Source: an uncultured Aminicenantes bacterium (lineage in GTDB: Bacteria; Acidobacteriota; Aminicenantia; UBA2199). Taken from it: a DNA stretch of 64,000 bases. Every line of letters starts with the position of its first letter. Position 1 is the stretch's first letter. Positions 1 through 64,000 of this stretch are shown one piece after another. The stretch is taken from positions 96,001 through 160,000 of the forward strand of contig CBDAFS010000062.1 in assembly GCA_965195285.1 (NCBI GenBank). Direction: 5' to 3'. Below the pieces are notes generated by a model that saw only the letters and a list, made by a program, of their open reading frames with translations, had not been told where the DNA came from and made no database searches. Made by a program: the position numbers and the translations under genes.

Positions 1-252
1 TATGAGGGGAAATCGCGAGTTCCCCCCGTCAAAATGTCTGGAAACCACTGCTCCGCAATGTTTATTATTCAATATCCGATCAATATATTTGTGGCCGTCA
101 TTGTTTTCGGTTTTCAGGGCAAAAAACAAGGTGTGATCCTCTTTGATCAACCGGGTATCGAAATGAAAGTGAGAAAATTTCAGGTTCCTTTCAGGGCCAG
201 ACATATGACCGGCAGTGACCTCCAGGATTTCTTCTACGGTCAGTTCAGGCAT
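1..252 (-). CDS. murF: UDP-N-acetylmuramoyl-tripeptide--D-Ala-D-Ala ligase, N-terminal part (runs off the window)
   Basis: Manual translation from ATG at 252: MPELTVEEILEVTAGH...FHFDTRLI...LFFALKTENNDGHKYI, matching the Mur ligase N-domain (DTR, DGH). Directly downstream of murE and overlapping its stop. Confidence 0.85.
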   Translation of the reverse strand, partial: MPELTVEEILEVTAGHMSGPERNLKFSHFHFDTRLIKEDHTLFFALKTENNDGHKYIDRILNNKHCGAVVSRHFDGGNSRFPLI

Positions 253-1744
253 GCCCTCTACCTCTGGATTCCCTTTCTGCCAATTCCCTCCGCACCACTT
301 CATAATCATCAAAATGAATGGTTCGGTCCTTGAATATCTGATAATCCTCATGACCCTTGCCGGCAACCACCAGCAGATCATCCTTTTTGACCAGATCCAG
401 TGCCTTTTGAATGGCCTCTTCTCTATTGACAATGGTGGTATAGGAATTGAATCCGGTTTTAAAACCGTCTAAGATATCGTTAATAATGCTCTCGGGTTTT
501 TCGTTACGTGGGTTATCACTGGTGACCACCACATAATCGGCATATGTTGAGGCCACTTCACCCATTCGCGGCCTTTTTGATTTATCCCTTGAACCACCGG
601 CACCAAAAACAAGAATAATCCGGCCGACTGCGATTTCCTTCAGGGATTCAAGGAGATTTTTTAAGGCCTGGTCGGTATGGGCATAATCAATTATGACCGA
701 AAAATCATTTTGGTAGGTAAAATCCAGCCGACCTCTAACCGGTTTGAAAGATTGAATAGCACGGGCTATATCATCGGCCGGAACATCTTTTATGATAGCG
801 GAACTGATTGCAGCCAGCAAGTTGAGCAAATTGACCCTTCCGATCAGGGGGCTTTCGATTTCAATTTTCCCCCTGGGTGTTTCAATGGTTGACCGTATTC
901 CATCCAGGGAAAACACATACTTTAACGGTCTTACATCGGCGAATGGAGAAAATCCATAGGTCAGGTATTTGCAATTCAGTTGTTCGATGATTTGGCGGTA
1001 GATATCTTCTTCATCGGCATTTAAAATCGCCCAGGCTTCGGGTCCAAGCTTTTTAAAGAGTATTAACTTCGAATCCAAATAACTTCTCATGGTTTTGTGA
1101 AAATCCAGGTGATCCCCTGAAAACGAAGTAAATATACCTTGAGAAAAACACACATCTTCGACCCGGTGAAGTTTAAGACCCACCGAAGAGACTTCCATGG
1201 CCACATTTCGACAACCCTGCTTGAATATTCGGGAAAAAAACCCAAAAATATCCGGAGCTTCGGGAGTGGTGAGCGAGGTTTTCTCAGATACAATCTGGTC
1301 TCCGGATTCGGCTTTATATTCCAAACCCAGAGTACTCATTTTGGCTGTGGGTTCCTGTGAGCTTAAAATTGAATGAATAAGAGATACCACAGTTGTTTTT
1401 CCATTGGTCCCGGTAACCCCGATCACATACATTTGGTCCGAGGGATTCCCGGCCCACTGAGCAGCCATTTTGGTGATGGCTTTTCGGGTATTTCTGACTT
1501 GAACCCAGGTCAAATTATTATATTTCCGATTCAGGGGAAATTCCGAGATTACTGAATTGGCGCCATTTCTGATGGCTTCCGGTAAATAATCAATCCCGTT
1601 AAACTTGAATCCTCCCACGGCAAAAAAGCAATTGCCCTTCACTATTTTTCTGGAATCAAGGTGGAGTCCCGAAAGGGGGATATCGGGGTTTCCCCAGATT
1701 TCTATGACATCCACATGTTTCAATAATGCTTTCAGGGCTTTCAT
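245..1744 (-). CDS. murE: UDP-N-acetylmuramoyl-L-alanyl-D-glutamate--2,6-diaminopimelate ligase
   Basis: GVTGTNGKTT P-loop, MEVSS, DHLDFH, DYAHT, DNPR (DAP-specific), AGKGHE; dcw context. Confidence 0.97.
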   Translation of the reverse strand: MKALKALLKHVDVIEIWGNPDIPLSGLHLDSRKIVKGNCFFAVGGFKFNGIDYLPEAIRNGANSVISEFPLNRKYNNLTWVQVRNTRKAITKMAAQWAGNPSDQMYVIGVTGTNGKTTVVSLIHSILSSQEPTAKMSTLGLEYKAESGDQIVSEKTSLTTPEAPDIFGFFSRIFKQGCRNVAMEVSSVGLKLHRVEDVCFSQGIFTSFSGDHLDFHKTMRSYLDSKLILFKKLGPEAWAILNADEEDIYRQIIEQLNCKYLTYGFSPFADVRPLKYVFSLDGIRSTIETPRGKIEIESPLIGRVNLLNLLAAISSAIIKDVPADDIARAIQSFKPVRGRLDFTYQNDFSVIIDYAHTDQALKNLLESLKEIAVGRIILVFGAGGSRDKSKRPRMGEVASTYADYVVVTSDNPRNEKPESIINDILDGFKTGFNSYTTIVNREEAIQKALDLVKKDDLLVVAGKGHEDYQIFKDRTIHFDDYEVVRRELAERESRGRGHA

Positions 1745-3444
1745 ATTCTTATCTCATTTCTTCCGTCTAATTCAGGAAAAATTTCCAGGTATATCATCAA
1801 ACGCTCGGCGATCAGTTTAAAAAGCGGAGCCGCCACATCGCCACCATAGTATTTTCCCTTGGGTTCATCAATGATCACATACATGGTCACCACCGGATCC
1901 TGGGCCGGAAAGAATCCACCGAAAGAGGAGACATAAATTTTTTCATATTTGCCCCTTTTGATTTTCCGGGCGGTTCCGGTTTTGCCGGCAATGGTCATTC
2001 CCTCTATTTTCGACTGTTTTCCGGTTCCCGACTCCACTACTTTGGTCATGATGGACAGCATCTTTTGGGAAGTGGATTGAGACAGCACCCGCTGCTTCTT
2101 ACTCTGCGAGAGAATCTGGCTGCCGATCTGTTTGAGCAACCGAGGTTGAACCAGATACCCTCCGGTGGCAATCACATTAAAGGCTCTGAGCATCTGAATC
2201 GGGGTCACGCTGATTTCATATCCGAAGGACAGCGAGGCGATTGATGTCCGGGTCCATTTACCCAGCGGATTCAAAATCCCGCTCTCTTCCGCTGGTAATC
2301 CGATTCCGGTCTTATGACCAAAGCCGAAATCACTTATGGTCTGGAAATATTTTTCTTTACCCAGCCTCAAGCCGACCCGTACGGCACCGATATTGCTTGA
2401 CTTGATAATAATGTCCTCAAAGCTAAGTTTGTTAAAGGCGTGCACATCCAAAATCTGCCGGTTAAATATCTGGTAGCTGCCATTGTAACAATCAAAAATC
2501 TGCTGAGTATGACATACCTGGTTCTCCAGGGCGGAAGAGGCCAGGATAATTTTGAACGTGGACCCCGGATCACACAGAAAGGATATGGAATAGTTTTTTA
2601 AAAACCGGCTGGGGGTGTGGGACAGCCGTTCGGGTTTATAGGTGGGGTAGCTGGCCATGGCAATAACCGATCCCTCATGGGAGTCCATGACAATGACACT
2701 TCCGCCTTTGGCCCGGAAATGGCGGATGAGATTTTTCAGCTCCTTCTCAATAAAAAATTGAACCGTGGAATCGATGGTGAGATGAATGTCCCTGCCGGAA
2801 ACGGGATGATTCAGATATTGATAGTTGAATATCTTCCGCCGGGCATCCACCAGCACTTCCACCTGTCCGCCTTTCCCTTTAATCAGGTCATCAAAAGCAT
2901 ATTCAATTCCAGCCAAACCCTGCTCGTCGATTCCCACCCCGCCCAGAATGTGAGCGGCTGTCTCCTGCTGGGGATATATTCTTTTATACTCATCAACAAA
3001 TCCAATGATCGATCCCCTGACCGATTTCACCTTGACCCGCTTTAAACTGGCATATTCACTATCCCTCAGTTTTCTCTTTATCCAGATGAAACCATCTCCC
3101 CGCTTGATCCGGTTTTCAATAAACTTTTTTTTGTCCCGGCTGATGGAAATAACCTTTTGAATGCGGGAAAATATCTTCGCAGATTCCTGTTTTATTTTAT
3201 TGCTGATAAAAGCGGATTTTGTTTTCACAGAAATGGCCAGGATTTCACCATTGCAGTCATACATGGTTCCCCTTTTGGGATTGAGGGATAAGATACGGTG
3301 GCTCTGGGCCTTTATCCTGGCCAGATACTTGTTGTAATTAAAGACCTGGGTTTTAATCAGGGTAAAGACAATAATCAAAATCCAGCCCATAAAAAACATG
3401 AAAATGATAAAAGTCCGGTTCCGTTCGTTTCTGTTCATTTTCAT
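1741..3444 (-). CDS. ftsI: Cell division transpeptidase PBP3
   Basis: N-terminal TM helix, PGSTFK (SxxK), SSN, KTGT motifs; dcw order. Confidence 0.93.
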   Translation of the reverse strand: MKMNRNERNRTFIIFMFFMGWILIIVFTLIKTQVFNYNKYLARIKAQSHRILSLNPKRGTMYDCNGEILAISVKTKSAFISNKIKQESAKIFSRIQKVISISRDKKKFIENRIKRGDGFIWIKRKLRDSEYASLKRVKVKSVRGSIIGFVDEYKRIYPQQETAAHILGGVGIDEQGLAGIEYAFDDLIKGKGGQVEVLVDARRKIFNYQYLNHPVSGRDIHLTIDSTVQFFIEKELKNLIRHFRAKGGSVIVMDSHEGSVIAMASYPTYKPERLSHTPSRFLKNYSISFLCDPGSTFKIILASSALENQVCHTQQIFDCYNGSYQIFNRQILDVHAFNKLSFEDIIIKSSNIGAVRVGLRLGKEKYFQTISDFGFGHKTGIGLPAEESGILNPLGKWTRTSIASLSFGYEISVTPIQMLRAFNVIATGGYLVQPRLLKQIGSQILSQSKKQRVLSQSTSQKMLSIMTKVVESGTGKQSKIEGMTIAGKTGTARKIKRGKYEKIYVSSFGGFFPAQDPVVTMYVIIDEPKGKYYGGDVAAPLFKLIAERLMIYLEIFPELDGRNEIRI

Positions 3445-3734
3445 TTTGACACTTCGAAAATTTTAATAAACTGTTCGGATTTGGGATATCGGTATCCCAG
3501 TTGGTTCATCACCACCTTTTCTATCCTATCCAGATTTAACAGCTTGGCCTTGTTAGCCTTCAGTTTATCGATTTCCTCCATCAGTATTTTCTGGTGCTGG
3601 ATCAATTTCTGCATCTTGTAACCATAATCAATGTTTTTCAAATTCAGGCTTGAATAAGTGAATAAAAGAATAAACACCATGAAAGTAACAAGAATAAAGA
3701 TTCCGCTGACTGATTGTTTGTTCCGGGATTTCAT
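3441..3734 (-). CDS. ftsL: Cell division protein FtsL
   Basis: One TM plus coiled coil, RIEKV..LG motif; lies between rsmH and ftsI. Confidence 0.85.
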   Translation of the reverse strand: MKSRNKQSVSGIFILVTFMVFILLFTYSSLNLKNIDYGYKMQKLIQHQKILMEEIDKLKANKAKLLNLDRIEKVVMNQLGYRYPKSEQFIKIFEVSK

Positions 3735-4615
3735 AAAACTTCCGCCGCCCTTAATTTCGCCGAACGAGAGGCTTGATTCCGGAGGATCTCTTCCGGGCTG
3801 GGAAACATGGGAAAAGGCTTCAGGATAGTGATCTTGCCTTTATCCCGGAGCGATTTAAACCCCCTTTTTACCATCCGATCTTCAATTGAATGATAGGTCA
3901 GATAAACAATTCTGGCTCCCCTATTTAGATAATCGGGCAATTTTTCCAGAAATTGATCCACACCCTCCAATTCCTTATTCACAAATATTCTCAAGGCCTG
4001 AAAGACCCTGGCAGCGGGATGTACCCGACCCTTCTTAAGCCGCCGGCCATCCATCTGTTCGACGATCTCTCTCAACTGGCGGGTTGATTCCACCGGAGCA
4101 AAGAGCCTGCGTTCAATTATTTTCTTGGCCAGTTTTTCAGGATTCCTGACCTCTCCATATTCCCTGAAAATTCTGGCCAGCTGTGCTTCGCTGAAGTTAT
4201 TGATAACCTCTTCAGCCGATACTTTCAGGGACTTGTCCTTCCTCATGTCCAGCCTGGAGTCCAGCTGATGTGAAAATCCCCTTTCGGGATTCTTCAACTG
4301 GTCCATGGATATTCCGGGATCGACCAGAATTCCCGAAACCTTCAAACTGGAAAAATCGATCTTTTCAAAAATATCCAGAAAATTGCATCGATAGAAACGA
4401 ATCCGTTCTGAAAATGCAGTCAGCTTCGTTTTAGCCTTTTTGATACTGGATCCATCGATATCAATGGCAATCACACTGGAATTCAAAAAATGTCTAAGCA
4501 TATAATATGAATGCCCTCCTAAGCCAACTGTACAATCTATAAATAACGTCTGATCTGTATGCGCAAAAACAGTGATTATCTCACTGCTCATCACTGGATA
4601 ATGAAGCGGTTGCAT
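3731..4615 (-). CDS. rsmH: 16S rRNA m4C1402 methyltransferase
   Basis: HYPVM, DCTVGLGGHS, LDMR, FQALRIFVN, YHSIEDR, SRSAKLR motifs. Confidence 0.97.
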   Translation of the reverse strand: MQPLHYPVMSSEIITVFAHTDQTLFIDCTVGLGGHSYYMLRHFLNSSVIAIDIDGSSIKKAKTKLTAFSERIRFYRCNFLDIFEKIDFSSLKVSGILVDPGISMDQLKNPERGFSHQLDSRLDMRKDKSLKVSAEEVINNFSEAQLARIFREYGEVRNPEKLAKKIIERRLFAPVESTRQLREIVEQMDGRRLKKGRVHPAARVFQALRIFVNKELEGVDQFLEKLPDYLNRGARIVYLTYHSIEDRMVKRGFKSLRDKGKITILKPFPMFPSPEEILRNQASRSAKLRAAEVL

Positions 4616-5057
4616 TTAAAGTTTTCGAGACTTCGTGTAATTTTTCTTTTCCAAATCGATCGCCCAACTCCCTGGTTTTGAAAATTTCCTCATTCCAGAT
4701 TTCCAGGGTGTTGGCCTTCCCCAGGATTCGACTGACTCCATCCAACTGGCTTTCTTTTCTTAAAACCGGAGGAATAAGAACCCTTCCCTTTAAATCAATC
4801 TCCGATTCTGTTCCCCAGTAACTTAAACGGCTCACAAAATCACTGATATCCGGGTTCCATACCCCAACATTTTCAAATTTCTTTTCTACCTCTTCCCATA
4901 CTTTAATGGGATACATCATCACGTGATCTCCATTCAGGGAAGTGATAAAGACATCTCTTCCGTAGTTGGAATCAAAAACCTGGAGAAATCTTGCCGGGAT
5001 CTTAATCCGTCCCCGATCATCGATTTTCACATCATAACTGCCTCTAAATCGCTGCAT
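4581..5057 (-). CDS. mraZ: Division/cell-wall cluster transcriptional regulator MraZ
   Basis: Two DxxGR repeats (IDDRGRIKIP, IDLKGRVLIP). Start placed at ATG 5057 (MQRFRG) because the track's 5075 start falls inside the operator repeats. Confidence 0.95.
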   Translation of the reverse strand: MQRFRGSYDVKIDDRGRIKIPARFLQVFDSNYGRDVFITSLNGDHVMMYPIKVWEEVEKKFENVGVWNPDISDFVSRLSYWGTESEIDLKGRVLIPPVLRKESQLDGVSRILGKANTLEIWNEEIFKTRELGDRFGKEKLHEVSKTLNATASLSSDEQ

Positions 5058-5060
5058 TAT

Positions 5061-5085
5061 CCCATTTGTTCCCATTTATTCCCAC
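5061..5085 (-). promoter_or_regulatory. MraZ operator: three TGGG boxes at 10-bp period
   Basis: Minus strand reads GTGGG-AATAA-ATGGG-AACAA-ATGGG just before the mraZ start, matching known MraZ-binding direct repeats. Confidence 0.8.
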
Positions 5086-5147
5086 ATATAATATAATATA
5101 TAATAATATAAAAATCAAGAAAAAAATATTTTTTTACACTTTTGACC

Positions 5148-5176
5148 TTGACACCCCATATATAGTGTTCTAAACT
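5148..5176 (+). promoter_or_regulatory. Sigma70 promoter of nrdJ with NrdR box in the spacer
   Basis: TTGACA (5148-5153), 17 bp, TAAACT (5171-5176). ACCCCATATATAGTGT (5153-5168) matches the NrdR consensus acaCwAtATaTwGtgt. Confidence 0.8.
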
Positions 5177-5298
5177 TACTGGGTAACTAAATAAAAGTGA
5201 ATTGGCCGGGTGGTCAACATTCAATAAACAGGCTATAAGAAAAAAGTTGCTGGTATTATGCTGGATTTTTATTAAATTTGAACATAAGGAGAAATAAT

Positions 5299-7380
5299 AT
5301 GGAGGGATTTTCTGAAAATGCCTTAAAAATTTTAAGGGCCAGATATTTTAAAAAAAACGAAAATGGCGAACTGATAGAAAAGAAACCCTCTGATTTATTC
5401 AAAAGAGTCTCAAAATACATTTCCCGGGCTGAAAAAAGCCAAGCGGATAGAAAACTCTGGGAAAAAAAGTTTTTTGAGGTCATGATGCAACGGGATTTTA
5501 TGCCCAATTCCCCAACCCTGACCGGTGCAGATCGGGGCATGTGTCTCTCGGCCTGTTTTGTGCTGCCCATAAAGGATTCGCTGGACGATATTTTCCAAAC
5601 CGTAAAAAACGCAGCCCTGGTTCATAAAGAAGGCGGAGGAACCGGCTTTGATTTTTCCCGAATCAGGCCCCAGGGCAGCTTTGTCAGAAAAACCCAGGGA
5701 ATCGCCTCTGGACCCATTTCATTTCTGAAGGTAATAGATGCGGGCACAGAAGCGGTCAAACAGGGTGGAACCCGGCGGGGCGCCAATATGGGCATATTAA
5801 GAGTCGATCATCCGGATATCAAGGAATTTATTACCATGAAACTGGATGGGAAAACCGCTCAGAATTTTAATATTTCAGTGGCCATAACCGACAAATTCAT
5901 TAAGGCCATAAAAGAAAAAACCACCTATGACCTGGTCGATCCCATGACCGGGAAAGTAACAGGGAGTATGGAACCGGAGGAAATTTTCAATTTGATTGTT
6001 GATTCTGCCTGGCGGAATGGGGATCCGGGCCTGATTTTTATCGATAAGATCAACCAGTTGAATCCCACCCGGGCCCAGGGGCCGATACGAGCCACCAATC
6101 CCTGTGGTGAACAACCACTCCATGACTACGAATCCTGCAATCTGGGCTCGATCAATATTTCAAATTTTTTTCATTCAGCCAAAAAAGACAAGTTCGACTG
6201 GGACCGGTTCCGGGAGATTATCACACTGGGTATCCGCTTTCTGGATAATGTCATTGACATAAATATTTATCCGCTACCCCAAATCGAAAACATGGCCAAA
6301 TCGAATCGCCGAATCGGATTGGGGATCATGGGGTTTGCAGACTTATTGATAAAAATGGAGTTCAAATACGATACGGAACCCGCCCGAAAAATTGGCAGGA
6401 AAATCATCAAATTCCTCAAGGAAGAATCAGGAGCGGCCTCTGCTGCCCTGGCCGAAGAACGCGGATCTTTCCCCAACATTAAGCAATCAATTTATCAGGG
6501 GGGAAAAATGCGGAATGCAGCCCTGCTGACCATAGCACCGACCGGTACCATATCCAGGATTGCGGGATGTTCTTCCAGTATCGAACCGATTTTTGCCTTT
6601 AAAATGATCTCAAAAATTCTGGATGGCGAGATCAAGGACCTCCATCCCCTGTACCAGCAATGGGAAGACAAACATCCCGGAGAGCCACACCCCAACTGGT
6701 TTATTGTGGCCAAGGACATATCACCGTTCGACCATCTCAAAATGCAGGAAGTCTTTCAACAATATGTGGATAGTGCCGTTTCCAAAACCATAAATTTCCC
6801 CAATGAAGCCAGCCGGGAAGATATTGCCGACTCCTATCTCAAAGCGTTTGATATGAAAACCAAGGGGATTACCGTTTACCGGGACGGCTGCCGGTCAATA
6901 CAGGTGCTCAACAAAGAGAAGGAAGACAAACCACAACCCCTGGGAAGACCGGATGCACTCCCCTCAACCACCCATAAAATTTCAACCGGCCTGGGAAGGC
7001 TTTATATTACCATTTCACACTTTAACGGAATTCCATTCGAGGTTTTCTGCTCTATCGGCAAAAGCGGTTATTCGACCATGGCAGATGCCGAGGCTATCGG
7101 ACGACTGGCCTCCCTCTCCCTTAGAAGCGGAATCTCCGCTGTCAAGGTAGTCAACCAGTTGAAGGGAATCGGAGGTTCGGAACCCACTTTTCACAACGGG
7201 GCTCTGATTCAATCGATTCCAGATGCCATTGCCCACGCCCTGGAATCGCATATTGGAGAAGTTACCATCAACAAACAGGATCTGAACACCATTTCCTGCC
7301 CGATGTGCGGGGCATCACTTCCGGATGAAAAATGCCCTACCTGTCCCAACTGTGCCTGGACTCGCTGTTCAGGTACCTGA
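5299..7380 (+). CDS. nrdJ: Adenosylcobalamin-dependent (class II) ribonucleotide reductase with C-terminal TSCPD-like domain and Zn ribbon
   Basis: FMPNSPTL, LSACFV, QGGTRRGANM, TNPCGEQ, CNLGSIN, TIAPTGT, SKTIN, KGITVYRDG; Cys-rich C-terminus. AAGGAG RBS before ATG 5299; no nrdB adjacent. Confidence 0.93.
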   Translation: MEGFSENALKILRARYFKKNENGELIEKKPSDLFKRVSKYISRAEKSQADRKLWEKKFFEVMMQRDFMPNSPTLTGADRGMCLSACFVLPIKDSLDDIFQTVKNAALVHKEGGGTGFDFSRIRPQGSFVRKTQGIASGPISFLKVIDAGTEAVKQGGTRRGANMGILRVDHPDIKEFITMKLDGKTAQNFNISVAITDKFIKAIKEKTTYDLVDPMTGKVTGSMEPEEIFNLIVDSAWRNGDPGLIFIDKINQLNPTRAQGPIRATNPCGEQPLHDYESCNLGSINISNFFHSAKKDKFDWDRFREIITLGIRFLDNVIDINIYPLPQIENMAKSNRRIGLGIMGFADLLIKMEFKYDTEPARKIGRKIIKFLKEESGAASAALAEERGSFPNIKQSIYQGGKMRNAALLTIAPTGTISRIAGCSSSIEPIFAFKMISKILDGEIKDLHPLYQQWEDKHPGEPHPNWFIVAKDISPFDHLKMQEVFQQYVDSAVSKTINFPNEASREDIADSYLKAFDMKTKGITVYRDGCRSIQVLNKEKEDKPQPLGRPDALPSTTHKISTGLGRLYITISHFNGIPFEVFCSIGKSGYSTMADAEAIGRLASLSLRSGISAVKVVNQLKGIGGSEPTFHNGALIQSIPDAIAHALESHIGEVTINKQDLNTISCPMCGASLPDEKCPTCPNCAWTRCSGT

Positions 7381-7420
7381 AGCAGAAACCTTTCATTTCG
7401 ACCGAAACTGGAAAAGAAAT

Positions 7421-8746
7421 TTAATAGAGTTTGGCTCCGGCTTCCAGAGCCTGTATGTTTATGTCGGCAATTTGGGGACTCTGGTGGGTGGTAATGGCTT
7501 TTTTCAGGGCCTCTAACGGAAATATTTCACTGTATCGGATCAATACGGCCAGGGCTACAATACCCACTGAAAAACGATTGATTTTTCTGGCTGTTTTCAG
7601 GAAGGGAAATGTAAACACACTGGCCTTGGTTTCAGGCAATTCCAATGAACTGTCGGCAAGCAACTTGCAGTTTTCCGGAAGCTTTTCAATTCTACTCCTG
7701 GACACCTCCAATCCTTCTTCGGAGATCAATAAAATATAATTGGGCGATTCAATGGCATTATAGTTAATCGGTTCAGGAGAAATCACCAGCTCCGAGATTG
7801 AATGGCCGGTCATTACGGTAATGGGGTAATCATCTTTTTGAGTTACTTCCAGACCACTGTACATAGAAGCCAGGGCAAACATGGTGGCTGCGGATCTGAT
7901 TTTTTGGCCGGCGCTGCCGGAAATAATGAATCCTTTTTTTTCATTGAGCGTATTGGTAAATTTTGTCTTAATGGTCGGTTTGCTTTTGAGAAGTTCTTTA
8001 TTGTTCTGGCTCTGTTCATGATATAGGACGCTGAATTCCGGACGCGGATTGTCGGCTATCAATCCCAGCTTAAAATGGTTGCGGTCAATGATATCAAACA
8101 GATCCTTCCGTTTCAGCTTATTACGGGGAGAATAATAGGCCGTGCAAAGTTCCCAGATGTCCAGCATGGCAAATCCCGGCTGACTGATCGCCCGGGCTAT
8201 AACTTCGGACAGGTCCTGGTCAAAAACAGTACCCCGGTAAACCCAGGGAGCCCCGGCAGCAGTGGCCGTGGCACACAAATCCATAGGCGCTTCCAAATTA
8301 CCCAGGGGAGTGGTGGAGGTTTTTCCACCGGCCGGGGTGGTCACTGAATGCTGCCCGCCGGTCATTCCGTAATTTAGATTGTTAGCTACCAAAAGCTTGA
8401 TCCCGATATTGCGCCTGGAGACGTTGAGCAGGTGGGCACCTCCGATCCCGCATCCTCCATCTCCCTGCAGTACAATCACGTTTAAATCCGGGCGGGCCAA
8501 CTTCAAGCCGCAGCCGTAGGTGATGGAGCGGCCGTGCAGGCCGTGAAAGGCATTGGTGCTAAAGTAACGGTCAGCCAAACCGATACAACCGATATCGGTA
8601 ACAATAACAATTTTTTTGGGATCCAGTTGCAGCCTAATCAGGGCCTTATCCAAGGCATTGACCAACACGGTATGACCACACCCGGGACAAAAGGGAAGAA
8701 AGCCGAACTTGTTGTTCCGGTAGCTGGTGTACTTGGCTTCACTCAT
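7421..8746 (-). CDS. 2-oxoacid:ferredoxin oxidoreductase beta subunit (TPP-binding) fused to a gamma (POR domain III) domain
   Basis: FCPGCG, DIGC, HGR, GDGG...N TPP motif, YGMTGGQ; C-terminal SGSAGQKI...SISELVIS gamma-type domain. Confidence 0.88.
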   Translation of the reverse strand: MSEAKYTSYRNNKFGFLPFCPGCGHTVLVNALDKALIRLQLDPKKIVIVTDIGCIGLADRYFSTNAFHGLHGRSITYGCGLKLARPDLNVIVLQGDGGCGIGGAHLLNVSRRNIGIKLLVANNLNYGMTGGQHSVTTPAGGKTSTTPLGNLEAPMDLCATATAAGAPWVYRGTVFDQDLSEVIARAISQPGFAMLDIWELCTAYYSPRNKLKRKDLFDIIDRNHFKLGLIADNPRPEFSVLYHEQSQNNKELLKSKPTIKTKFTNTLNEKKGFIISGSAGQKIRSAATMFALASMYSGLEVTQKDDYPITVMTGHSISELVISPEPINYNAIESPNYILLISEEGLEVSRSRIEKLPENCKLLADSSLELPETKASVFTFPFLKTARKINRFSVGIVALAVLIRYSEIFPLEALKKAITTHQSPQIADINIQALEAGAKLY

Positions 8747-9867
8747 ACCAGACCCCCTTCCTTTAAAATCATTTCAGGGGAGATCAAGGTGGTATCCATT
8801 TTATTGATCCCAATCACAAGAACATCCCGGGAAACCAGTCTTTCGATTTCATAAACATACTGCCCCAGGTTCATTTCCGGAATCAGAACCTTTTTAATCC
8901 CGTTCAATGCCGATTTAATGTGATTTACCGGAACCGGCCACAGGGTTTGCAGGACCAGTGAGGAGACCTTCATTCGGTGTGAGCGCGCCTGTTTAACCGC
9001 AACTGCCACTGATTTTGAAACAATGCCATAACTGATAATCAGGGTTTCAGCTCCAGGTTCCAGGTCTGTCTTTACCAGTGCCAGTTGGTCTGTGTTTTCA
9101 ACTATTTTTGCACTATAGTGCCGAAGCATTTCCTGGATCATTTGAGGATTATTGGTCAGATAACCGGATTTATCATGGGTGGAAGTAGTAAAACGCACGA
9201 TATGTTCCGCACCTATGTCTGACATCAATGGCACCTCGGCAGGATGGTCGAAATAATGGGGCAGAAATTCCTGATCGGATTTATATTTTTTTCTCTTTCT
9301 CAGAGGTGGTAATTCTACCCGTGTGAGATCGACAGATTCTCTGGTAATAGCCAGTTCCTTGTTGGTCAGCAGAAAAACAGGCGTTCGGTACTTTTCCGCC
9401 ATATTAAAGGCAATATAAGTCAGCTGGTAGGCTTCAACCAAATTGGCCGGATTCAGGGCAATCACCGGTAGTCCGCCAGAGGTTACCCAGCGGATGAATT
9501 GAATATCTCCCTCCGCACCCTTGGTGGCGGACCCGGTAGCCGGACCCTGGCGTTGAACATTCACAATAACCATCGGGGTTTCCCCGATAACCGCCAGGCC
9601 AATATTCTCACTGTATAAGCTGATACCCGGTCCACTGGTAGCTGTCATTACTTTTCGACCAGCCATGGCCGCGGCAATACAAAATCCCATCGAGGCGATT
9701 TCATCCTCAGCCTGAATCGCTATCCCGTCATTCAGGGAGATAAAGTCCATCATATAGTGTAGGATTGAAGAGGCCGGGGTAATGGGGTATCCGGCAAAAA
9801 AATCGCATTTTGCCGCAATGGCACCGCGGGCAATGGCCTCATTGCCTTCAAGAAATTCCCTGCCCAT
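8743..9867 (-). CDS. 2-oxoacid:ferredoxin oxidoreductase alpha subunit
   Basis: GNEAIARGA, AGYPITPAS, QAEDEIAS, TATSGPG, QRQGP, EMNLGQ. Confidence 0.92.
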   Translation of the reverse strand: MGREFLEGNEAIARGAIAAKCDFFAGYPITPASSILHYMMDFISLNDGIAIQAEDEIASMGFCIAAAMAGRKVMTATSGPGISLYSENIGLAVIGETPMVIVNVQRQGPATGSATKGAEGDIQFIRWVTSGGLPVIALNPANLVEAYQLTYIAFNMAEKYRTPVFLLTNKELAITRESVDLTRVELPPLRKRKKYKSDQEFLPHYFDHPAEVPLMSDIGAEHIVRFTTSTHDKSGYLTNNPQMIQEMLRHYSAKIVENTDQLALVKTDLEPGAETLIISYGIVSKSVAVAVKQARSHRMKVSSLVLQTLWPVPVNHIKSALNGIKKVLIPEMNLGQYVYEIERLVSRDVLVIGINKMDTTLISPEMILKEGGLV

Positions 9868-9940
9868 GAAGCGTTCTCCCCTTAGCCCTGTCCGATGATT
9901 TCCATAATTTTATAAACCTTCTCCGGGAATTACGGTTTCT

Positions 9941-11203
9941 TCACTTCTTTATAGTCTGATCTCTTTTCATACCCACGGAAACATATCTGACCGGGATCCG
10001 GATGTACTCCTCTATGAACTGAATGTATTCCCTAGCTTTACCCGGTAGGTCCTGATAATTTCTACTGGCTTCGATATTTTCTTTCCAGCCGGAAAAGGAT
10101 TTCGAGACGGTTTTCACGTTTTCCAGGTACTCCAGAGATAGATCAAATATTTGATTTCTGACACCCTCATATTCATAATGGGTAACCACCCGAATCTCAT
10201 CAAAGTCATCCAAAACATCCAGTTTGGTTAAAAAGATCTCGTCAACTCCGTTCACCATAATGGCATACTTCAAGGCCACCAGATCCAGCCATCCCACCCG
10301 CCGGGGCCTGCCGGTAGTGGAACCGTATTCATTGCCCAGCTTCCTTAAATTGTTGGCTTCATCCTCGAACAATTCCGACGGAAAAGGTCCGCCTCCGACC
10401 CTGGTGGTATATGCTTTTGAAATCCCTGTGATTTTATCAACCGCTTTGGGTGACAGGCCGGTGCCGGTAAAAACCCCTCCTACCGTGGAGTTTGATGAGG
10501 TCACAAAGGGATAAGTACCCAGGTTTATATCCAGGAGAGCACCCTGAGCCCCTTCAAAAAGAATGGATCTTCCTTCTGAATACAATTGGTTTAATAAATA
10601 GGTGGTATTGAGGGTATATTTCTGTAAAAATGCCCCGGCCTCCAGATATTCATCCAAATAGGAATCAACCGCAATTTGCTCTCCGTCAAAATACTGCATG
10701 ATTTTATTGTAATAATCATTGAGTGATTTGACCTTCTTAGTAAAAACATCCCTATCCAGCAAATCACGAATGAGCAGGGCCCTTCTGCCCTTTAAATCCT
10801 CATAGGCCGGTCCGATTCCCCGCTTGGTAGTTCCGATCTTGACAAACCTGGAATTTTCAAAGATGACATCCAGTTTCTGATGAACCGGCAGGATCAGGGG
10901 TGCGGCAGCGCTCAAGAAGAGATTATCATCAGCCACCCTCAGATGGTGAAGATTCTTGATTTCTTTGACCAGTTGAATAGGATCCACCACCACCCCGTGG
11001 CCAATGACCGAGATGGTTTTAGAGGTAAAAACTCCGGAAGGCAACAGATGAAGAATTACTTTTTCTCCCTTATAAAAAATGGTATGACCGGCATTATGAC
11101 CGCCCTGATAACGCACCACCACATTGAAAAGATTGGCCAGATAATCAATGGCTTTACCCTTGCCTTCGTCACCCCATTGAAGCCCCAACACCACACCATT
11201 CAT
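9941..11203 (-). CDS. purA: Adenylosuccinate synthetase
   Basis: QWGDEGKGK, GGHNAGHT, GTTKRGIGPAY, EGAQG, TTGRPRRVGWLD, TKLDVL. Confidence 0.98.
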   Translation of the reverse strand: MNGVVLGLQWGDEGKGKAIDYLANLFNVVVRYQGGHNAGHTIFYKGEKVILHLLPSGVFTSKTISVIGHGVVVDPIQLVKEIKNLHHLRVADDNLFLSAAAPLILPVHQKLDVIFENSRFVKIGTTKRGIGPAYEDLKGRRALLIRDLLDRDVFTKKVKSLNDYYNKIMQYFDGEQIAVDSYLDEYLEAGAFLQKYTLNTTYLLNQLYSEGRSILFEGAQGALLDINLGTYPFVTSSNSTVGGVFTGTGLSPKAVDKITGISKAYTTRVGGGPFPSELFEDEANNLRKLGNEYGSTTGRPRRVGWLDLVALKYAIMVNGVDEIFLTKLDVLDDFDEIRVVTHYEYEGVRNQIFDLSLEYLENVKTVSKSFSGWKENIEASRNYQDLPGKAREYIQFIEEYIRIPVRYVSVGMKRDQTIKK

Positions 11204-11309
11204 ATTTTTCTCCTTTTTCCAGAACCTATTTTAACCTGTTAAAACCCAATCGAAAATGATTCCCGGATGCATTCCAATCCAGGCATCGGAATTTTAAAGA
11301 CAAATGTGA

Positions 11310-11338
11310 ATTGTATCAGAGAACCCATTACAATGCAA
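11310..11338 (-). promoter_or_regulatory. Probable sigma70 promoter of purA
   Basis: Minus strand TTGCAT-17 bp-TACAAT, about 100 nt upstream of the purA start. Confidence 0.6.
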
Positions 11339-11468
11339 CAGAAATGACCGAACTCAGTCTTGACTTCAATGCCGGTTAAATCCTCGGATTTCGACAAACT
11401 GGGATTTACCATGTCTGATTCCTTTATTTTTTTGGTAAAATATTCTATAATGCAAGCTGGAGGATTTA

Positions 11469-12701
11469 ATGCAGTTTCCCGACTTACTCAATAATTTTTT
11501 ACGCTATGTGAAAATCGACACCCAGTCAGACGAAGAATCAACATCTTTCCCTTCCACCAAAAAACAATTCGATCTGGCCACTCTTTTAAAACAAGAGCTT
11601 GAGGAAATGAAACTGGAGAATGTGAAAATCAACAAATGGGGGTATGTTTTTGCAGCCCTCAAAACCAATCAGAGCAAAAAGACACCAACCATTGCCCTCA
11701 TTGCACATCTGGATACCTCCCCGGATGTTTCGGGTAAAAATGTAAAGCCCAAACTCCATAAAAATTACCAGGGTCAGGATGTCATGCTATCTTCAAAAGA
11801 CAATATCATCTTAAAACTGAAGGAAAACCCCTATCTGAAAAAACAAATCGGAAAAACCCTGATTACCACCGATGGGTCTACACTGCTTGGAGCAGACAAC
11901 AAGGCCGGGATTGCGGAAATCATGAGCGCAGTGAATTATCTGAGAAAAAATCCTGGAATCCCCCGACCCAATATTCAGCTATTATTCACTCCCGACGAGG
12001 AAGTCGGCAGGGGAACCGAGAAGCTGAACTTGAAGGATCTAAAAGCAGATTATGCCTATACCATAGACGGAGAAAAACTGGGTGAGATCGAAGATGAAAC
12101 TTTCTGTGCCGACACAGTGGTTATCACCGTCACCGGAGTGAATGTCCATCCGGGGTATGCCAAAAATAAGTTAATCAATTCCATAAAAGTAGCTTCCGAA
12201 ATACTTGAGCGATTTCCAAAAACCTCCATGTCACCGGAAACCACCGAAAAAAGAGAGGGTTATATTCATCCCTACACAATATCCGGGGGAGTCGAAGAAA
12301 CGGTCATAAAGGTCCTGATTCGGGATTTTGGGGAAAGCGGATTGAAAGAAAAGGAATCCCGATTAAAAAAGATCATCGATTCGATAGCCAAAAAACACCC
12401 CAAAGCTTCCATTGGTTTTAAAATCATTGAATCCTACCGAAACATGAAAAGTATACTGGACAAATATCCCGAAGTCCTTGAAAAAGCAATCGATGCTATT
12501 AAACTTGCCGGAATTAAACCGGTTAAAAATATCATCAGAGGCGGAACCGATGGCGCCAGACTGAGTTTTATGGGATTGCCCACTCCCAATTTATTTACCG
12601 GCGGCCTGAATTTCCACTCCCGTTATGAATGGATCACTCTGGAGGACATGCAGAAGGCAACAGAAGTCATCATCCAGCTCATGAAACTCTGGTCACAATA
12701 A
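11469..12701 (+). CDS. pepT: Peptidase T (M20B tripeptide aminopeptidase)
   Basis: FLRYVKIDTQS, AHLDT, LGADNKAG, PDEEVGRG, HPGYAK, RGGTDGA, NFHS. Confidence 0.97.
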   Translation: MQFPDLLNNFLRYVKIDTQSDEESTSFPSTKKQFDLATLLKQELEEMKLENVKINKWGYVFAALKTNQSKKTPTIALIAHLDTSPDVSGKNVKPKLHKNYQGQDVMLSSKDNIILKLKENPYLKKQIGKTLITTDGSTLLGADNKAGIAEIMSAVNYLRKNPGIPRPNIQLLFTPDEEVGRGTEKLNLKDLKADYAYTIDGEKLGEIEDETFCADTVVITVTGVNVHPGYAKNKLINSIKVASEILERFPKTSMSPETTEKREGYIHPYTISGGVEETVIKVLIRDFGESGLKEKESRLKKIIDSIAKKHPKASIGFKIIESYRNMKSILDKYPEVLEKAIDAIKLAGIKPVKNIIRGGTDGARLSFMGLPTPNLFTGGLNFHSRYEWITLEDMQKATEVIIQLMKLWSQ

Positions 12702-12740
12702 ACGGAGGAGTTATTGATTTTCCTTCTGTAGAGGTAAAAA

Positions 12741-14228
12741 ATGAATAATGCAATCAACCATATCAAAAATTCCATTGCGTCAGGTCAACCCATTCTTCAA
12801 ATCGTTTCCTATGAAGAAAAAAGAGTTGAAAATTATATGGCCAAAATCGCCGAACAGGTGCTAAAAACTGACAACCTCCTGTTCTGGGATATCAACAATG
12901 GCATCATGGAAAACAACCAGACAGTCAATCAAACCCAGGATCCGGTTCGGGCCATTGACTATTTCATGAATAAAAATACCGACGGAATCATTATCTTCAG
13001 GGATTTGAACCCCCTGATCCGTCAATCACCGGAGATCATCCGAAAACTAAGAGAGGCTTATAAAAAATTAACGAACTCCAAAAAACTGATTATCCTGCTC
13101 TCGCCGGATGGCTACTTTCCCGACAGCATCAAAAAGGAGATCGATATCATCCATTTCGATCTTCCAGATTATGATGAGCTTAAAAATTTATTCTTCAAAT
13201 TTCTGGATTCAATGGAAAAATCCGGGCGCCGTATAAACCTGGATGAAAAGCAAAAAAAGACTTTTATCATAGCGGCCCAGGGGCTGACTCTCGATGAAGC
13301 ATACCGGGCCTTCATGAAAGCCTTTCAGGGGCAAAACAGCATTTCCATTGACCTGGTGAACAAGATCCATCTGGAAAAAAAGCAGCTGATTCTGAAGGAA
13401 GGTGTACTCGAATACTACCCCCATAAATTCACCATGAATGACATGGGGGGACTGGACAATTTGAAAGACTGGCTGAAAAAGAGAGAACGGGCGTTTTCCA
13501 AGGAGGCAAAACAATTCGGGCTGGAAAGACCCCGGGGCATGCTGACCATGGGAATCTCGGGATGCGGAAAAAGTCTTTCATCCAAGATCGTCGCTTCATT
13601 GTGGGATCTGCCCCTGTTCAGGTTGGACATGAACCTGGTGTATTCGGGTATGGGAGGTTCTCCGGAATTGGCCTTCTCCAGAGCTCTGAAAACCATGGAT
13701 TCAGTGGCTCCGGCCATATTGTGGATCGATGAAATCGAGAGTGGCATCACCGACAAACATACAGATAGTGAATCATCCAGGATTCTCGGATATTTTCTAA
13801 CCTGGATGCAGGAACACACCTCTGAAATATTTATTGCGGCCACAGCCAACCGTATCGATATGCTACCGGCCGAGATATTGAGAAGGGGACGGTTTGATCA
13901 GATTTTTTTCATTGACCTGCCCACTCGAAATGAGCGGGAAGAAATTTTCACCATTCACTTGCAGGACAAGGGCAATGATATCAGTCTTTTTAATATTCCC
14001 CAGCTGGCCCAGATCACAAAAGGGTGGTCCGGAAGTGAAATAGAACAGGTTATCATTTCGGGGATGTATGAAGCATTCAATAAAAACCGCAAGCTCAACG
14101 AAGATGACCTGTTTGTGATTTTCGGAAATTCAGTGCCCCTGTCAACCACCATGGAAGAGCAGATAAAGAAAATCCGCAGCTGGGCACATAAACGGGCTGT
14201 GAATGCCTCCAAAGATAAAGAATATTAG
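12741..14228 (+). CDS. AAA+ ATPase, Ycf46-like (degenerate N-terminal AAA-like domain plus active C-terminal AAA)
   Basis: MGGLDNLKDWL, Walker A GISGCGKS, Walker B LWIDEIE, ATAN, LRRGRFD. Confidence 0.85.
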   Translation: MNNAINHIKNSIASGQPILQIVSYEEKRVENYMAKIAEQVLKTDNLLFWDINNGIMENNQTVNQTQDPVRAIDYFMNKNTDGIIIFRDLNPLIRQSPEIIRKLREAYKKLTNSKKLIILLSPDGYFPDSIKKEIDIIHFDLPDYDELKNLFFKFLDSMEKSGRRINLDEKQKKTFIIAAQGLTLDEAYRAFMKAFQGQNSISIDLVNKIHLEKKQLILKEGVLEYYPHKFTMNDMGGLDNLKDWLKKRERAFSKEAKQFGLERPRGMLTMGISGCGKSLSSKIVASLWDLPLFRLDMNLVYSGMGGSPELAFSRALKTMDSVAPAILWIDEIESGITDKHTDSESSRILGYFLTWMQEHTSEIFIAATANRIDMLPAEILRRGRFDQIFFIDLPTRNEREEIFTIHLQDKGNDISLFNIPQLAQITKGWSGSEIEQVIISGMYEAFNKNRKLNEDDLFVIFGNSVPLSTTMEEQIKKIRSWAHKRAVNASKDKEY

Positions 14229-14240
14229 TTTTTGGTACTC

Positions 14241-17018
14241 TTAAATACGGGCCGGACGCCGGGGCATAACCCTCAACTCTTTGGCCTTTTTCTGACGTTC
14301 CTGGTCAATTAAACGGGATACTTCCTGGATCAGATCATCACCATATTTTTTCAGTGTCTTGGTGATAAAATTCTTATCGATTTCTTCATAGGAAATTCCT
14401 TTTGACTTGGCAACCTCCATCAAAAAAGTCAGGGCTTTGGTCTGGATCAAGGTATCCGGATTCAGCGAAATGGAATCAATCCCTTCTTCCACCAGAAAAG
14501 CGGTAAAAGAGGGGAAATCAGACGGAGCCTGACCACAGATTCCCACCGTGCATCCATTGCGGTGTGCCACTTCAATCAATTGGGAAATCATTCTTTTTAC
14601 CGCGGTATTTCGTTCATCATAAATGTGGGATAGAAGCTCGGAATCCCGGTCCAGACCCAGGGTCAATTGGGTCAGGTCATTGGATCCGATTGAAAAACCA
14701 TCAATAATCTTGCTGAATTCATCGGCCAGGATGATATTGGCCGGGATTTCAGCCATGCAATACAGCTCCAGCGGTGAATTCAAGGGTTCTCCCCTGACCA
14801 AGCCCTGCTCACTCATTATTTCGCTGACTTTTGTCCCTTCTTCCGGAGTGCGGCAGAATGGCAGCATCACCATCACATTGGACAATTTCATCTCACTGCG
14901 CACCTTGGCTATGGCCTTACATTCCAGAATAAAGGCTGCCTGGTAACGTTTATCATAGTATCGGGAACAGCCGCGCCAACCGATCATGGGGTTGGATTCC
15001 CGGGGTTCGAATAACTTTCCGCCGATGAGGCTGGCGTATTCATTGGATTTGAAATCCGATAGCCGGATAATCACCTTTTCGGGATAAAAACCCGCGGCAA
15101 TTCGGCCGATGCCAAAGGCAAGTTTATCGATGAAATACTGGGTCTTGTCCATGTAAGTAGCGGTCAAACTCTCTATTTGAAGGCCGACCTTTCGGGCATA
15201 TTCCAGCAATCCCTTCTGGTGACCCAGAAGTTCAAGTACCCCGTAATGGACCAGGGCCAGCGGATGAATCTGGATATGGGAATTGATGATAAATTCCTCC
15301 CGGGCCAGCCCCACCCCATCATGGGGCAGCAATCCGGCTGAAAATGACTGTTCCGGGATCCCGATATTCAACATGACCTTGGTTTTGGTTTTGGGGACCC
15401 TGGAAGGATCCAGCTTGCTGATTTTATAGGGAAGTATTCCGTCATAGATCAATCCCTGACCTTCGCTGCAATCGACCGTAACCTTTTGCCCGGGCTGCAG
15501 AACCTGGGTGGCATGACCGGTTCCAATCACACAGGGTATCCCGATTTCACGGCTGACAATCGCCGCATGGCAGGTCCGCCCCCCCCTATTGGTTATGATG
15601 GCCGAGGCCACCTTCATGATTGATTCCCAGTCCGGGTTGGTCATATCGGTAACCAGAACCTCATCCGGAACAAATTCACTGATCTTGGAGAAATCTTCAA
15701 TAATATTGACCGCTCCCTGGCCGATTCGGTTTCCCACTGCTTCACCTTCCATGATGGGTTTATCGGGACGTTTCTGCATCTGGAAGATTTCGGTTGAGGT
15801 TTTGGTAGAATGAACGGTCTCGGGACGTGCCTGAACAATATATATCTTTCCGGACAATCCGTCCTTGGCCCATTCTATATCAATAGGCTGGCCGTAATGC
15901 TTCTCAATAACCAGGGCCCATTCGGCCAGTTTCATGATCTCTTCAGGCTGCAAGCAAAAACTCTTGCGCTGGTGAACCGGCACAACTTCCTCTTTCACAC
16001 CCCCGTCATCCCCATATACCAGTTTTACATCTTTCATGCCGGGTTTTTCATCAATCACCGTTCGGGTGGGCTTAAAGACATAATGCTGATCCGGATTTAC
16101 CCTTCCCTGAACCACATATTCCCCCAGGCCCCAGGCAGCAGTGATATACACCACATCCTGAAATCCCGATTCCGTATCAATGGTAAAAATCACACCACTG
16201 TAGGCCAAATCACTCCTGACCATCAATTGAACGACTACAGAAATACCCACTTTCAAATGATCGACAGCCTGGATAACGGACAGATGATAGGACTCGGCCT
16301 TTTCATCCCGGTTCCGATGGGCTTCCCTGGCTTTTTTCAGCTGGGAATAACGGACATCCTCCCGATAACTGATGGCCCGATTGGAAAACAACGAGGCAAA
16401 ACAATCCAGACAGGCTTTTTTAACCGTTTCCAGGCCCGAGATATTCAGATAGGTATCCTGCTGGCCGGCAAAAGAAGCATCGGGCAAGTCTTCGGCTGTG
16501 GCACTGGAACGAACCGCCAGAGAGGGCATCTCCAGCCCGGACTCCTGACACAATTGCCGGTAGGCTTCTCCCAGCTGCTGGGACAATTCATCCGGAAAAG
16601 GGGCCTGGGAAATCTGTTCCCGAATCAAGCCCCCGCATTTAATCAGTTCCAATTGAAAAGACCGGTTGGCCTCCTCATAGGCTTTTTTGAATGCTTTGGG
16701 AATCTGATTTTCGCTTTTTTGTTTTTCGGTTTCCAGGGTTTCCTTGGCTGACTGCAGTTTTTGAAACGCCTCGCTAACTTTATGCACTTCCTTCTTAATG
16801 AACCCCCGGAGCCCCGGAGATTGGTCAATAAACAGATTATAACCATTCACGGTGATGGCAAAACCATCCGGGACCTCCACACCCATTCCCTGAAGCTGAC
16901 TGATCATTTCCCCCAGGCTGGCCGCCTTCCCCCCCACCAGGTTCACATCATTTTTCCTGATCTCGCGAAACCATAAAACATAACGGTTTGTCTTTGATTG
17001 ATCGGATTCTGCCTTCAT
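14241..17018 (-). CDS. ppsA: Phosphoenolpyruvate synthase (pyruvate, water dikinase)
   Basis: VGGKAASLGE, VRSSATAEDLPDASFAGQQDT, DIEWA, QARPETV, TCHAAIVSRE phospho-His, SIGSNDLTQ, GICGQ. Confidence 0.97.
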   Translation of the reverse strand: MKAESDQSKTNRYVLWFREIRKNDVNLVGGKAASLGEMISQLQGMGVEVPDGFAITVNGYNLFIDQSPGLRGFIKKEVHKVSEAFQKLQSAKETLETEKQKSENQIPKAFKKAYEEANRSFQLELIKCGGLIREQISQAPFPDELSQQLGEAYRQLCQESGLEMPSLAVRSSATAEDLPDASFAGQQDTYLNISGLETVKKACLDCFASLFSNRAISYREDVRYSQLKKAREAHRNRDEKAESYHLSVIQAVDHLKVGISVVVQLMVRSDLAYSGVIFTIDTESGFQDVVYITAAWGLGEYVVQGRVNPDQHYVFKPTRTVIDEKPGMKDVKLVYGDDGGVKEEVVPVHQRKSFCLQPEEIMKLAEWALVIEKHYGQPIDIEWAKDGLSGKIYIVQARPETVHSTKTSTEIFQMQKRPDKPIMEGEAVGNRIGQGAVNIIEDFSKISEFVPDEVLVTDMTNPDWESIMKVASAIITNRGGRTCHAAIVSREIGIPCVIGTGHATQVLQPGQKVTVDCSEGQGLIYDGILPYKISKLDPSRVPKTKTKVMLNIGIPEQSFSAGLLPHDGVGLAREEFIINSHIQIHPLALVHYGVLELLGHQKGLLEYARKVGLQIESLTATYMDKTQYFIDKLAFGIGRIAAGFYPEKVIIRLSDFKSNEYASLIGGKLFEPRESNPMIGWRGCSRYYDKRYQAAFILECKAIAKVRSEMKLSNVMVMLPFCRTPEEGTKVSEIMSEQGLVRGEPLNSPLELYCMAEIPANIILADEFSKIIDGFSIGSNDLTQLTLGLDRDSELLSHIYDERNTAVKRMISQLIEVAHRNGCTVGICGQAPSDFPSFTAFLVEEGIDSISLNPDTLIQTKALTFLMEVAKSKGISYEEIDKNFITKTLKKYGDDLIQEVSRLIDQERQKKAKELRVMPRRPARI

Positions 17019-17153
17019 CGACGGCTCCTTATGGACTGTTTTAAAAAGAGCAAATTTCGATCATGCTCATAGTCCCATTTTAAAAAAAAACAAAAAACAT
17101 GTAAAGGGAAATAAAATTTCTCTGAAACATTCGTTGTTAAAAATGATTGAAGC

Positions 17154-18524
17154 TCAAATATGAATTGAAAAATTCCCAACCGAACCCAGGGCTTCCCAGA
17201 TATTCTCACCCAGGGTAGGATGGATGAAAACAAGTTCTTTAAAATCGCCGGCCTTCATCTGGTGAGAGACCGCATGGGTCAGTAAAGGCATCAATTCGGC
17301 GGCTTCCGAACCCACGATATGGGCGCCGATGATGGTATTCCCAAGGTCGGTTACCACTTTTACCAATCCCTGCTTGTCATCAATGGCATTGGAACGGGAG
17401 CCGGCCGAATAGGGAAACCGGGCTATTTTAATTTTTATCCCCCTTTGGTTGGCTTCGTTCTCGGTTAAACCGACCGAGGCGATTTCCGGAAAAGTAAAAA
17501 CAGCTGACGGAACCGTCAAATGACTCACCTTTTTCTTTTCAGTAATAAAATCCACAATGGCCATGGCCTGATGCGAGGCTTTGTGAGCCAGCAGGGGCGG
17601 TCCGACCACATCGCCGCAAGCAAAAATCGTTTCCACATCGGTCTGTAAATTCTTGTTCACAGAAATGTACCCTTTCGGATCTTTTTTTACAGCCAGGGAC
17701 CCGGCAAAGATTTGATCGGTAACCGGTGTTCTTCCCACAGAAACCAGAACTTTCTGAAATTGCTCCTCCCAGACTTTCTGATCCTGTTTGAAACTGAAGT
17801 GAATTCCATCCTTTTGAACCCGGGTCGCTTCAACTCCGGTTGAAGTATGGATAACGATTCCCTGTTTTTTCAATTCCTTGAGCAGGATACCGGAAAGTTC
17901 GGTATCGGTTCCGGGCAGGATATGATCCAGTATTTCGACCACGGTTACCTCAGCGCCCAGGTAGCCGTAAATGATCCCCATCTCCAATCCGATCGCTCCG
18001 GCTCCGATCACCAGCAGCTTGGCCGGTATATCGTTCAGCTCGAGAGCGGTATCCGAATGAATAATCATCTGGTTGTCAAATTTCAAAAATGGAAGTTCGG
18101 CTGGCTTTGAACCGGTGGCAATCACGATATTCCGGCTGTTTATTTCAAGTTCCCCATTGATAACCAATTTATCCGGGGCAATGATTTTCCCAATGCCCTT
18201 GATCAACTCGACCTGGTTTTGTTTGAAAAGATGATCTATCCCCCGGGTTAATTTTGACACCACCCGGTTCTTCATATCCAGCATTTTACAAGTCTCTATT
18301 TCCATCTCACCGGTGTGTATTCCCCATTTAGAAGCATCCCTTATCTGTTTGATGAATTTTACTGAATGAAGCAGGATTTTGGTAGGAATACAGCCCCGGT
18401 GCAGACAGATCCCCCCCAATTCCTGCTTCTCTATCACCGCGGTTTTCAGACCTTTTTTAGCAGCCGCAATTGCTCCTTCATAGCCTGCAGGGCCGCCGCC
18501 CAGAAAAACAATATCATAGACCAT
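17154..18524 (-). CDS. lpdA: Dihydrolipoamide dehydrogenase
   Basis: GGGPAGY, GGICLHRGCIPTK redox disulfide, GAGAIG, HPTLGE; GGAGGA RBS before ATG 18524. Confidence 0.95.
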   Translation of the reverse strand: MVYDIVFLGGGPAGYEGAIAAAKKGLKTAVIEKQELGGICLHRGCIPTKILLHSVKFIKQIRDASKWGIHTGEMEIETCKMLDMKNRVVSKLTRGIDHLFKQNQVELIKGIGKIIAPDKLVINGELEINSRNIVIATGSKPAELPFLKFDNQMIIHSDTALELNDIPAKLLVIGAGAIGLEMGIIYGYLGAEVTVVEILDHILPGTDTELSGILLKELKKQGIVIHTSTGVEATRVQKDGIHFSFKQDQKVWEEQFQKVLVSVGRTPVTDQIFAGSLAVKKDPKGYISVNKNLQTDVETIFACGDVVGPPLLAHKASHQAMAIVDFITEKKKVSHLTVPSAVFTFPEIASVGLTENEANQRGIKIKIARFPYSAGSRSNAIDDKQGLVKVVTDLGNTIIGAHIVGSEAAELMPLLTHAVSHQMKAGDFKELVFIHPTLGENIWEALGSVGNFSIHI

Positions 18525-18552
18525 GCTTCCTCCCAGAATTCTCAAGCCGGAA

Positions 18553-19263
18553 TCATTTGATCAACAAGATCATTCTCTTGACTGCCTCTCCAAGTCCCAA
18601 GAAAGTGGCATTGGAAATAATAGAATGCCCGATATTCAATTCTTCAATTTCGGATATGCTGACAATGGGAGTCACATTTTGATAGGTCAGGCCATGTCCG
18701 CCGTAGATCCTGAGGTTTAATTTTTTAGCATAACCCACTGCTTTCTCGATTTTTTCAAGTTCCAGCTTGGCATAACTGTTATTCCAATTTTTAGCGTACT
18801 CACCGGTATTGATTTCAATAATACCGATTCCCAGCCGGTGAATGGCCTTGATCTGATCGATATCGGGATCGATAAACACGGATACCTCCAGGCCGGCTGC
18901 CTTTAAATTTCCGGCTACCTCCTCCACTCTGTCTCCGTACATCATCACATCGAGGCCACCGGTGGTGGTAACCTCTTCGGGAGTCTCCGGCACCAGTGTG
19001 CAAATATCGGGCTTGTGACGGAGCGCGATTTTAACCATTTCCATTGATACGGCCATTTCCAGGTTCAGTTTGGTTTTAACTATTTTTCTCAACAACTCAA
19101 CATCCTGTTCCTGAATATGTCGGCGATCCTGTCTCAGGTGAACCGTGATCCCATCTGCACCGGCCAGTTCAGCAATGGCCGCCGCATAGACCGGATCCGG
19201 TTCATTGGTCATCCTGGCCTGCCTCAGGGTAGCAATGTGATCGACATTAACCCCTAATCTCAT
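18553..19263 (-). CDS. pdxJ: Pyridoxine 5'-phosphate synthase
   Basis: LGVNVDHIATLRQAR, HLRQDRRHI, TTTGGLD, GHGL, NIGHSI. Confidence 0.98.
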   Translation of the reverse strand: MRLGVNVDHIATLRQARMTNEPDPVYAAAIAELAGADGITVHLRQDRRHIQEQDVELLRKIVKTKLNLEMAVSMEMVKIALRHKPDICTLVPETPEEVTTTGGLDVMMYGDRVEEVAGNLKAAGLEVSVFIDPDIDQIKAIHRLGIGIIEINTGEYAKNWNNSYAKLELEKIEKAVGYAKKLNLRIYGGHGLTYQNVTPIVSISEIEELNIGHSIISNATFLGLGEAVKRMILLIK

Positions 19264-19264
19264 T

Positions 19265-20620
19265 TCACTCTCCTATGTTTGACTTTATTAGGTCCACAAA
19301 TTTATGTAAATTTTCACTGATTATTTGCTCATGCTTGGATTCCATCATGACGCGTATCAGGGATTCGGTTCCGGAATACCTGATGACCAGCCGGGAACTA
19401 TCACCGTATCGGTGGTTAAATCCATCGATCAATCGATTCAACTCATCCCAGTTCCGAAGTTCCCGCTTTTTTTTGATGGGGATGTTTTCGGTAACCTGGG
19501 CCTGGGGGACGATCAATCGGCGCACATCCCCGATTTTCATGTCCAGAATCATTAACGCCCGGAGGAATAAGAGAGCAGTCAGGATACCATCCCCGGTCTT
19601 CTGAAAATTCCTGAGAATAATATGACCGGACTGTTCTCCACCCAGGACCGCATTTCTCTTTTTCATTTCCTCATATACCAACCGGTCTCCGACCCCGGTT
19701 CTGACCAATTCAATGCCCCTCTGTTTTAAGGCCATTTCCAGTCCCAGATTGGACATGATCGTACCCACAACAGTTTTGTTGAAATCCGGGTTGGTGTTAA
19801 GCAGCAAATCCGAAATCATGACCAGGGCATAATCCCCATCCAGCTCAAATCCCTGATTGTCCAAGAAAATTACCCGGTCTCCATCTCCATCAAAGGCGAT
19901 CCCCAGGTCAGTTTTGTCCGATACAAGCCTGGTTTTCAACTTCCGAAGATCAGTGGAACCGCAGTTATCATTTATGTTCCGACCGTCGGGCTGAGTGTTT
20001 ATTATGGTCATATCCAGGCCGGTTTCACAAAAAACCAAGGGTGCAATTTCGACAGTTGCCCCATGGGAACAATCCAGGACACATTTCAGTTTCAATGTAT
20101 CCAAGTCGACGGACTGATCCAGCAAAAACTGTCTGTACTCCTGGGTATGGGCACGGGGTAAATCACGAATAGGATCCTCCCTGCTCTGTTCTCGTTCTGG
20201 CTTCTCATTTCCATACCGTGAATAAAAGGCGTCCTCAATACGACCTTCCTGTTCCCCGGAAATCTTTTCACCATTGGCCTGGAATATCTTGATCCCATTG
20301 TCATGGAAGGGATTATGGGAAGCGGTGATCATGAGACCATAATCAAAATCGGAATGGCCCAGCAAATAGGATAAACCCGGGGTTGGGATGACACCACAGG
20401 AATAAACCTCAGCCTGATCTGCCATACCGGCAGCAATGGTGCTTTCAATATATCGGCCTGATTCTCGGGTATCCCTTCCCATCAGAATTTTTTTCCCTTG
20501 CCAGAGATTGGCCAGGATGGAACCAAGGCTTATCAACGCATGCTGATCAAATGGAAATTCTCCGAATCTCGAGCGAATTCCATCGGTCCCAAAAAGTTTC
20601 TTTTTATTTCCGCTGATCAT
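19265..20620 (-). CDS. glmM: Phosphoglucosamine mutase
   Basis: LFGTDGIR, TASHNP phospho-Ser, DGDGDR, GGEQSGH, RYSGTE. Confidence 0.96.
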   Translation of the reverse strand: MISGNKKKLFGTDGIRSRFGEFPFDQHALISLGSILANLWQGKKILMGRDTRESGRYIESTIAAGMADQAEVYSCGVIPTPGLSYLLGHSDFDYGLMITASHNPFHDNGIKIFQANGEKISGEQEGRIEDAFYSRYGNEKPEREQSREDPIRDLPRAHTQEYRQFLLDQSVDLDTLKLKCVLDCSHGATVEIAPLVFCETGLDMTIINTQPDGRNINDNCGSTDLRKLKTRLVSDKTDLGIAFDGDGDRVIFLDNQGFELDGDYALVMISDLLLNTNPDFNKTVVGTIMSNLGLEMALKQRGIELVRTGVGDRLVYEEMKKRNAVLGGEQSGHIILRNFQKTGDGILTALLFLRALMILDMKIGDVRRLIVPQAQVTENIPIKKKRELRNWDELNRLIDGFNHRYGDSSRLVIRYSGTESLIRVMMESKHEQIISENLHKFVDLIKSNIGE

Positions 20621-21275
20621 ACTTTTCAACAACAATGGTCACTTCAACCGATTCGACATCTTCAAATCTTAGAATCTCCTCCCGCTTTTTCAAATCAAGT
20701 GTTAAGGTAATCGTTTCCGTAACCTTGGATCGGTCAACAGGCTCCAGGGTGGAAATAATGTTGATGGGCTGGATTCGGGATTTGTATCCGAATATTTTGA
20801 CCCTCTGGGGTCGAATGCGTACCTCTTTGACCTTTACATTTTTGCTGTAGTCCCGGACAAACTGAACTTTCACCGGAACTTCTTTGGTCATGAACTCTTC
20901 GACCTTCATCTCGATCATCTTGGGATGAATTGAGACCACCCGGGTATCTTCAGGCGTTATCAGGTAATCCTCGGTAAACACATTCAGGCGCATACTTTCC
21001 CGAATTCCCCTTAGATCGATTAGGATCTTGAAGTTTTCCGACAGAACTTTTTTCATTTCACTGGAAGTTCCCCGCACTTTGATTTTTACCTTTTCGGGCC
21101 TTACCAGCCTCACATCGATATTTTCCGAAACATTTATGTATTCCACATCAATATCCAGGGTTTTCTCCACATAGAGCCTTTCTTTCCCGGATATCTGAAT
21201 CCAGACAAACAGGGCAATGAAGAGCGCGGTCAGCTTTAAACCGATGTTATTAAAAAGAATCTTTTTTATATTCAT
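20604..21275 (-). CDS. cdaR: YbbR/CdaR-domain regulator of diadenylate cyclase
   Basis: N-terminal NIGLKLTALFIALFVW TM plus beta-rich repeats (P..VKIKVRG); sits between cdaA and glmM. Confidence 0.85.
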   Translation of the reverse strand: MNIKKILFNNIGLKLTALFIALFVWIQISGKERLYVEKTLDIDVEYINVSENIDVRLVRPEKVKIKVRGTSSEMKKVLSENFKILIDLRGIRESMRLNVFTEDYLITPEDTRVVSIHPKMIEMKVEEFMTKEVPVKVQFVRDYSKNVKVKEVRIRPQRVKIFGYKSRIQPINIISTLEPVDRSKVTETITLTLDLKKREEILRFEDVESVEVTIVVEKYDQRK

Positions 21276-21277
21276 GG

Positions 21278-22036
21278 TCAAATCTGGTAATGAGCCAGCC
21301 TGGTTTTTAATCCCTCTCGATCCAATCCCCTGATCAACTCTCCATTAACGGCTAGGGAAATTTTTCCAGTCTCTTCTGAAACCACAATGGCAATACAGTC
21401 CGTCTGCTGGGTAATCCCGATAGCGGCCAGGTGGCGGGTGCCGCTGGGACTGAGCTCCAGGAGCGGGGGCAGTGGAAAAAAACACCTAGCCAATTCGATT
21501 CGATTCTTACTGATGATGACGGCTCCATCATGCAGGGGCGAGTGGGGAGTGAATATGGTCAGGAGCAGGTCTTTACTGATATCCGCATCGACCTTTACCG
21601 GTTTGTTTACATAATTTTTTACATTGATTTCCCTTTCAATGGCAATGATGGCCCCGATTTTCGACAAGGATAAAGCCACCACAGTATTAACGATTTCATC
21701 AATGAACTCAGACTTGTTTGACTGGGCATACTTTGTTTTTAACTTGCTGCCTATTTCTGCCAGTATTTTTTTCAGTTCATCCTGGAACAGTACGATAATG
21801 GCAAAAATAAGGTAAGTCATAAAATTATTGAGAATAAAGGAGAAAGCGGTCAATTTCATAAAACTGGCAATAAAGGCGAAAACTCCGATCAGGGCCAGAC
21901 CAATGGCTACCTGATATGATTTGGTACCCTTGATAAGCAACAGCAGATAGTAAAAAAGAAGGAACAAAAACAGAATATCAATGACATCACTCAGATTAAA
22001 CTGGGAAAAAGCCGCAATTATATAGTCAAAACTCAT
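21278..22036 (-). CDS. cdaA: Membrane-bound diadenylate cyclase (c-di-AMP synthesis)
   Basis: Three N-terminal TMs, PLHDGA, GTRHLAA, VSEETG motifs. Confidence 0.95.
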   Translation of the reverse strand: MSFDYIIAAFSQFNLSDVIDILFLFLLFYYLLLLIKGTKSYQVAIGLALIGVFAFIASFMKLTAFSFILNNFMTYLIFAIIVLFQDELKKILAEIGSKLKTKYAQSNKSEFIDEIVNTVVALSLSKIGAIIAIEREINVKNYVNKPVKVDADISKDLLLTIFTPHSPLHDGAVIISKNRIELARCFFPLPPLLELSPSGTRHLAAIGITQQTDCIAIVVSEETGKISLAVNGELIRGLDREGLKTRLAHYQI

Positions 22037-22047
22037 TTACTTCTAAT

Positions 22048-23910
22048 CTAAATCCCGGGTTTCTTTTTTTTGACATTTTTCTTTTTTGGTTTTGCCTTGC
22101 TTTTTGCAATAACCGCATCGATCTCCTCTGAAGACAGAGATTCTTTATCCAGCAGTAATCTGGCTATGGTTTTCAAAGCGCTCTTATTTTCCAGGATGAT
22201 CTTTTCCGAGTTTCCATAGGCCTCATCAATAATCTTCTTCACTTCCTTGTCGATCTTCCGGGCGGTTTCCTCCGAATATTCGTTATGATAGGCCAGTTCT
22301 CTCCCCAGAAAAATCATATCATCCTTTCTCCCGAATGTCTGGGTACCCAGGGAAGACATTCCCCACTCGCATACCATTTTACGGGCGATAGAAGTGGCCT
22401 TCTCAAAATCATGACCCCCGCCGGTGGTTAATTTATTCAAGAATATTTTTTCAGAAATCCTGCCGCCCAGCAGAACGGAAAGCTGAGCTCCCAGATAAGA
22501 CTTGGAATAGGTATACTTGTCGTTCAAAGGCAATTGCTGGGTGACACCCATGGCCATGCCTCTGGGGATAATGGAAACCTTATGAAGCGGATCGGCTTCT
22601 TCCTGAAGAGATGCAACCAGGGCATGACCGGCCTCATGATAGGCGGTAATTTCTTTTTCCTCATCGGAAATAATCATACTTTTCCGTTCGGCCCCCATTA
22701 ACACCTTGTCCTTTGCATATTCAAAATCCTTCATTTCTACTTTTTTCTTTCCGCTTCTGGACGCCCAGAGAGCCGCTTCATTGACCATATTGGCGATATC
22801 GGCGCCGGTAAAACCCGGAGTGGAACGGCCCAGGATCTTCAGGTTTACATTTTTGGACATGGGAATTTTCCGGGTGTGAACTTTCAAAATTTCTTCCCGT
22901 CCCTTTACATCCGGGATGGGAACCACGACCCGCCGGTCAAAACGACCGGGCCTCAGCAACGCGGAGTCCAGTATATCGGGCCGGTTGGTTGCTGCAATAA
23001 TAATAACCCCTTCATTGGCATCGAATCCATCCATCTCAACCAGCAGCTGGTTCAGGGTCTGTTCACGTTCATCATGTCCGCCACCGAGCCCGGCTCCCCT
23101 CTGCCTTCCGACAGCATCGATTTCATCAATAAAGATCAAGCAGGGCGCATTTTTCTTGCCCTCATTGAACAGGTCTCTTACCCTGGAAGCACCGACTCCG
23201 ACAAACAATTCCACAAAATCAGAACCTGAAATGGTAAAGAAAGGGACATTGGCCTCACCGGCTATGGCTTTGGCCAGCAGGGTCTTACCGGTTCCCGGGG
23301 GTCCGATCAGCAATACTCCCTTGGGAATCTTGCCTCCCAGTTTTTGAAATTTTTTAGGCTCTTTCAAAAATTCAATGATTTCCTGAAGCTCTTCCTTGGA
23401 CTCATCAATCCCAGCCACATCCATGAAAGTAACCTTGTTTTTTTCCCCGGAAAACAAACGGGCCTTGCTTTTGCCGAAGGTAAAGGCTTTACCGCCGCCC
23501 TGCTGCCTCATCAAAACCACCCAGAAAACAATCAGTATTAAAAATGGAGCCCAGGAGAGAATGATCGAAAGCCACTCATTTTTATTTAGCTTTTCAACTT
23601 CGATGGAAATTCCATTCTTTCTCAATATGGAAATAAACTCCGGATAGTCAACCGGAATGGCAGTTTCATATTTTTCCACTTCCAAACCCCGGCTGATATC
23701 ACTGGTGACTTTTCCGGTAACCACATTGCTGTCAATATAGGCAGTAACAATTTCCTTGCTTTCCACCTTTTCCATGAATTCCGAAAAGGTTAACTTGGTG
23801 GTTTTGGCATTGGTGACGTTGGAGAGCATATTCCACAACAGTATTATGATGATAAAAGAAGCAACCCAGAAAAGAATTCCTTTTGGCCTCTTTTGATTGA
23901 TATTCTTCAT
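22048..23910 (-). CDS. ftsH: ATP-dependent zinc metalloprotease FtsH
   Basis: Two TMs, [28 protein letters not shown]. Confidence 0.99.
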
Positions 23911-24035
23911 TTTTTCCTCGGATACAATATTTTAGAATGATATTATAACATAAATTAATCGGATTAAAAAGCCGGTGCCATTCCCGAAATCCACTACCTA
24001 AATTTTTTAAATATCTGTAAAGCATTATGAATAAA

Positions 24036-24132
24036 GGGTAAGGTCAAGCCCTGTTGAGTTATTCAACAGGGCAAGCCTTACCCCTACAAAAAAGATAAGA
24101 AAATTGTAGGGTGCAACCCTTGCGGTTGCCCC
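24036..24132. repeat. Pair of GTAG-type REP palindromes in opposite orientation (REPIN-like)
   Basis: Plus strand GTAG-GGTGCAACC-CTTGC-GGTTGCCCC (24106-24132). Minus strand GTAG-GGGTAAGG...CCTTACCC (24087-24036), containing an inner hairpin GCCCTGTTGA/TCAACAGGGC. Confidence 0.7.
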
Positions 24133-24352
24133 ATTGATGAGGTTTCTTCTTTTTTGATGAAGAATTTTGGATTCATGGAAAAACAGGATTACCTGAATAT
24201 CTAATAAGACCGGGACCAGACAATGGTTAATTTCATGAATAAATGATATAATTCAAACAGGGTGCAGAAAAAATTCTTCGACACTTCATGAAAAAAAGTG
24301 GGCTTGAATTTATGTTCTGGATTGAACATAATTAAAGTTAAGGAGCGGGAAT

Positions 24353-25003
24353 ATGATTAAAGTGGAACTCTTATCAATAACACCTTCAGCAGAAAAATTG
24401 ATCGAGGATGCCGGTCGGACCGCTTACTTATCCTTTCATAAAGAGATAAAATACAGTGGCCGGGACTTCATCAAAATGCTCATCAACAAAGACCACATAT
24501 CCGTACTCGAACATGCCCTGGCCACCTTCAGAATCAAAGGCGGTTCCAGGTCCTTTACCCATCAAATGGTCAGGCATCGTTTATGTTCTTTCACCCAGCA
24601 ATCCCAGCGCTATGTGGATGAATCCAAGTTCAGTTACTCCATTCCGAATTCCATCAAGCAAGACCCGAAAATCGAAAATTTATACAGAAATTTCATGAAA
24701 AGGGCCAAAACCGTATATACCGAACTTCAGGAGCTGGGTATAAAAAATGAGGATGCCCGTTTTATTCTGCCCAATGCCGTGGAGAGCGAAATCGTGGTAA
24801 CAGCCAATTTCAGGGAATGGCGGCATATTTTTGAATTGCGGGGAGAAGCCGAGGCCCAGTGGGAGATTCGAACCATCATGATCAAAATCCTCAAAATTCT
24901 TAAAAAAAAGGCCCCTGCCATTTTTGAGGATTACGAGATAGACGAACAAAACCAAATTATAAATAAAGCCAACAAAACCGGGACCCTCACCGAAAGCACA
25001 TAA
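24353..25003 (+). CDS. thyX: FAD-dependent thymidylate synthase
   Basis: HISVLEH, RSFTHQMVRHR-LCSFTQQ-SQRY ThyX motif, EDARFILP, AQWEIR. Confidence 0.97.
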   Translation: MIKVELLSITPSAEKLIEDAGRTAYLSFHKEIKYSGRDFIKMLINKDHISVLEHALATFRIKGGSRSFTHQMVRHRLCSFTQQSQRYVDESKFSYSIPNSIKQDPKIENLYRNFMKRAKTVYTELQELGIKNEDARFILPNAVESEIVVTANFREWRHIFELRGEAEAQWEIRTIMIKILKILKKKAPAIFEDYEIDEQNQIINKANKTGTLTEST

Positions 25004-26282
25004 CTCCAATATATTGCTCACCCGGAAGTATAAAACCGGATTCCGGCAAACCGTGACCGATATTCTGAAGTAACCGGGCAACGGTCCTTTTTAGCACCTG
25101 GCTGGATTGGAATAGGTGGGACAATTGTTTTTCCAGGGAATAGTAACAGTGAACGATTCTTTTTCCTTCACTCGATGGCATCAAAACCTCATCGCGATAT
25201 TGTCGAAAGCGTTTCAGCAATACCCGGCTTTCCCTCAGAGAGGCCTCACTGTTAATCAACTCTTCAATAAAACAGGAAGAATCAGTATCGGAATCCGTGC
25301 TATCTCCGGAGATATAATCTTGGTAGGTTTTATAAGCCGGCTTCTCTTCCAGTGCTTTTTTCAAAACCCCCCAGGGCGGAATCTCTGCTATTGAACTATC
25401 GATAATTTCATAAAAAAAAATTTTATCAGGATACCGCTTCTCGTCTCTGGTCTGCAGCATTTCCAGGTAATAATCAGCCTGCTGTTGTTCGGAGATCGAC
25501 CAGGTTTCCCAGCCGGTTTCAGTAACCCAGAAGGGCTTGTATTGATTCCCGGTCTCTCTGACAATCTGGCTTACCGAGGGGAACTCAATCCCGTCAATAA
25601 TTTCCCCGCCTTCCAGCTTTTTGAAAAGAAATTCGATTCCAAGTGATTCATATATATGGTGTGAGATGACATCAATATGCTCTCCGGCATATTCCAGAAG
25701 ATATCTCAACCAAAGATACCACTCCTTGCCGGTACTGACCAGATGAGCCAATTCCGGGCCGACAATCTGAGCAGAGGAATCGGTACTTCTTATGGCCTCA
25801 ACTCCGGGTAAAAAAACTTTCTCCAGAAATGCCTCTTTCCCTCCGATGAAAAATTCGGGCACATTGGGTTCATTCCAAATATTCCAGTATTTTACCCGGT
25901 CCTGGTATCGGCTGACGGTTACGGTAATAAAATGCCGCCAGTCCGCAATGCTGTCGGCCGGATAATTGGCTCCTTTGCCATTGTTGGCCCATTCCGGAGT
26001 ACTTTCAAAAATGGCCAACACCGAAAGATCATTCTGATAGGCAAAATCAATTACACGATCTGTACGGGAAAAATCATATACCCCTTGGGCAGGTTCCATT
26101 TCACTCCAGAACAGATCAATGCGAATCCATTTGATTCCGGCATCCTTTACCTTTTGCAAAACCTCATTCTCCGAAAGGTGAACATTGATTCCGAAAGGCG
26201 ATGAAGAGACATTTGCCGCATAAATAATGAAGCCGAGGCACAGGCAGCAGAATATCAAGATGGGTTTCATTTTCGGATTCAT
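24987..26282 (-). CDS. Secreted clan GH-A glycoside hydrolase (GH39/GH5-like) with C-terminal CFI-box-CTERM-like domain
   Basis: Signal peptide, FGIN, WIRIDLFW, WNEPN acid/base, VTETGW nucleophile; acidic linker then SSCFI...LKRFRQYRDEVL...GKRIVHCYY. Confidence 0.75.
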   Translation of the reverse strand: MNPKMKPILIFCCLCLGFIIYAANVSSSPFGINVHLSENEVLQKVKDAGIKWIRIDLFWSEMEPAQGVYDFSRTDRVIDFAYQNDLSVLAIFESTPEWANNGKGANYPADSIADWRHFITVTVSRYQDRVKYWNIWNEPNVPEFFIGGKEAFLEKVFLPGVEAIRSTDSSAQIVGPELAHLVSTGKEWYLWLRYLLEYAGEHIDVISHHIYESLGIEFLFKKLEGGEIIDGIEFPSVSQIVRETGNQYKPFWVTETGWETWSISEQQQADYYLEMLQTRDEKRYPDKIFFYEIIDSSIAEIPPWGVLKKALEEKPAYKTYQDYISGDSTDSDTDSSCFIEELINSEASLRESRVLLKRFRQYRDEVLMPSSEGKRIVHCYYSLEKQLSHLFQSSQVLKRTVARLLQNIGHGLPESGFILPGEQYIGVMCFR

Positions 26283-28048
26283 TTTTTTATTTCGAATTTG
26301 AATTTGTGGGCAACGGTTTTTATTTCGATACCCATTTTTTTATCTCCCTTGGTGATCAGGTCCAGGAGCTTTATCCGGATCTTCCTTTCAATGATGCTAC
26401 TCACCGAATGGCCATAATGTCCATCTCTCACAGCTATACCGGCAATGGTATTTAAAACCGGTTCACCAACAAATAATCGGGTATGGTATTTTTTCATTAG
26501 TACCGTCTTCAACCAATTGATTTTTTCGCCGGCAATTTGTTTCAAATGTTTTCTGGTAAGGGGAACGAATTCAATGATCTCATCCACCCAATCCAGTACA
26601 TTCATGATCTTGGACGGAATCACGATTGATTTCGATCGGGTATCCGATTTGACAAAACCAATCTTCTTTCCCTTTTTTTCTTCTCCGATTCTGGTTAAAT
26701 TCAGGACAAAAATAATATTGGTCAAATAATGTTTCTTGCCAAAAGCATCAATGATATACCCCTGACTGAAGACTTTGCCCAGAAAGGCCAGCACCATGGA
26801 ATGGGCATGACCGATATGTTCAAACAATATGACCGAAAACGGATGACTCTCTACTTCCTGGACCAGTACTCCCGGTGCCAATCGGGTATCCCCGATCAAT
26901 TTTCGAATATCCTCGGGCTTCCTGTAATCCAGCAGGTCGATTGTTCTTAATTTGTTTTCATCTCCAAACAAGTATTCGGCTATTTTCGAAGCCAGGTAAC
27001 TTTTACCCACCCCGGTAGCCCCCAGGAACAAGAATATTCCCTCCGGTCGGGTATCGTTCAGCTCGGTTTCCAGCCGTGACAATTTTATGATACGTGAAAT
27101 TTCAGCCAACGCCTCAGTTTGATTGACCACCTTTTTTTTAAGCTGTTCATGAATACCCCGGGAGTGCAGATAGGGATCCAGTTTGACAATCCCCATGCGA
27201 AGTTTGGAAATATCACTCACACTTTTATAAATATCGTTTTCTCTCAGTTCCGCTTTGCCTTTCAAAGATGATTTTGAACATGACAGATCCAATAAATCAA
27301 TGGCCTTATGGGGAAATGCCCGATGGGGAATGAAATTGCGGGCCAGAAAATAAATTTTATCAAAAAGTTTCTCTTCAATATCCAGGGCGTAATATTTTTC
27401 AAAATAGGATTTGACACCTTTTAAAATGACCAGCATCTCCTTTTCATCAGGCTCATTAATGAAAACCAGGGAAAAACTCAGGGAAAGCATCTCATCATGT
27501 TTTATATATTTAAAATAATTCTCCGGAGTGGTGGCGGCAATAATATTTAACTCCCGATTGGCAAGAAGGGACTTCAACAAACTCTGCATCTGCAAGAACT
27601 CATCCCCCCGGTTGGTTCCCATTACCGATTGAATCTGCATTTCATCCAGAAACAATATGATCTTTTCCCGGTATTTTTTTATCTCAGAAAATAATTTCTC
27701 AAAATCTTTAATCAAGACATCGACCGATTCCCGGGAATAGAGGAAGGTATTCATGGACAGTTCAAGGATTACTTTTTGTTTCAAATAGCGAGGAACATTT
27801 CCCTTATTGATCCTGGAGGCAATCTCGGTAATGAGAGCCGTTTTCCCGACTCCCGGTTTACCAATCAGCAACAGGTTGTTTTTTAATTTTCTCAACAGGG
27901 ATTCCATTACCGCTTCAATCTCTTTTTCCCTTCTGATAAAGGGAAAACGATCTCCCTGATCGGCTATTTCACTTAAATTTTCAAGAAAACGGTGAAACTC
28001 AGGAGATATCTCCAGTTGGTCCAAATTTTCAGGCATTGATTTTTTCAA
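26279..28048 (-). CDS. ClpA/ClpC-family double-AAA protein lacking the N-domain, with degenerate catalytic motifs
   Basis: KNNLLLIGKPGVGKT, FPHKAIDLLD, RPEGIFLFLGATGVGKS, IGF loop; several catalytic residues replaced (see findings). Confidence 0.85.
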   Translation of the reverse strand: MKKSMPENLDQLEISPEFHRFLENLSEIADQGDRFPFIRREKEIEAVMESLLRKLKNNLLLIGKPGVGKTALITEIASRINKGNVPRYLKQKVILELSMNTFLYSRESVDVLIKDFEKLFSEIKKYREKIILFLDEMQIQSVMGTNRGDEFLQMQSLLKSLLANRELNIIAATTPENYFKYIKHDEMLSLSFSLVFINEPDEKEMLVILKGVKSYFEKYYALDIEEKLFDKIYFLARNFIPHRAFPHKAIDLLDLSCSKSSLKGKAELRENDIYKSVSDISKLRMGIVKLDPYLHSRGIHEQLKKKVVNQTEALAEISRIIKLSRLETELNDTRPEGIFLFLGATGVGKSYLASKIAEYLFGDENKLRTIDLLDYRKPEDIRKLIGDTRLAPGVLVQEVESHPFSVILFEHIGHAHSMVLAFLGKVFSQGYIIDAFGKKHYLTNIIFVLNLTRIGEEKKGKKIGFVKSDTRSKSIVIPSKIMNVLDWVDEIIEFVPLTRKHLKQIAGEKINWLKTVLMKKYHTRLFVGEPVLNTIAGIAVRDGHYGHSVSSIIERKIRIKLLDLITKGDKKMGIEIKTVAHKFKFEIKK

Positions 28049-28113
28049 TCCCCATCTGGTTGAGAGAAACGAAAAATAAATTTAGATAAAATACCGGGTA
28101 TATTCATATATCT

Positions 28114-29508
28114 TCAATCACCTTTATCGATAAATCGAAATTTCAAAATGGTTCTCCATAATATTTCCAGATCCAGTTTTAAAGTCCAGTTCTGAATATA
28201 ATAGATGTCAAATTCAATCCGTTTATCCAGCGGTGTATTCTGGCGCAGGCCATGTACCTGGGCCCAGCCGGTTATCCCGGTTTTTACCCGGTGGCGTAAC
28301 ATATATTTGGGAATATCATTTTTAAATTTTTCCACGAATTTAGGTCTTTCAGGCCTGGGACCCACCAAACTCATATCCCCCTTCAGGACATTTAACAATT
28401 GGGGCAATTCATCAATGGAAAATTTTCTTAAAAAACAGCCGATTCGGGTAATTCTTTTGTCATCGGCAGGAGACCAGATTATCCCGGTTTTCTTTTCGGC
28501 ATTTTCGATCATGGTTCTGAATTTTATGATATTGAAATGTTTTCCGTCAAGTCCGACCCGCCACTGGGTATAAAACACCGGCCCCCGGGAATCCAGCTTG
28601 ATCCACAGGGCAATCAAGCCCAAAAACGGGAGCAATAAAATAATTCCGACGAGGCTGAAAACCAGGTCGAAAACCCTCTTGATACTCAGCCGGTATCCGT
28701 GAAGGGGGATATCCCCCAGATTGATGGTGGGAATTCCCTCCAGGTGTTCCATACCGGCTTTCAGGGACGCAATCTGGAGAATATCGGGAACCAGCTTGAT
28801 ATCCAGGAAAAGGTTGTTACCGGTTTTGATTAATTTCATGATGGATTCGTATTCCTTCAATGAGAGCGCAATAAAAAGATCGGTAACACCATGTTTTCGA
28901 ACGATCTTTTCCAGGTCCTCGTATTTTCCCAGCACATTTTCCCGGTTTTCCGAACTCAAAAAGCCAATCACTTCAATGCCAAAATGGGAATATTTCTTCA
29001 GCTTTTCCGAAACCATCACTCCCATATCTCCGGCCCCGGCAATCAAAACCCTGGATACTCCGTTTTTCTTAATAAACAAATTGTTAAATACCCTGAAAAT
29101 CACTAACCGCAGGCAAAATACCAATGCGGTGCTCAGGGGAATATATATAAATAAATACACATGAGAAATTTCAAAATTTATGAAATTGTAACTTCTTAAA
29201 TAACTGATGATGAGGATAATGAAAAACGAAGAGATGACGGTGTTCACCATGACCAGAAACAGATCATCAAGCCGGTTTCGCCTTAGTTTCAGCTCATAAA
29301 AACCCTGGTAGGAAAAATACAAAACCTGGATAACCACCAGCAGGGGAAATACCAGCAGATATAGACCGTAGTGGGGAATCCCCTTCGGAGTACCGAACAG
29401 CCCCGAATAAAAGCGGACCCAGAAGGTCAGGTTAAAGGCAATAACGATGGCAATGATATCACTGAGCATATAAAACTGCAGCAACTGTTTTCTTTTTTTC
29501 CTGATCAT
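28114..29508 (-). CDS. Undecaprenyl-phosphate sugar phosphotransferase (WcaJ/WbaP type)
   Basis: Four N-terminal TMs, KRVFDL, KFRTM, DELPQL, GDMSLVGPRPE, GITGWAQV; ATGA overlap with the upstream GT. Confidence 0.93.
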   Translation of the reverse strand: MIRKKRKQLLQFYMLSDIIAIVIAFNLTFWVRFYSGLFGTPKGIPHYGLYLLVFPLLVVIQVLYFSYQGFYELKLRRNRLDDLFLVMVNTVISSFFIILIISYLRSYNFINFEISHVYLFIYIPLSTALVFCLRLVIFRVFNNLFIKKNGVSRVLIAGAGDMGVMVSEKLKKYSHFGIEVIGFLSSENRENVLGKYEDLEKIVRKHGVTDLFIALSLKEYESIMKLIKTGNNLFLDIKLVPDILQIASLKAGMEHLEGIPTINLGDIPLHGYRLSIKRVFDLVFSLVGIILLLPFLGLIALWIKLDSRGPVFYTQWRVGLDGKHFNIIKFRTMIENAEKKTGIIWSPADDKRITRIGCFLRKFSIDELPQLLNVLKGDMSLVGPRPERPKFVEKFKNDIPKYMLRHRVKTGITGWAQVHGLRQNTPLDKRIEFDIYYIQNWTLKLDLEILWRTILKFRFIDKGD

Positions 29509-30608
29509 TGTCTCTCTTGAAAACAAGTTTTCATTTTTTGTTGAAAAACCTCAGCCGAGAATCTCAAGCTGTTTTTCCGAATACCTGCAGTTGAGAATCC
29601 ATGGAACCGGTCATTTTCCATTTCTTTACACTTATCAATGGCCGCCATCAGGGTCTCAACCTCTTGATCTTCGAATAAAATTCCGGTTTTTTCATCTTCT
29701 ACAATATCCAGTACGCCACCTCTTTTAAAAGCCACAACCGGAACCCCGCAGGCCTGGGCTTCGACAAATGATATTCCGAAATCCTCAATGCCGGCAAACA
29801 CATAGGCTCTGGCATTCTGGTACAACTGCTTCAATGCTTCTGTGGAAATATCGCTTTTGAACTCAATGGTCTTTCCAGCCAATTTTTTCAATTTTTTTTC
29901 TTCAGATCCCCTGCCCACAATGATCAAACGCTCACCCAGACGATTAAATGCGTCAACCAGCAACCGGTTCCGCTTATAGGGTACCAGGGCGGATACAGCC
30001 AGAAAATAATTTTTTTCCGGATTCTTCAAAGGCTGAAAATAGTCAGTATCGACCGGCGGATGAATGACTTCGGATTCCCGCCGGTAATATTTCCAGATCC
30101 TTTCTTTGACAAAATTGGAATTGGCAATGAAGTAATCGACCCGCGCGGAACTGCACACATCCCAGCTGCGCAGTTTTGAGACCTGGTGTTTGATAAAAAA
30201 TTTCCGGAATCCCCCGACACCCTCAAAATATACCGGATACTGATCCCAGATATAACGCATGGGAGAATGAATATAGCTGATATGAATGGCATCCGGAGAG
30301 GGAATGACCCCTTTGGCCACACAATGGGAACTGCTGATAACCAGCCCATACCCGCTCAGGTCAAAGTCCTCAACCACTGCCGGGAAAAAAGGAAGAAAAT
30401 AGCGATATCGATTCCGGATATACCGGTAACGGTTCAGACTGGATGTAACAATACGATGCGATTTGATTTTCTCCGATATTTTGTTCTCGTCCAAAAAAAG
30501 AGTAAAAATATCTGCCTTTGGAAAAAAATCCAAAATGTATTCCAGAACTTTCTCCCCACCTCTCATTCCATTGAGCCAGTCATGAATAATTGCCACTTTA
30601 CCGTTCAT
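29505..30608 (-). CDS. Glycosyltransferase family 4 (WbaZ-like)
   Basis: HDWLNGMRGGEKVL, HSPMRY, EDFGISFVEAQACG (ExFGxxxxEA). Confidence 0.92.
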   Translation of the reverse strand: MNGKVAIIHDWLNGMRGGEKVLEYILDFFPKADIFTLFLDENKISEKIKSHRIVTSSLNRYRYIRNRYRYFLPFFPAVVEDFDLSGYGLVISSSHCVAKGVIPSPDAIHISYIHSPMRYIWDQYPVYFEGVGGFRKFFIKHQVSKLRSWDVCSSARVDYFIANSNFVKERIWKYYRRESEVIHPPVDTDYFQPLKNPEKNYFLAVSALVPYKRNRLLVDAFNRLGERLIIVGRGSEEKKLKKLAGKTIEFKSDISTEALKQLYQNARAYVFAGIEDFGISFVEAQACGVPVVAFKRGGVLDIVEDEKTGILFEDQEVETLMAAIDKCKEMENDRFHGFSTAGIRKNSLRFSAEVFQQKMKTCFQERQ

Positions 30609-30672
30609 TTTTAAAGGTTATTTTACACTCTCTCTGACAATAAATCAACTGTTACCGGCAAACCTCCCAAAT

Positions 30673-30710
30673 AAAAAAAAAGGACACGGTTTACCGTGTC
30701 CTCCTTTTTT
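30673..30710. terminator. Rho-independent terminator, probably bidirectional
   Basis: A-run, AGGACACGG-TTTA-CCGTGTCCT hairpin, T-run; just downstream of 30726..30962 (minus). Confidence 0.8.
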
Positions 30711-30725
30711 GGAAATTGAAAATGA

Positions 30726-30962
30726 TTAAAGAAATTTCTTTTTCAACTCCTTGGCCTTTCCAATTCCCTCTTTGGTTAAAATAACCGATTTACCGTTTCG
30801 GAACTGTTGAATCAGCGTTTCATCCTCCAGCTGGTTTAACACTTCAAACAGATAGCCATTCCAGGCCCGGTAAATCTTTTCTCCGGGAGTATTTCGCGAA
30901 TCTTCTTCCCACCCGGACAGGTAGAGTAGCAATAAATTGAGTTCCATGATTTTCGAATCCAT
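30726..30962 (-). CDS. Small winged-helix-like protein, DUF6429-like
   Basis: LLLYL...RAWNGY.FEVLNQL...KSVILTKEG pattern; AGGAGG RBS. Confidence 0.7.
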   Translation of the reverse strand: MDSKIMELNLLLLYLSGWEEDSRNTPGEKIYRAWNGYLFEVLNQLEDETLIQQFRNGKSVILTKEGIGKAKELKKKFL

Positions 30963-30982
30963 TTTGCCTCCTTATGATAAAG

Positions 30983-31007
30983 CGGGGCAGGCCCAAGGCC
31001 TGCCCCG
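30983..31007. other. GC-rich intergenic hairpin (mRNA stabiliser or attenuator)
   Basis: CGGGGCAGGCC-CAA-GGCCTGCCCCG perfect 11-bp stem right after the comEA stop. Confidence 0.65.
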
Positions 31008-31015
31008 GGTAAAAA

Positions 31016-31309
31016 TTAAACGGTGATCCGGTCTTTCAGCTTAACAAACAACTTTTCACCGATACCTTTCACCTTCATCAACTCTTCAATCCTCTTGAAT
31101 TTTCCATTCTGTTTTCTGAAATTGACAATGCGCAGGGCAATTTTCTCACCGATTCTGGGTAGGGTGGCAAGCTGTTTAACCGTAGCCGTGTTGATATTGA
31201 TCCGCTTCGAAGCGGTTGACTGCTTCTCAGCCGCCTTGACCTGACCAACCAAAACCATAAACAAACTGATCACCAGTAAAACCGAAATGAATCTTTTTAA
31301 AACCACCAT
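31016..31309 (-). CDS. comEA: ComEA family DNA-binding protein (helix-hairpin-helix)
   Basis: Signal peptide, ININTA, LPRIG..A.RI, VKGIGEK; AGGAGG RBS before ATG 31309. Confidence 0.92.
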   Translation of the reverse strand: MVVLKRFISVLLVISLFMVLVGQVKAAEKQSTASKRININTATVKQLATLPRIGEKIALRIVNFRKQNGKFKRIEELMKVKGIGEKLFVKLKDRITV

Positions 31310-31634
31310 GTGAACCTCCTTACCCCAGGTTAACAATTCTCATGCCAAATCCGGGGCTCGAGTCCAGAAAAAAACAATAACCTGATCAGTAAAGGATCTT
31401 CCCGATTCGGCCCCATTCATTTTCAAATCCCGGGCGTAAACAAAAACTTACTGTAGAGCAGATAAAGGTAAACCAGAACTGACACTCACGGAAAAAAATC
31501 AGGACCTGGCCAGACAAAATAAATCTCCGTAATGACCGATATTGGCACATTTTAGCTAAAAACTGCCATTTCGAAAATCGCCTGGCACCATTCTTGAACA
31601 GTGAACAATGGATTTTATTTTGAAGGAGAGTCAG

Positions 31635-32027
31635 ATGAACAAAAACAGAGGTAACCGACATTCAAGGCCGCATCAATCAACCGGGTTCACCTTGATCGAG
31701 ACCCTGGTCTCTTTCTTCCTGGTGTTCATGGGAGTGTTGTTCATAACCCAGATAATTTTTTTCTCATTGGATTACTATAAAAAATCTTTGCTGAGATTGA
31801 ACTTGCAGCAAAAACTTCAATCCGAGACCCAGTTGCTGACCTCTAAACCATTCGACGCCACCGAACTGAACACGGGGATATATGTTAAAGAGGATGACCC
31901 GTTTAAAATCAGTTGGGAAGTTTTTGACTTGACCCCGACCATTAAAAAAATTGTCCTCTCAGTCGGTAACAAACAGTTTTCCCGGATGATTTGTTTCTTC
32001 AAATCAAAATATATTTTCACCATTTAA
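31635..32027 (+). CDS. Type IV minor pilin (PilV-like)
   Basis: Class III signal G|FTLIE followed by a hydrophobic helix; AAGGAG RBS. Confidence 0.8.
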   Translation: MNKNRGNRHSRPHQSTGFTLIETLVSFFLVFMGVLFITQIIFFSLDYYKKSLLRLNLQQKLQSETQLLTSKPFDATELNTGIYVKEDDPFKISWEVFDLTPTIKKIVLSVGNKQFSRMICFFKSKYIFTI

Positions 32028-32042
32028 ATCAAGGAGGCCAAG

Positions 32043-32735
32043 ATGAATAGCGGATTTAGCATTTTAGAAATTCTGATTGCCTTAGCCATCAGTTTGAGTA
32101 TTCTTTCAATTGTCATTATCAATGTTTCCCAGACCTCGTCAATATCCAAAAAGGTGACCACCAAACAGCAGAGACTGGAATCAATATTCCACACGGTGGA
32201 TACCATAAAATCTGATCTGACCAAATGTGGAATGAGATTGCAGGAGGCCGGCAAACATTTTGATCTCTCATTCTTCGAACACACATCCAGTCACTTCACG
32301 GTGGTTTACGGAACCGGTAGTGAGGTTCTCATCACCGACTCTGAAAAGGGCGAGAAGGTCATCGAGATTGATCAGAATCAATATTTTAAAAAAAACAAAA
32401 AGGTATTGATCTATAACCTGGATCAGGGTTCTTTTGAATACAATGAAATAAAAAATATCAAAAAGGGCCTGATCACACTGTCCGAAAACCTGAAAAACCC
32501 CTACCCCGCTAATTCTCCGATCATCCTTCTGAAGCAGGTGGAGTACAAACTGTATGCCAAACAAAACATCCTGAAACGAAAAGTGGATCAAGGAAATTTT
32601 CAACCGCTCATCGAAGAATTAACAGATTTTTATATCAATTTCTTTTCAGAATCCAGATCGGTATTGTACAAGATCGAAGTAAACAGCAGGGAACAGATCA
32701 GGGGGTATATATTCCTGATCAACACGGTGGCATGA
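32043..32735 (+). CDS. Type IV minor pilin (PilW-like)
   Basis: G|FSILEILIAL prepilin motif, D..KCG segment; AGGAGG RBS. Confidence 0.8.
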   Translation: MNSGFSILEILIALAISLSILSIVIINVSQTSSISKKVTTKQQRLESIFHTVDTIKSDLTKCGMRLQEAGKHFDLSFFEHTSSHFTVVYGTGSEVLITDSEKGEKVIEIDQNQYFKKNKKVLIYNLDQGSFEYNEIKNIKKGLITLSENLKNPYPANSPIILLKQVEYKLYAKQNILKRKVDQGNFQPLIEELTDFYINFFSESRSVLYKIEVNSREQIRGYIFLINTVA

Positions 32736-34093
32736 TGAAACTCCAAAGACCGGCAGCCGCAAAATCAAGGGGCAGTATGATCCTGGCCATATTGTTTGTT
32801 GTTTTCCTCTCCCTGGCCGGAATGGCCCTGCTCACCCATACCCTTGTCCACCAGCGCATCCTGTCTGCCCGGGCAAAAAAAATTATTGAAACCGAAAGGA
32901 TTTACCAGGAGCTCATATTTTATCAGCATCAATTCAGGGAAAAGGTCTTCGGGGATAATCTTTTAAATATCCACTGGCCGGAATCCGACTATTTCAACCC
33001 GGACATTTTTCCGGATGTTCGGATCAATCAGGTCCTGATAAAAAACTCCTTTTCAAACCGTATTCAACAACAGGACGATTATCGAAAAATCAGAATCATC
33101 GATACCATCCAGGTCCATTCTCTGAAAAGCAACTATCAATTGAAGACAGATGTCATCATTGATCTGCTTACCGGTAATATACCGCTCCATTTAATCACCT
33201 TCTTTCTCCAGGCCAAAATCGAAATCCCGGAAGATATTTATCTGAAAGAAAACCATATTGAAGTCAAAACCCGGGGGCAGTACCTGATGGGAGACATCCC
33301 GGTGGATTTTGATGTGACCGGGTTTCTGGCCGATGCCCTGAAAATTCAGGGTAATCAACTCAGCTGGGCGGAAATCAGAAAAAAGTTCGGATTCGATATC
33401 TCGGATGAACCCATCGAAAAGGGCATTTATATCCTTGCCGAAGATGGCCGGGTTGAATCCATATTCATCCAGGGAGATCTGCAGAAGTTGATTTTTTCAA
33501 CCCGGGAGGAAATTCAGGAAATCCAATTTTATCTGGGTGGCCAATGTTATCAGCTCAGCTATCAACCGCAGGAGGACTATTTCCGGTGCTGGGACCCGCA
33601 AATACCGGTTCAATCCGTTTTCAATCAGAAAATAATCGTAAACGGAAATCTGTGGAGTCTGGAACAGAGCCAACAGTTCGCATTTCTGGAAAGTACAAAT
33701 ATCAAACTGTTAGTGTCGGGCCAGACCGTGATCACCACTTCCCTGGAAACCAAAAACCTGAACATTGAAAAAATCAGGCTGAACAACCTGACCCTGATTG
33801 GCGGTACCCATGACCTGTACCCGACGGGAAACAGCCAGCCCGGTGTCACGGTAGATATAGAGGGAAAAGCCATTATCCAGGCCACCATACTGGTTCAGGG
33901 TCGTTTTGAAAACCGGAATGAGGAACTGGAAATATCCGGAAGCTTATTTGCCGAAGAAGTACACAATCAAGGCCGGATGGCCATTCATTCAACCAATTCC
34001 GGGTTTGATTCGGGTACTTATTTTCACACCGGAATCATCACCCTCATTATTGATTTCTTCATTGATTTTGTCGAGGAGGTATACGATGTCTGA
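32732..34093 (+). CDS. PilX/GspK-like large minor pilin
   Basis: RG|SMILAIL prepilin motif without Glu5 (typical of PilX/GspK); beta-rich C-terminus; position in the cluster. Confidence 0.65.
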   Translation: MMKLQRPAAAKSRGSMILAILFVVFLSLAGMALLTHTLVHQRILSARAKKIIETERIYQELIFYQHQFREKVFGDNLLNIHWPESDYFNPDIFPDVRINQVLIKNSFSNRIQQQDDYRKIRIIDTIQVHSLKSNYQLKTDVIIDLLTGNIPLHLITFFLQAKIEIPEDIYLKENHIEVKTRGQYLMGDIPVDFDVTGFLADALKIQGNQLSWAEIRKKFGFDISDEPIEKGIYILAEDGRVESIFIQGDLQKLIFSTREEIQEIQFYLGGQCYQLSYQPQEDYFRCWDPQIPVQSVFNQKIIVNGNLWSLEQSQQFAFLESTNIKLLVSGQTVITTSLETKNLNIEKIRLNNLTLIGGTHDLYPTGNSQPGVTVDIEGKAIIQATILVQGRFENRNEELEISGSLFAEEVHNQGRMAIHSTNSGFDSGTYFHTGIITLIIDFFIDFVEEVYDV

Positions 34094-34556
34094 TCGCAGC
34101 AAACATGTTTGCTTTCGCCATGTGTCCCAACACCGGCCCGGAGGGTTCACGGTTTTTGAACTGCTGATTGCGGTGGCCCTGTGCGGACTGTTGATCACGG
34201 TTGGTTTTTCGGGCTTCCGTTCATTTCAACTTAACAACCGGACCAACCAGATGATCCGCACCGTCACCTCTGCCTTCAGCACGGCCCGATACCGGGCCAT
34301 TGAAAACAACAAATCAATCAAGGTGTGCCTGGAAACCTCCAAGATGGTCCTGAAACTGAAGGAGGCTTCGGAATGGCAACCCTATCTTGATTTTCAACTC
34401 CCCCCTGACCAGACCATCACCATGAATGCCTCGCCGGTTTTTTACCCGACCGGGTTTGCTTCCCCCCTGTGTTCGGTAATCATAAAAAATGAAAAGTATG
34501 AATACAAGATCACCATTTCCATAGCCGGCCGGATCAAGGTGGTCAAAATATCTTGA
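34086..34556 (+). CDS. FimT/GspH-like minor pilin
   Basis: G|FTVFELLI, ARYRAI, F.PTG, terminal GRIK. Start moved to ATG 34086 (GAGG RBS). Confidence 0.8.
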   Translation: MSDRSKHVCFRHVSQHRPGGFTVFELLIAVALCGLLITVGFSGFRSFQLNNRTNQMIRTVTSAFSTARYRAIENNKSIKVCLETSKMVLKLKEASEWQPYLDFQLPPDQTITMNASPVFYPTGFASPLCSVIIKNEKYEYKITISIAGRIKVVKIS

Positions 34557-34607
34557 CGAAAAAGGAAAAAGGGGAACGATGATGATCCCGGTGTTGAAAC
34601 TTTGTAT

Positions 34608-35792
34608 TTAAAACGCTGCGATGAGTCCCACCCCGGCCCGAACATACTCACCCAGAAACGACTTTAAAAGATAATTAACCTCTCCGACCAATCGCAGGTT
34701 CCTTCTTAATAAAAATCCCACATGAGCACTGAATGACTGGTAATTCATTTCTTCTTCCTCAAAATTCACCCAGTTATAGAGCAAAACAGCGTATAAATGA
34801 CTATTATCTCCCCAGGGCGTCAAAATCATTTCAGCAAACCCACCCCGGGTTTCCATTTCCATATCCCCTTCACCAGCTATAAACATGGGATTGCTGTCAT
34901 TTCTTATCATGTACTGGAACTTGAATTCCACAACAGGAAACTGCAGGCTGGCATCCACTCCCCATAACCAGATCCGGTTAACTCCCTCACCCATGTCACT
35001 GGCTTCCTTTCCATAATAGGCACAGGCACCAATGGAAAAGTACTTTCCGATTTCCTGGATTACCCGTCCGAAAAGGTTTTTATATTTATCAGAGTCAAAA
35101 TTTTCAAATGGATCTGCCGGGTCTATGCCACTGCCATTCAAGACTTCTATGGTGAAATCGGTCCCGGTTTTAAAACCGAAGTTAAACATCAGTCCCCGGT
35201 CATAGGTCAGATTAATGGCGGATAATCCCGGCCGGGCCCTGTAAATCTCATAATCTTCAAAGGTCAAACGCAACTCCCGTTTGAACAGAGGATCAGAAAC
35301 CTGAAATTGACCCAGAGAAGCTGAAATGCCGCTGCCAAAGATATCATTGAACATCATAAACGCATCTTCGAGTCCGGCCACCTCACCCCGTTCTCCCAGG
35401 AAAAAATAAAAATAATAAGAAATATTCTTTCCAATGGTTCCTCCGGAGAGGAGTTTTACAATGTAGGGCGAGGCAAAATCAAACTGATCGGAACTGGAAT
35501 TGTTGTAGTACATGTGCCCTTCCAGACGCACAGCAATGGGAAGGTCCCTGATGAGTGAAAGTTTTTCATCTCCGGTATCCACATAATAACGGGGAACTTC
35601 CTTATCCGCCAATCGAAAACCGTTTCCGGCAAATTCTTCACCGTACGCTTTGAGACGGGGAAAAGGATTGTGGCAAACATTGCAGGACATCTTATGTTTT
35701 CGGGCAAACGCCGGCATCCCGGTCAATGACTCGGTTAGTACCAGCAGTACAAATATGGCAATGGAGATAAAAAGTATATTTTTTTTCATCAT
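34608..35792 (-). CDS. Cyc2-like monoheme cytochrome c fused to an outer-membrane beta-barrel
   Basis: Signal peptide, PAFARKH-x3-CNVCH-x3-PRL..GEEF...GF, alternating beta strands, C-terminal Phe; GGAGG RBS. Confidence 0.78.
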   Translation of the reverse strand: MMKKNILFISIAIFVLLVLTESLTGMPAFARKHKMSCNVCHNPFPRLKAYGEEFAGNGFRLADKEVPRYYVDTGDEKLSLIRDLPIAVRLEGHMYYNNSSSDQFDFASPYIVKLLSGGTIGKNISYYFYFFLGERGEVAGLEDAFMMFNDIFGSGISASLGQFQVSDPLFKRELRLTFEDYEIYRARPGLSAINLTYDRGLMFNFGFKTGTDFTIEVLNGSGIDPADPFENFDSDKYKNLFGRVIQEIGKYFSIGACAYYGKEASDMGEGVNRIWLWGVDASLQFPVVEFKFQYMIRNDSNPMFIAGEGDMEMETRGGFAEMILTPWGDNSHLYAVLLYNWVNFEEEEMNYQSFSAHVGFLLRRNLRLVGEVNYLLKSFLGEYVRAGVGLIAAF

Positions 35793-35799
35793 AATCCTC

Positions 35800-37161
35800 C
35801 TAATCATAAATGGTTATCGATGTCGAATGACTGTTCACTTTGATAATCTCAGTTTCATCCGAAGGAACATTGAGAAAATCAGCCACCGGTTTCACCAGTT
35901 TTTGATAGTTCATTGTTGCGGTTACTACAAATACCCCCTCGGCAATATCATCCGGAAGGGTAAAGGTAAATGTCTCAATTTTTGTCCCCCGGGGAGAAAA
36001 ACGGTAATCAACTCCCAGTGATTTTGTGTTCCACTGTTGGATGGTCATCCGTCCCTGAGGATCAAAATAAGGCATGCGAAAAATTCGATCCCCAAAAGGG
36101 ACACCATCCCGTTGTACTCCGGCAAAATCAGGTTCATCCAACGCAATTCCCATATCCTGGTAGGCCAGGATATCGCTGGCTATAGTATATTCCTCTCCGG
36201 CAAATCCTTTTTTATCGACCGGAAGGTGATAGGTTTTCCCATTGGCATCGCGTCCCTCAACATGCAACCAGACGATGCGATCCTCCACCGAACCCGTGGG
36301 GAATTTATGACCGGTTTTTTGATTAAACAGCACGACGGTAAATTTTACCATATCACCGGGTTCTGCTTCGCGGGTATCCGGGTGAACACGTACCTCAATC
36401 GTCCCGGCGATTTTGCCCGGGTCATGAGCGCCATGAAAAAGGTGCTGCCGGATATCGGGATATTTCTCGGCCATTTCAGCCGAAACTCCCGGAGCGTAGG
36501 TCATATGACAATCATGACAGCGTACACCTTCCCGGGCATAAGGACCTTCTTTCCATTCCAGATGAGTGGACTTTACCCAGATACCATATGGACTTTTTTC
36601 GTTGTGACAGGTTCCGCAAAATTCCGACTTTGACAGGAAATCTGATTTCTGAGTAGCATGTGCCGGCGATACGGCTCCTTCGCGGGGGCCGTATTTTATG
36701 CGGCCAGGCTCGGATACAAAATTAAAATTATGGGGAACTTCACCCTGAAATCCGGTGACCGTATGACATACGTCACAGGAGACCGATTCATTTGCCCGGC
36801 TGTTGGCTTCGGGTCTGGGAGGAGGCACATCACCGGCCAGGAAAGCAATCGGTGAATGACACCCGTTACACCCCGCCTTGACATCAGCAACCATCGGGTC
36901 CTTGTCTGCATGGGGGATTGCCAGCTTAAAATACTCAATTTCGTCCCAGTGGTGTGTATATGCCTGGGACATCATGGCCTGGGTCCACTGCTGATATATA
37001 TCGGTATGGCAGGACGTTCCGCAAACACCCGGTTTTTCATAATCCTTATATGACCGGCTGCCGAGCGCTTCTTCTCCGCTTTTGACCAATCCTTGAGCCA
37101 CCAGCACCAAAGCCAAAACAATCACAATTGACAAATATAAAATCCAAGGTTTGATTTTCAT
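35800..37161 (-). CDS. Periplasmic multiheme cytochrome c (c554-like N-terminal region; four CxxCH plus one CxxxCH)
   Basis: N-terminal signal or anchor; CGTSCH, CNGCH, CDVCH, CGTCH, CHDCH; GHKFPTG motif. Confidence 0.88.
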   Translation of the reverse strand: MKIKPWILYLSIVIVLALVLVAQGLVKSGEEALGSRSYKDYEKPGVCGTSCHTDIYQQWTQAMMSQAYTHHWDEIEYFKLAIPHADKDPMVADVKAGCNGCHSPIAFLAGDVPPPRPEANSRANESVSCDVCHTVTGFQGEVPHNFNFVSEPGRIKYGPREGAVSPAHATQKSDFLSKSEFCGTCHNEKSPYGIWVKSTHLEWKEGPYAREGVRCHDCHMTYAPGVSAEMAEKYPDIRQHLFHGAHDPGKIAGTIEVRVHPDTREAEPGDMVKFTVVLFNQKTGHKFPTGSVEDRIVWLHVEGRDANGKTYHLPVDKKGFAGEEYTIASDILAYQDMGIALDEPDFAGVQRDGVPFGDRIFRMPYFDPQGRMTIQQWNTKSLGVDYRFSPRGTKIETFTFTLPDDIAEGVFVVTATMNYQKLVKPVADFLNVPSDETEIIKVNSHSTSITIYD

Positions 37162-37412
37162 ACCCGATCCTCCCGTTTAAATCAAAATTCTGAAAAAAAT
37201 AGTTTCTACCTTCCTCAGGATAAAGGCTAACTTTATTCATTTACTTTTTATTATAATGAATGCAAATCGGAATTTCAACCGCTTGAAATAAAAAATTCAA
37301 TTGAGTATCATGGATTTTTAGGTGGTTTAAAAGCGTTCACAAAATGTTGTGATTGAGGTTTTTTTATTCATGTCTATATCAATAAAACAAAAAAATTGCA
37401 GGAAGGGGTAAA

Positions 37413-37718
37413 ATGAAAAAAATTTATATGGGAACTATTATTTTGTTGGTTATTGTGTTTTTATCCGCCTGTTTAGCAGGGCCAAATCCCATGGAAAAAA
37501 AATCGAATGAAGAGGGAAAAGTGGCGGGATTCTGGAAAGGGCTGTGGCATGGTTTTATTGCTCCCATAACCTTTATCATTTCCATATTCAGCTATAAGGT
37601 TCGATTTTATGAGGTTTACAACAGCGGATTCTGGTATAATTTTGGTTTTGTTTTTGCTGCAGGACTTTTCTTAAGCGGTGGTATTTTAGGAAGGAAAAAA
37701 AAGAAAAGAAAAAAATAA
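37413..37718 (+). CDS. Small conserved hypothetical lipoprotein/membrane protein
   Basis: Lipobox-like LSAC, AGFWKGLWHG, YEVYNSG.WYNFGF motif, basic tail; RBS present. Confidence 0.7.
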   Translation: MKKIYMGTIILLVIVFLSACLAGPNPMEKKSNEEGKVAGFWKGLWHGFIAPITFIISIFSYKVRFYEVYNSGFWYNFGFVFAAGLFLSGGILGRKKKKRKK

Positions 37719-37730
37719 AAGCCCCGTCCC

Positions 37731-38147
37731 TCAAATTTTACTCGCAGGTTTCTTGGACAGGACGAACGCGACAGCCTCCTTCACCGTTCCCTCAAATGCC
37801 ATAAAAGTAATTTGCTGTCCCTCCAGAGCGCCCTTCATTTTATCCCCAACCATGCCCGCCACAAAAATCGTGGCTTTTTTCTCTGCCAAGAAACCCGCAC
37901 ACCCGACACCGGCCCTGCGGTCATGTTTCCAGAAAGGACTTTCGTGCAATTCCAGTAGCTTTCCTTTCTCATCAAAGAACTGCAGATATTGGCCGCGTGC
38001 TCCTTTGTAGGCGACCTGGGTATCGGGGGTCTTTCCATCGCAGGCAACAGCGATCTTCAGCGACGGTTTTTCCTGGCCACCGATGATTGGAAATATTCCC
38101 AAAACCAGTAATACGAGAATCCCTACCATACAGGTTTTCTTATTCAT
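37731..38147 (-). CDS. NifB/NifX (dinitrogenase FeMo-cofactor-binding) family protein with N-terminal signal peptide
   Basis: KIAVA...ARGQYLQFFD...AG...A.FL......VAG.VG..M...L....I....GTVKEAV pattern; AAGGAG RBS. Confidence 0.7.
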   Translation of the reverse strand: MNKKTCMVGILVLLVLGIFPIIGGQEKPSLKIAVACDGKTPDTQVAYKGARGQYLQFFDEKGKLLELHESPFWKHDRRAGVGCAGFLAEKKATIFVAGMVGDKMKGALEGQQITFMAFEGTVKEAVAFVLSKKPASKI

Positions 38148-38665
38148 GATAACTCCTTATGCCGGCATAACGGACGGTTCTCCCTATGCCGGAGCATGAG
38201 TCTTCTCCCAAAAGACCGCGGACCATATTGGCCACCGCCCCACTTCTTTTTATTTTATATTATATCCCTCGGAATTGTCAAAAAAAAATAGCGCTTGGTC
38301 TACACTCTTGACAGATCGCAGTCAAATGAATCCAGTCATAGCTGCTTGAGTACCAAAAAGTCAAAAAGTAAACAACCATCCCCCCATTTTGGTATGCCAA
38401 AGATAGGATGATATCGTCAAGAAATCAAGCACCTCATTTATGCAACCTATACATTTTTTTGATATTATTTAAAAATCATGATATATTATCTCTTAAAAGT
38501 AATATAGTTTCCTTTTTATATTGTTTTGTGAAAACTATATTATATCATTAATGAGGCTATATTGACTTTATTATTGAGTAAATTACATAAAATCATTATT
38601 TATGCAATTGGTTCAATTAAAAAGGAAATTTTTATTTTTTCTAAGAGAGAAAGAAGGAGGTATCA

Positions 38666-39073
38666 ATGAATATGAGTCTATTTTCTGGCCCTTCTCCCGA
38701 GGAACAGAAGAAGCTGTATCGGAAGTCTCACAATATAAGTGCCATAGCGATTTTTACTGGACTTTTTGCAGCCATATTTCTTGTTATTGGGATCTTCACA
38801 GTGGCCAATCCACTGGAACACGGACTAACTCCAGGGGAATCCATTGGCTACTTTTTCGGGTATCTTGTTTTCAGCACGTTCTACGCACTCACCATGGTGG
38901 GACTACTTCGGCGAACTTCTTGGGGTCGCACACTGGGAATAATTGCTTGGCTTCCCTTAGCGGTAGGCCTCATTGGAATCTATATAGTTTGGGTTCTCTT
39001 TACCTCATCAGAGTTTTTTGGTGCGAACAGAATCACTCACAAAGAACTTTTGAAGACCCTGAAAAATGAATGA
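38666..39073 (+). CDS. Hypothetical membrane protein (about three TMs)
   Basis: AGGAGG RBS, hydrophobic helices, WGRTLGI motif. Confidence 0.7.
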   Translation: MNMSLFSGPSPEEQKKLYRKSHNISAIAIFTGLFAAIFLVIGIFTVANPLEHGLTPGESIGYFFGYLVFSTFYALTMVGLLRRTSWGRTLGIIAWLPLAVGLIGIYIVWVLFTSSEFFGANRITHKELLKTLKNE

Positions 39074-39229
39074 CTTGCCTCCATTTATTAATGGGGGGGG
39101 TGACGGTGCTTTACATCTTGACAATTCCATTTTTTCCTGATCCTTACCTTTCTTACTCGCTCACTTTTTCACTTTATTACTAATAAGTTTCGATTCCATC
39201 GGGGGTCATTTTATTATCCCTCACTTTCA

Positions 39230-39479
39230 ATACTTCAAAAGACCGTCCCCTTTTTCGTCCCTCAAAGTCTTTTTTGGAGTCTCTATAGGGTTCTAACTGA
39301 CTGGCAGAGACCTCGGTTCTGTGGCATGGGGTCAAATCTTTATTATTGACAAAATAAAAAACTTATTATAATCAATGATTCAATTAATCACATTATCTGC
39401 TAATGTTTTCAAAGCATTTGTCAATAATAAAGATTTGACCCCTATTTTTTTCTATACTTCAAAAGACCGTCCCCTTTTT
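39230..39479 (+). repeat. Identical 26-bp direct repeat ATACTTCAAAAGACCGTCCCCTTTTT
   Basis: Copies at 39230-39255 and 39454-39479. Confidence 0.9.
39328..39442. mobile_element. 115-bp MITE/REPIN-like element with perfect 26-bp terminal inverted repeats
   Basis: GGGGTCAAATCTTTATTATTGACAAA (39328-39353) and its exact reverse complement (39417-39442) around an AT-rich core. Confidence 0.75.
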
Positions 39480-39724
39480 GAGAAGGGCTAATCGTTACCA
39501 TTGAATTAAATCTTAAGCCGATTTTGAAAAAAAATCAAAAAAATTGGTCTATTTATTTGACAATGGACTTCTAATGGATGACCTCATTTTACGAAAACGG
39601 AACCGCCGTTTGAACAAAAAGTAATAAAGTAAGGCACCGTCCCCAATTTTTTCACCTTAAAAGCCCCCGTTAGTCTCTTTGGTTGATGGTTTTTTTTTTA
39701 GAAAGTGTAAGTTGAGTTTTTTAC

Positions 39725-40519
39725 TTATTTTAATTCAGATTTAAAATTTAGAAGTCCAACTAATTTTTTTGTTTGTTCAAAACTAAGAGCACTATCGGAT
39801 TCCCCTGATAAAACCTTTCCTATCTCAGAAATTATTCTTTGTTCTACTGTCATTTGCATAAACTTAATTTTCTCAATTACCCTATTGTTTAATTCATCAA
39901 TTTCTTTTTCATATAATACATATGGAAGAAGTTGCTCTACTACTGTATCTTTATACCATTCTGCTATTTCACCTTTTTTTTTCCCTTCATCAAGTATATG
40001 ACATATTCGAAATATTAAAGTAACATAGATATCAAAAAGGGAATGTAAAAAGCTACCTATGAAGGGTTTGTATTTTGCTGTGTTGTCAGTGAAATCTGTT
40101 GCGGCTTTTAGAAGGTTGTCAGTTGTAATATAAGAAAAGAGGAACTCAAGCTCAACATTTTTCACTAAGGATGTATAATCTTTTGGCTGAAATAGATCTA
40201 TAACAGTGAATATTGAAGTGAGGTTGCTATATTTAATTTTTATTAGAGCCTCCCAGAATATTTTTATTGCTTTTAGTCTTTGATTAAAGGAAGCAAGATT
40301 AATTGATGTTAAAGTAGATGTTGAAACACGAAGCTGCTCTTTGGCAATTCCATACTCTGCTGTTAATTGAGCTTTTAATGTTAAAAGTTTTTGGGAATAT
40401 TCAAATTCTATGGATTTTTTCAGTCTTTCAGTAATCCAACTTTTTGTAATCCAAATTAGTATAAAATATAAAAACGCGCTTCCTCCCATTGAAACGACTA
40501 TAGTTTCTATATTTGTCAT
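39725..40519 (-). CDS. Hypothetical AT-rich protein, N-terminal TM plus coiled coil
   Basis: 264-aa ORF with AAGGAG RBS and codon usage unlike the housekeeping genes. Confidence 0.7.
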   Translation of the reverse strand: MTNIETIVVSMGGSAFLYFILIWITKSWITERLKKSIEFEYSQKLLTLKAQLTAEYGIAKEQLRVSTSTLTSINLASFNQRLKAIKIFWEALIKIKYSNLTSIFTVIDLFQPKDYTSLVKNVELEFLFSYITTDNLLKAATDFTDNTAKYKPFIGSFLHSLFDIYVTLIFRICHILDEGKKKGEIAEWYKDTVVEQLLPYVLYEKEIDELNNRVIEKIKFMQMTVEQRIISEIGKVLSGESDSALSFEQTKKLVGLLNFKSELK

Positions 40520-40670
40520 AGATTCTCCTTAAATTGAACATGTAACAAATTCATCTCTCACAATGCATTTATATGATAATAATATAGCACATCTGACTTT
40601 GTATTAAAAATATAGAATCGAATAAACTTGAAATTTAATTTCATATCAATATAATTGGAGTGGAGAGATA

Positions 40671-41453
40671 ATGAGTGATGAAACTGGTAAATTTTTTATA
40701 TTCTTAAGTTACATTGATGAAGAAAAGAAAATAGCTGAAGTTTTAAAAGAATGGATTGAAGCAAGTTCTTTAGATCAAATTGAAGTTTTTGCTTATAGTG
40801 ATAAAGAGAGTATTGATCTTGGTGAGGAATGGCATGAGAAAATAATCGATGCACTGAATAGATCAAATTTACTCATTGTATTAAGTAGTGAATTTTCAAT
40901 TGAGAGACCTTGGGTAAATTTTGAATCAGGTGCTGCTTGGATAAAAAAAATTCCAATAATTCCAATATGTCATACCGGAATGTCCAAAGATAGTATACCA
41001 GATCCATATAGAAGAAAACTTGCGATTAATTTGGATGACAAGAATTTTGGACTCACACTTTTTAAAAGTATCATGAAGAAAATAGGTTATAAAGGAGATT
41101 TGAAAACTGATTTTAATAGAATGGAAGAGGAAATTCAATCTGCAAAAAATGAAATTAAGTATGATTTTTCTAGAACGAAATCAGTAAATCGAAAGAATGA
41201 AGTTGATCAATTAGAGCTGTCTGATATGGGGAAAAGTATTCTTAGAATGTTAGCTGACAAAGGAGATTTATATTGTGCTAAGTCAGAATTATATAATGCA
41301 TTTAATGTTCATAATCAAAAAGTCCAAAATGAACTGAACAAATTTAAAAATGATGATTATATAGATTTTCTATATATAGAAAGAAGAGATCAAGATTGTT
41401 ATTATTTAACCCCAAAAGGAACTGATCTTGTTGTGAGATTGAATATTGTTTGA
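40671..41453 (+). CDS. TIR-domain protein with a C-terminal winged-helix-like domain
   Basis: IFLSY, SIDLGEEW...I..AL..S, S..S..RPWVNFESGAAW (catalytic-type Glu), IIPI; C-terminal YYLTPKG wing; TTGAAA-16-TATAAT upstream. Confidence 0.85.
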   Translation: MSDETGKFFIFLSYIDEEKKIAEVLKEWIEASSLDQIEVFAYSDKESIDLGEEWHEKIIDALNRSNLLIVLSSEFSIERPWVNFESGAAWIKKIPIIPICHTGMSKDSIPDPYRRKLAINLDDKNFGLTLFKSIMKKIGYKGDLKTDFNRMEEEIQSAKNEIKYDFSRTKSVNRKNEVDQLELSDMGKSILRMLADKGDLYCAKSELYNAFNVHNQKVQNELNKFKNDDYIDFLYIERRDQDCYYLTPKGTDLVVRLNIV

Positions 41454-41777
41454 TTAAAAGCAGATTTATGTCTTAATATTCGTTACTCTCACGTTACCCA
41501 ACAGCCCTAAAACTCAATCAAAAATCGTTACTTTTTCGTTAATTGAAGTATCGAAAAGTCAATCATAATCGCTATATACCTATAAGCCGTGTTGATGTTG
41601 ATCTTGTTTAAAAACTCTACATACTTATTGGTGTTTGGATTTGGAGGTTGGGAGACTCTAATAAAAAAAAGAGGACAGTTCTAATTTATTATAAGCAAAA
41701 TTTTAAAAACAGAACTGTTCCTTTTTTATTACAATAAAATTAAAAAATTAAAACCCCGTCCCTTAAAGTGGCCGGGG

Positions 41778-41806
41778 TTGATTTGGGGGGGGGATTTTAA
41801 TACAAT
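41778..41806 (+). promoter_or_regulatory. Sigma70 promoter giving a probably leaderless transcript
   Basis: TTGATT-17 bp-TACAAT, 6 nt before ATG 41813; no SD. Confidence 0.65.
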
Positions 41807-41812
41807 GGATTG

Positions 41813-44161
41813 ATGGCTGAGGCGTATTATTTAAAAGACTTTTCGGAAGATTCGGTCAGGGATCTGATCAAAGAAGTCTATGGTTTGGAGGCCTCGGTTT
41901 CCAAAATGGCTGCCGAGCGGGACTTCAATTACCTGGTCAAAACCGGAGACAAAACTTCCTATGTGTTCAAGATTTCAAACCCGGAAGACAGCCGGGAAAT
42001 AGTAGAAGCCCAGCACCAGGTCCTGAACCACCTGGCCCGGGGGAAGGGTGAGATCAACTGTCCCCAACCAATTGAAACCCGATCCGGTGACACTATTTTC
42101 AGGGTCAGCTGTGGCCCGGACCGAAAATCCTTTTTTTTCCGCCTCTTGACCTTTCTGGAAGGTAAGTTCTACAGCGATCTTGAAGCACATTCTCCCGAAT
42201 TGGAAAAAAACCTGGGTGAATTCCTGGGGGCCATGGACCGGGAGTTAACCGGATTTGTCCACCCGGCCCTGAACCGCTACTTTATCTGGGACCTGAAAAA
42301 TATCAGGGATATCCGCCCCTATCTGAAAGATATTCCGGAGACCGACCGGCGAAACCTGGTATTGCATTTCATTCAGTTATATGAAACCGAGGTGGAACCG
42401 TTCCGCCATCTGCTGCCCTGTTCGGTGATCCACAATGATGCCAATGACCACAATATTCTGGTGGACGATTCCGGCTCCCGGGTAACCGGTATCATTGATT
42501 TCGGTGACATGGTCTACTCCCAGACCGTCAATGAATTAGCCGCCGGCCTGGCCTATGCCATCATGAACAAAACCGACCCGACCAAAACCATGGTCCGGGT
42601 GGTTTCCGGATACCATTGCCAGCGTCCCCTGACAGAAGCGGAGATCGACGCACTGTTTTTTCTGATAGCTGCGCGGCTCAGCATCAGTGTGGCCCTGTCC
42701 GCCCACCGATTGAACCATTCCCCCGGAAATAAATATCTGCAGATTTCTACTGCCCCGGCCTGGGAAACATTAGAACAGCTGGGCCGAATCAATCCCGACC
42801 GGATTACCCTAACCCTGCGCAAAGAGTGTGGGTTTTCACAGGCCGGCATCCGATCGGGACCTTCTGTCAACGAAATCCTCCAATCCCGAAAACAGCGGAT
42901 CGGAAGCACCCTGAGCATTTCCTATCAGAAACCCCTTAAAATGACCCGGGGATATATGCAGTATCTATTCGATAATGAGGGCAAAGAATTTCTGGATACG
43001 GTCAACAATGTCTGCCATGTAGGTCATTGTCACCCCCGGGTGGTGGAAGCCGCCCAGCGCCAGTTCAGCCTGTTAAACACCAACACCCGGTATCTTTATG
43101 ATTCTCTGGTGGACCTGTCTGAATCCCTGTGTAGCACGCTACCCGAACCCCTGAGGGTATGTTATTTTGTGAATTCCGGCAGTGAAGCCAACGAACTGGC
43201 CCTGCGCATCGCCAAGACCTGTACCGGACACAGAGATTTTGTGGTCATCGATCATGCCTATCACGGCAATACCAATGCGGTCATTGAGATCAGCCCCTAT
43301 AAATTCGATGGGCCCGGCGGCACCGGCCAGTCCCCACATGTCCACAAGGTCCGGATGCCCGATACCTACCGGGGTGAATTCCGGGAGGATGATCCAAAAG
43401 CCGGATTAAAATACGGCCGGGATATCGACCAGGCCCTCAGGAAAATCAAACAGACCGGAAAGGGCATTGCCGGGTTTATTGCCGAATCCATCAGCAGTGT
43501 CGGGGGTCAAATATTTCTGCCTGCCCATTATCTCGAATCTATTTACGAACAGGTGCGAAAAGCCGGGGGCCTCTGTATCGCCGATGAAGTCCAGGTGGGG
43601 TTCGGACGGGTGGGCAGCCATTTCTGGGCCTTCGAATTACAGGATGTGGTACCGGATATAGTGACCATGGGCAAACCCATGGGCAACGGCCATCCGATAG
43701 CAGCCGTGGTAACCACTCCCGAGATCGATGCGGCCTTTAACAAGGGCATGGAATACTTCAATACCTTTGGAGGTAATCCCGTGGCCTGCACCATCGGCCT
43801 GTCGGTATTAGAGGTGATCCGGAGCGAAAATCTGCAACAACACGCTTCAGAGGTGGGAAAATATTTCCTCGAACAGCTAGAAGAATTAATGAAGGAGCAC
43901 GATCTGATCGGCGATGTACGGGGATCGGGATTGTTTCTGGGTATCGAACTGGTCCTGGACCGCTCCAGCCTGGAACCGGCTAAAGAACATGCCTATGATA
44001 TTGCCAATCGAATGCGGGAGAACGGAATCCTTATCAGCATCGACGGTCCGCTTCACAATGTGATAAAAATCAAGCCCCCCCTGGTTTTCAATAAAAAGGA
44101 TGCTGACCGCTATGTCGAACAGCTGGACCGGATACTCAACATAAAACGGACATTAGATTGA
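41813..44161 (+). CDS. Fusion of an APH/hydroxylysine-kinase-like phosphotransferase and a class III PLP aminotransferase/phospholyase
   Basis: HNDANDHN and DFGD kinase motifs; NNVCHVGHCHP, NSGSEAN, YHG, ADEVQVGFGR, TMGKP PLP lysine. Confidence 0.9.
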   Translation: MAEAYYLKDFSEDSVRDLIKEVYGLEASVSKMAAERDFNYLVKTGDKTSYVFKISNPEDSREIVEAQHQVLNHLARGKGEINCPQPIETRSGDTIFRVSCGPDRKSFFFRLLTFLEGKFYSDLEAHSPELEKNLGEFLGAMDRELTGFVHPALNRYFIWDLKNIRDIRPYLKDIPETDRRNLVLHFIQLYETEVEPFRHLLPCSVIHNDANDHNILVDDSGSRVTGIIDFGDMVYSQTVNELAAGLAYAIMNKTDPTKTMVRVVSGYHCQRPLTEAEIDALFFLIAARLSISVALSAHRLNHSPGNKYLQISTAPAWETLEQLGRINPDRITLTLRKECGFSQAGIRSGPSVNEILQSRKQRIGSTLSISYQKPLKMTRGYMQYLFDNEGKEFLDTVNNVCHVGHCHPRVVEAAQRQFSLLNTNTRYLYDSLVDLSESLCSTLPEPLRVCYFVNSGSEANELALRIAKTCTGHRDFVVIDHAYHGNTNAVIEISPYKFDGPGGTGQSPHVHKVRMPDTYRGEFREDDPKAGLKYGRDIDQALRKIKQTGKGIAGFIAESISSVGGQIFLPAHYLESIYEQVRKAGGLCIADEVQVGFGRVGSHFWAFELQDVVPDIVTMGKPMGNGHPIAAVVTTPEIDAAFNKGMEYFNTFGGNPVACTIGLSVLEVIRSENLQQHASEVGKYFLEQLEELMKEHDLIGDVRGSGLFLGIELVLDRSSLEPAKEHAYDIANRMRENGILISIDGPLHNVIKIKPPLVFNKKDADRYVEQLDRILNIKRTLD

Positions 44162-44182
44162 ATCGGTTTTTATGACCCTCAT

Positions 44183-45031
44183 TTAAAATTCAACCCCGAA
44201 ACGTTTTCTCAAGGCTAATACAATGATGATCACCAGGATCAGGTGATAGACCAACCAGTGGGTTTTCAATCCTAACAGGGAAACACTCTTGGCCGGATAT
44301 CGGAGAGAAAGGGTGTCGACCGGACCGACATTTTTAATTAATTTTTCAGCCGGATAGATAAAATGGTCGACAGAGGATTTTCCCATTTTTTTGTTCGAAA
44401 GGGATTCCGTATTTTTACCGATCACCAGGTTTTTACTGATTATCTGCTCATTGACCTGAACCCGAATATCAGTATGGCCCGGTTTCAGGCACTTCAACTT
44501 CCAGTTTACTTCACGGATGGGTCTGGTGCGTTCATCATCCTCATAGGCATTGATAAAAACCGGATTCATCACCGGCTTAAAATGGTCGCTGTCCAGCAAC
44601 CGGATTTTCATACCTTTCGGATCGGAATTCAACCGGGCCTTGAATACAAAAATATCGTCCGGTTCAAAGGGCCTCATCCCGTAGCGGATGTCCATTTGAA
44701 CAAATATAGGGAAAAGAATGGGAATGATGATGAGCACGGGACCGATATTCAGCATGAAATACTTCAGGGTATAAAACAGACTTTTAAAAAAAGATCCGGT
44801 AATCACCCTCCAGAAATCTTTGTACAGCCTGATGGCTAATATGCTGGATTTTATTTTATTTTTGGTATCCTTGATCCGGGTCGGAGAAGATATATATTTG
44901 AAGATGACCAGTACGATCAGAGAGATCAAAATGCTCAGAAAGAGAATGGCCAAAAAATCCCCCAAAAATCCAAAAGGGTACAGTATCACATCAAATACTT
45001 TGGTAATGAAAAAATTAACCTGCTGTATCAT
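44183..45031 (-). CDS. Membrane protein resembling EMC3/TMCO1/DUF106 (Oxa1 superfamily), with an inserted soluble domain
   Basis: Amphipathic N-terminus, TM1, basic coiled segment, TM2 with P..I..P, soluble beta-rich insert, terminal WLVY...LRKRFGV TM. Confidence 0.55.
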   Translation of the reverse strand: MIQQVNFFITKVFDVILYPFGFLGDFLAILFLSILISLIVLVIFKYISSPTRIKDTKNKIKSSILAIRLYKDFWRVITGSFFKSLFYTLKYFMLNIGPVLIIIPILFPIFVQMDIRYGMRPFEPDDIFVFKARLNSDPKGMKIRLLDSDHFKPVMNPVFINAYEDDERTRPIREVNWKLKCLKPGHTDIRVQVNEQIISKNLVIGKNTESLSNKKMGKSSVDHFIYPAEKLIKNVGPVDTLSLRYPAKSVSLLGLKTHWLVYHLILVIIIVLALRKRFGVEF

Positions 45032-45220
45032 TTAGGATATGTATCCCAGCCCGCTCAACTTGTCAGCCTGTTCCTCTTTGTTATCATCGGATTTAATGGT
45101 TTCATATTCCTTATTGATCAGATTATCAATGAGTTCTTCCACCGAAGAATATCCGTGAAAGGCCAGGATCTCATCCACTTTCTGGGCACTTTCATTGCTG
45201 AGTTTTACTTTTTTTGCCAT
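45032..45220 (-). CDS. Small ribbon-helix-helix-like protein with C-terminal KLSGLGYI motif
   Basis: VKLS strand, GYSSVEELI turn-helix, LxxLGY tail; AGGAG RBS; its TAA abuts the next ATG. Confidence 0.75.
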   Translation of the reverse strand: MAKKVKLSNESAQKVDEILAFHGYSSVEELIDNLINKEYETIKSDDNKEEQADKLSGLGYIS

Positions 45221-45229
45221 TTCTTTCTC

Positions 45230-47200
45230 CTAAATTAGCGATCTTCCCTTTACCGTAGGAACATTTTCGATCCCGAAATATTTCAGAATGGTCGGGGCAA
45301 CATCCCGGATATGGGGGATTTTGGTATTGATCTTGAAATTTGAAACAAAACTGGCCGGTACATGAACCGGATCGATGAGATGATCTCCGGACCACCAGTC
45401 CATATTATCACTGAGCATCTCTTTGGAAAATCCGCCCAGGGCAGCTCCGTCACCACAGCGGTATCCCTTATTGAATCCCATGATGATATCGGGTGCCCGG
45501 TCAATGAAATCCTTGGAAAAATAATCTTCGGATATATAAGCCTGGGAGATTACCTGTTGTCCGTTCTGAGGATCTTTGATCATTTCCAGCTTGGCCTTGA
45601 TCTCTTCCAGAAGTTTTCTCCTTTCCTCCGGTTTTACAATACCCTGGGCTTCCCGTCCCTTTAAATTCAAGTACAATCCGTTAAGCCCCATGAAATAGGC
45701 CTTGGTGTTGTTCCAATCCCCATACCCTAACAAATCAACATCTTCGGAGATACCATCGACAGTCAGCTTTTGATAACCCTCCTGGTATAACCAGTTGTTT
45801 ATATTTACCTGTCGGCGATAGGGATTGAATCCATGGTCCGAGACTACCAGTATGGAAACATCTTCGGGGCATCTCTTGAGCACATCCCCGAGAATACGGT
45901 CATGCATGCGATAGAGCTCATGGTGGATGTAGCCATATTTCTTCTGGGCTTCGGGCTTATAAAAGGGATGATCCTTGTCATTCAAGGCCCAGCACATGTG
46001 CTGGCCCTGATCCGCCGCCGAAAAATAGAAAAACAGAAATCCGCTCTTCTTCTGAAGAAATCGATCAAACTCATATTTAAAAATCTTCTTACTTTCCTCG
46101 AAAACCGACAGGGACTGAACGATATAGTTTTCCATAGAAAAAGTACCCTGACTCAGGGCTTTGGTATCAGCAGGCAAATTAATGGTATGAAAAAGGCCGC
46201 AGTGCTCAGCCAGTTCCTTGCTGTAAGAAGAAGGAGTGCTGATGGACAGGGCCGGATCCCGGGGACTGATATGAATCGGTGACACATACAGCCTGAATTT
46301 TTCCCCCATCTCCATCAGGTAAAACCTGACCATCCCGGTGACGCTGCTGATGTTTGGAATCAGGGGAAATTTGATTTCCACCCATCCGGATAATTGTTTT
46401 TCGGATAACAATATTTCTTTGCCCTGAACATCTATTCTGGCGGTTTTGTGCTGGTAATCCAGATAGGCGCGGAAGGGGATCTCCACATTTTCACCATCCT
46501 CCACCAGGTCATTTTTGGGGCCTTCAATAATCCCATTCTCCATCACATGATCATCGTTGATGTAAGCATAGTACATGTTGTTGGGTGAAATATCCTTTTC
46601 GGATTCCTCTTCATCCGAGGTAAATAGGGTATATATCCCGTAAGTCCCCATGATGTCCGGGGTACCCATACCGGAAATGGTTCGCTGGTTACTATCCGAA
46701 GGGGGGTAATTATTGGGGATCTTAAAGATGGTGGCATCCACATCCCGTTCTTCGAGGTAATCCCAGAAGGCTTTCCCTTCCCGCTTTAAAACCACTTTTC
46801 CGGATTTCAGGGGTATTTTGTATTTCCCTAACTTTACAATCCATTCGGAGGGAAAGGTCTCGGCCCAGGATGGGATGGGGAAATAATTGTTAGGATCCCG
46901 GTGTACCCAGTCAAAAATACCGAAAGTTCCGGGATCTGATCCGGTGATGAAACTCCCCCAGGCAACCGGGCTGTGGGGAGGGATGGTGGTCCTCATCATG
47001 GTAAAAGTCCCTCTCTGGGCCAGTTTCTTCATATTGGGCATCTGCCCCTGTTGCATCAACCGATAGGTGATCATCGGATCCATGCCATCGATACCCAGAA
47101 CAATCATTTTTTTTGATCCGGGTCCGGCGGAGGCAAAGTTCATGAATGGTGTTGCCGCCAATACCATTCCCGTATTTCGAATAAATTCTCGTCGTCTCAT
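45230..47200 (-). CDS. Alkaline phosphatase superfamily (NPP/phosphodiesterase-like, COG3379 type) protein with twin-arginine signal
   Basis: MRRREFI signal; GIDGMD, PPHSPVAW (Ser nucleophile), DQGQH, SDHGF, SGDH. Confidence 0.88.
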   Translation of the reverse strand: MRRREFIRNTGMVLAATPFMNFASAGPGSKKMIVLGIDGMDPMITYRLMQQGQMPNMKKLAQRGTFTMMRTTIPPHSPVAWGSFITGSDPGTFGIFDWVHRDPNNYFPIPSWAETFPSEWIVKLGKYKIPLKSGKVVLKREGKAFWDYLEERDVDATIFKIPNNYPPSDSNQRTISGMGTPDIMGTYGIYTLFTSDEEESEKDISPNNMYYAYINDDHVMENGIIEGPKNDLVEDGENVEIPFRAYLDYQHKTARIDVQGKEILLSEKQLSGWVEIKFPLIPNISSVTGMVRFYLMEMGEKFRLYVSPIHISPRDPALSISTPSSYSKELAEHCGLFHTINLPADTKALSQGTFSMENYIVQSLSVFEESKKIFKYEFDRFLQKKSGFLFFYFSAADQGQHMCWALNDKDHPFYKPEAQKKYGYIHHELYRMHDRILGDVLKRCPEDVSILVVSDHGFNPYRRQVNINNWLYQEGYQKLTVDGISEDVDLLGYGDWNNTKAYFMGLNGLYLNLKGREAQGIVKPEERRKLLEEIKAKLEMIKDPQNGQQVISQAYISEDYFSKDFIDRAPDIIMGFNKGYRCGDGAALGGFSKEMLSDNMDWWSGDHLIDPVHVPASFVSNFKINTKIPHIRDVAPTILKYFGIENVPTVKGRSLI

Positions 47201-47233
47201 TTCAAATCCCCTTTGTTTTCATTCCATGACTCT

Positions 47234-49321
47234 TCATTGAACCTTCAGGTTTTTTCCTTCAATAAAGGACGGTGGTTCAATGCCAAAAACAGATAACACC
47301 GTGGGCGAGATATCAAGCAGAGAAGGATCTGCCTCCGATATTTTTTTATTACTGAAAAATATCCCGGGCACCTGTTCTCTGGTCAGGGCATGATCCCCGC
47401 TCCACATCTTCAGGTTATCGGAAAAACACCGATCACCCACATAATTCACGGTGGATTCCCAGGATACCCGGTGGCCGATATTATAGCCCACGACAATATC
47501 CGGTGCATTATCCACATAGGGCCCGCGGTATATTTCTTCCCGCTTGTAAACCGATTTTAAAACCCGGGTACGGGTCTTGTCATCGATCACCTTGAGTAAT
47601 TTATCTTTAATTTCACTTTTGATTTTTTCTGCTTCCGGGCCTCTATTCACGATTCCCTGTTTTTCCCTTCCCTTCATATTGAGGAAAATTCCGTTGAGCC
47701 CCTGGCCATAAGCCCTGGATTTTGACCAGTCAACATCGGCATACCATTTACCGCTTTCCTTTTTACCGTCCTTCAATACCAGATAGCCCTGCTGGTGAAG
47801 CCAGGTATTCAAGTGAAATTCGCGATTGAAGGCATTAAATCCATGGTCGGAAACAATCATCAGCAGGTCATTTTTATTGATGCGGGGTAATAGTTTCCCC
47901 AAAAAATCATCCATGGCCCGGTAGGATTCATAGATGGCATTCACAATATGGCTGTCTTTGGAAGGTTTATCGGCCGGGGAACCGGAATGCTTCAGATACC
48001 TCCAGAACATGTGCTGGATTCGATCGGTTGCCTCAAAAACCTGAACCAGCAGCCCCTGCTTGAATTTCCCGAACGTATTAAAAAATATCTTCTCCCGTTC
48101 TTGCTGGGTATTGTATACCTGCTGAAGAAAAACGTCCTCTGACAGAATCCCTTCGTTTACCGCCCAGGTGTCCTCGGCCTGGCCCAGTGTGGCAAAGGCC
48201 CCCAGTAATTTTGACAGATAAACCGAAAAGATTTTGGGATGGGATACGGGCATGGAAGGTTTTTCCGGGTCAATGTTGATGGGAGACAGATACAGTTTGA
48301 TGGGATCGGTGTCTTCCAAAACCCACTGGGCAATCCCGGATATTTTAATCAATCCGGCCTTAAATTCCAGGGGAATCCAGATTGAGAGTTTTTTGCTCTC
48401 GATCCGGTACTTATCCTTGCCTATCTCAATCTCCCCCGAACCATTGCCCTTATTCAGGGTAAATTTAAAATCCAGCTCCAGGGGGGGATTGCCCCGTACA
48501 AAGGGATTGGCAGGACCTTTGATCGTTCCGGCATAGCAATTTTCATCAGTTTTTTCCAGCTTTTCGTAGATTCCTTCCGAAATATCGAAATCCTTGTCTT
48601 TGCCGTCAGAATAAAAACTAAAACTGCCCTGGGATCCTCTCAAATCAGGAGTACTGAGACCGGAAAGCATGCAACCGTAGAACTTTTCGGCCGGAAAGGT
48701 AAAAGGCACCCGTAAAACAGCTGAATATATCCCCTTGCTGCTGACAATTTTCCAGAAACTTTTGCTCTTGCGCTTCCATTCGATCTTGGGCTTGGAAATG
48801 GGTATGGTCAGCTTTCCGATATTTAACACCCGCTTGGGGGGAAGGATATCGGAACTGGCCAGTTTGGGCATGTAGGTATTCCGGTCCGTGGTTAAAAAAT
48901 CAAAAATATTGTGTTTTCCGGGATTCACCCCGGTAGAAAAGGTCGACCAGGCCACCGGAGAAATGGGGGGTTCCGTACTCCATAATGGAGTGAAGGTGCC
49001 GGATTCGGAAACACGGTCAAAATTCGGGAATGATTTTCCTTCTTTTTTGAACCGCTTCATAAGATTGTAATCCATTCCATCAAAACCCACAACGATCACC
49101 CTTTTATATTTGGCTTTTTTTAAGGTTCGGATCCTTTTCAAGAATTTAAAGAAGGTTCTGACCGGAAAGGTCAGCAGGTTAAAAAAGGCTAAGAAAAAGG
49201 CCACAAATATAAAGAAAAAAGATCCCACAAAAGCAAAACCCGCTCCGGGCCCCACATAGGAAAATATAGGACAGACCAGAAATAAAAGCGAGAGGAATAC
49301 GATAACCTTTACTTTTCTCAT
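47234..49321 (-). CDS. Alkaline phosphatase superfamily (COG3379 type) protein with signal peptide, YVGPGAG motif and TM anchor
   Basis: GFDGMD, PPISPVAW, TGVNPGKHNIFDF, DRIQH, SDHGF, SGDH. Start placed at ATG 49321 (MRKVKV), where the signal peptide begins. Confidence 0.88.
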   Translation of the reverse strand: MRKVKVIVFLSLLFLVCPIFSYVGPGAGFAFVGSFFFIFVAFFLAFFNLLTFPVRTFFKFLKRIRTLKKAKYKRVIVVGFDGMDYNLMKRFKKEGKSFPNFDRVSESGTFTPLWSTEPPISPVAWSTFSTGVNPGKHNIFDFLTTDRNTYMPKLASSDILPPKRVLNIGKLTIPISKPKIEWKRKSKSFWKIVSSKGIYSAVLRVPFTFPAEKFYGCMLSGLSTPDLRGSQGSFSFYSDGKDKDFDISEGIYEKLEKTDENCYAGTIKGPANPFVRGNPPLELDFKFTLNKGNGSGEIEIGKDKYRIESKKLSIWIPLEFKAGLIKISGIAQWVLEDTDPIKLYLSPINIDPEKPSMPVSHPKIFSVYLSKLLGAFATLGQAEDTWAVNEGILSEDVFLQQVYNTQQEREKIFFNTFGKFKQGLLVQVFEATDRIQHMFWRYLKHSGSPADKPSKDSHIVNAIYESYRAMDDFLGKLLPRINKNDLLMIVSDHGFNAFNREFHLNTWLHQQGYLVLKDGKKESGKWYADVDWSKSRAYGQGLNGIFLNMKGREKQGIVNRGPEAEKIKSEIKDKLLKVIDDKTRTRVLKSVYKREEIYRGPYVDNAPDIVVGYNIGHRVSWESTVNYVGDRCFSDNLKMWSGDHALTREQVPGIFFSNKKISEADPSLLDISPTVLSVFGIEPPSFIEGKNLKVQ

Positions 49322-49431
49322 CAATAATGTTAACACAGTTTTACTCAAGCGTCCATCATGAAACATGTTCAAATCCCCATTTGTAATTTCCATCTTCAAT
49401 GGCACCATACCGTCTTTCATATGATGGTTGT

Positions 49432-49890
49432 CTATCTTGTTTGGTGTTTCTGACATTGGTTGCAAAACCCTTCTAAAATTACCTTCTTGCTCAACACCCG
49501 GTATTGTTTTTTCAGAACCGGGGGAATCTTCAGGTTATCATAGGCCGGATGGTAGATATCAATGATGTCATCGCAGCGAAGACATCTGAAATGGTGATGA
49601 TCCGACAGATTGGGATCAAAACGGCGCGGATTGCCATAACCTTCCACGACTCTCACGATTCCGACTTTTGAAAAAGTCAACAGGGTTCGGTTCACCGTGT
49701 CAAATGAAATATTGGGAAAAATCTTTTTGGCCCTTTTAAACAGTTTTTCCGCACTGGGATGTTCTCTGGATTCGACCAGTTCCCGGTATAACATCAACCG
49801 CTGCGGGGTCAATTTCAGCTTATGCTGTTTACACTTCTCGATAAAACGATCCATATCAAGATCCCGGTCACCAAATTCATCTTTTTTCAT
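49432..49890 (-). CDS. Fur family transcriptional regulator, PerR-like
   Basis: LTPQR, HPSAE, HHHFRCLRC, IIDI, FCNQC. Confidence 0.9.
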   Translation of the reverse strand: MKKDEFGDRDLDMDRFIEKCKQHKLKLTPQRLMLYRELVESREHPSAEKLFKRAKKIFPNISFDTVNRTLLTFSKVGIVRVVEGYGNPRRFDPNLSDHHHFRCLRCDDIIDIYHPAYDNLKIPPVLKKQYRVLSKKVILEGFCNQCQKHQTR

Positions 49891-49896
49891 CTCATT

Positions 49897-49925
49897 ACTA
49901 TATAGTATTCGTTCCTATTTGTCAA
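49897..49925 (-). promoter_or_regulatory. Sigma70 promoter of the perR-like gene (leaderless) with an imperfect palindrome in the spacer
   Basis: TTGACA-17 bp-TATAGT, 6 nt before ATG 49890; spacer contains ATAGGAACGAATACTAT. Confidence 0.7.
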
Positions 49926-49978
49926 CATGTTTGAAAAAAAAGAAAGGTCGGAAAAATTATCTTAAAAATGCCGTTTAT

Positions 49979-50380
49979 CTAAAAGTGATAGAGGTCAAAG
50001 AGGGTTAAAATTCCGTAAACCACTCCGATCAGCAACATCACGCTTAAAATGATCAACACCCATCCATATTCAAATTGTCCCCTGGAATCCCAGGACAGGG
50101 TATCTAAAAACTGATGATATTCTTGAGACGGATTGGGAATCCGGACGCCCAGTTCGGTTGAACGCTTCCGCGGACCCTGGTTGCGAACCCATTGAATGAT
50201 ACCCTGAAAGTTCAGGTTTTTATTCTCCGCTTTCAGGGCGATATCGATATCGCGGGGAGTTTTGGAAAGTGGGGTGGACACCCTGAGACCATTCCGGGAA
50301 ATATCAACCAGGGTGCCGGGCTTATTATTGACCTTTAGAATCATGTTTTTTTTGATTCGTTTGTATTTACGTCTATCCAT
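49979..50380 (-). CDS. PilZ-domain protein with C-terminal TM helix
   Basis: RRKYKR (RxxxR) and DISRNG (DxSxxG) c-di-GMP motifs; GGAG RBS. Confidence 0.82.
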   Translation of the reverse strand: MDRRKYKRIKKNMILKVNNKPGTLVDISRNGLRVSTPLSKTPRDIDIALKAENKNLNFQGIIQWVRNQGPRKRSTELGVRIPNPSQEYHQFLDTLSWDSRGQFEYGWVLIILSVMLLIGVVYGILTLFDLYHF

Positions 50381-50479
50381 ATCTGTCGACTCCAAATATT
50401 TTATATCATAATAAAATCAAAAATCAACAGAAATAGTGTTAAAAATTATTTTTATTTATATCCGGACAATCGGAATCAA

Positions 50480-51658
50480 TTAAAAAAACTTTTTAATATT
50501 GATCAGGACAACTATTAAAAATACGATTAAAAAAATAATATTCTGGAGCAGATTGTTCCGATATTTGCCTACTTCCTTTTTGTTGAGCAGATAAAAAATA
50601 AAAACGGATACCAGCGGAAGCAGCAGGGCGTTGGTCACCTGGGCCAGCACAATCAGCTGCAGCGGTTTCAGGGAAGTCATACTGACCAGCATGCCAAAAC
50701 CAATCACGGTCAAAAATACCAGAGAAAACCGCCAATCTTTCTCTTTCCAGCCGAATAATCCCGCCGCTGTCCAGGCGGCTGCATAGGGGGCGGTAATTGC
50801 TGAGGAGAGTCCGGCCGAAAAAAACCCAATCCCCAAGAATACCTTAGCCAGTTCTCCTCCGTATAAGGGGGCTAACTGAAGGGAAAGATCAACCGGACTT
50901 TGAATCACCAGGCTCTTGGAGTAATAGGCAACCGAAGCGGTGACAATAACCGAAATGGTAATCGCCCCCCCCAGCCCGATGGACAGCAGGGTGTCTTTTC
51001 TCATCCAGGAAATGTCCTGATGATCTTTCCACTTCTTTAAAATGACGGCGGAATGAAGAAAAAGATTGTAGGGAACCACAGTGGTTCCCAGTAAAGCCAG
51101 AATCAAGATCAGGGAATTATCCGGAATCCGGGGAATAAAACCTTTCAATATTTCACCGAAATCAGGTCTGACAATCATGGCAGAAATAAAAAAACTCAGA
51201 CCCATCAATACCACCAGGGCAATCAACAACCTTTCAATGAGAATGTAATTTTTCCATATCAACAGAAATACCGCCATAAAACTGATCAAAATAGACCAGA
51301 TCGTCACATCTATATGGGTTAACATATTCAATCCCAGACTGCCGCCGATAATATTGCCGGCTTCATAGGCCGCACAGCCCACAATAATGGCGGTAAAGGC
51401 CAGGATTTGAAAGGTATATTTCAATATTTTCCTTTCACTGAGCTTCACCAGAGCAGAGGCCACATCCATCCCGGTTGAAAGTGAAAACCGCCCCACCATT
51501 TCCTGAAGAACAATGGCTGCCAGGGTGGCAATGACCACCACCCAGATCAATCCGAATCCAAACCGGGCCCCGGCCAGGGTTGAGGAGGTTATGGTCCCAG
51601 GACCGATAAAAGCAGCCGCTACCAAAAAACCGGGCCCAAACCTATTCTTTTTTCCCAT
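50480..51658 (-). CDS. Nramp-superfamily transporter, YcsG-like
   Basis: FGPGFLVAAAFIGPGT, QEM, EAGN, GTTVVPYNLFLH; about 11 TMs; lacks the DPGN metal motif. Confidence 0.85.
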   Translation of the reverse strand: MGKKNRFGPGFLVAAAFIGPGTITSSTLAGARFGFGLIWVVVIATLAAIVLQEMVGRFSLSTGMDVASALVKLSERKILKYTFQILAFTAIIVGCAAYEAGNIIGGSLGLNMLTHIDVTIWSILISFMAVFLLIWKNYILIERLLIALVVLMGLSFFISAMIVRPDFGEILKGFIPRIPDNSLILILALLGTTVVPYNLFLHSAVILKKWKDHQDISWMRKDTLLSIGLGGAITISVIVTASVAYYSKSLVIQSPVDLSLQLAPLYGGELAKVFLGIGFFSAGLSSAITAPYAAAWTAAGLFGWKEKDWRFSLVFLTVIGFGMLVSMTSLKPLQLIVLAQVTNALLLPLVSVFIFYLLNKKEVGKYRNNLLQNIIFLIVFLIVVLINIKKFF

Positions 51659-53189
51659 ACCCGCCTCCTCCCGGGGTTTCAATCACCAACAGGTCGCCGG
51701 CTTTGATAGCAATATTCAATTTTGAATTCAACTGTTGCTTTTTCCCTTCCCGGATCATGGTGTTTTTTCCCCTGCGGCCGGACCGGCCTCCGTTCAATCC
51801 ATAGGGTCCCCGGGTTCTTCGTTCGGAAAGGATACTGGCCTGACCCGCTGTCAAAAACCGGTATGACCTCAGCAGGCCGTTCCCGCCATTAAACTTGCCC
51901 TTTCCCCCCGAGTTTTTCCGCAAAGAATATTGTTCGATCCGGACCGGAAAATCCCTTTCCATGGCTTCGATCGGCGTATTCAGGGAATTGGTCATATGAG
52001 AATGAACCCCGGACTCACCATGAAAACCGGGCCCGGCCCCGGTTCCGCCTCCCAAGGTTTCATAATAGGTAAAACCCTTTCCTCCAAATGAAATGTTATT
52101 CATGGTTCCCTGGGAAGCTGCCGGAATTTTATCCGGAACTGCCCCGGCTAGAGCACCCAGCAACACATCAACGATTCTCTGGGAGGTCTCCACATTGCCG
52201 CCGGCCAGACCTGCCGGTCTGGAGGCATTGACCAGGGTATTTTCAGGTAAAATGAGTTGAACCGCCCGCATTAAACCTGAATTGATCGGGATATCCTCCT
52301 CCAGAAGCGTGGTCAGAACATACAAGACTGCGGAATAAGTAACCGCACGGTTGGTATTTATACCTCCGGTCACCTGGGGAGCGGTTCCGCTAAAATCAAT
52401 GACCATTTTTTCCTTCTCAACTTTTATTTTCACCGAAATCAAAATATCTTTTTCACTAAAGCCATCATCATCCATAAAATCCCTGAATCCATATTCTCCA
52501 TCCGGTATTTCTCGAATAACCGACTCAAAAACCCGTTCCGTATAATCAATTAAAAACCGGGAATACCTTGATAACTGTTTGAATCCATATTTTTCGATGT
52601 TGGCCATGATACGGGCTATTCCTCTTCTATTGGAAGCAATCTGGGCCAGCAAATCCCCTTTCCGTTCAAAGGGACTTCGGACATTTGACAGTATGAACTG
52701 TAGAATTTCCGGATCAATCTGATCCCGCTTTAGAATTTTGAGCGGAGGGATAATGATACCTTCCTGAAAGATCTCCGAGGAAAGCGGCATGGAACCGGCC
52801 TGCATTCCACCCACATCACTGTGATGAGCCCGGTTGGCCACAAAAAACACCAAATTGTTTTTATAAAAAACAGGCGCAATCAGGGTGATATCCGGTAGAT
52901 GGGTCCCACCCCGAAAGGGATCATTGAGAATGACCATGTCTCCGGGTAGAAATTGTATTTCTTTGAGGGCAGCTTCCACTGAAAGCGGCATGGCTCCCAG
53001 ATGGACCGGAATATGGGACCCAAAGGCAAAACTTTCCCCGGAGCCGGTAAACAGGGCGCAGGAAAAATCTTTACGCTCTTTGATATTCGGTGAAAAGGCC
53101 GAGTACTGAAGAATCTTTCCCATTTCCTCTGATATGGACTGGAAAATATTCTTGAAAATGGTGATCCGAATCACATCCATTTCAGTCAT
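51642..53189 (-). CDS. Hydantoinase B / 5-oxoprolinase beta subunit
   Basis: SPNIKERKDFSCA, HIPVHLG, NDPFRGGTHLPD, HHSDVGG, QGTMNN, HMTN, TPGGGGYG. Confidence 0.93.
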   Translation of the reverse strand: MTEMDVIRITIFKNIFQSISEEMGKILQYSAFSPNIKERKDFSCALFTGSGESFAFGSHIPVHLGAMPLSVEAALKEIQFLPGDMVILNDPFRGGTHLPDITLIAPVFYKNNLVFFVANRAHHSDVGGMQAGSMPLSSEIFQEGIIIPPLKILKRDQIDPEILQFILSNVRSPFERKGDLLAQIASNRRGIARIMANIEKYGFKQLSRYSRFLIDYTERVFESVIREIPDGEYGFRDFMDDDGFSEKDILISVKIKVEKEKMVIDFSGTAPQVTGGINTNRAVTYSAVLYVLTTLLEEDIPINSGLMRAVQLILPENTLVNASRPAGLAGGNVETSQRIVDVLLGALAGAVPDKIPAASQGTMNNISFGGKGFTYYETLGGGTGAGPGFHGESGVHSHMTNSLNTPIEAMERDFPVRIEQYSLRKNSGGKGKFNGGNGLLRSYRFLTAGQASILSERRTRGPYGLNGGRSGRRGKNTMIREGKKQQLNSKLNIAIKAGDLLVIETPGGGGYGKKE

Positions 53190-55159
53190 CCAGCCACCCC
53201 CTTTCTGGTCAATATCAGGTTGGTGTATTCATCCACCCGCACTTTAAAATCCCGTTCCACAACCACTGTTGAAGTATCGGAAACCACAATGGCCGGAACC
53301 CGGATATCCTGTCCCGGTTGAATAGCGTCCCGGTGATACACATAAAATGCCTGGAAATCTCCGTTAAAATAAATCCGTTTTTTATCCAGAAAGGGTGCTT
53401 GGCCGGACTGTTTTCTCTTCTTCCTGATCCTGATTTCCGAAGTTCTCCCCAGAGCCATCACTCTCAAATTCACAATTTCACAATCCGGATCATCCAGCCT
53501 GTATGAATACAACCTGTTGTGTTTTCGATGAAAATCCTGAATAAAATCGGGACCGAAGGGAACCGTCAGCTCAAAGGATTGGCCCCGGTAGCGTATATCC
53601 AGTTCCCGCTGAATAACAGAATTTTCTTCTGAAAACCCGTCCTGCATCAACACCCGGTTTGCTTCCCGGATGATTTTGGAAAAACCCCTCTCAATTTCCC
53701 GGCTAATTCCCGGTCCAAAAGGTTTTAAAAATGAGTGGGAAAATTCCTTCTGAAAATCTGCCACCAGCATCCCCAGAGCGGAAAAAATCCCCTGATACGG
53801 GGGAATTAAAATCCGGTTTATGCCCAGTCTGTCAGCCAATAATGTGGCCACCATTCCTCCCGCACCCCCGAAAGGCAAAAGCGTATAGAACCGGGGATCT
53901 TCACCTTTTTCAAGGGTGACCGCTCGCAGGGCCTTTTCTATAGCTGAAACGGAAATCATGATTATTCCCTCAGCGGTTTCATGCAGCGTCTTACCCACAC
54001 TGCGGGCAATTCTATTCACTGCCTGAATACTTTTTTGGGGGAAGATTTTCATATTCCCGCCCAGGAATAACTCCGGTTGAATAATTCCGTTTACCACAAA
54101 AGCATCGGTCACAGTGGGAAGCTGAGATTTTCCATAACAGGCCGGCCCGGGATCCGCGCCGGCACTCTCCGGCCCCACCTGCAGCACCCCTCCACGGTCA
54201 ATTTTAGCAATGGACCCCCCACCGGCACCCACAGTGGCAATGTCAATAATGGGAATTCGCAGGGGAAGGTTCTCCATATATCCATCCCGGGTCAGCAGCA
54301 GCTGCCCGCTTTTTATGATGGAGACATCGGTTGAAGTGCCTCCCATATCCAGGGTAATGATATTGGGATTCCGGGTCAACCCGGAAAACCGCCTGGCGGC
54401 AATCACACCTCCGGCAGGACCGGACATGATGGTTCTGACCGGTTCTTCGATTATTCTTTCGGGTGGTAATACCCCTCCGTTTGACTGCATAATATAAAAT
54501 CTATTCCGCTCCAGTTTGCTTTTGAGACTGTTGACATATGTGGCAATTATGGGTTTCAGGCTTGAGTTCAATATGGTGACCACTGCCCGCTCATATTCAC
54601 GGTATTCGGGCATGATTTCCGAACTGGCCGTTACCTGAAAACCATGATTTCTAAAAATCTCGGCGACCTTGTTTTCATTTTCAGGGTTCTGATAGGAATG
54701 CAGAAAAACAATTCCAACGGCCACAATTCCCTGTTTTTTCATTCTGTCGATGAGTTTGGGAAGACCGGAAGTGACAGCCGGTTTCAAAAGGGTTCCATCG
54801 GCCAGGGTTCTCTCTTCAAGGCCGTAGCAACGGGAAAGGGGAATGAGTTGAAAAGGTTTTTTCACCTGAAATGAAAACAGGCTGGTCCGGTTCTGACGCC
54901 CAATAACCAGCAGGTGCTCAAACCCCCGGGTGGCTACAAAAGCGACCCGGGCCATTTTTTTCTGCAAAAAGGCATTGGTGGCTACGGTGGTACCGTGGAC
55001 CAGTTCAAACGATGATCCCCCTACCGAATCCAGTCCCCTCTGAATTGAATTTGCAGGGTTTTCCGGAGTGGAGGGCAACTTTGAAGTTTTAATATTTTTC
55101 CCGTCAAAAAAAACAAAGTCGGTAAAAGTACCTCCGGTATCAACACCAATTCTCAACAT
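53186..55159 (-). CDS. Hydantoinase A / 5-oxoprolinase ATP-binding subunit
   Basis: DTGGTFTD, HGTTVATN, SGPAGG, DMGGTSTD, GAGGGS, SAGADPGPACY. Confidence 0.93.
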   Translation of the reverse strand: MLRIGVDTGGTFTDFVFFDGKNIKTSKLPSTPENPANSIQRGLDSVGGSSFELVHGTTVATNAFLQKKMARVAFVATRGFEHLLVIGRQNRTSLFSFQVKKPFQLIPLSRCYGLEERTLADGTLLKPAVTSGLPKLIDRMKKQGIVAVGIVFLHSYQNPENENKVAEIFRNHGFQVTASSEIMPEYREYERAVVTILNSSLKPIIATYVNSLKSKLERNRFYIMQSNGGVLPPERIIEEPVRTIMSGPAGGVIAARRFSGLTRNPNIITLDMGGTSTDVSIIKSGQLLLTRDGYMENLPLRIPIIDIATVGAGGGSIAKIDRGGVLQVGPESAGADPGPACYGKSQLPTVTDAFVVNGIIQPELFLGGNMKIFPQKSIQAVNRIARSVGKTLHETAEGIIMISVSAIEKALRAVTLEKGEDPRFYTLLPFGGAGGMVATLLADRLGINRILIPPYQGIFSALGMLVADFQKEFSHSFLKPFGPGISREIERGFSKIIREANRVLMQDGFSEENSVIQRELDIRYRGQSFELTVPFGPDFIQDFHRKHNRLYSYRLDDPDCEIVNLRVMALGRTSEIRIRKKRKQSGQAPFLDKKRIYFNGDFQAFYVYHRDAIQPGQDIRVPAIVVSDTSTVVVERDFKVRVDEYTNLILTRKGVAG

Positions 55160-55178
55160 TTTCTCCCAATCGGATTAT

Positions 55179-56633
55179 TCAAATTTTTATATTCAGCTTT
55201 TTAAATAATTTTAACCCATCTTCACGGGTGTCAAATTCACCATCCAGCTGAAGTTCATACAGTTTCTTCAATAGTTCACCCATTTTTTTCCCCGGGGGAA
55301 CACCCATGTCCAGCAAATCCCGGCCCAGAATCAGCGGTTTTATGGTCTCCTTGCTGATATTCAGTTCTTCTTTTTTCCCAAAAAACCATTTGGTAACTCT
55401 ATCCAGCCGGGTAAAGGCCAGGGGTCTGGATCGCCGGGACTGGCGATCCGAAAAATCAAGCAATGCCAGTAGAAAATCATGGCCATTTAAATCCTTCACG
55501 ATTCGGGAAATGGCCTTGAAGCCGATCTCCTCTTTGTTTCGGTACAAATCATAGATCCGGTGATGGTTTTTAATCAAATCAAGGATGGTTGCTTTCAGCG
55601 GAAAATGGCTCCGGGTTTCAATTTTTAGTTCAGACAAAAACGAATCCGCAATCCTGCCTCCCCTGGAATCATGTGACAGGGAGGTAACGGTCATCCGGTT
55701 TCGCTTGAATTCCCACTTGGTGGTGGCCGGTTTGCCAATGTCATGAAGCAGGGCTGCCAGGAGCAGGGCCAGGGAATTTTCTTCATCCAATTCAAACATC
55801 CGGCTGACTTTCCGGGCAATATCAACCGTAATCAAGGTATGGGCCCACACACTGTGATGACCGTATTCATCCCTTTCCGGATGAAAAATCGAGTCTTGAA
55901 TGGTCATGGTGAGCTTAAAAAGTGCCGGAAATATTTTTTCCAGGACCGATAATTTAAAATACTCATTCAATCCCAGGGAAGGCTGATCCGATTCCAGCAA
56001 CAAGCGATACAACTCTTCCTGAATCCTCTCTTTGCTTAATTCATTAAGGTTGACATTCTTGGCATTGGAATAGATATCTGGATCAACTGAAAAATGGTGA
56101 ACCGAACTGAACCGGGCACACCTGAGAATCCGGAGCGGATCATCAAAAAAGGTGTCGGGTCCGGTCATTGTTATTTTTTTTTCCCGGATGGACTTAACCC
56201 CATCGAATGGATCGACCAGCTTGTGGTCAATCAAACGCAGGGCCAGGGAATTGCAAGTAAAATCCCTCCGCTTCAGATCTTCTTCGAGTTTTATATGGGG
56301 TCCGTACTCGATGATGAAATTTTTATGTGAATGCGACTCTTTTTCCTTTTTTACATCTCTCCTGGGTATGGATATATCAAAACTATGCCCCTCTCTGGTA
56401 AATTTCACCACAGCAAAACTTTTCCCTACCGTATTGGTCTTTCCGTATCCGGATAATTTTTTTTCGATTTCATCATAGCCGTGATCAATGACCACCAGGT
56501 CTATATCCTGATTCAAATTGATTTCTTTATAAAGCAGGTAATCCCTGATGGTCCCCCCCACCAGATACACCTTGTCTTCAAATATTTTTATAAATAAATC
56601 TTTTAGAGGGAAATCAATTTTTTTTAGAATCAT
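55179..56633 (-). CDS. tRNA nucleotidyltransferase (CCA/poly(A) polymerase family) with HD domain
   Basis: VGGTIRD, DIDL, EDLKRRDFTCN, DDPLRILR, ERI..E, LLHDIGK. The start could also be 56648. Confidence 0.9.
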   Translation of the reverse strand: MILKKIDFPLKDLFIKIFEDKVYLVGGTIRDYLLYKEINLNQDIDLVVIDHGYDEIEKKLSGYGKTNTVGKSFAVVKFTREGHSFDISIPRRDVKKEKESHSHKNFIIEYGPHIKLEEDLKRRDFTCNSLALRLIDHKLVDPFDGVKSIREKKITMTGPDTFFDDPLRILRCARFSSVHHFSVDPDIYSNAKNVNLNELSKERIQEELYRLLLESDQPSLGLNEYFKLSVLEKIFPALFKLTMTIQDSIFHPERDEYGHHSVWAHTLITVDIARKVSRMFELDEENSLALLLAALLHDIGKPATTKWEFKRNRMTVTSLSHDSRGGRIADSFLSELKIETRSHFPLKATILDLIKNHHRIYDLYRNKEEIGFKAISRIVKDLNGHDFLLALLDFSDRQSRRSRPLAFTRLDRVTKWFFGKKEELNISKETIKPLILGRDLLDMGVPPGKKMGELLKKLYELQLDGEFDTREDGLKLFKKLNIKI

Positions 56634-57135
56634 GGGTAAGAAATTCATCCAGATATTTTAAAAAAACCTTCAGTTCTTCAAACTGATCCTCATGAATATG
56701 CTCAATAAAAAAGGCCAAGAAATTATTCTTGATTCGATGTTCTTTCCTGACCAGTTTCAACTCGGCAACCCGAAATTGGTTGATGGGAGTAACCACCAGC
56801 ACCTGTTTCAAAACCACATTTAACGGTAGTTTTTTCAAGGGGAATCGGGACTCTGCCAAAATTCCGGTCAGCGATATGTCAATGACCGATGCCTTCAGCC
56901 GGGGAAAAGGTTCTCCGGAAAAATTCAGAAAAACATCTATTGAATCCGGAATCAGAATCCGGGGGATTGTCCTCAGGTTATTTTTTTCCAGATCATGTTC
57001 CGACCGGAAGGTTTTGAATTTTTCCTTTATTTCCTTTTTTTTCCTTTTTTCCTGAATCCGGAAAAAGACCATCAACAAAATCAGCAATCCGAGAAATAAA
57101 ACCGAAAAAACCAGTACACTGTCCAATCTTTCCAT
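56614..57135 (-). CDS. Membrane-anchored PilZ-like protein
   Basis: N-terminal TM, RTIPR (RxxxR) and DISLTG (DxSxxG). Confidence 0.65.
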   Translation of the reverse strand: MERLDSVLVFSVLFLGLLILLMVFFRIQEKRKKKEIKEKFKTFRSEHDLEKNNLRTIPRILIPDSIDVFLNFSGEPFPRLKASVIDISLTGILAESRFPLKKLPLNVVLKQVLVVTPINQFRVAELKLVRKEHRIKNNFLAFFIEHIHEDQFEELKVFLKYLDEFLTHDSKKN

Positions 57136-57258
57136 GTTCGGTCAACCCATACTGGGAATAATAAAGATTTTTTTCTGAAGTGTCAAACCAAAACCGGGAT
57201 TTTTCCAATCATAAAACCCGTCCGGACCGAAAAATTCCACCCGGAGATCGTTCATCTA

Positions 57259-57287
57259 TTGAACTTTTTAGATTAAAGTTGTATATT
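57259..57287 (+). promoter_or_regulatory. Sigma70 promoter giving a probably leaderless transcript
   Basis: TTGAAC-17 bp-TATATT, 5 nt before ATG 57293; no SD. Confidence 0.6.
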
Positions 57288-57292
57288 TAAAT

Positions 57293-58696
57293 ATGGATAT
57301 TTCTTTTTATTCACACGGAGCCTGCCGGGAAGTCACCGGATCAAAACATTTTATCCGGACCGAATCGGATATCATTCAGATCGACAGTGGCATGTTCCAG
57401 GGAAAACGCAAACAGTCTTACCTGAAGAACAGGGAATTGAAATTTTCTCCATCCCAGGTTAAATCGGTTCTGCTCACTCATGGTCATTTTGACCATTCGG
57501 GTGCCCTGCCCATATTGATCAACAATGGTTTTTCCGGCTCTATTTTTTCAACCCCGGCCACCCGGGATATCGCTAATATTATTCTCCTGGACAGCGCTTA
57601 CATTCAAAAAAAGGACTACGAGTACATCCAGGATAAAATATCCAAACAACCGGAGAGGAAACTGAAATTGTACGAACCGCTTTATTCAATTCAGGATGTG
57701 GTGAACACCATGCATCATTTTGTCACCCTGGATTATCACAAACTATTTTCCCCCGCCCCCGGAATTGAAGCCACATTCTATGATGCCGGGCATATTCTTG
57801 GCAGTTCTATGATCTATTTGAATATTCGTGATCAATTGAAGGTTGGTTTTTCCGGAGACCTGGGAAGGCAGGACCTGCCCATTATCAGGGATCCCGAAAT
57901 AATGCCCCCAATGGATTATCTGATATTAGAAGGCACCTACGGAGATCGATTACACCAGTCCATCGGCATGGGTCAGGAGGAGTTAGGAGAAATGATTAAC
58001 CAGACTGTCCGGAAGAAAGGTAAAATAATCATTCCGGCTTTTACCATAGAAAGAACCCAGGAACTCATATATTTTATTCATTCATTGCTTTTAAACGACC
58101 AGATCCCGCCCATACCCATCTATATTGATTCACCCATGGCCGTTAATGCAACCGCCATTTTTGCCACCCATCCGGAATGTTTCGATCAAGAAACCTATGA
58201 GAATTTTACCTCCCTGAATATCAATCCATTCGGTTTCGACAACATCAAATATATTGTCTCCACCCAAGAATCCATTGCCCTGAATTCACAAAAAGGCCCC
58301 GCCATTATCATTTCAGCCAGCGGTATGGCTGAAAACGGGCGGATACTCCATCATTTAAAGAACAATATCGAGGACCCTTCAAACACCATTGCCATTGTGG
58401 GTTTTATGGCTGAAAACACTTTGGGTCGAAAATTAGTGGAACAACACAAGCAAATTAAAATTTTCGGAAAAACATACCCGGTAAAGGCCAAAATCCGGAC
58501 CCTGAATGCATTCTCCGGTCATGCCGACTATGAAGAAATCATCAACTGGCTGGGAAGACACGATTTATCCCGAATGAAGAAAATATTCCTGGTTCACGGC
58601 GAGGAAAAGGCGTTGAAGAGCCTGAAATCAAAGCTGCTTTCCTTTGGAATCAAACAGGTTGAAATTGCCGAGTATGACCAGGTATATGGATTGTGA
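57293..58696 (+). CDS. MBL-fold beta-CASP ribonuclease (YSH1/CPSF-like)
   Basis: EVTGS, THGHFDHSG, AGHILGS, SGD, EGTYG, SASGM, FSGHAD, VHGE. Confidence 0.93.
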   Translation: MDISFYSHGACREVTGSKHFIRTESDIIQIDSGMFQGKRKQSYLKNRELKFSPSQVKSVLLTHGHFDHSGALPILINNGFSGSIFSTPATRDIANIILLDSAYIQKKDYEYIQDKISKQPERKLKLYEPLYSIQDVVNTMHHFVTLDYHKLFSPAPGIEATFYDAGHILGSSMIYLNIRDQLKVGFSGDLGRQDLPIIRDPEIMPPMDYLILEGTYGDRLHQSIGMGQEELGEMINQTVRKKGKIIIPAFTIERTQELIYFIHSLLLNDQIPPIPIYIDSPMAVNATAIFATHPECFDQETYENFTSLNINPFGFDNIKYIVSTQESIALNSQKGPAIIISASGMAENGRILHHLKNNIEDPSNTIAIVGFMAENTLGRKLVEQHKQIKIFGKTYPVKAKIRTLNAFSGHADYEEIINWLGRHDLSRMKKIFLVHGEEKALKSLKSKLLSFGIKQVEIAEYDQVYGL

Positions 58697-58795
58697 GGCC
58701 TAATTGACCGGCCAGGCCAGGCCATAGTTCCCTGAAAACTTGATATTTAATAGATTATATAATATATTATATATGAGAATATCTGGAGATACAGC

Positions 58796-59992
58796 ATGAA
58801 TATTGATGACCTCCTAAAAATTTCAGTGGAAAGAGGGGCATCGGATTTGCATCTGAAAGTCGGAAACCATCCGGTTTTAAGAATAAGCGGATTATTGCAT
58901 CCCCTCGTTGAACTCAAACGATTGATGCAGGAAGACACCATTGCCATGTCTTTCTCAATCATGAATGCCGAGCAAAAGGATCGATTTAAAAAAGAACATG
59001 AAATCGATATGGCTCACAGTGTCCCGGGACTGGGGCGGTTTCGTTGCAATGTGTTTCATCAGAGGGGTGCCATCGGAATGGTAATGAGGGTGATCCCCAC
59101 CCAGGTCAAAGCCATTTCCGATCTAAACCTGCCTCTGGTTCTGGAAAAAATTGCCGATGAGCGAAGGGGAATGGTGCTGGTAACCGGAACCACGGGAAGC
59201 GGGAAATCCACAACCCTGGCAGCCATGATCGATCACATCAATACCCATCGAATCGAACATATGATCACCATTGAAGATCCCATTGAATACCTGCACCGGG
59301 ATAAAAAAAGTATTCTCAACCAGAGGGAAGTCGGTCAGGACACCAATAGTTTCTCCACCGCCTTGAGAAGCGCTTTGAGAGAAGACCCGGATGTTATTCT
59401 GGTCGGCGAAATGAGGGATCTGGAAACCATCGAAACCGCATTGTTGGCTGCAGAAACCGGCCACATGTTGCTATCCACGCTTCATACTCTGGATGCTCCC
59501 GAAACCATAAACCGAATCATCTCCATGTTCCCCCCCCACCACCAGAAGCAAATCAGAATACAGTTAGCATCGGTTTTAAAGGCCATTATATCCATGCGCC
59601 TGATCCCCAGAGCAGACCAGAAAGGCCGGGTTCCAGCAGTTGAAATACTGGTCAATACCCCCTTTATCCAGGACTGTATTACGGTACCGGAAAAAACCAA
59701 ACTCATCAGAGAAGCCATTTCCACCGGAGTTTCTCAATATGGCATGCAAACCTTTGACCAATCACTGTTTTTCCTCTATGAAAAAAAATTCATTAGTTAT
59801 GAGGAGGCCTTGAAATGGGCTTCCAATCCGGATGAATTCAAACTCAAAAAAATCGGAATCCAATCCACCAAAGATATGTCCCAGCAAGAAATTGAAAAAC
59901 GGATGTCCGATATCGGTCAGGCCGAAGGACCGGAAAGTAAAACGGATTCGGATTTCGAAGATCACCACCTTCTGGATATTGACAATATATGA
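58796..59992 (+). CDS. pilT: Type IV pilus retraction ATPase, PilT/PilU family
   Basis: ASDLHL, GTTGSGKST, EDPIE, LREDPDVILVGEMRD, STLHT, GMQTFDQ. Confidence 0.92.
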   Translation: MNIDDLLKISVERGASDLHLKVGNHPVLRISGLLHPLVELKRLMQEDTIAMSFSIMNAEQKDRFKKEHEIDMAHSVPGLGRFRCNVFHQRGAIGMVMRVIPTQVKAISDLNLPLVLEKIADERRGMVLVTGTTGSGKSTTLAAMIDHINTHRIEHMITIEDPIEYLHRDKKSILNQREVGQDTNSFSTALRSALREDPDVILVGEMRDLETIETALLAAETGHMLLSTLHTLDAPETINRIISMFPPHHQKQIRIQLASVLKAIISMRLIPRADQKGRVPAVEILVNTPFIQDCITVPEKTKLIREAISTGVSQYGMQTFDQSLFFLYEKKFISYEEALKWASNPDEFKLKKIGIQSTKDMSQQEIEKRMSDIGQAEGPESKTDSDFEDHHLLDIDNI

Positions 59993-62637
59993 GAAATTCA
60001 GAAATCAGAGAAATATTTTTCTCGTTTTTTGACCAAAACAAACATTACCGGGTGTTTTCTTCTCCCCTGATCCCAGCCAAAGACCCGACCCTTTTATTCA
60101 CCAACGCCGGCATGAATCAATTCAAAGATGTCTTTCTCGGCCTGGAAACCCGGGATTACAAGCGAGCAATCAGCATCCAGAAATGCATGCGGGTTTCCGG
60201 GAAGCACAATGATTTCAACGAGGTGGGAAAAACCGAATATCACCATACTTTTTTTGAAATGCTGGGAAATTTCTCTTTTGGGAATTACTTCAAAGAAAAA
60301 GCCATTGAATACGCCTGGGAATTGCTCACCCAGCATTATCACTTCAATCCTGACGATTTATGGGTTTCAATTTTCAAACAGGATGATGAGGCATTTAAAA
60401 TCTGGGAGCAACAGATCGGGGTTCCGTCCCGTAAAATAATCAGACTTGACGAAAAAGATAACTTCTGGCAGATGGGAGAAACCGGACCCTGCGGTCCCTG
60501 CTCCGAAATTCATTTTGACAAGGGAGAGCAGCATGGCCCGGTTAATTCTCTTGAAAACGGAAATCGTTTTGTTGAAATCTGGAACCTGGTCTTCATGCAA
60601 TACAACCGGAACAAAGACGGAAAACTCAATCCCCTTTCGGCCCCGTCAATTGATACCGGAATGGGAATGGAACGGCTGACCTCTTTGCTTCAAAATGTCG
60701 ACAGCAATTACCAGACAGATCTGTTTAAACCCATCATCGATTTTACAGCTGAAATGTGCGGCATTCATCCGGATGACAAAACCAGTCAAGTAGACTTTAA
60801 AGTCATTGCCGATCATATCCGGGCCCTTTCATTTCTCATTTCCGATGGCGTGCTTCCTGCCAACACCGGCCGGGGATATGTGTTGAGACGGTTGCTCAGA
60901 AGAGCCTCCAAACATGGAAAATTACTGGGATTTTCCAAACCGTTTCTCTATAAAATCAGCCTCAGCGTCATCGAAACCATGAAGGCATTTTATCCCGAAC
61001 TGGAATACAACCGGGGTTTTATTTCTGAAGTCATTCTGGCCGAAGAAGAGAGGTTTAACCAAACCCTGTTAAATGGCCTCAAGAAATTCGAAGAATGCCT
61101 GGAAAAGGCCCTGGCCAGCAAACAGAAAACCATCTCCGGTACCGAGCTATTCAAACTCTCCGACACCTATGGATTTCCCCTGGATTTCGCCATTGACTTG
61201 GCCACGGAACGGGATGTGTTGATCGACTTCCCCGGTTTTCAGCAAGAACTGGAAAACCAGAGAAAAAAATCCAGACTGGATTTGGATCAAAAGAAAAAAT
61301 CCGGAAAGACTTTTGAGAATGTCGAAAAATTCAAATCGATTTTCACCGGCTACTCCGGTTTAATTGACCAGGGAACCTTACTGGCAATCTATACGGCATC
61401 CGAAAATCCGAACCACTATCAGGCAATATCCCAGATTGAAAAAAGTAAAACCCCTTCCGACCCCGGAGATATCCTGCTGATATTTGACCGAACCCCATTC
61501 TACCCCGAATCGGGCGGACAGGTCGGGGACACCGGAAATGGAAAAAATGAGAATGTGTATATCGAAATAAATGACACCCAGAAACTCGACCGAGGAACCA
61601 TCGTCCATTTTGCCAGAATAAAAAAGGGGAAATTAAAATCGGGGGACAGACTCATGCTGTCGGTACACCCGGGGAAACGGAAGCATACTGCTATCCACCA
61701 CTCTGCCACCCATTTGCTCCACTATTCACTGAGGGAAGTTCTGGGACTTCATGTCAGGCAAGCCGGATCCTATGTGGGCCCGGACAAGTTACGATTCGAT
61801 TTTACCCATTTTAAACCGGTATCGCAGGCAGAGTTAAAAAAAGTTGAGGTCATTGTCAACCAGAAGATCAGGGAGAATTTACCATTGGAAACCGAAGACA
61901 TGAAATATGAAATGGCTATTGAAAAAGGCGCAATTGCCCTATTTGAAGAAAAATATTCGGATTCCGTAAGGGTAATATCCATCGGAGACACCTCCATGGA
62001 GTTGTGCGGGGGTACCCACATTCAGAATACGGGAGAAATCGGTTTATTTAAAATAATTTCCGAATCATCCATTTCCTCGGGAATCAGAAGGATTGAAGCC
62101 ATCGGAGGTGATACCGCTTTCTTATTTATACAGGAAAGTTTGGAAACCCTCAACAAAATCCAACATCATTTCAACCAGCGCCAGGAAAACCTATTGGATT
62201 TCCTGATTCAGACGGATAAGACTTTAAAGGAAAAGGATAAACAATTGCAAAAAATGGATAAAGTCGACCGGGAAAAAGAATCGGGAAAAATCATCGGCCA
62301 ACCCCAGTCAATCAATAACATAAAGACGATCGTGGAATATGTGGAAGACATCAATCACCAGCAGCTTCGCTCTTTGGCCGATAAAGTCAAAACAAAAAAC
62401 AAAGGGATATCAATTCTTTTATCCAACATCAACGGTAAATCGGCAATCATCGTATCCATATTTGAAAACCTGACCCGGAAAGCGGATGCCCGGATGCTCA
62501 TCAAGGAAATCGCCAGCCTGGTGGACGGGGATGGGGGTGGCCGGGTAGATTTTGCCCAGGCCGGTGGAAAGCCCATAGAAAACATTCCCAAACTAAAAAA
62601 GAATATCTCCGATATATTAAAAAAACACCTGACATGA
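59989..62637 (+). CDS. alaS: Alanine--tRNA ligase
   Basis: TNAGMNQFK, HHTFFEMLGNFSFG, GPCGPCSE, DTGMGMER, HSATHLLH, ELCGGTH, GGGRVDFAQAGG. Confidence 0.99.
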   Translation: MRNSEIREIFFSFFDQNKHYRVFSSPLIPAKDPTLLFTNAGMNQFKDVFLGLETRDYKRAISIQKCMRVSGKHNDFNEVGKTEYHHTFFEMLGNFSFGNYFKEKAIEYAWELLTQHYHFNPDDLWVSIFKQDDEAFKIWEQQIGVPSRKIIRLDEKDNFWQMGETGPCGPCSEIHFDKGEQHGPVNSLENGNRFVEIWNLVFMQYNRNKDGKLNPLSAPSIDTGMGMERLTSLLQNVDSNYQTDLFKPIIDFTAEMCGIHPDDKTSQVDFKVIADHIRALSFLISDGVLPANTGRGYVLRRLLRRASKHGKLLGFSKPFLYKISLSVIETMKAFYPELEYNRGFISEVILAEEERFNQTLLNGLKKFEECLEKALASKQKTISGTELFKLSDTYGFPLDFAIDLATERDVLIDFPGFQQELENQRKKSRLDLDQKKKSGKTFENVEKFKSIFTGYSGLIDQGTLLAIYTASENPNHYQAISQIEKSKTPSDPGDILLIFDRTPFYPESGGQVGDTGNGKNENVYIEINDTQKLDRGTIVHFARIKKGKLKSGDRLMLSVHPGKRKHTAIHHSATHLLHYSLREVLGLHVRQAGSYVGPDKLRFDFTHFKPVSQAELKKVEVIVNQKIRENLPLETEDMKYEMAIEKGAIALFEEKYSDSVRVISIGDTSMELCGGTHIQNTGEIGLFKIISESSISSGIRRIEAIGGDTAFLFIQESLETLNKIQHHFNQRQENLLDFLIQTDKTLKEKDKQLQKMDKVDREKESGKIIGQPQSINNIKTIVEYVEDINHQQLRSLADKVKTKNKGISILLSNINGKSAIIVSIFENLTRKADARMLIKEIASLVDGDGGGRVDFAQAGGKPIENIPKLKKNISDILKKHLT

Positions 62638-63308
62638 AAACCAAGACGATCTCGATTCTACTTTTTTTTGTCGCCATATCTCTCTGTGCAGAAATAGTCG
62701 TCAAATATGACAAGGATGGGAAAATTGTTGTTTCCAACAGACTGTCCAAATATGACAGCCGGAATCAAGTCAATTTTAAAAATTCATTCTACTCGCCTTC
62801 GATTCCCTCTTCGTATCTCCTGAAAATCAAAACGCTGTCCAAGGAGCATAAATTGCGAGAAGATTTAATCATTGCAGTGATAAAGGCCGAATCCAGTTTT
62901 AACCCCTATGCAGTCTCTAAAAAGGGCGCCATCGGTCTCATGCAACTCATGCCGGATACAGCCAGACAGTACGGAGTTACAAACAGATTTGATGTCAATC
63001 AAAATCTGAAGGGTGGTATCACCCACCTGAAATACCTGTACCGAAAATACAATAAAAATCTCCCGCTCACCCTGGCCGCCTACAATGCCGGTGAGAAAGC
63101 AGTCAAAAACCACAACGGAATCCCTCCTTACCGGGAAACCCATAATTATATAAAGCGAACCATGAAATATATGGGATTACATTACAGCGGTTACTTGAAA
63201 CCCAGACCGAGAAAAAAATTATTCAAATATATCACCAAAGAAGGGAGGATTGTCATAACCGACTTATTCCCCGCCAAATTCGACGGGAATGTGGAAATAA
63301 TCGAATAG
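62634..63308 (+). CDS. Lytic transglycosylase (SLT domain), secreted
   Basis: Signal peptide; AES catalytic motif, GLMQLMP, AYNAG. Confidence 0.92.
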   Translation: MKTKTISILLFFVAISLCAEIVVKYDKDGKIVVSNRLSKYDSRNQVNFKNSFYSPSIPSSYLLKIKTLSKEHKLREDLIIAVIKAESSFNPYAVSKKGAIGLMQLMPDTARQYGVTNRFDVNQNLKGGITHLKYLYRKYNKNLPLTLAAYNAGEKAVKNHNGIPPYRETHNYIKRTMKYMGLHYSGYLKPRPRKKLFKYITKEGRIVITDLFPAKFDGNVEIIE

Positions 63309-63320
63309 GAATCTCCGATA

Positions 63321-63806
63321 ATGATAAAATTAAGATCTGCCAGAAAGAGTATTCTGCTAGGAGGGTTGCTTTCAGGAATACTATCCGTCATTCCCATCAT
63401 CAACTTATTCAATATCTTTTTCATGCTATGGATGGGAGTGGGAGGTCTGATCAGCATCTACCTGCTGAAAAAGGATACGCCTGCAATTCAAACCGCTGAT
63501 GCTGCTCTGGTCGGGGCCGCCAGCGGATTGACCGGTGGGATCATTTTCGTTTTGTTTTCTACCATCATGGTATTCAACATTTCAGAAGAGAAAATCGAAA
63601 ATGCATTGGCTAAAGTGGGTTCCCTGGCCTCACTGGTCGAAGAGGATATCCTGTCCCTGGTTCAAAATACAAATTTTAGAATGATGTTTTTCGGCGTGAT
63701 TGCCATTGGTTTTTGCTTCGCCATTATTTCCGGTTTAACCGGCGGACTGATCGGTAAATCCATTTTTTTCTCCAATAAAGACATAAAAAAGGAGGAACAG
63801 CCATGA
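63321..63806 (+). CDS. Hypothetical glycine-rich membrane protein (about four TMs)
   Basis: Hydrophobic helices with Gly repeats; in the operon after the SLT gene. Confidence 0.7.
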   Translation: MIKLRSARKSILLGGLLSGILSVIPIINLFNIFFMLWMGVGGLISIYLLKKDTPAIQTADAALVGAASGLTGGIIFVLFSTIMVFNISEEKIENALAKVGSLASLVEEDILSLVQNTNFRMMFFGVIAIGFCFAIISGLTGGLIGKSIFFSNKDIKKEEQP

Positions 63807-64000
63807 TAGCAGATAAAGTCCACATCATCGTCAATCCCTTTTCCGCCCGGGGGAAAACAGGGCAGCGCTGGAACACCATAAAAGATATTGTGAAAAACTA
63901 TTTCAAAGAATTCAAATACATCTTCACTGAAAAACCCCGGCAGGCCACCCAGATTGCCCGAGAAATACTCAAAGATGGTTTTGACCTGATTATCGGGGTG
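63803..64000 (+). CDS. Diacylglycerol kinase family lipid kinase (YegS/DagK-like), partial
   Basis: Manual translation MIADKVHIIVNPFSARGK...TEKPRQATQIAR...DLIIGV; AGGAGG RBS; ATGA overlap with the previous gene. Confidence 0.85.
   Translation, partial: MIADKVHIIVNPFSARGKTGQRWNTIKDIVKNYFKEFKYIFTEKPRQATQIAREILKDGFDLIIGV

Follow-up and report, generated by a model that had tools for sequence, protein, structure and literature searches.

The three-TM branch of the Oxa1 superfamily (Ylp1/DUF106, represented by MJ0480, PDB 5C8J, and TMCO1/EMC3/GET1) combines a three-TM core of N-out/C-in topology with a cytoplasmic hairpin and polar groove residues and, in the portions of the literature drawn on here, is described from archaea and the eukaryotic ER. 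According to part of PMC8675477, an EMC3/EMC6-like heterodimer is absent from bacteria and bacterial YidC has two extra helices. An excerpt of PMC13261788 credits Oxa1 grooves with the passage of short polar segments. In the Dlt and Pat systems (DltB-DltX-DltD, PatA-PatB), a tyrosine acts as the shuttle that links a membrane protein to a Ser enzyme outside (PMC12148441, in part). Agl30 and Agl31 of Halobacterium, which like two proteins of our locus belong to the AlkP superfamily, are glycan sulfotransferases used for biosynthetic sulfation (PMC11980604); the word PAPS is absent from that paper. Arylsulfotransferases (ASSTs) work with aryl sulfates, Tyr peptides are among their acceptors, and their natural partners are mostly not known, as stated in a section of PMC13426309.

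The locus described here joins two AlkP paralogues, a small, putative ribbon-helix-helix (RHH) protein and an Oxa1-superfamily protein. Its features within the window (the whole stretch of DNA that was analysed, 64,000 nt) are:

47234-49321, minus strand: gene A, AlkP/NPP-type enzyme, 695 aa from the ATG at 49321, COG3379-like
49259..49321, minus strand: predicted signal peptide of A (residues 1-21, by sequence rules), ending directly before a Tyr
49238..49258, minus strand: invariant Y[VI]GPGAG of A, candidate group carrier, its Tyr being predicted mature residue 1
49163..49237, minus strand: the one TM helix of A, residues 29-53, conserved on its GFA..GSF face and a candidate to pair with D
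45230-47200, minus strand: gene B, AlkP paralogue predicted to be exported, 656 aa
45032-45220, minus strand: gene C, putative ribbon-helix-helix plus LxGLGY tail, 62 aa
45041-45058, minus strand: LxGLGY C-terminal tail of C, invariant in 56/56 locus homologues
44183-45031, minus strand: gene D, three-TM Oxa1-superfamily protein, 282 aa
about 44261-44692, minus strand: Ig-like outer domain of D between TM2 and TM3, ~140 aa

As the initial annotation had it, the four genes are co-directional and tightly packed, with gaps of 33 nt (A/B), 9 nt (B/C) and 0 nt (C/D); the frame of A is open upstream of its ATG as far as a TTG at 49465. Loci were sampled via gene A from the best 80 of 589 GTDB matches, 68 of the 80 being informative, and the survey covers loci chosen by the presence of A. 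The arrangement A-B-C-D was found in 50 informative loci, which come from many phyla and many uncultured bacterial groups, A-C-D in 6 and A alone in 12, the last all from a single Aminicenantia lineage; A-(B)-C-D is kept in 56/68. Because the same gene order recurs in 50/68 loci across many phyla, a chance arrangement can be dismissed, and the four genes form a conserved operon. The module first noticed in this one stretch thus co-occurs across phyla, and the remark that no function is described for the combination also holds: no pathway matching it was found in the literature searched. An upstream PerR-like gene was rejected as a further member, having a homologue in 1 of the 80 loci.

We tentatively read the operon as a relay in which sulfuryl groups derived from APS/PAPS would be exported on tyrosine carriers, by way of D, to B. 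It would form the membrane-crossing arm of a sulfation pathway: activated sulfate (APS/PAPS) from the cytoplasm would leave the cell as a sulfuryl group bound covalently to a carrier. The Tyr of the LGY tail of C would be loaded by a PAPS-dependent sulfotransferase or else by a short, tail-less AlkP paralogue; the cytoplasmic domain of A would take the sulfuryl group on Ser121 and pass it to its own Tyr1, which, on a short Gly/Pro linker, would reach the putative hydrophilic groove of D and the bilayer thinned by D. Exported B would then accept the group on Ser77 and pass it on, either to acceptors outside the cell or to sulfatase-like or arylsulfotransferase enzymes that are exported and decorate surface glycans or proteins. 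The parts of this reading differ in strength: sulfate is probably the transferred group, an outward direction is slightly favoured, and a tyrosine shuttle through D is put forward with some reserve; physical contacts between A, B, C and D are what we infer from it. Synteny, folds, intact active-site residues, invariant tyrosines and sulfation neighbours support the relay, whereas the 6 loci in which B is missing beside A-C-D and the 12 with A alone count against it. Its proposed logic is that of the Dlt and Pat systems as far as part of PMC12148441 sets them out, namely a cytoplasmic donor or carrier, a membrane protein, an invariant terminal Tyr and an outside Ser enzyme. However, A-D gave no MBOAT, SGNH or C-terminal FxYxxF match; the parts are of AlkP, Oxa1 and RHH type, the Tyr would become N-terminal when the signal is cleaved, and what is carried is probably a sulfuryl group.

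The products of A and B both match PF01663 and share 34% identity over 629 aa, and a quick tree (52 rows) places them as sister clades with similar subtrees. The complete AlkP/NPP metal and Ser motifs noted earlier in both proteins are present, each residue being at least 95% conserved, in A (D81, S121, D433, H437, D492, H493, H644; 71 sequences) as in B (D38, S77, D397, H401, D455, H456, H607; 52 sequences). These six metal ligands and the Ser nucleophile assign both to the NPP type of the AlkP superfamily, with a structure predicted for A alone. Neither has the formylglycine (S1) sulfatase motif C/SxPxR, the nucleophile context being PP.SPVAW, and the Pfam Sulfatase score (16.3 bits, A/B) lies below the cut-off of 25. 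The AF2 model of A (pLDDT 91.9) has the AlkP fold with a large beta insert, and its nearest folds are ENPP4, ENPP6 and Xac NPP (Z ~27), ahead of sulfatases; a single-sequence PDB search returned no useful match (best E 0.15). NPP/ENPP, phosphonoacetate hydrolase and PafA share fold and two-metal site with A (Z 24-27), but at 12-18% identity over ~350-400 of 674 residues; A has extra inserts, and A and B are predicted to be paired on both membrane sides. Going by their description, Agl30/Agl31 are sulfatase-like, whereas A and B are NPP-like and have a large insert and a membrane partner.

A closer inspection of the N-termini recovered all of the export anatomy originally reported for A, i.e. 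a signal-like segment, YVGPGAG, a TM helix and a very basic stretch. The residue preceding the Tyr is A, S, G or C in 78/78 locus homologues and 96/96 database homologues, and the 78 divide equally between YVGPGAG (39) and YIGPGAG (39). In all 78 the Tyr is predicted to be mature residue 1, on the outer face, and we regard it as a candidate group carrier. Residues 54-75 contain 10 K/R and no D/E; a basic amphipathic helix follows the TM helix, A is membrane-anchored, and its catalytic domain is predicted to be cytoplasmic. The A N-terminus had no match among plasmids, and an Atlas feature search with it returned its own family alone, at 0.75. B begins with MRRREFI, in agreement with the twin-arginine leader proposed for it. 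The strict RRxF[LIVM] motif occurs in 38 of 56 B homologues, the remainder being classed by eye as looser RR (5), hydrophobic Sec/lipoprotein-like (10) or unclear (3). An export signal is kept even where its type changes from Tat to Sec or lipoprotein, and B, soluble in most lineages, is predicted to be exported. This comparison of leaders and topologies supports the earlier view of paralogues with different export signals, which would place A and B on opposite sides of the membrane.

The Oxa1-like assignment of D was also borne out and can be made more precise: D belongs genuinely to the Oxa1 superfamily, in its archaeal three-TM Ylp1/DUF106/TMCO1 branch. The D family profile matches 5c8j (MJ0480) at E 9.1e-7, and a 92% identical homologue of D, used as the Atlas query, aligned with an archaeal EMC3/TMCO1 cluster (TM 0.65 over 254 aa). 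The AF2 model (pLDDT 96.7; helices 25-47, 50-69, 74-117 and 259-274) shows a core of three TM helices, with a helical hairpin on the cytoplasmic side linking TM1 to TM2, and the charges are consistent with an N-out/C-in topology. The top structural match is 7tut_8, which we take to be TMCO1 (Z 11.2, rmsd 3.7, 136 aligned, the tool's caution level for helical proteins being ~13), and YidC 3wo7 gave Z 7.8. PF01956 is matched by 9/138 D family members (best E 4.8e-8), not including D of the window. Foldseek gave weak Ig-like matches with no Oxa1 protein among the matches listed, a single-sequence PDB search gave no useful match, and a search against plasmids gave none. D is not of the YidC type, having three TMs against a five-TM core and no match to a YidC model in Pfam or NCBIfam. 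Compared with Ylp1/TMCO1, D is bacterial, has the ~140-aa Ig-like outer domain and lies in an enzyme operon; no EMC6-like three-TM partner gene stands beside it or was found among the recurring neighbours of the operon. The family comprises 1866 clusters at 50% identity, and 100 distant representatives have a median of 38% identity to the nearest locus D.

An unlikely alternative gives D the role of a private insertase, or of an assembly chaperone, which would insert or hold the A hairpin once, with YxGPGAG as recognition motif, and has A and B act separately, on their own sides, on a diffusible or lipid substrate. D does keep the Oxa1 hallmarks for this: three TMs, a basic cytoplasmic hairpin (K/R at position 57 in 99%) and polar TM faces (S33 in 89%, S/T at 267 in 83% and K/R275 in 92% of 147 sequences). 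Columns S33, T36, S267 and K/R275 are conserved in these 147 sequences, the window D having I36 and V267. No residue is invariant in the family and no stretch was conserved enough for a genome scan; without an invariant residue, D could equally be a scaffold or a conduit. The signal-short loop-TM hairpin of A resembles simple YidC clients such as M13 procoat. Moreover, Ylp1 binds ribosome-nascent chains in vitro (part of PMC5868721), and Oxa1 clients have short translocated segments (PMC8675477, in part). However, the cleavable Sec-type signal of A ought not to require a private insertase, and the Tyr exactly at residue 1 of A, the outer Ig-like domain of D and the persistence of D with C and B are all left without explanation.

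C has 138 close homologues, and its description as an RHH-LGY mini-protein is upheld by the invariant tail and is consistent with a weak match to the NikR RHH (E 0.015; E 0.037 and 0.0092 in other searches). A match to Orthopox_F6 was rejected, its score being under the cut-off. The conserved KxK strand of the putative RHH suggests DNA binding, which argues against the sulfuryl relay. Among 2935 non-C ORFs of at least 90 aa, 13 terminate in the LGY tail, and 11 of these 13 are CysD, APS kinase, sulfatase-like proteins, B, or small proteins beside cys genes; the number expected among 976 called genes is ~0.5. Tail-less AlkPs repeatedly adjoin LGY-tailed proteins. In haloarchaeal glycan clusters, which contain distant A/B relatives, the tail is carried by sulfatases, by one AlkP and by a protein resembling CysD, and a C-like protein adjoins an AlkP gene. 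Because sulfate-activation enzymes share this tail, C resembles a tag or carrier of the pathway rather more than it does a generic small subunit. The RHH/LGY anatomy of the initial annotation stands, and the subunit role is disfavoured. Stand-alone YxDPG microproteins beside YidC-fused transferases found no confirmation in the sequences or literature searched.

Outside Aminicenantia, 22/37 informative loci hold a sulfation-related gene, often abutting the operon, and 19/37 a sulfotransferase or sulfate-activation gene, both being raw counts over the sampled loci; the other 15/37 hold no sulfation-related gene. A PAPS-type sulfotransferase lies at most 35 nt after D in 10 loci and an arylsulfotransferase directly before A in 7, many of these cases belonging to one Planctomycetota/deltaproteobacterial clade and so not being independent. 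In a quick tree, the sulfation links are spread over several separate A clades. CysD/CysN lie near the operon in 3 loci and an APS kinase in 2, one with ATP sulfurylase; a sulfate permease also occurs, and one locus (L055) has two sulfatase-like genes inside the operon. An arylsulfotransferase and a PAPS-dependent sulfotransferase, the enzyme types of caprazamycin Cpz8/Cpz4, both accompany the operon in six loci (L047, L057, L064, L068, L076, L080). The carrier of the Cpz relay is a small molecule, whereas the present proposal involves a Tyr of a protein and the crossing of a membrane. No sulfation gene was found among the proteins scanned in the window, and the 19 Aminicenantia-type loci that have both C and D showed no sulfotransferase or cys gene next to the operon, so the link to sulfate depends, for this genome, on distant homologues. 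Taken together, the neighbours point to sulfuryl rather than phosphoryl chemistry, and of the phospho/sulfo-transfer across the envelope first suggested, the sulfuryl side is favoured and the phosphoryl side is not.

It is rather improbable that A and B are NPP-like hydrolases or transferases of phosphoryl or nucleotide groups, clearing PAP/APS/PAPS or moving a phospho-substituent to an envelope polymer, with C as an RHH regulator or activator docking on A via LGY. Two-metal NPP-type enzymes attack phosphorus, and both this active site and the phosphodiesterases that precede sulfatases among the nearest structures favour such a reading over the sulfuryl relay. The NikR-like RHH, the absence of sulfation genes from the window and the tail-less AlkPs beside LGY-tailed proteins, as expected of a docking tag, also agree with it. 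However, plain hydrolysis could do without an Oxa1-fold partner, an invariant outer Tyr and a matched pair of paralogues across the membrane; genes of phospho-donor pathways are not recurrent among the neighbours, and a crude k-mer/palindrome scan of 77 regions upstream of A found no operator-like motif for C beyond a -10-like element.

There is little likelihood that D works as a dedicated lipid scramblase, the lipid carrier being loaded with sulfate by A in the cytoplasm and, once flipped, relieved of it by B on the outer side. Lipids serve as donors for LtaS/EptA-type enzymes, and the membrane anchor and basic amphipathic helix of A and the sulfation neighbours would fit. Insertases are reported to scramble lipids (10.1101/2023.09.01.555937; PMC13261788). 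Nevertheless, Tyr1 and the LGY tail are left without explanation, B is not membrane-bound in most lineages, and no lipid-synthesis gene recurs among the neighbours. Very unlikely is an inward, catabolic relay, in which B and the arylsulfotransferase would strip aryl or glycan sulfate esters outside and the sulfuryl group would be imported or released, sparing sulfate activation: the arylsulfotransferase and sulfatase-like neighbours, the symmetric anatomy and the reversibility of sulfuryl transfer between aryl groups are in its favour, but ATP sulfurylase, CysD/CysN, APS kinase and sulfate permease make or feed activated sulfate, related short AlkPs sit in glycan biosynthesis clusters, and 4 of 6 adjacent sulfatase-like proteins examined have WT[LG]PSH for CxPxR.

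What is firm is that bacteria have a large family of Oxa1 proteins, three-TM and archaeal in type, that is linked to an operon of enzymes, and the D family offers a test case for use of the Oxa1 groove beyond general protein insertion. A wider extension of the relay is doubtful: an archaeal-type Oxa1 insertase fold repurposed as a conduit in which an N-terminal Tyr would carry sulfuryl groups between twin AlkPs, with LGY as a general sulfotyrosine carrier tag, in an undescribed APS/PAPS-to-surface network shared with haloarchaea, which would parallel Golgi sulfation in bacteria while dispensing with a PAPS transporter. If the relay itself is true, it would be an undescribed route, built of parts unrelated to the Dlt/Pat acyl shuttles, and would widen the tyrosine-shuttle principle from acyl to sulfuryl groups. 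It would bear on how prokaryotes sulfate molecules outside the cytoplasm and on the source of sulfuryl donors for periplasmic arylsulfotransferases and Agl30/31-type enzymes, and would provide a function for COG3379, a family little named in the literature searched.

Four minus-strand genes are as tightly spaced in the window as the initial annotation had claimed, with gaps of 33, 9 and 0 nt:

47234-49321, minus strand, gene A, AlkP-superfamily protein of NPP type
45230-47200, minus strand, gene B, paralogue of A
45032-45220, minus strand, gene C, 62-aa mini-protein with a C-terminal LxGLGY (LGY tail)
44183-45031, minus strand, gene D, 282-aa membrane protein

The GC content of this stretch is the same as that of the surrounding chromosome, in which core genes are present, and the closest named homologues come from Candidatus Aminicenantes. 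Directly upstream of A is a PerR/Fur-family gene (49432-49890, minus strand) with a promoter-like site at 49897-49925 (sigma-70-like, 11/12), which may be co-transcribed with A in the window; only one of 80 loci with A homologues has a homologue of it. An APH-kinase/class III aminotransferase fusion (41810-44161, plus strand, GC 0.53), PRK06148-like and shorter than the PRK06148 model, is convergent on D. A low-GC stretch (39725-41453, about 0.31-0.36) carries a TIR-domain gene (40671-41453; a TIR_2 match and a weak ThsB-like one) and an unnamed 264-aa gene, and is possibly a small defence insert. There is also a c554-like multihaem cytochrome c gene (35800-37161, minus strand), then an unannotated 399-aa gene.

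Co-occurrence of the four genes across phyla, proposed earlier as a check, was found in a single GTDB scan with an A alignment, of which the best 80 of 589 confirmed loci were used. Contig ends cut 12 of these, leaving 68 for counting; the order was A-B-C-D in 50, A-C-D in 6 and A alone in 12. The labels of these best 80 loci include Aminicenantes, Planctomycetota, deltaproteobacteria, Thermodesulfobacteriota, Acidobacteriota, Eisenbacteria, Calditrichota and Auribacterota, and C and D were present in all 37 informative loci (operon surroundings uncut) outside the Aminicenantia-type group. The 12 A-alone loci (L005, L007, L008, L010, L012, L014, L015, L017, L024, L026, L027, L039) are closely related sequences of Aminicenantia type, several of them with a single gene context in common, and their lineage keeps the Tyr motif of A wherever the N-terminus is visible. 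Records titled 'uncultured Clostridia' (L014, L018, L020, L022, L023, L025, L027, L032, L033) hold Aminicenantes-like A genes, 57-68% identical to that of the window; the titles are probably loose labels.

Both A and B match PF01663 and are 34% identical. The reported intact active sites were upheld by a joint alignment (71 A and 52 B), in which the six metal-binding residues and the nucleophilic Ser each reach at least 95% conservation, in A and in B alike. The predicted model of A (pLDDT 91.9) is nearest in structure comparison to NPP/ENPP enzymes (Z about 27), next to phosphonoacetate hydrolase and PafA, then to sulfatases (Z about 23). A quick tree of 52 of the available sequences places A and B on either side of a well-supported branch, as sisters relative to the short paralogues. 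B carries an export signal, as had been read from its leader: among 56 homologues, 38 have a strict Tat leader, 5 a looser RR leader and 10 a Sec or lipoprotein-like one, with 3 unclear. In 78/78 homologues of A, Y[VI]GPGAG comes directly after an A, S, G or C, so that cleavage by signal peptidase is expected to make this Tyr the first residue of the mature protein. YVGPGAGFA was part of one scan pattern, but 39 of the 78 have YIGPGAG and so must have entered via the catalytic-domain pattern. After the motif come a TM segment and a very basic helix, from which sequence rules predict that the catalytic domain lies inside, in agreement with the earlier prediction.

No match in the libraries searched names D directly. 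Its family (1866 clusters at 50% identity) has a profile matching archaeal MJ0480 (5c8j, E 9.1e-7), and 9 of 138 members match EMC3_TMCO1. For a homologue 92% identical to D, the Atlas model aligns over 254 residues with an archaeal EMC3/TMCO1 cluster (TM 0.65). The AF2 model of D (pLDDT 96.7) runs TM1, helical hairpin, TM2, beta domain, TM3. In structure comparison it comes closest to the multipass-translocon component 7tut_8, which we take to be TMCO1 (Z 11.2), and it also matches YidC (Z 7.8); taken by themselves, both Z values are modest for a helical protein. Foldseek gave weak matches, to the Ig-like insert only. Within the TMs and close to them lie conserved polar and basic positions. 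Published work places the three-TM Oxa1 branch in archaea and the ER and describes its EMC6-like partner as absent from bacteria (PMC8887752, PMC8675477, PMC5868721, PMC13261788). From this placement and the profile, family and structure matches, D is a member of the Oxa1 superfamily, as first described, and not YidC.

The description of C as an RHH-LGY mini-protein is also consistent with the searches: its N-terminal part weakly resembles the NikR ribbon-helix-helix (E 0.015), and LxGLGY is invariant in 56/56 homologues at the loci. The tail ends 13 of 2935 non-C ORFs, 11 of them sulfation-linked, B, or beside cys genes (CysD 3, APS kinase 1, sulfatase-like 3, B 1, small proteins beside cys genes 3); chance would give about 0.5 among 976 called genes. 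In another B the C-terminus is a close variant of the tail. In two haloarchaeal plasmid glycan clusters with 15 translated genes, 5 of the products have the tail: two sulfatases, one AlkP, one CysD-like protein and a C-like protein of 72 aa; the last lies directly before a tail-less AlkP and recurs in 7 Halorussus plasmids. With a planctomycete C as query, a similar Haloarcula protein encoded next to an AlkP gene was hit (E 0.009). In L046, L052, L074, L056 and L081 an LGY-tailed CysD or APS kinase adjoins a short tail-less AlkP; no APS kinase was detected close by in L046, L052, L074 and L081, hinting at APS-based sulfation there. Sulfatase-like neighbours at L055:3967-8333, L074:7938-9359 and L078:9156-10004 have WT[LG]PSH in place of CxPxR and are candidate sulfotransferases; the tail ends the three sulfatase-like proteins in L055 and L074.

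Pfam searches covered 115 proteins encoded nearby, most of them drawn from 178 co-oriented neighbours, and neighbour families were traced by BLAST through all loci, with key ones confirmed by NCBIfam. Among the best 80 of 589 loci, a PAPS-type sulfotransferase occurs in 14 (no more than 35 nt after D in 10), an arylsulfotransferase lies before A in 7, CysD/CysN are found in 3, APS kinase in 2 and a sulfate permease in 1, sulfatase-like genes lie beside or inside the operon in 5, and 8 have short AlkP paralogues lacking the tail, none of these 8 with the PAPS-type sulfotransferase. As raw counts from this set, a sulfation-related gene is present in 22 of the 37 informative loci that are not Aminicenantia-type, or in 19 when sulfatases are left out; many positive loci are related to one another. 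No adjacent sulfotransferase or cys gene was found in the 19 loci of Aminicenantia type that possess C and D, nor at the operon in the window. An EamA/DMT transporter, of a superfamily that includes nucleotide-sugar and PAPS transporters, follows D in three related B-less loci (L038:8098-9033, L042, L044:13128-14072).

These sequences suggest that one enzyme works in the cytoplasm and its twin is exported, with D, a putative groove-bearing membrane protein, joining the two. Two Tyr are invariant, one at the predicted outer end of A's anchor and one in the soluble C, whose LGY tag also occurs on sulfate-activation enzymes. In Dlt and Pat, an invariant terminal Tyr takes acyl groups from a membrane protein and delivers them to a Ser enzyme on the outside (PMC12148441), AlkP-fold proteins can serve as biosynthetic sulfotransferases (PMC11980604), and arylsulfotransferases accept Tyr peptides, their natural partners being mostly not known (PMC13426309). 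From this anatomy and these precedents we tentatively favour an outward relay, in which a sulfuryl group would start on C-Tyr60, move to A-Ser121 and then to A-Tyr1, which would carry it through D to B-Ser77, and go on to an acceptor; the terminal Tyr bears acyl in Dlt/Pat, whereas sulfuryl is proposed here. A private insertase built on D is rather unlikely. The normal target of an NPP-type site is phosphorus, which is the main chemical objection to the sulfuryl relay; phosphoryl or nucleotide chemistry, in which C would act as a regulator, is less likely still, and an operator-like motif was looked for upstream of A and not found. A lipid-carrier scramblase is improbable, and a relay running inward or catabolic is the least probable.

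The portions of the literature that were searched, with few subscription papers among them and main texts only, contain no account of an A-B-C-D operon, a DUF106-type protein in bacteria or either Tyr motif (Y[VI]GPGAG, LxGLGY). The parts belong to known superfamilies and the system as a whole matches no described kind; we claim newness for the architecture and offer the mechanism as a hypothesis.
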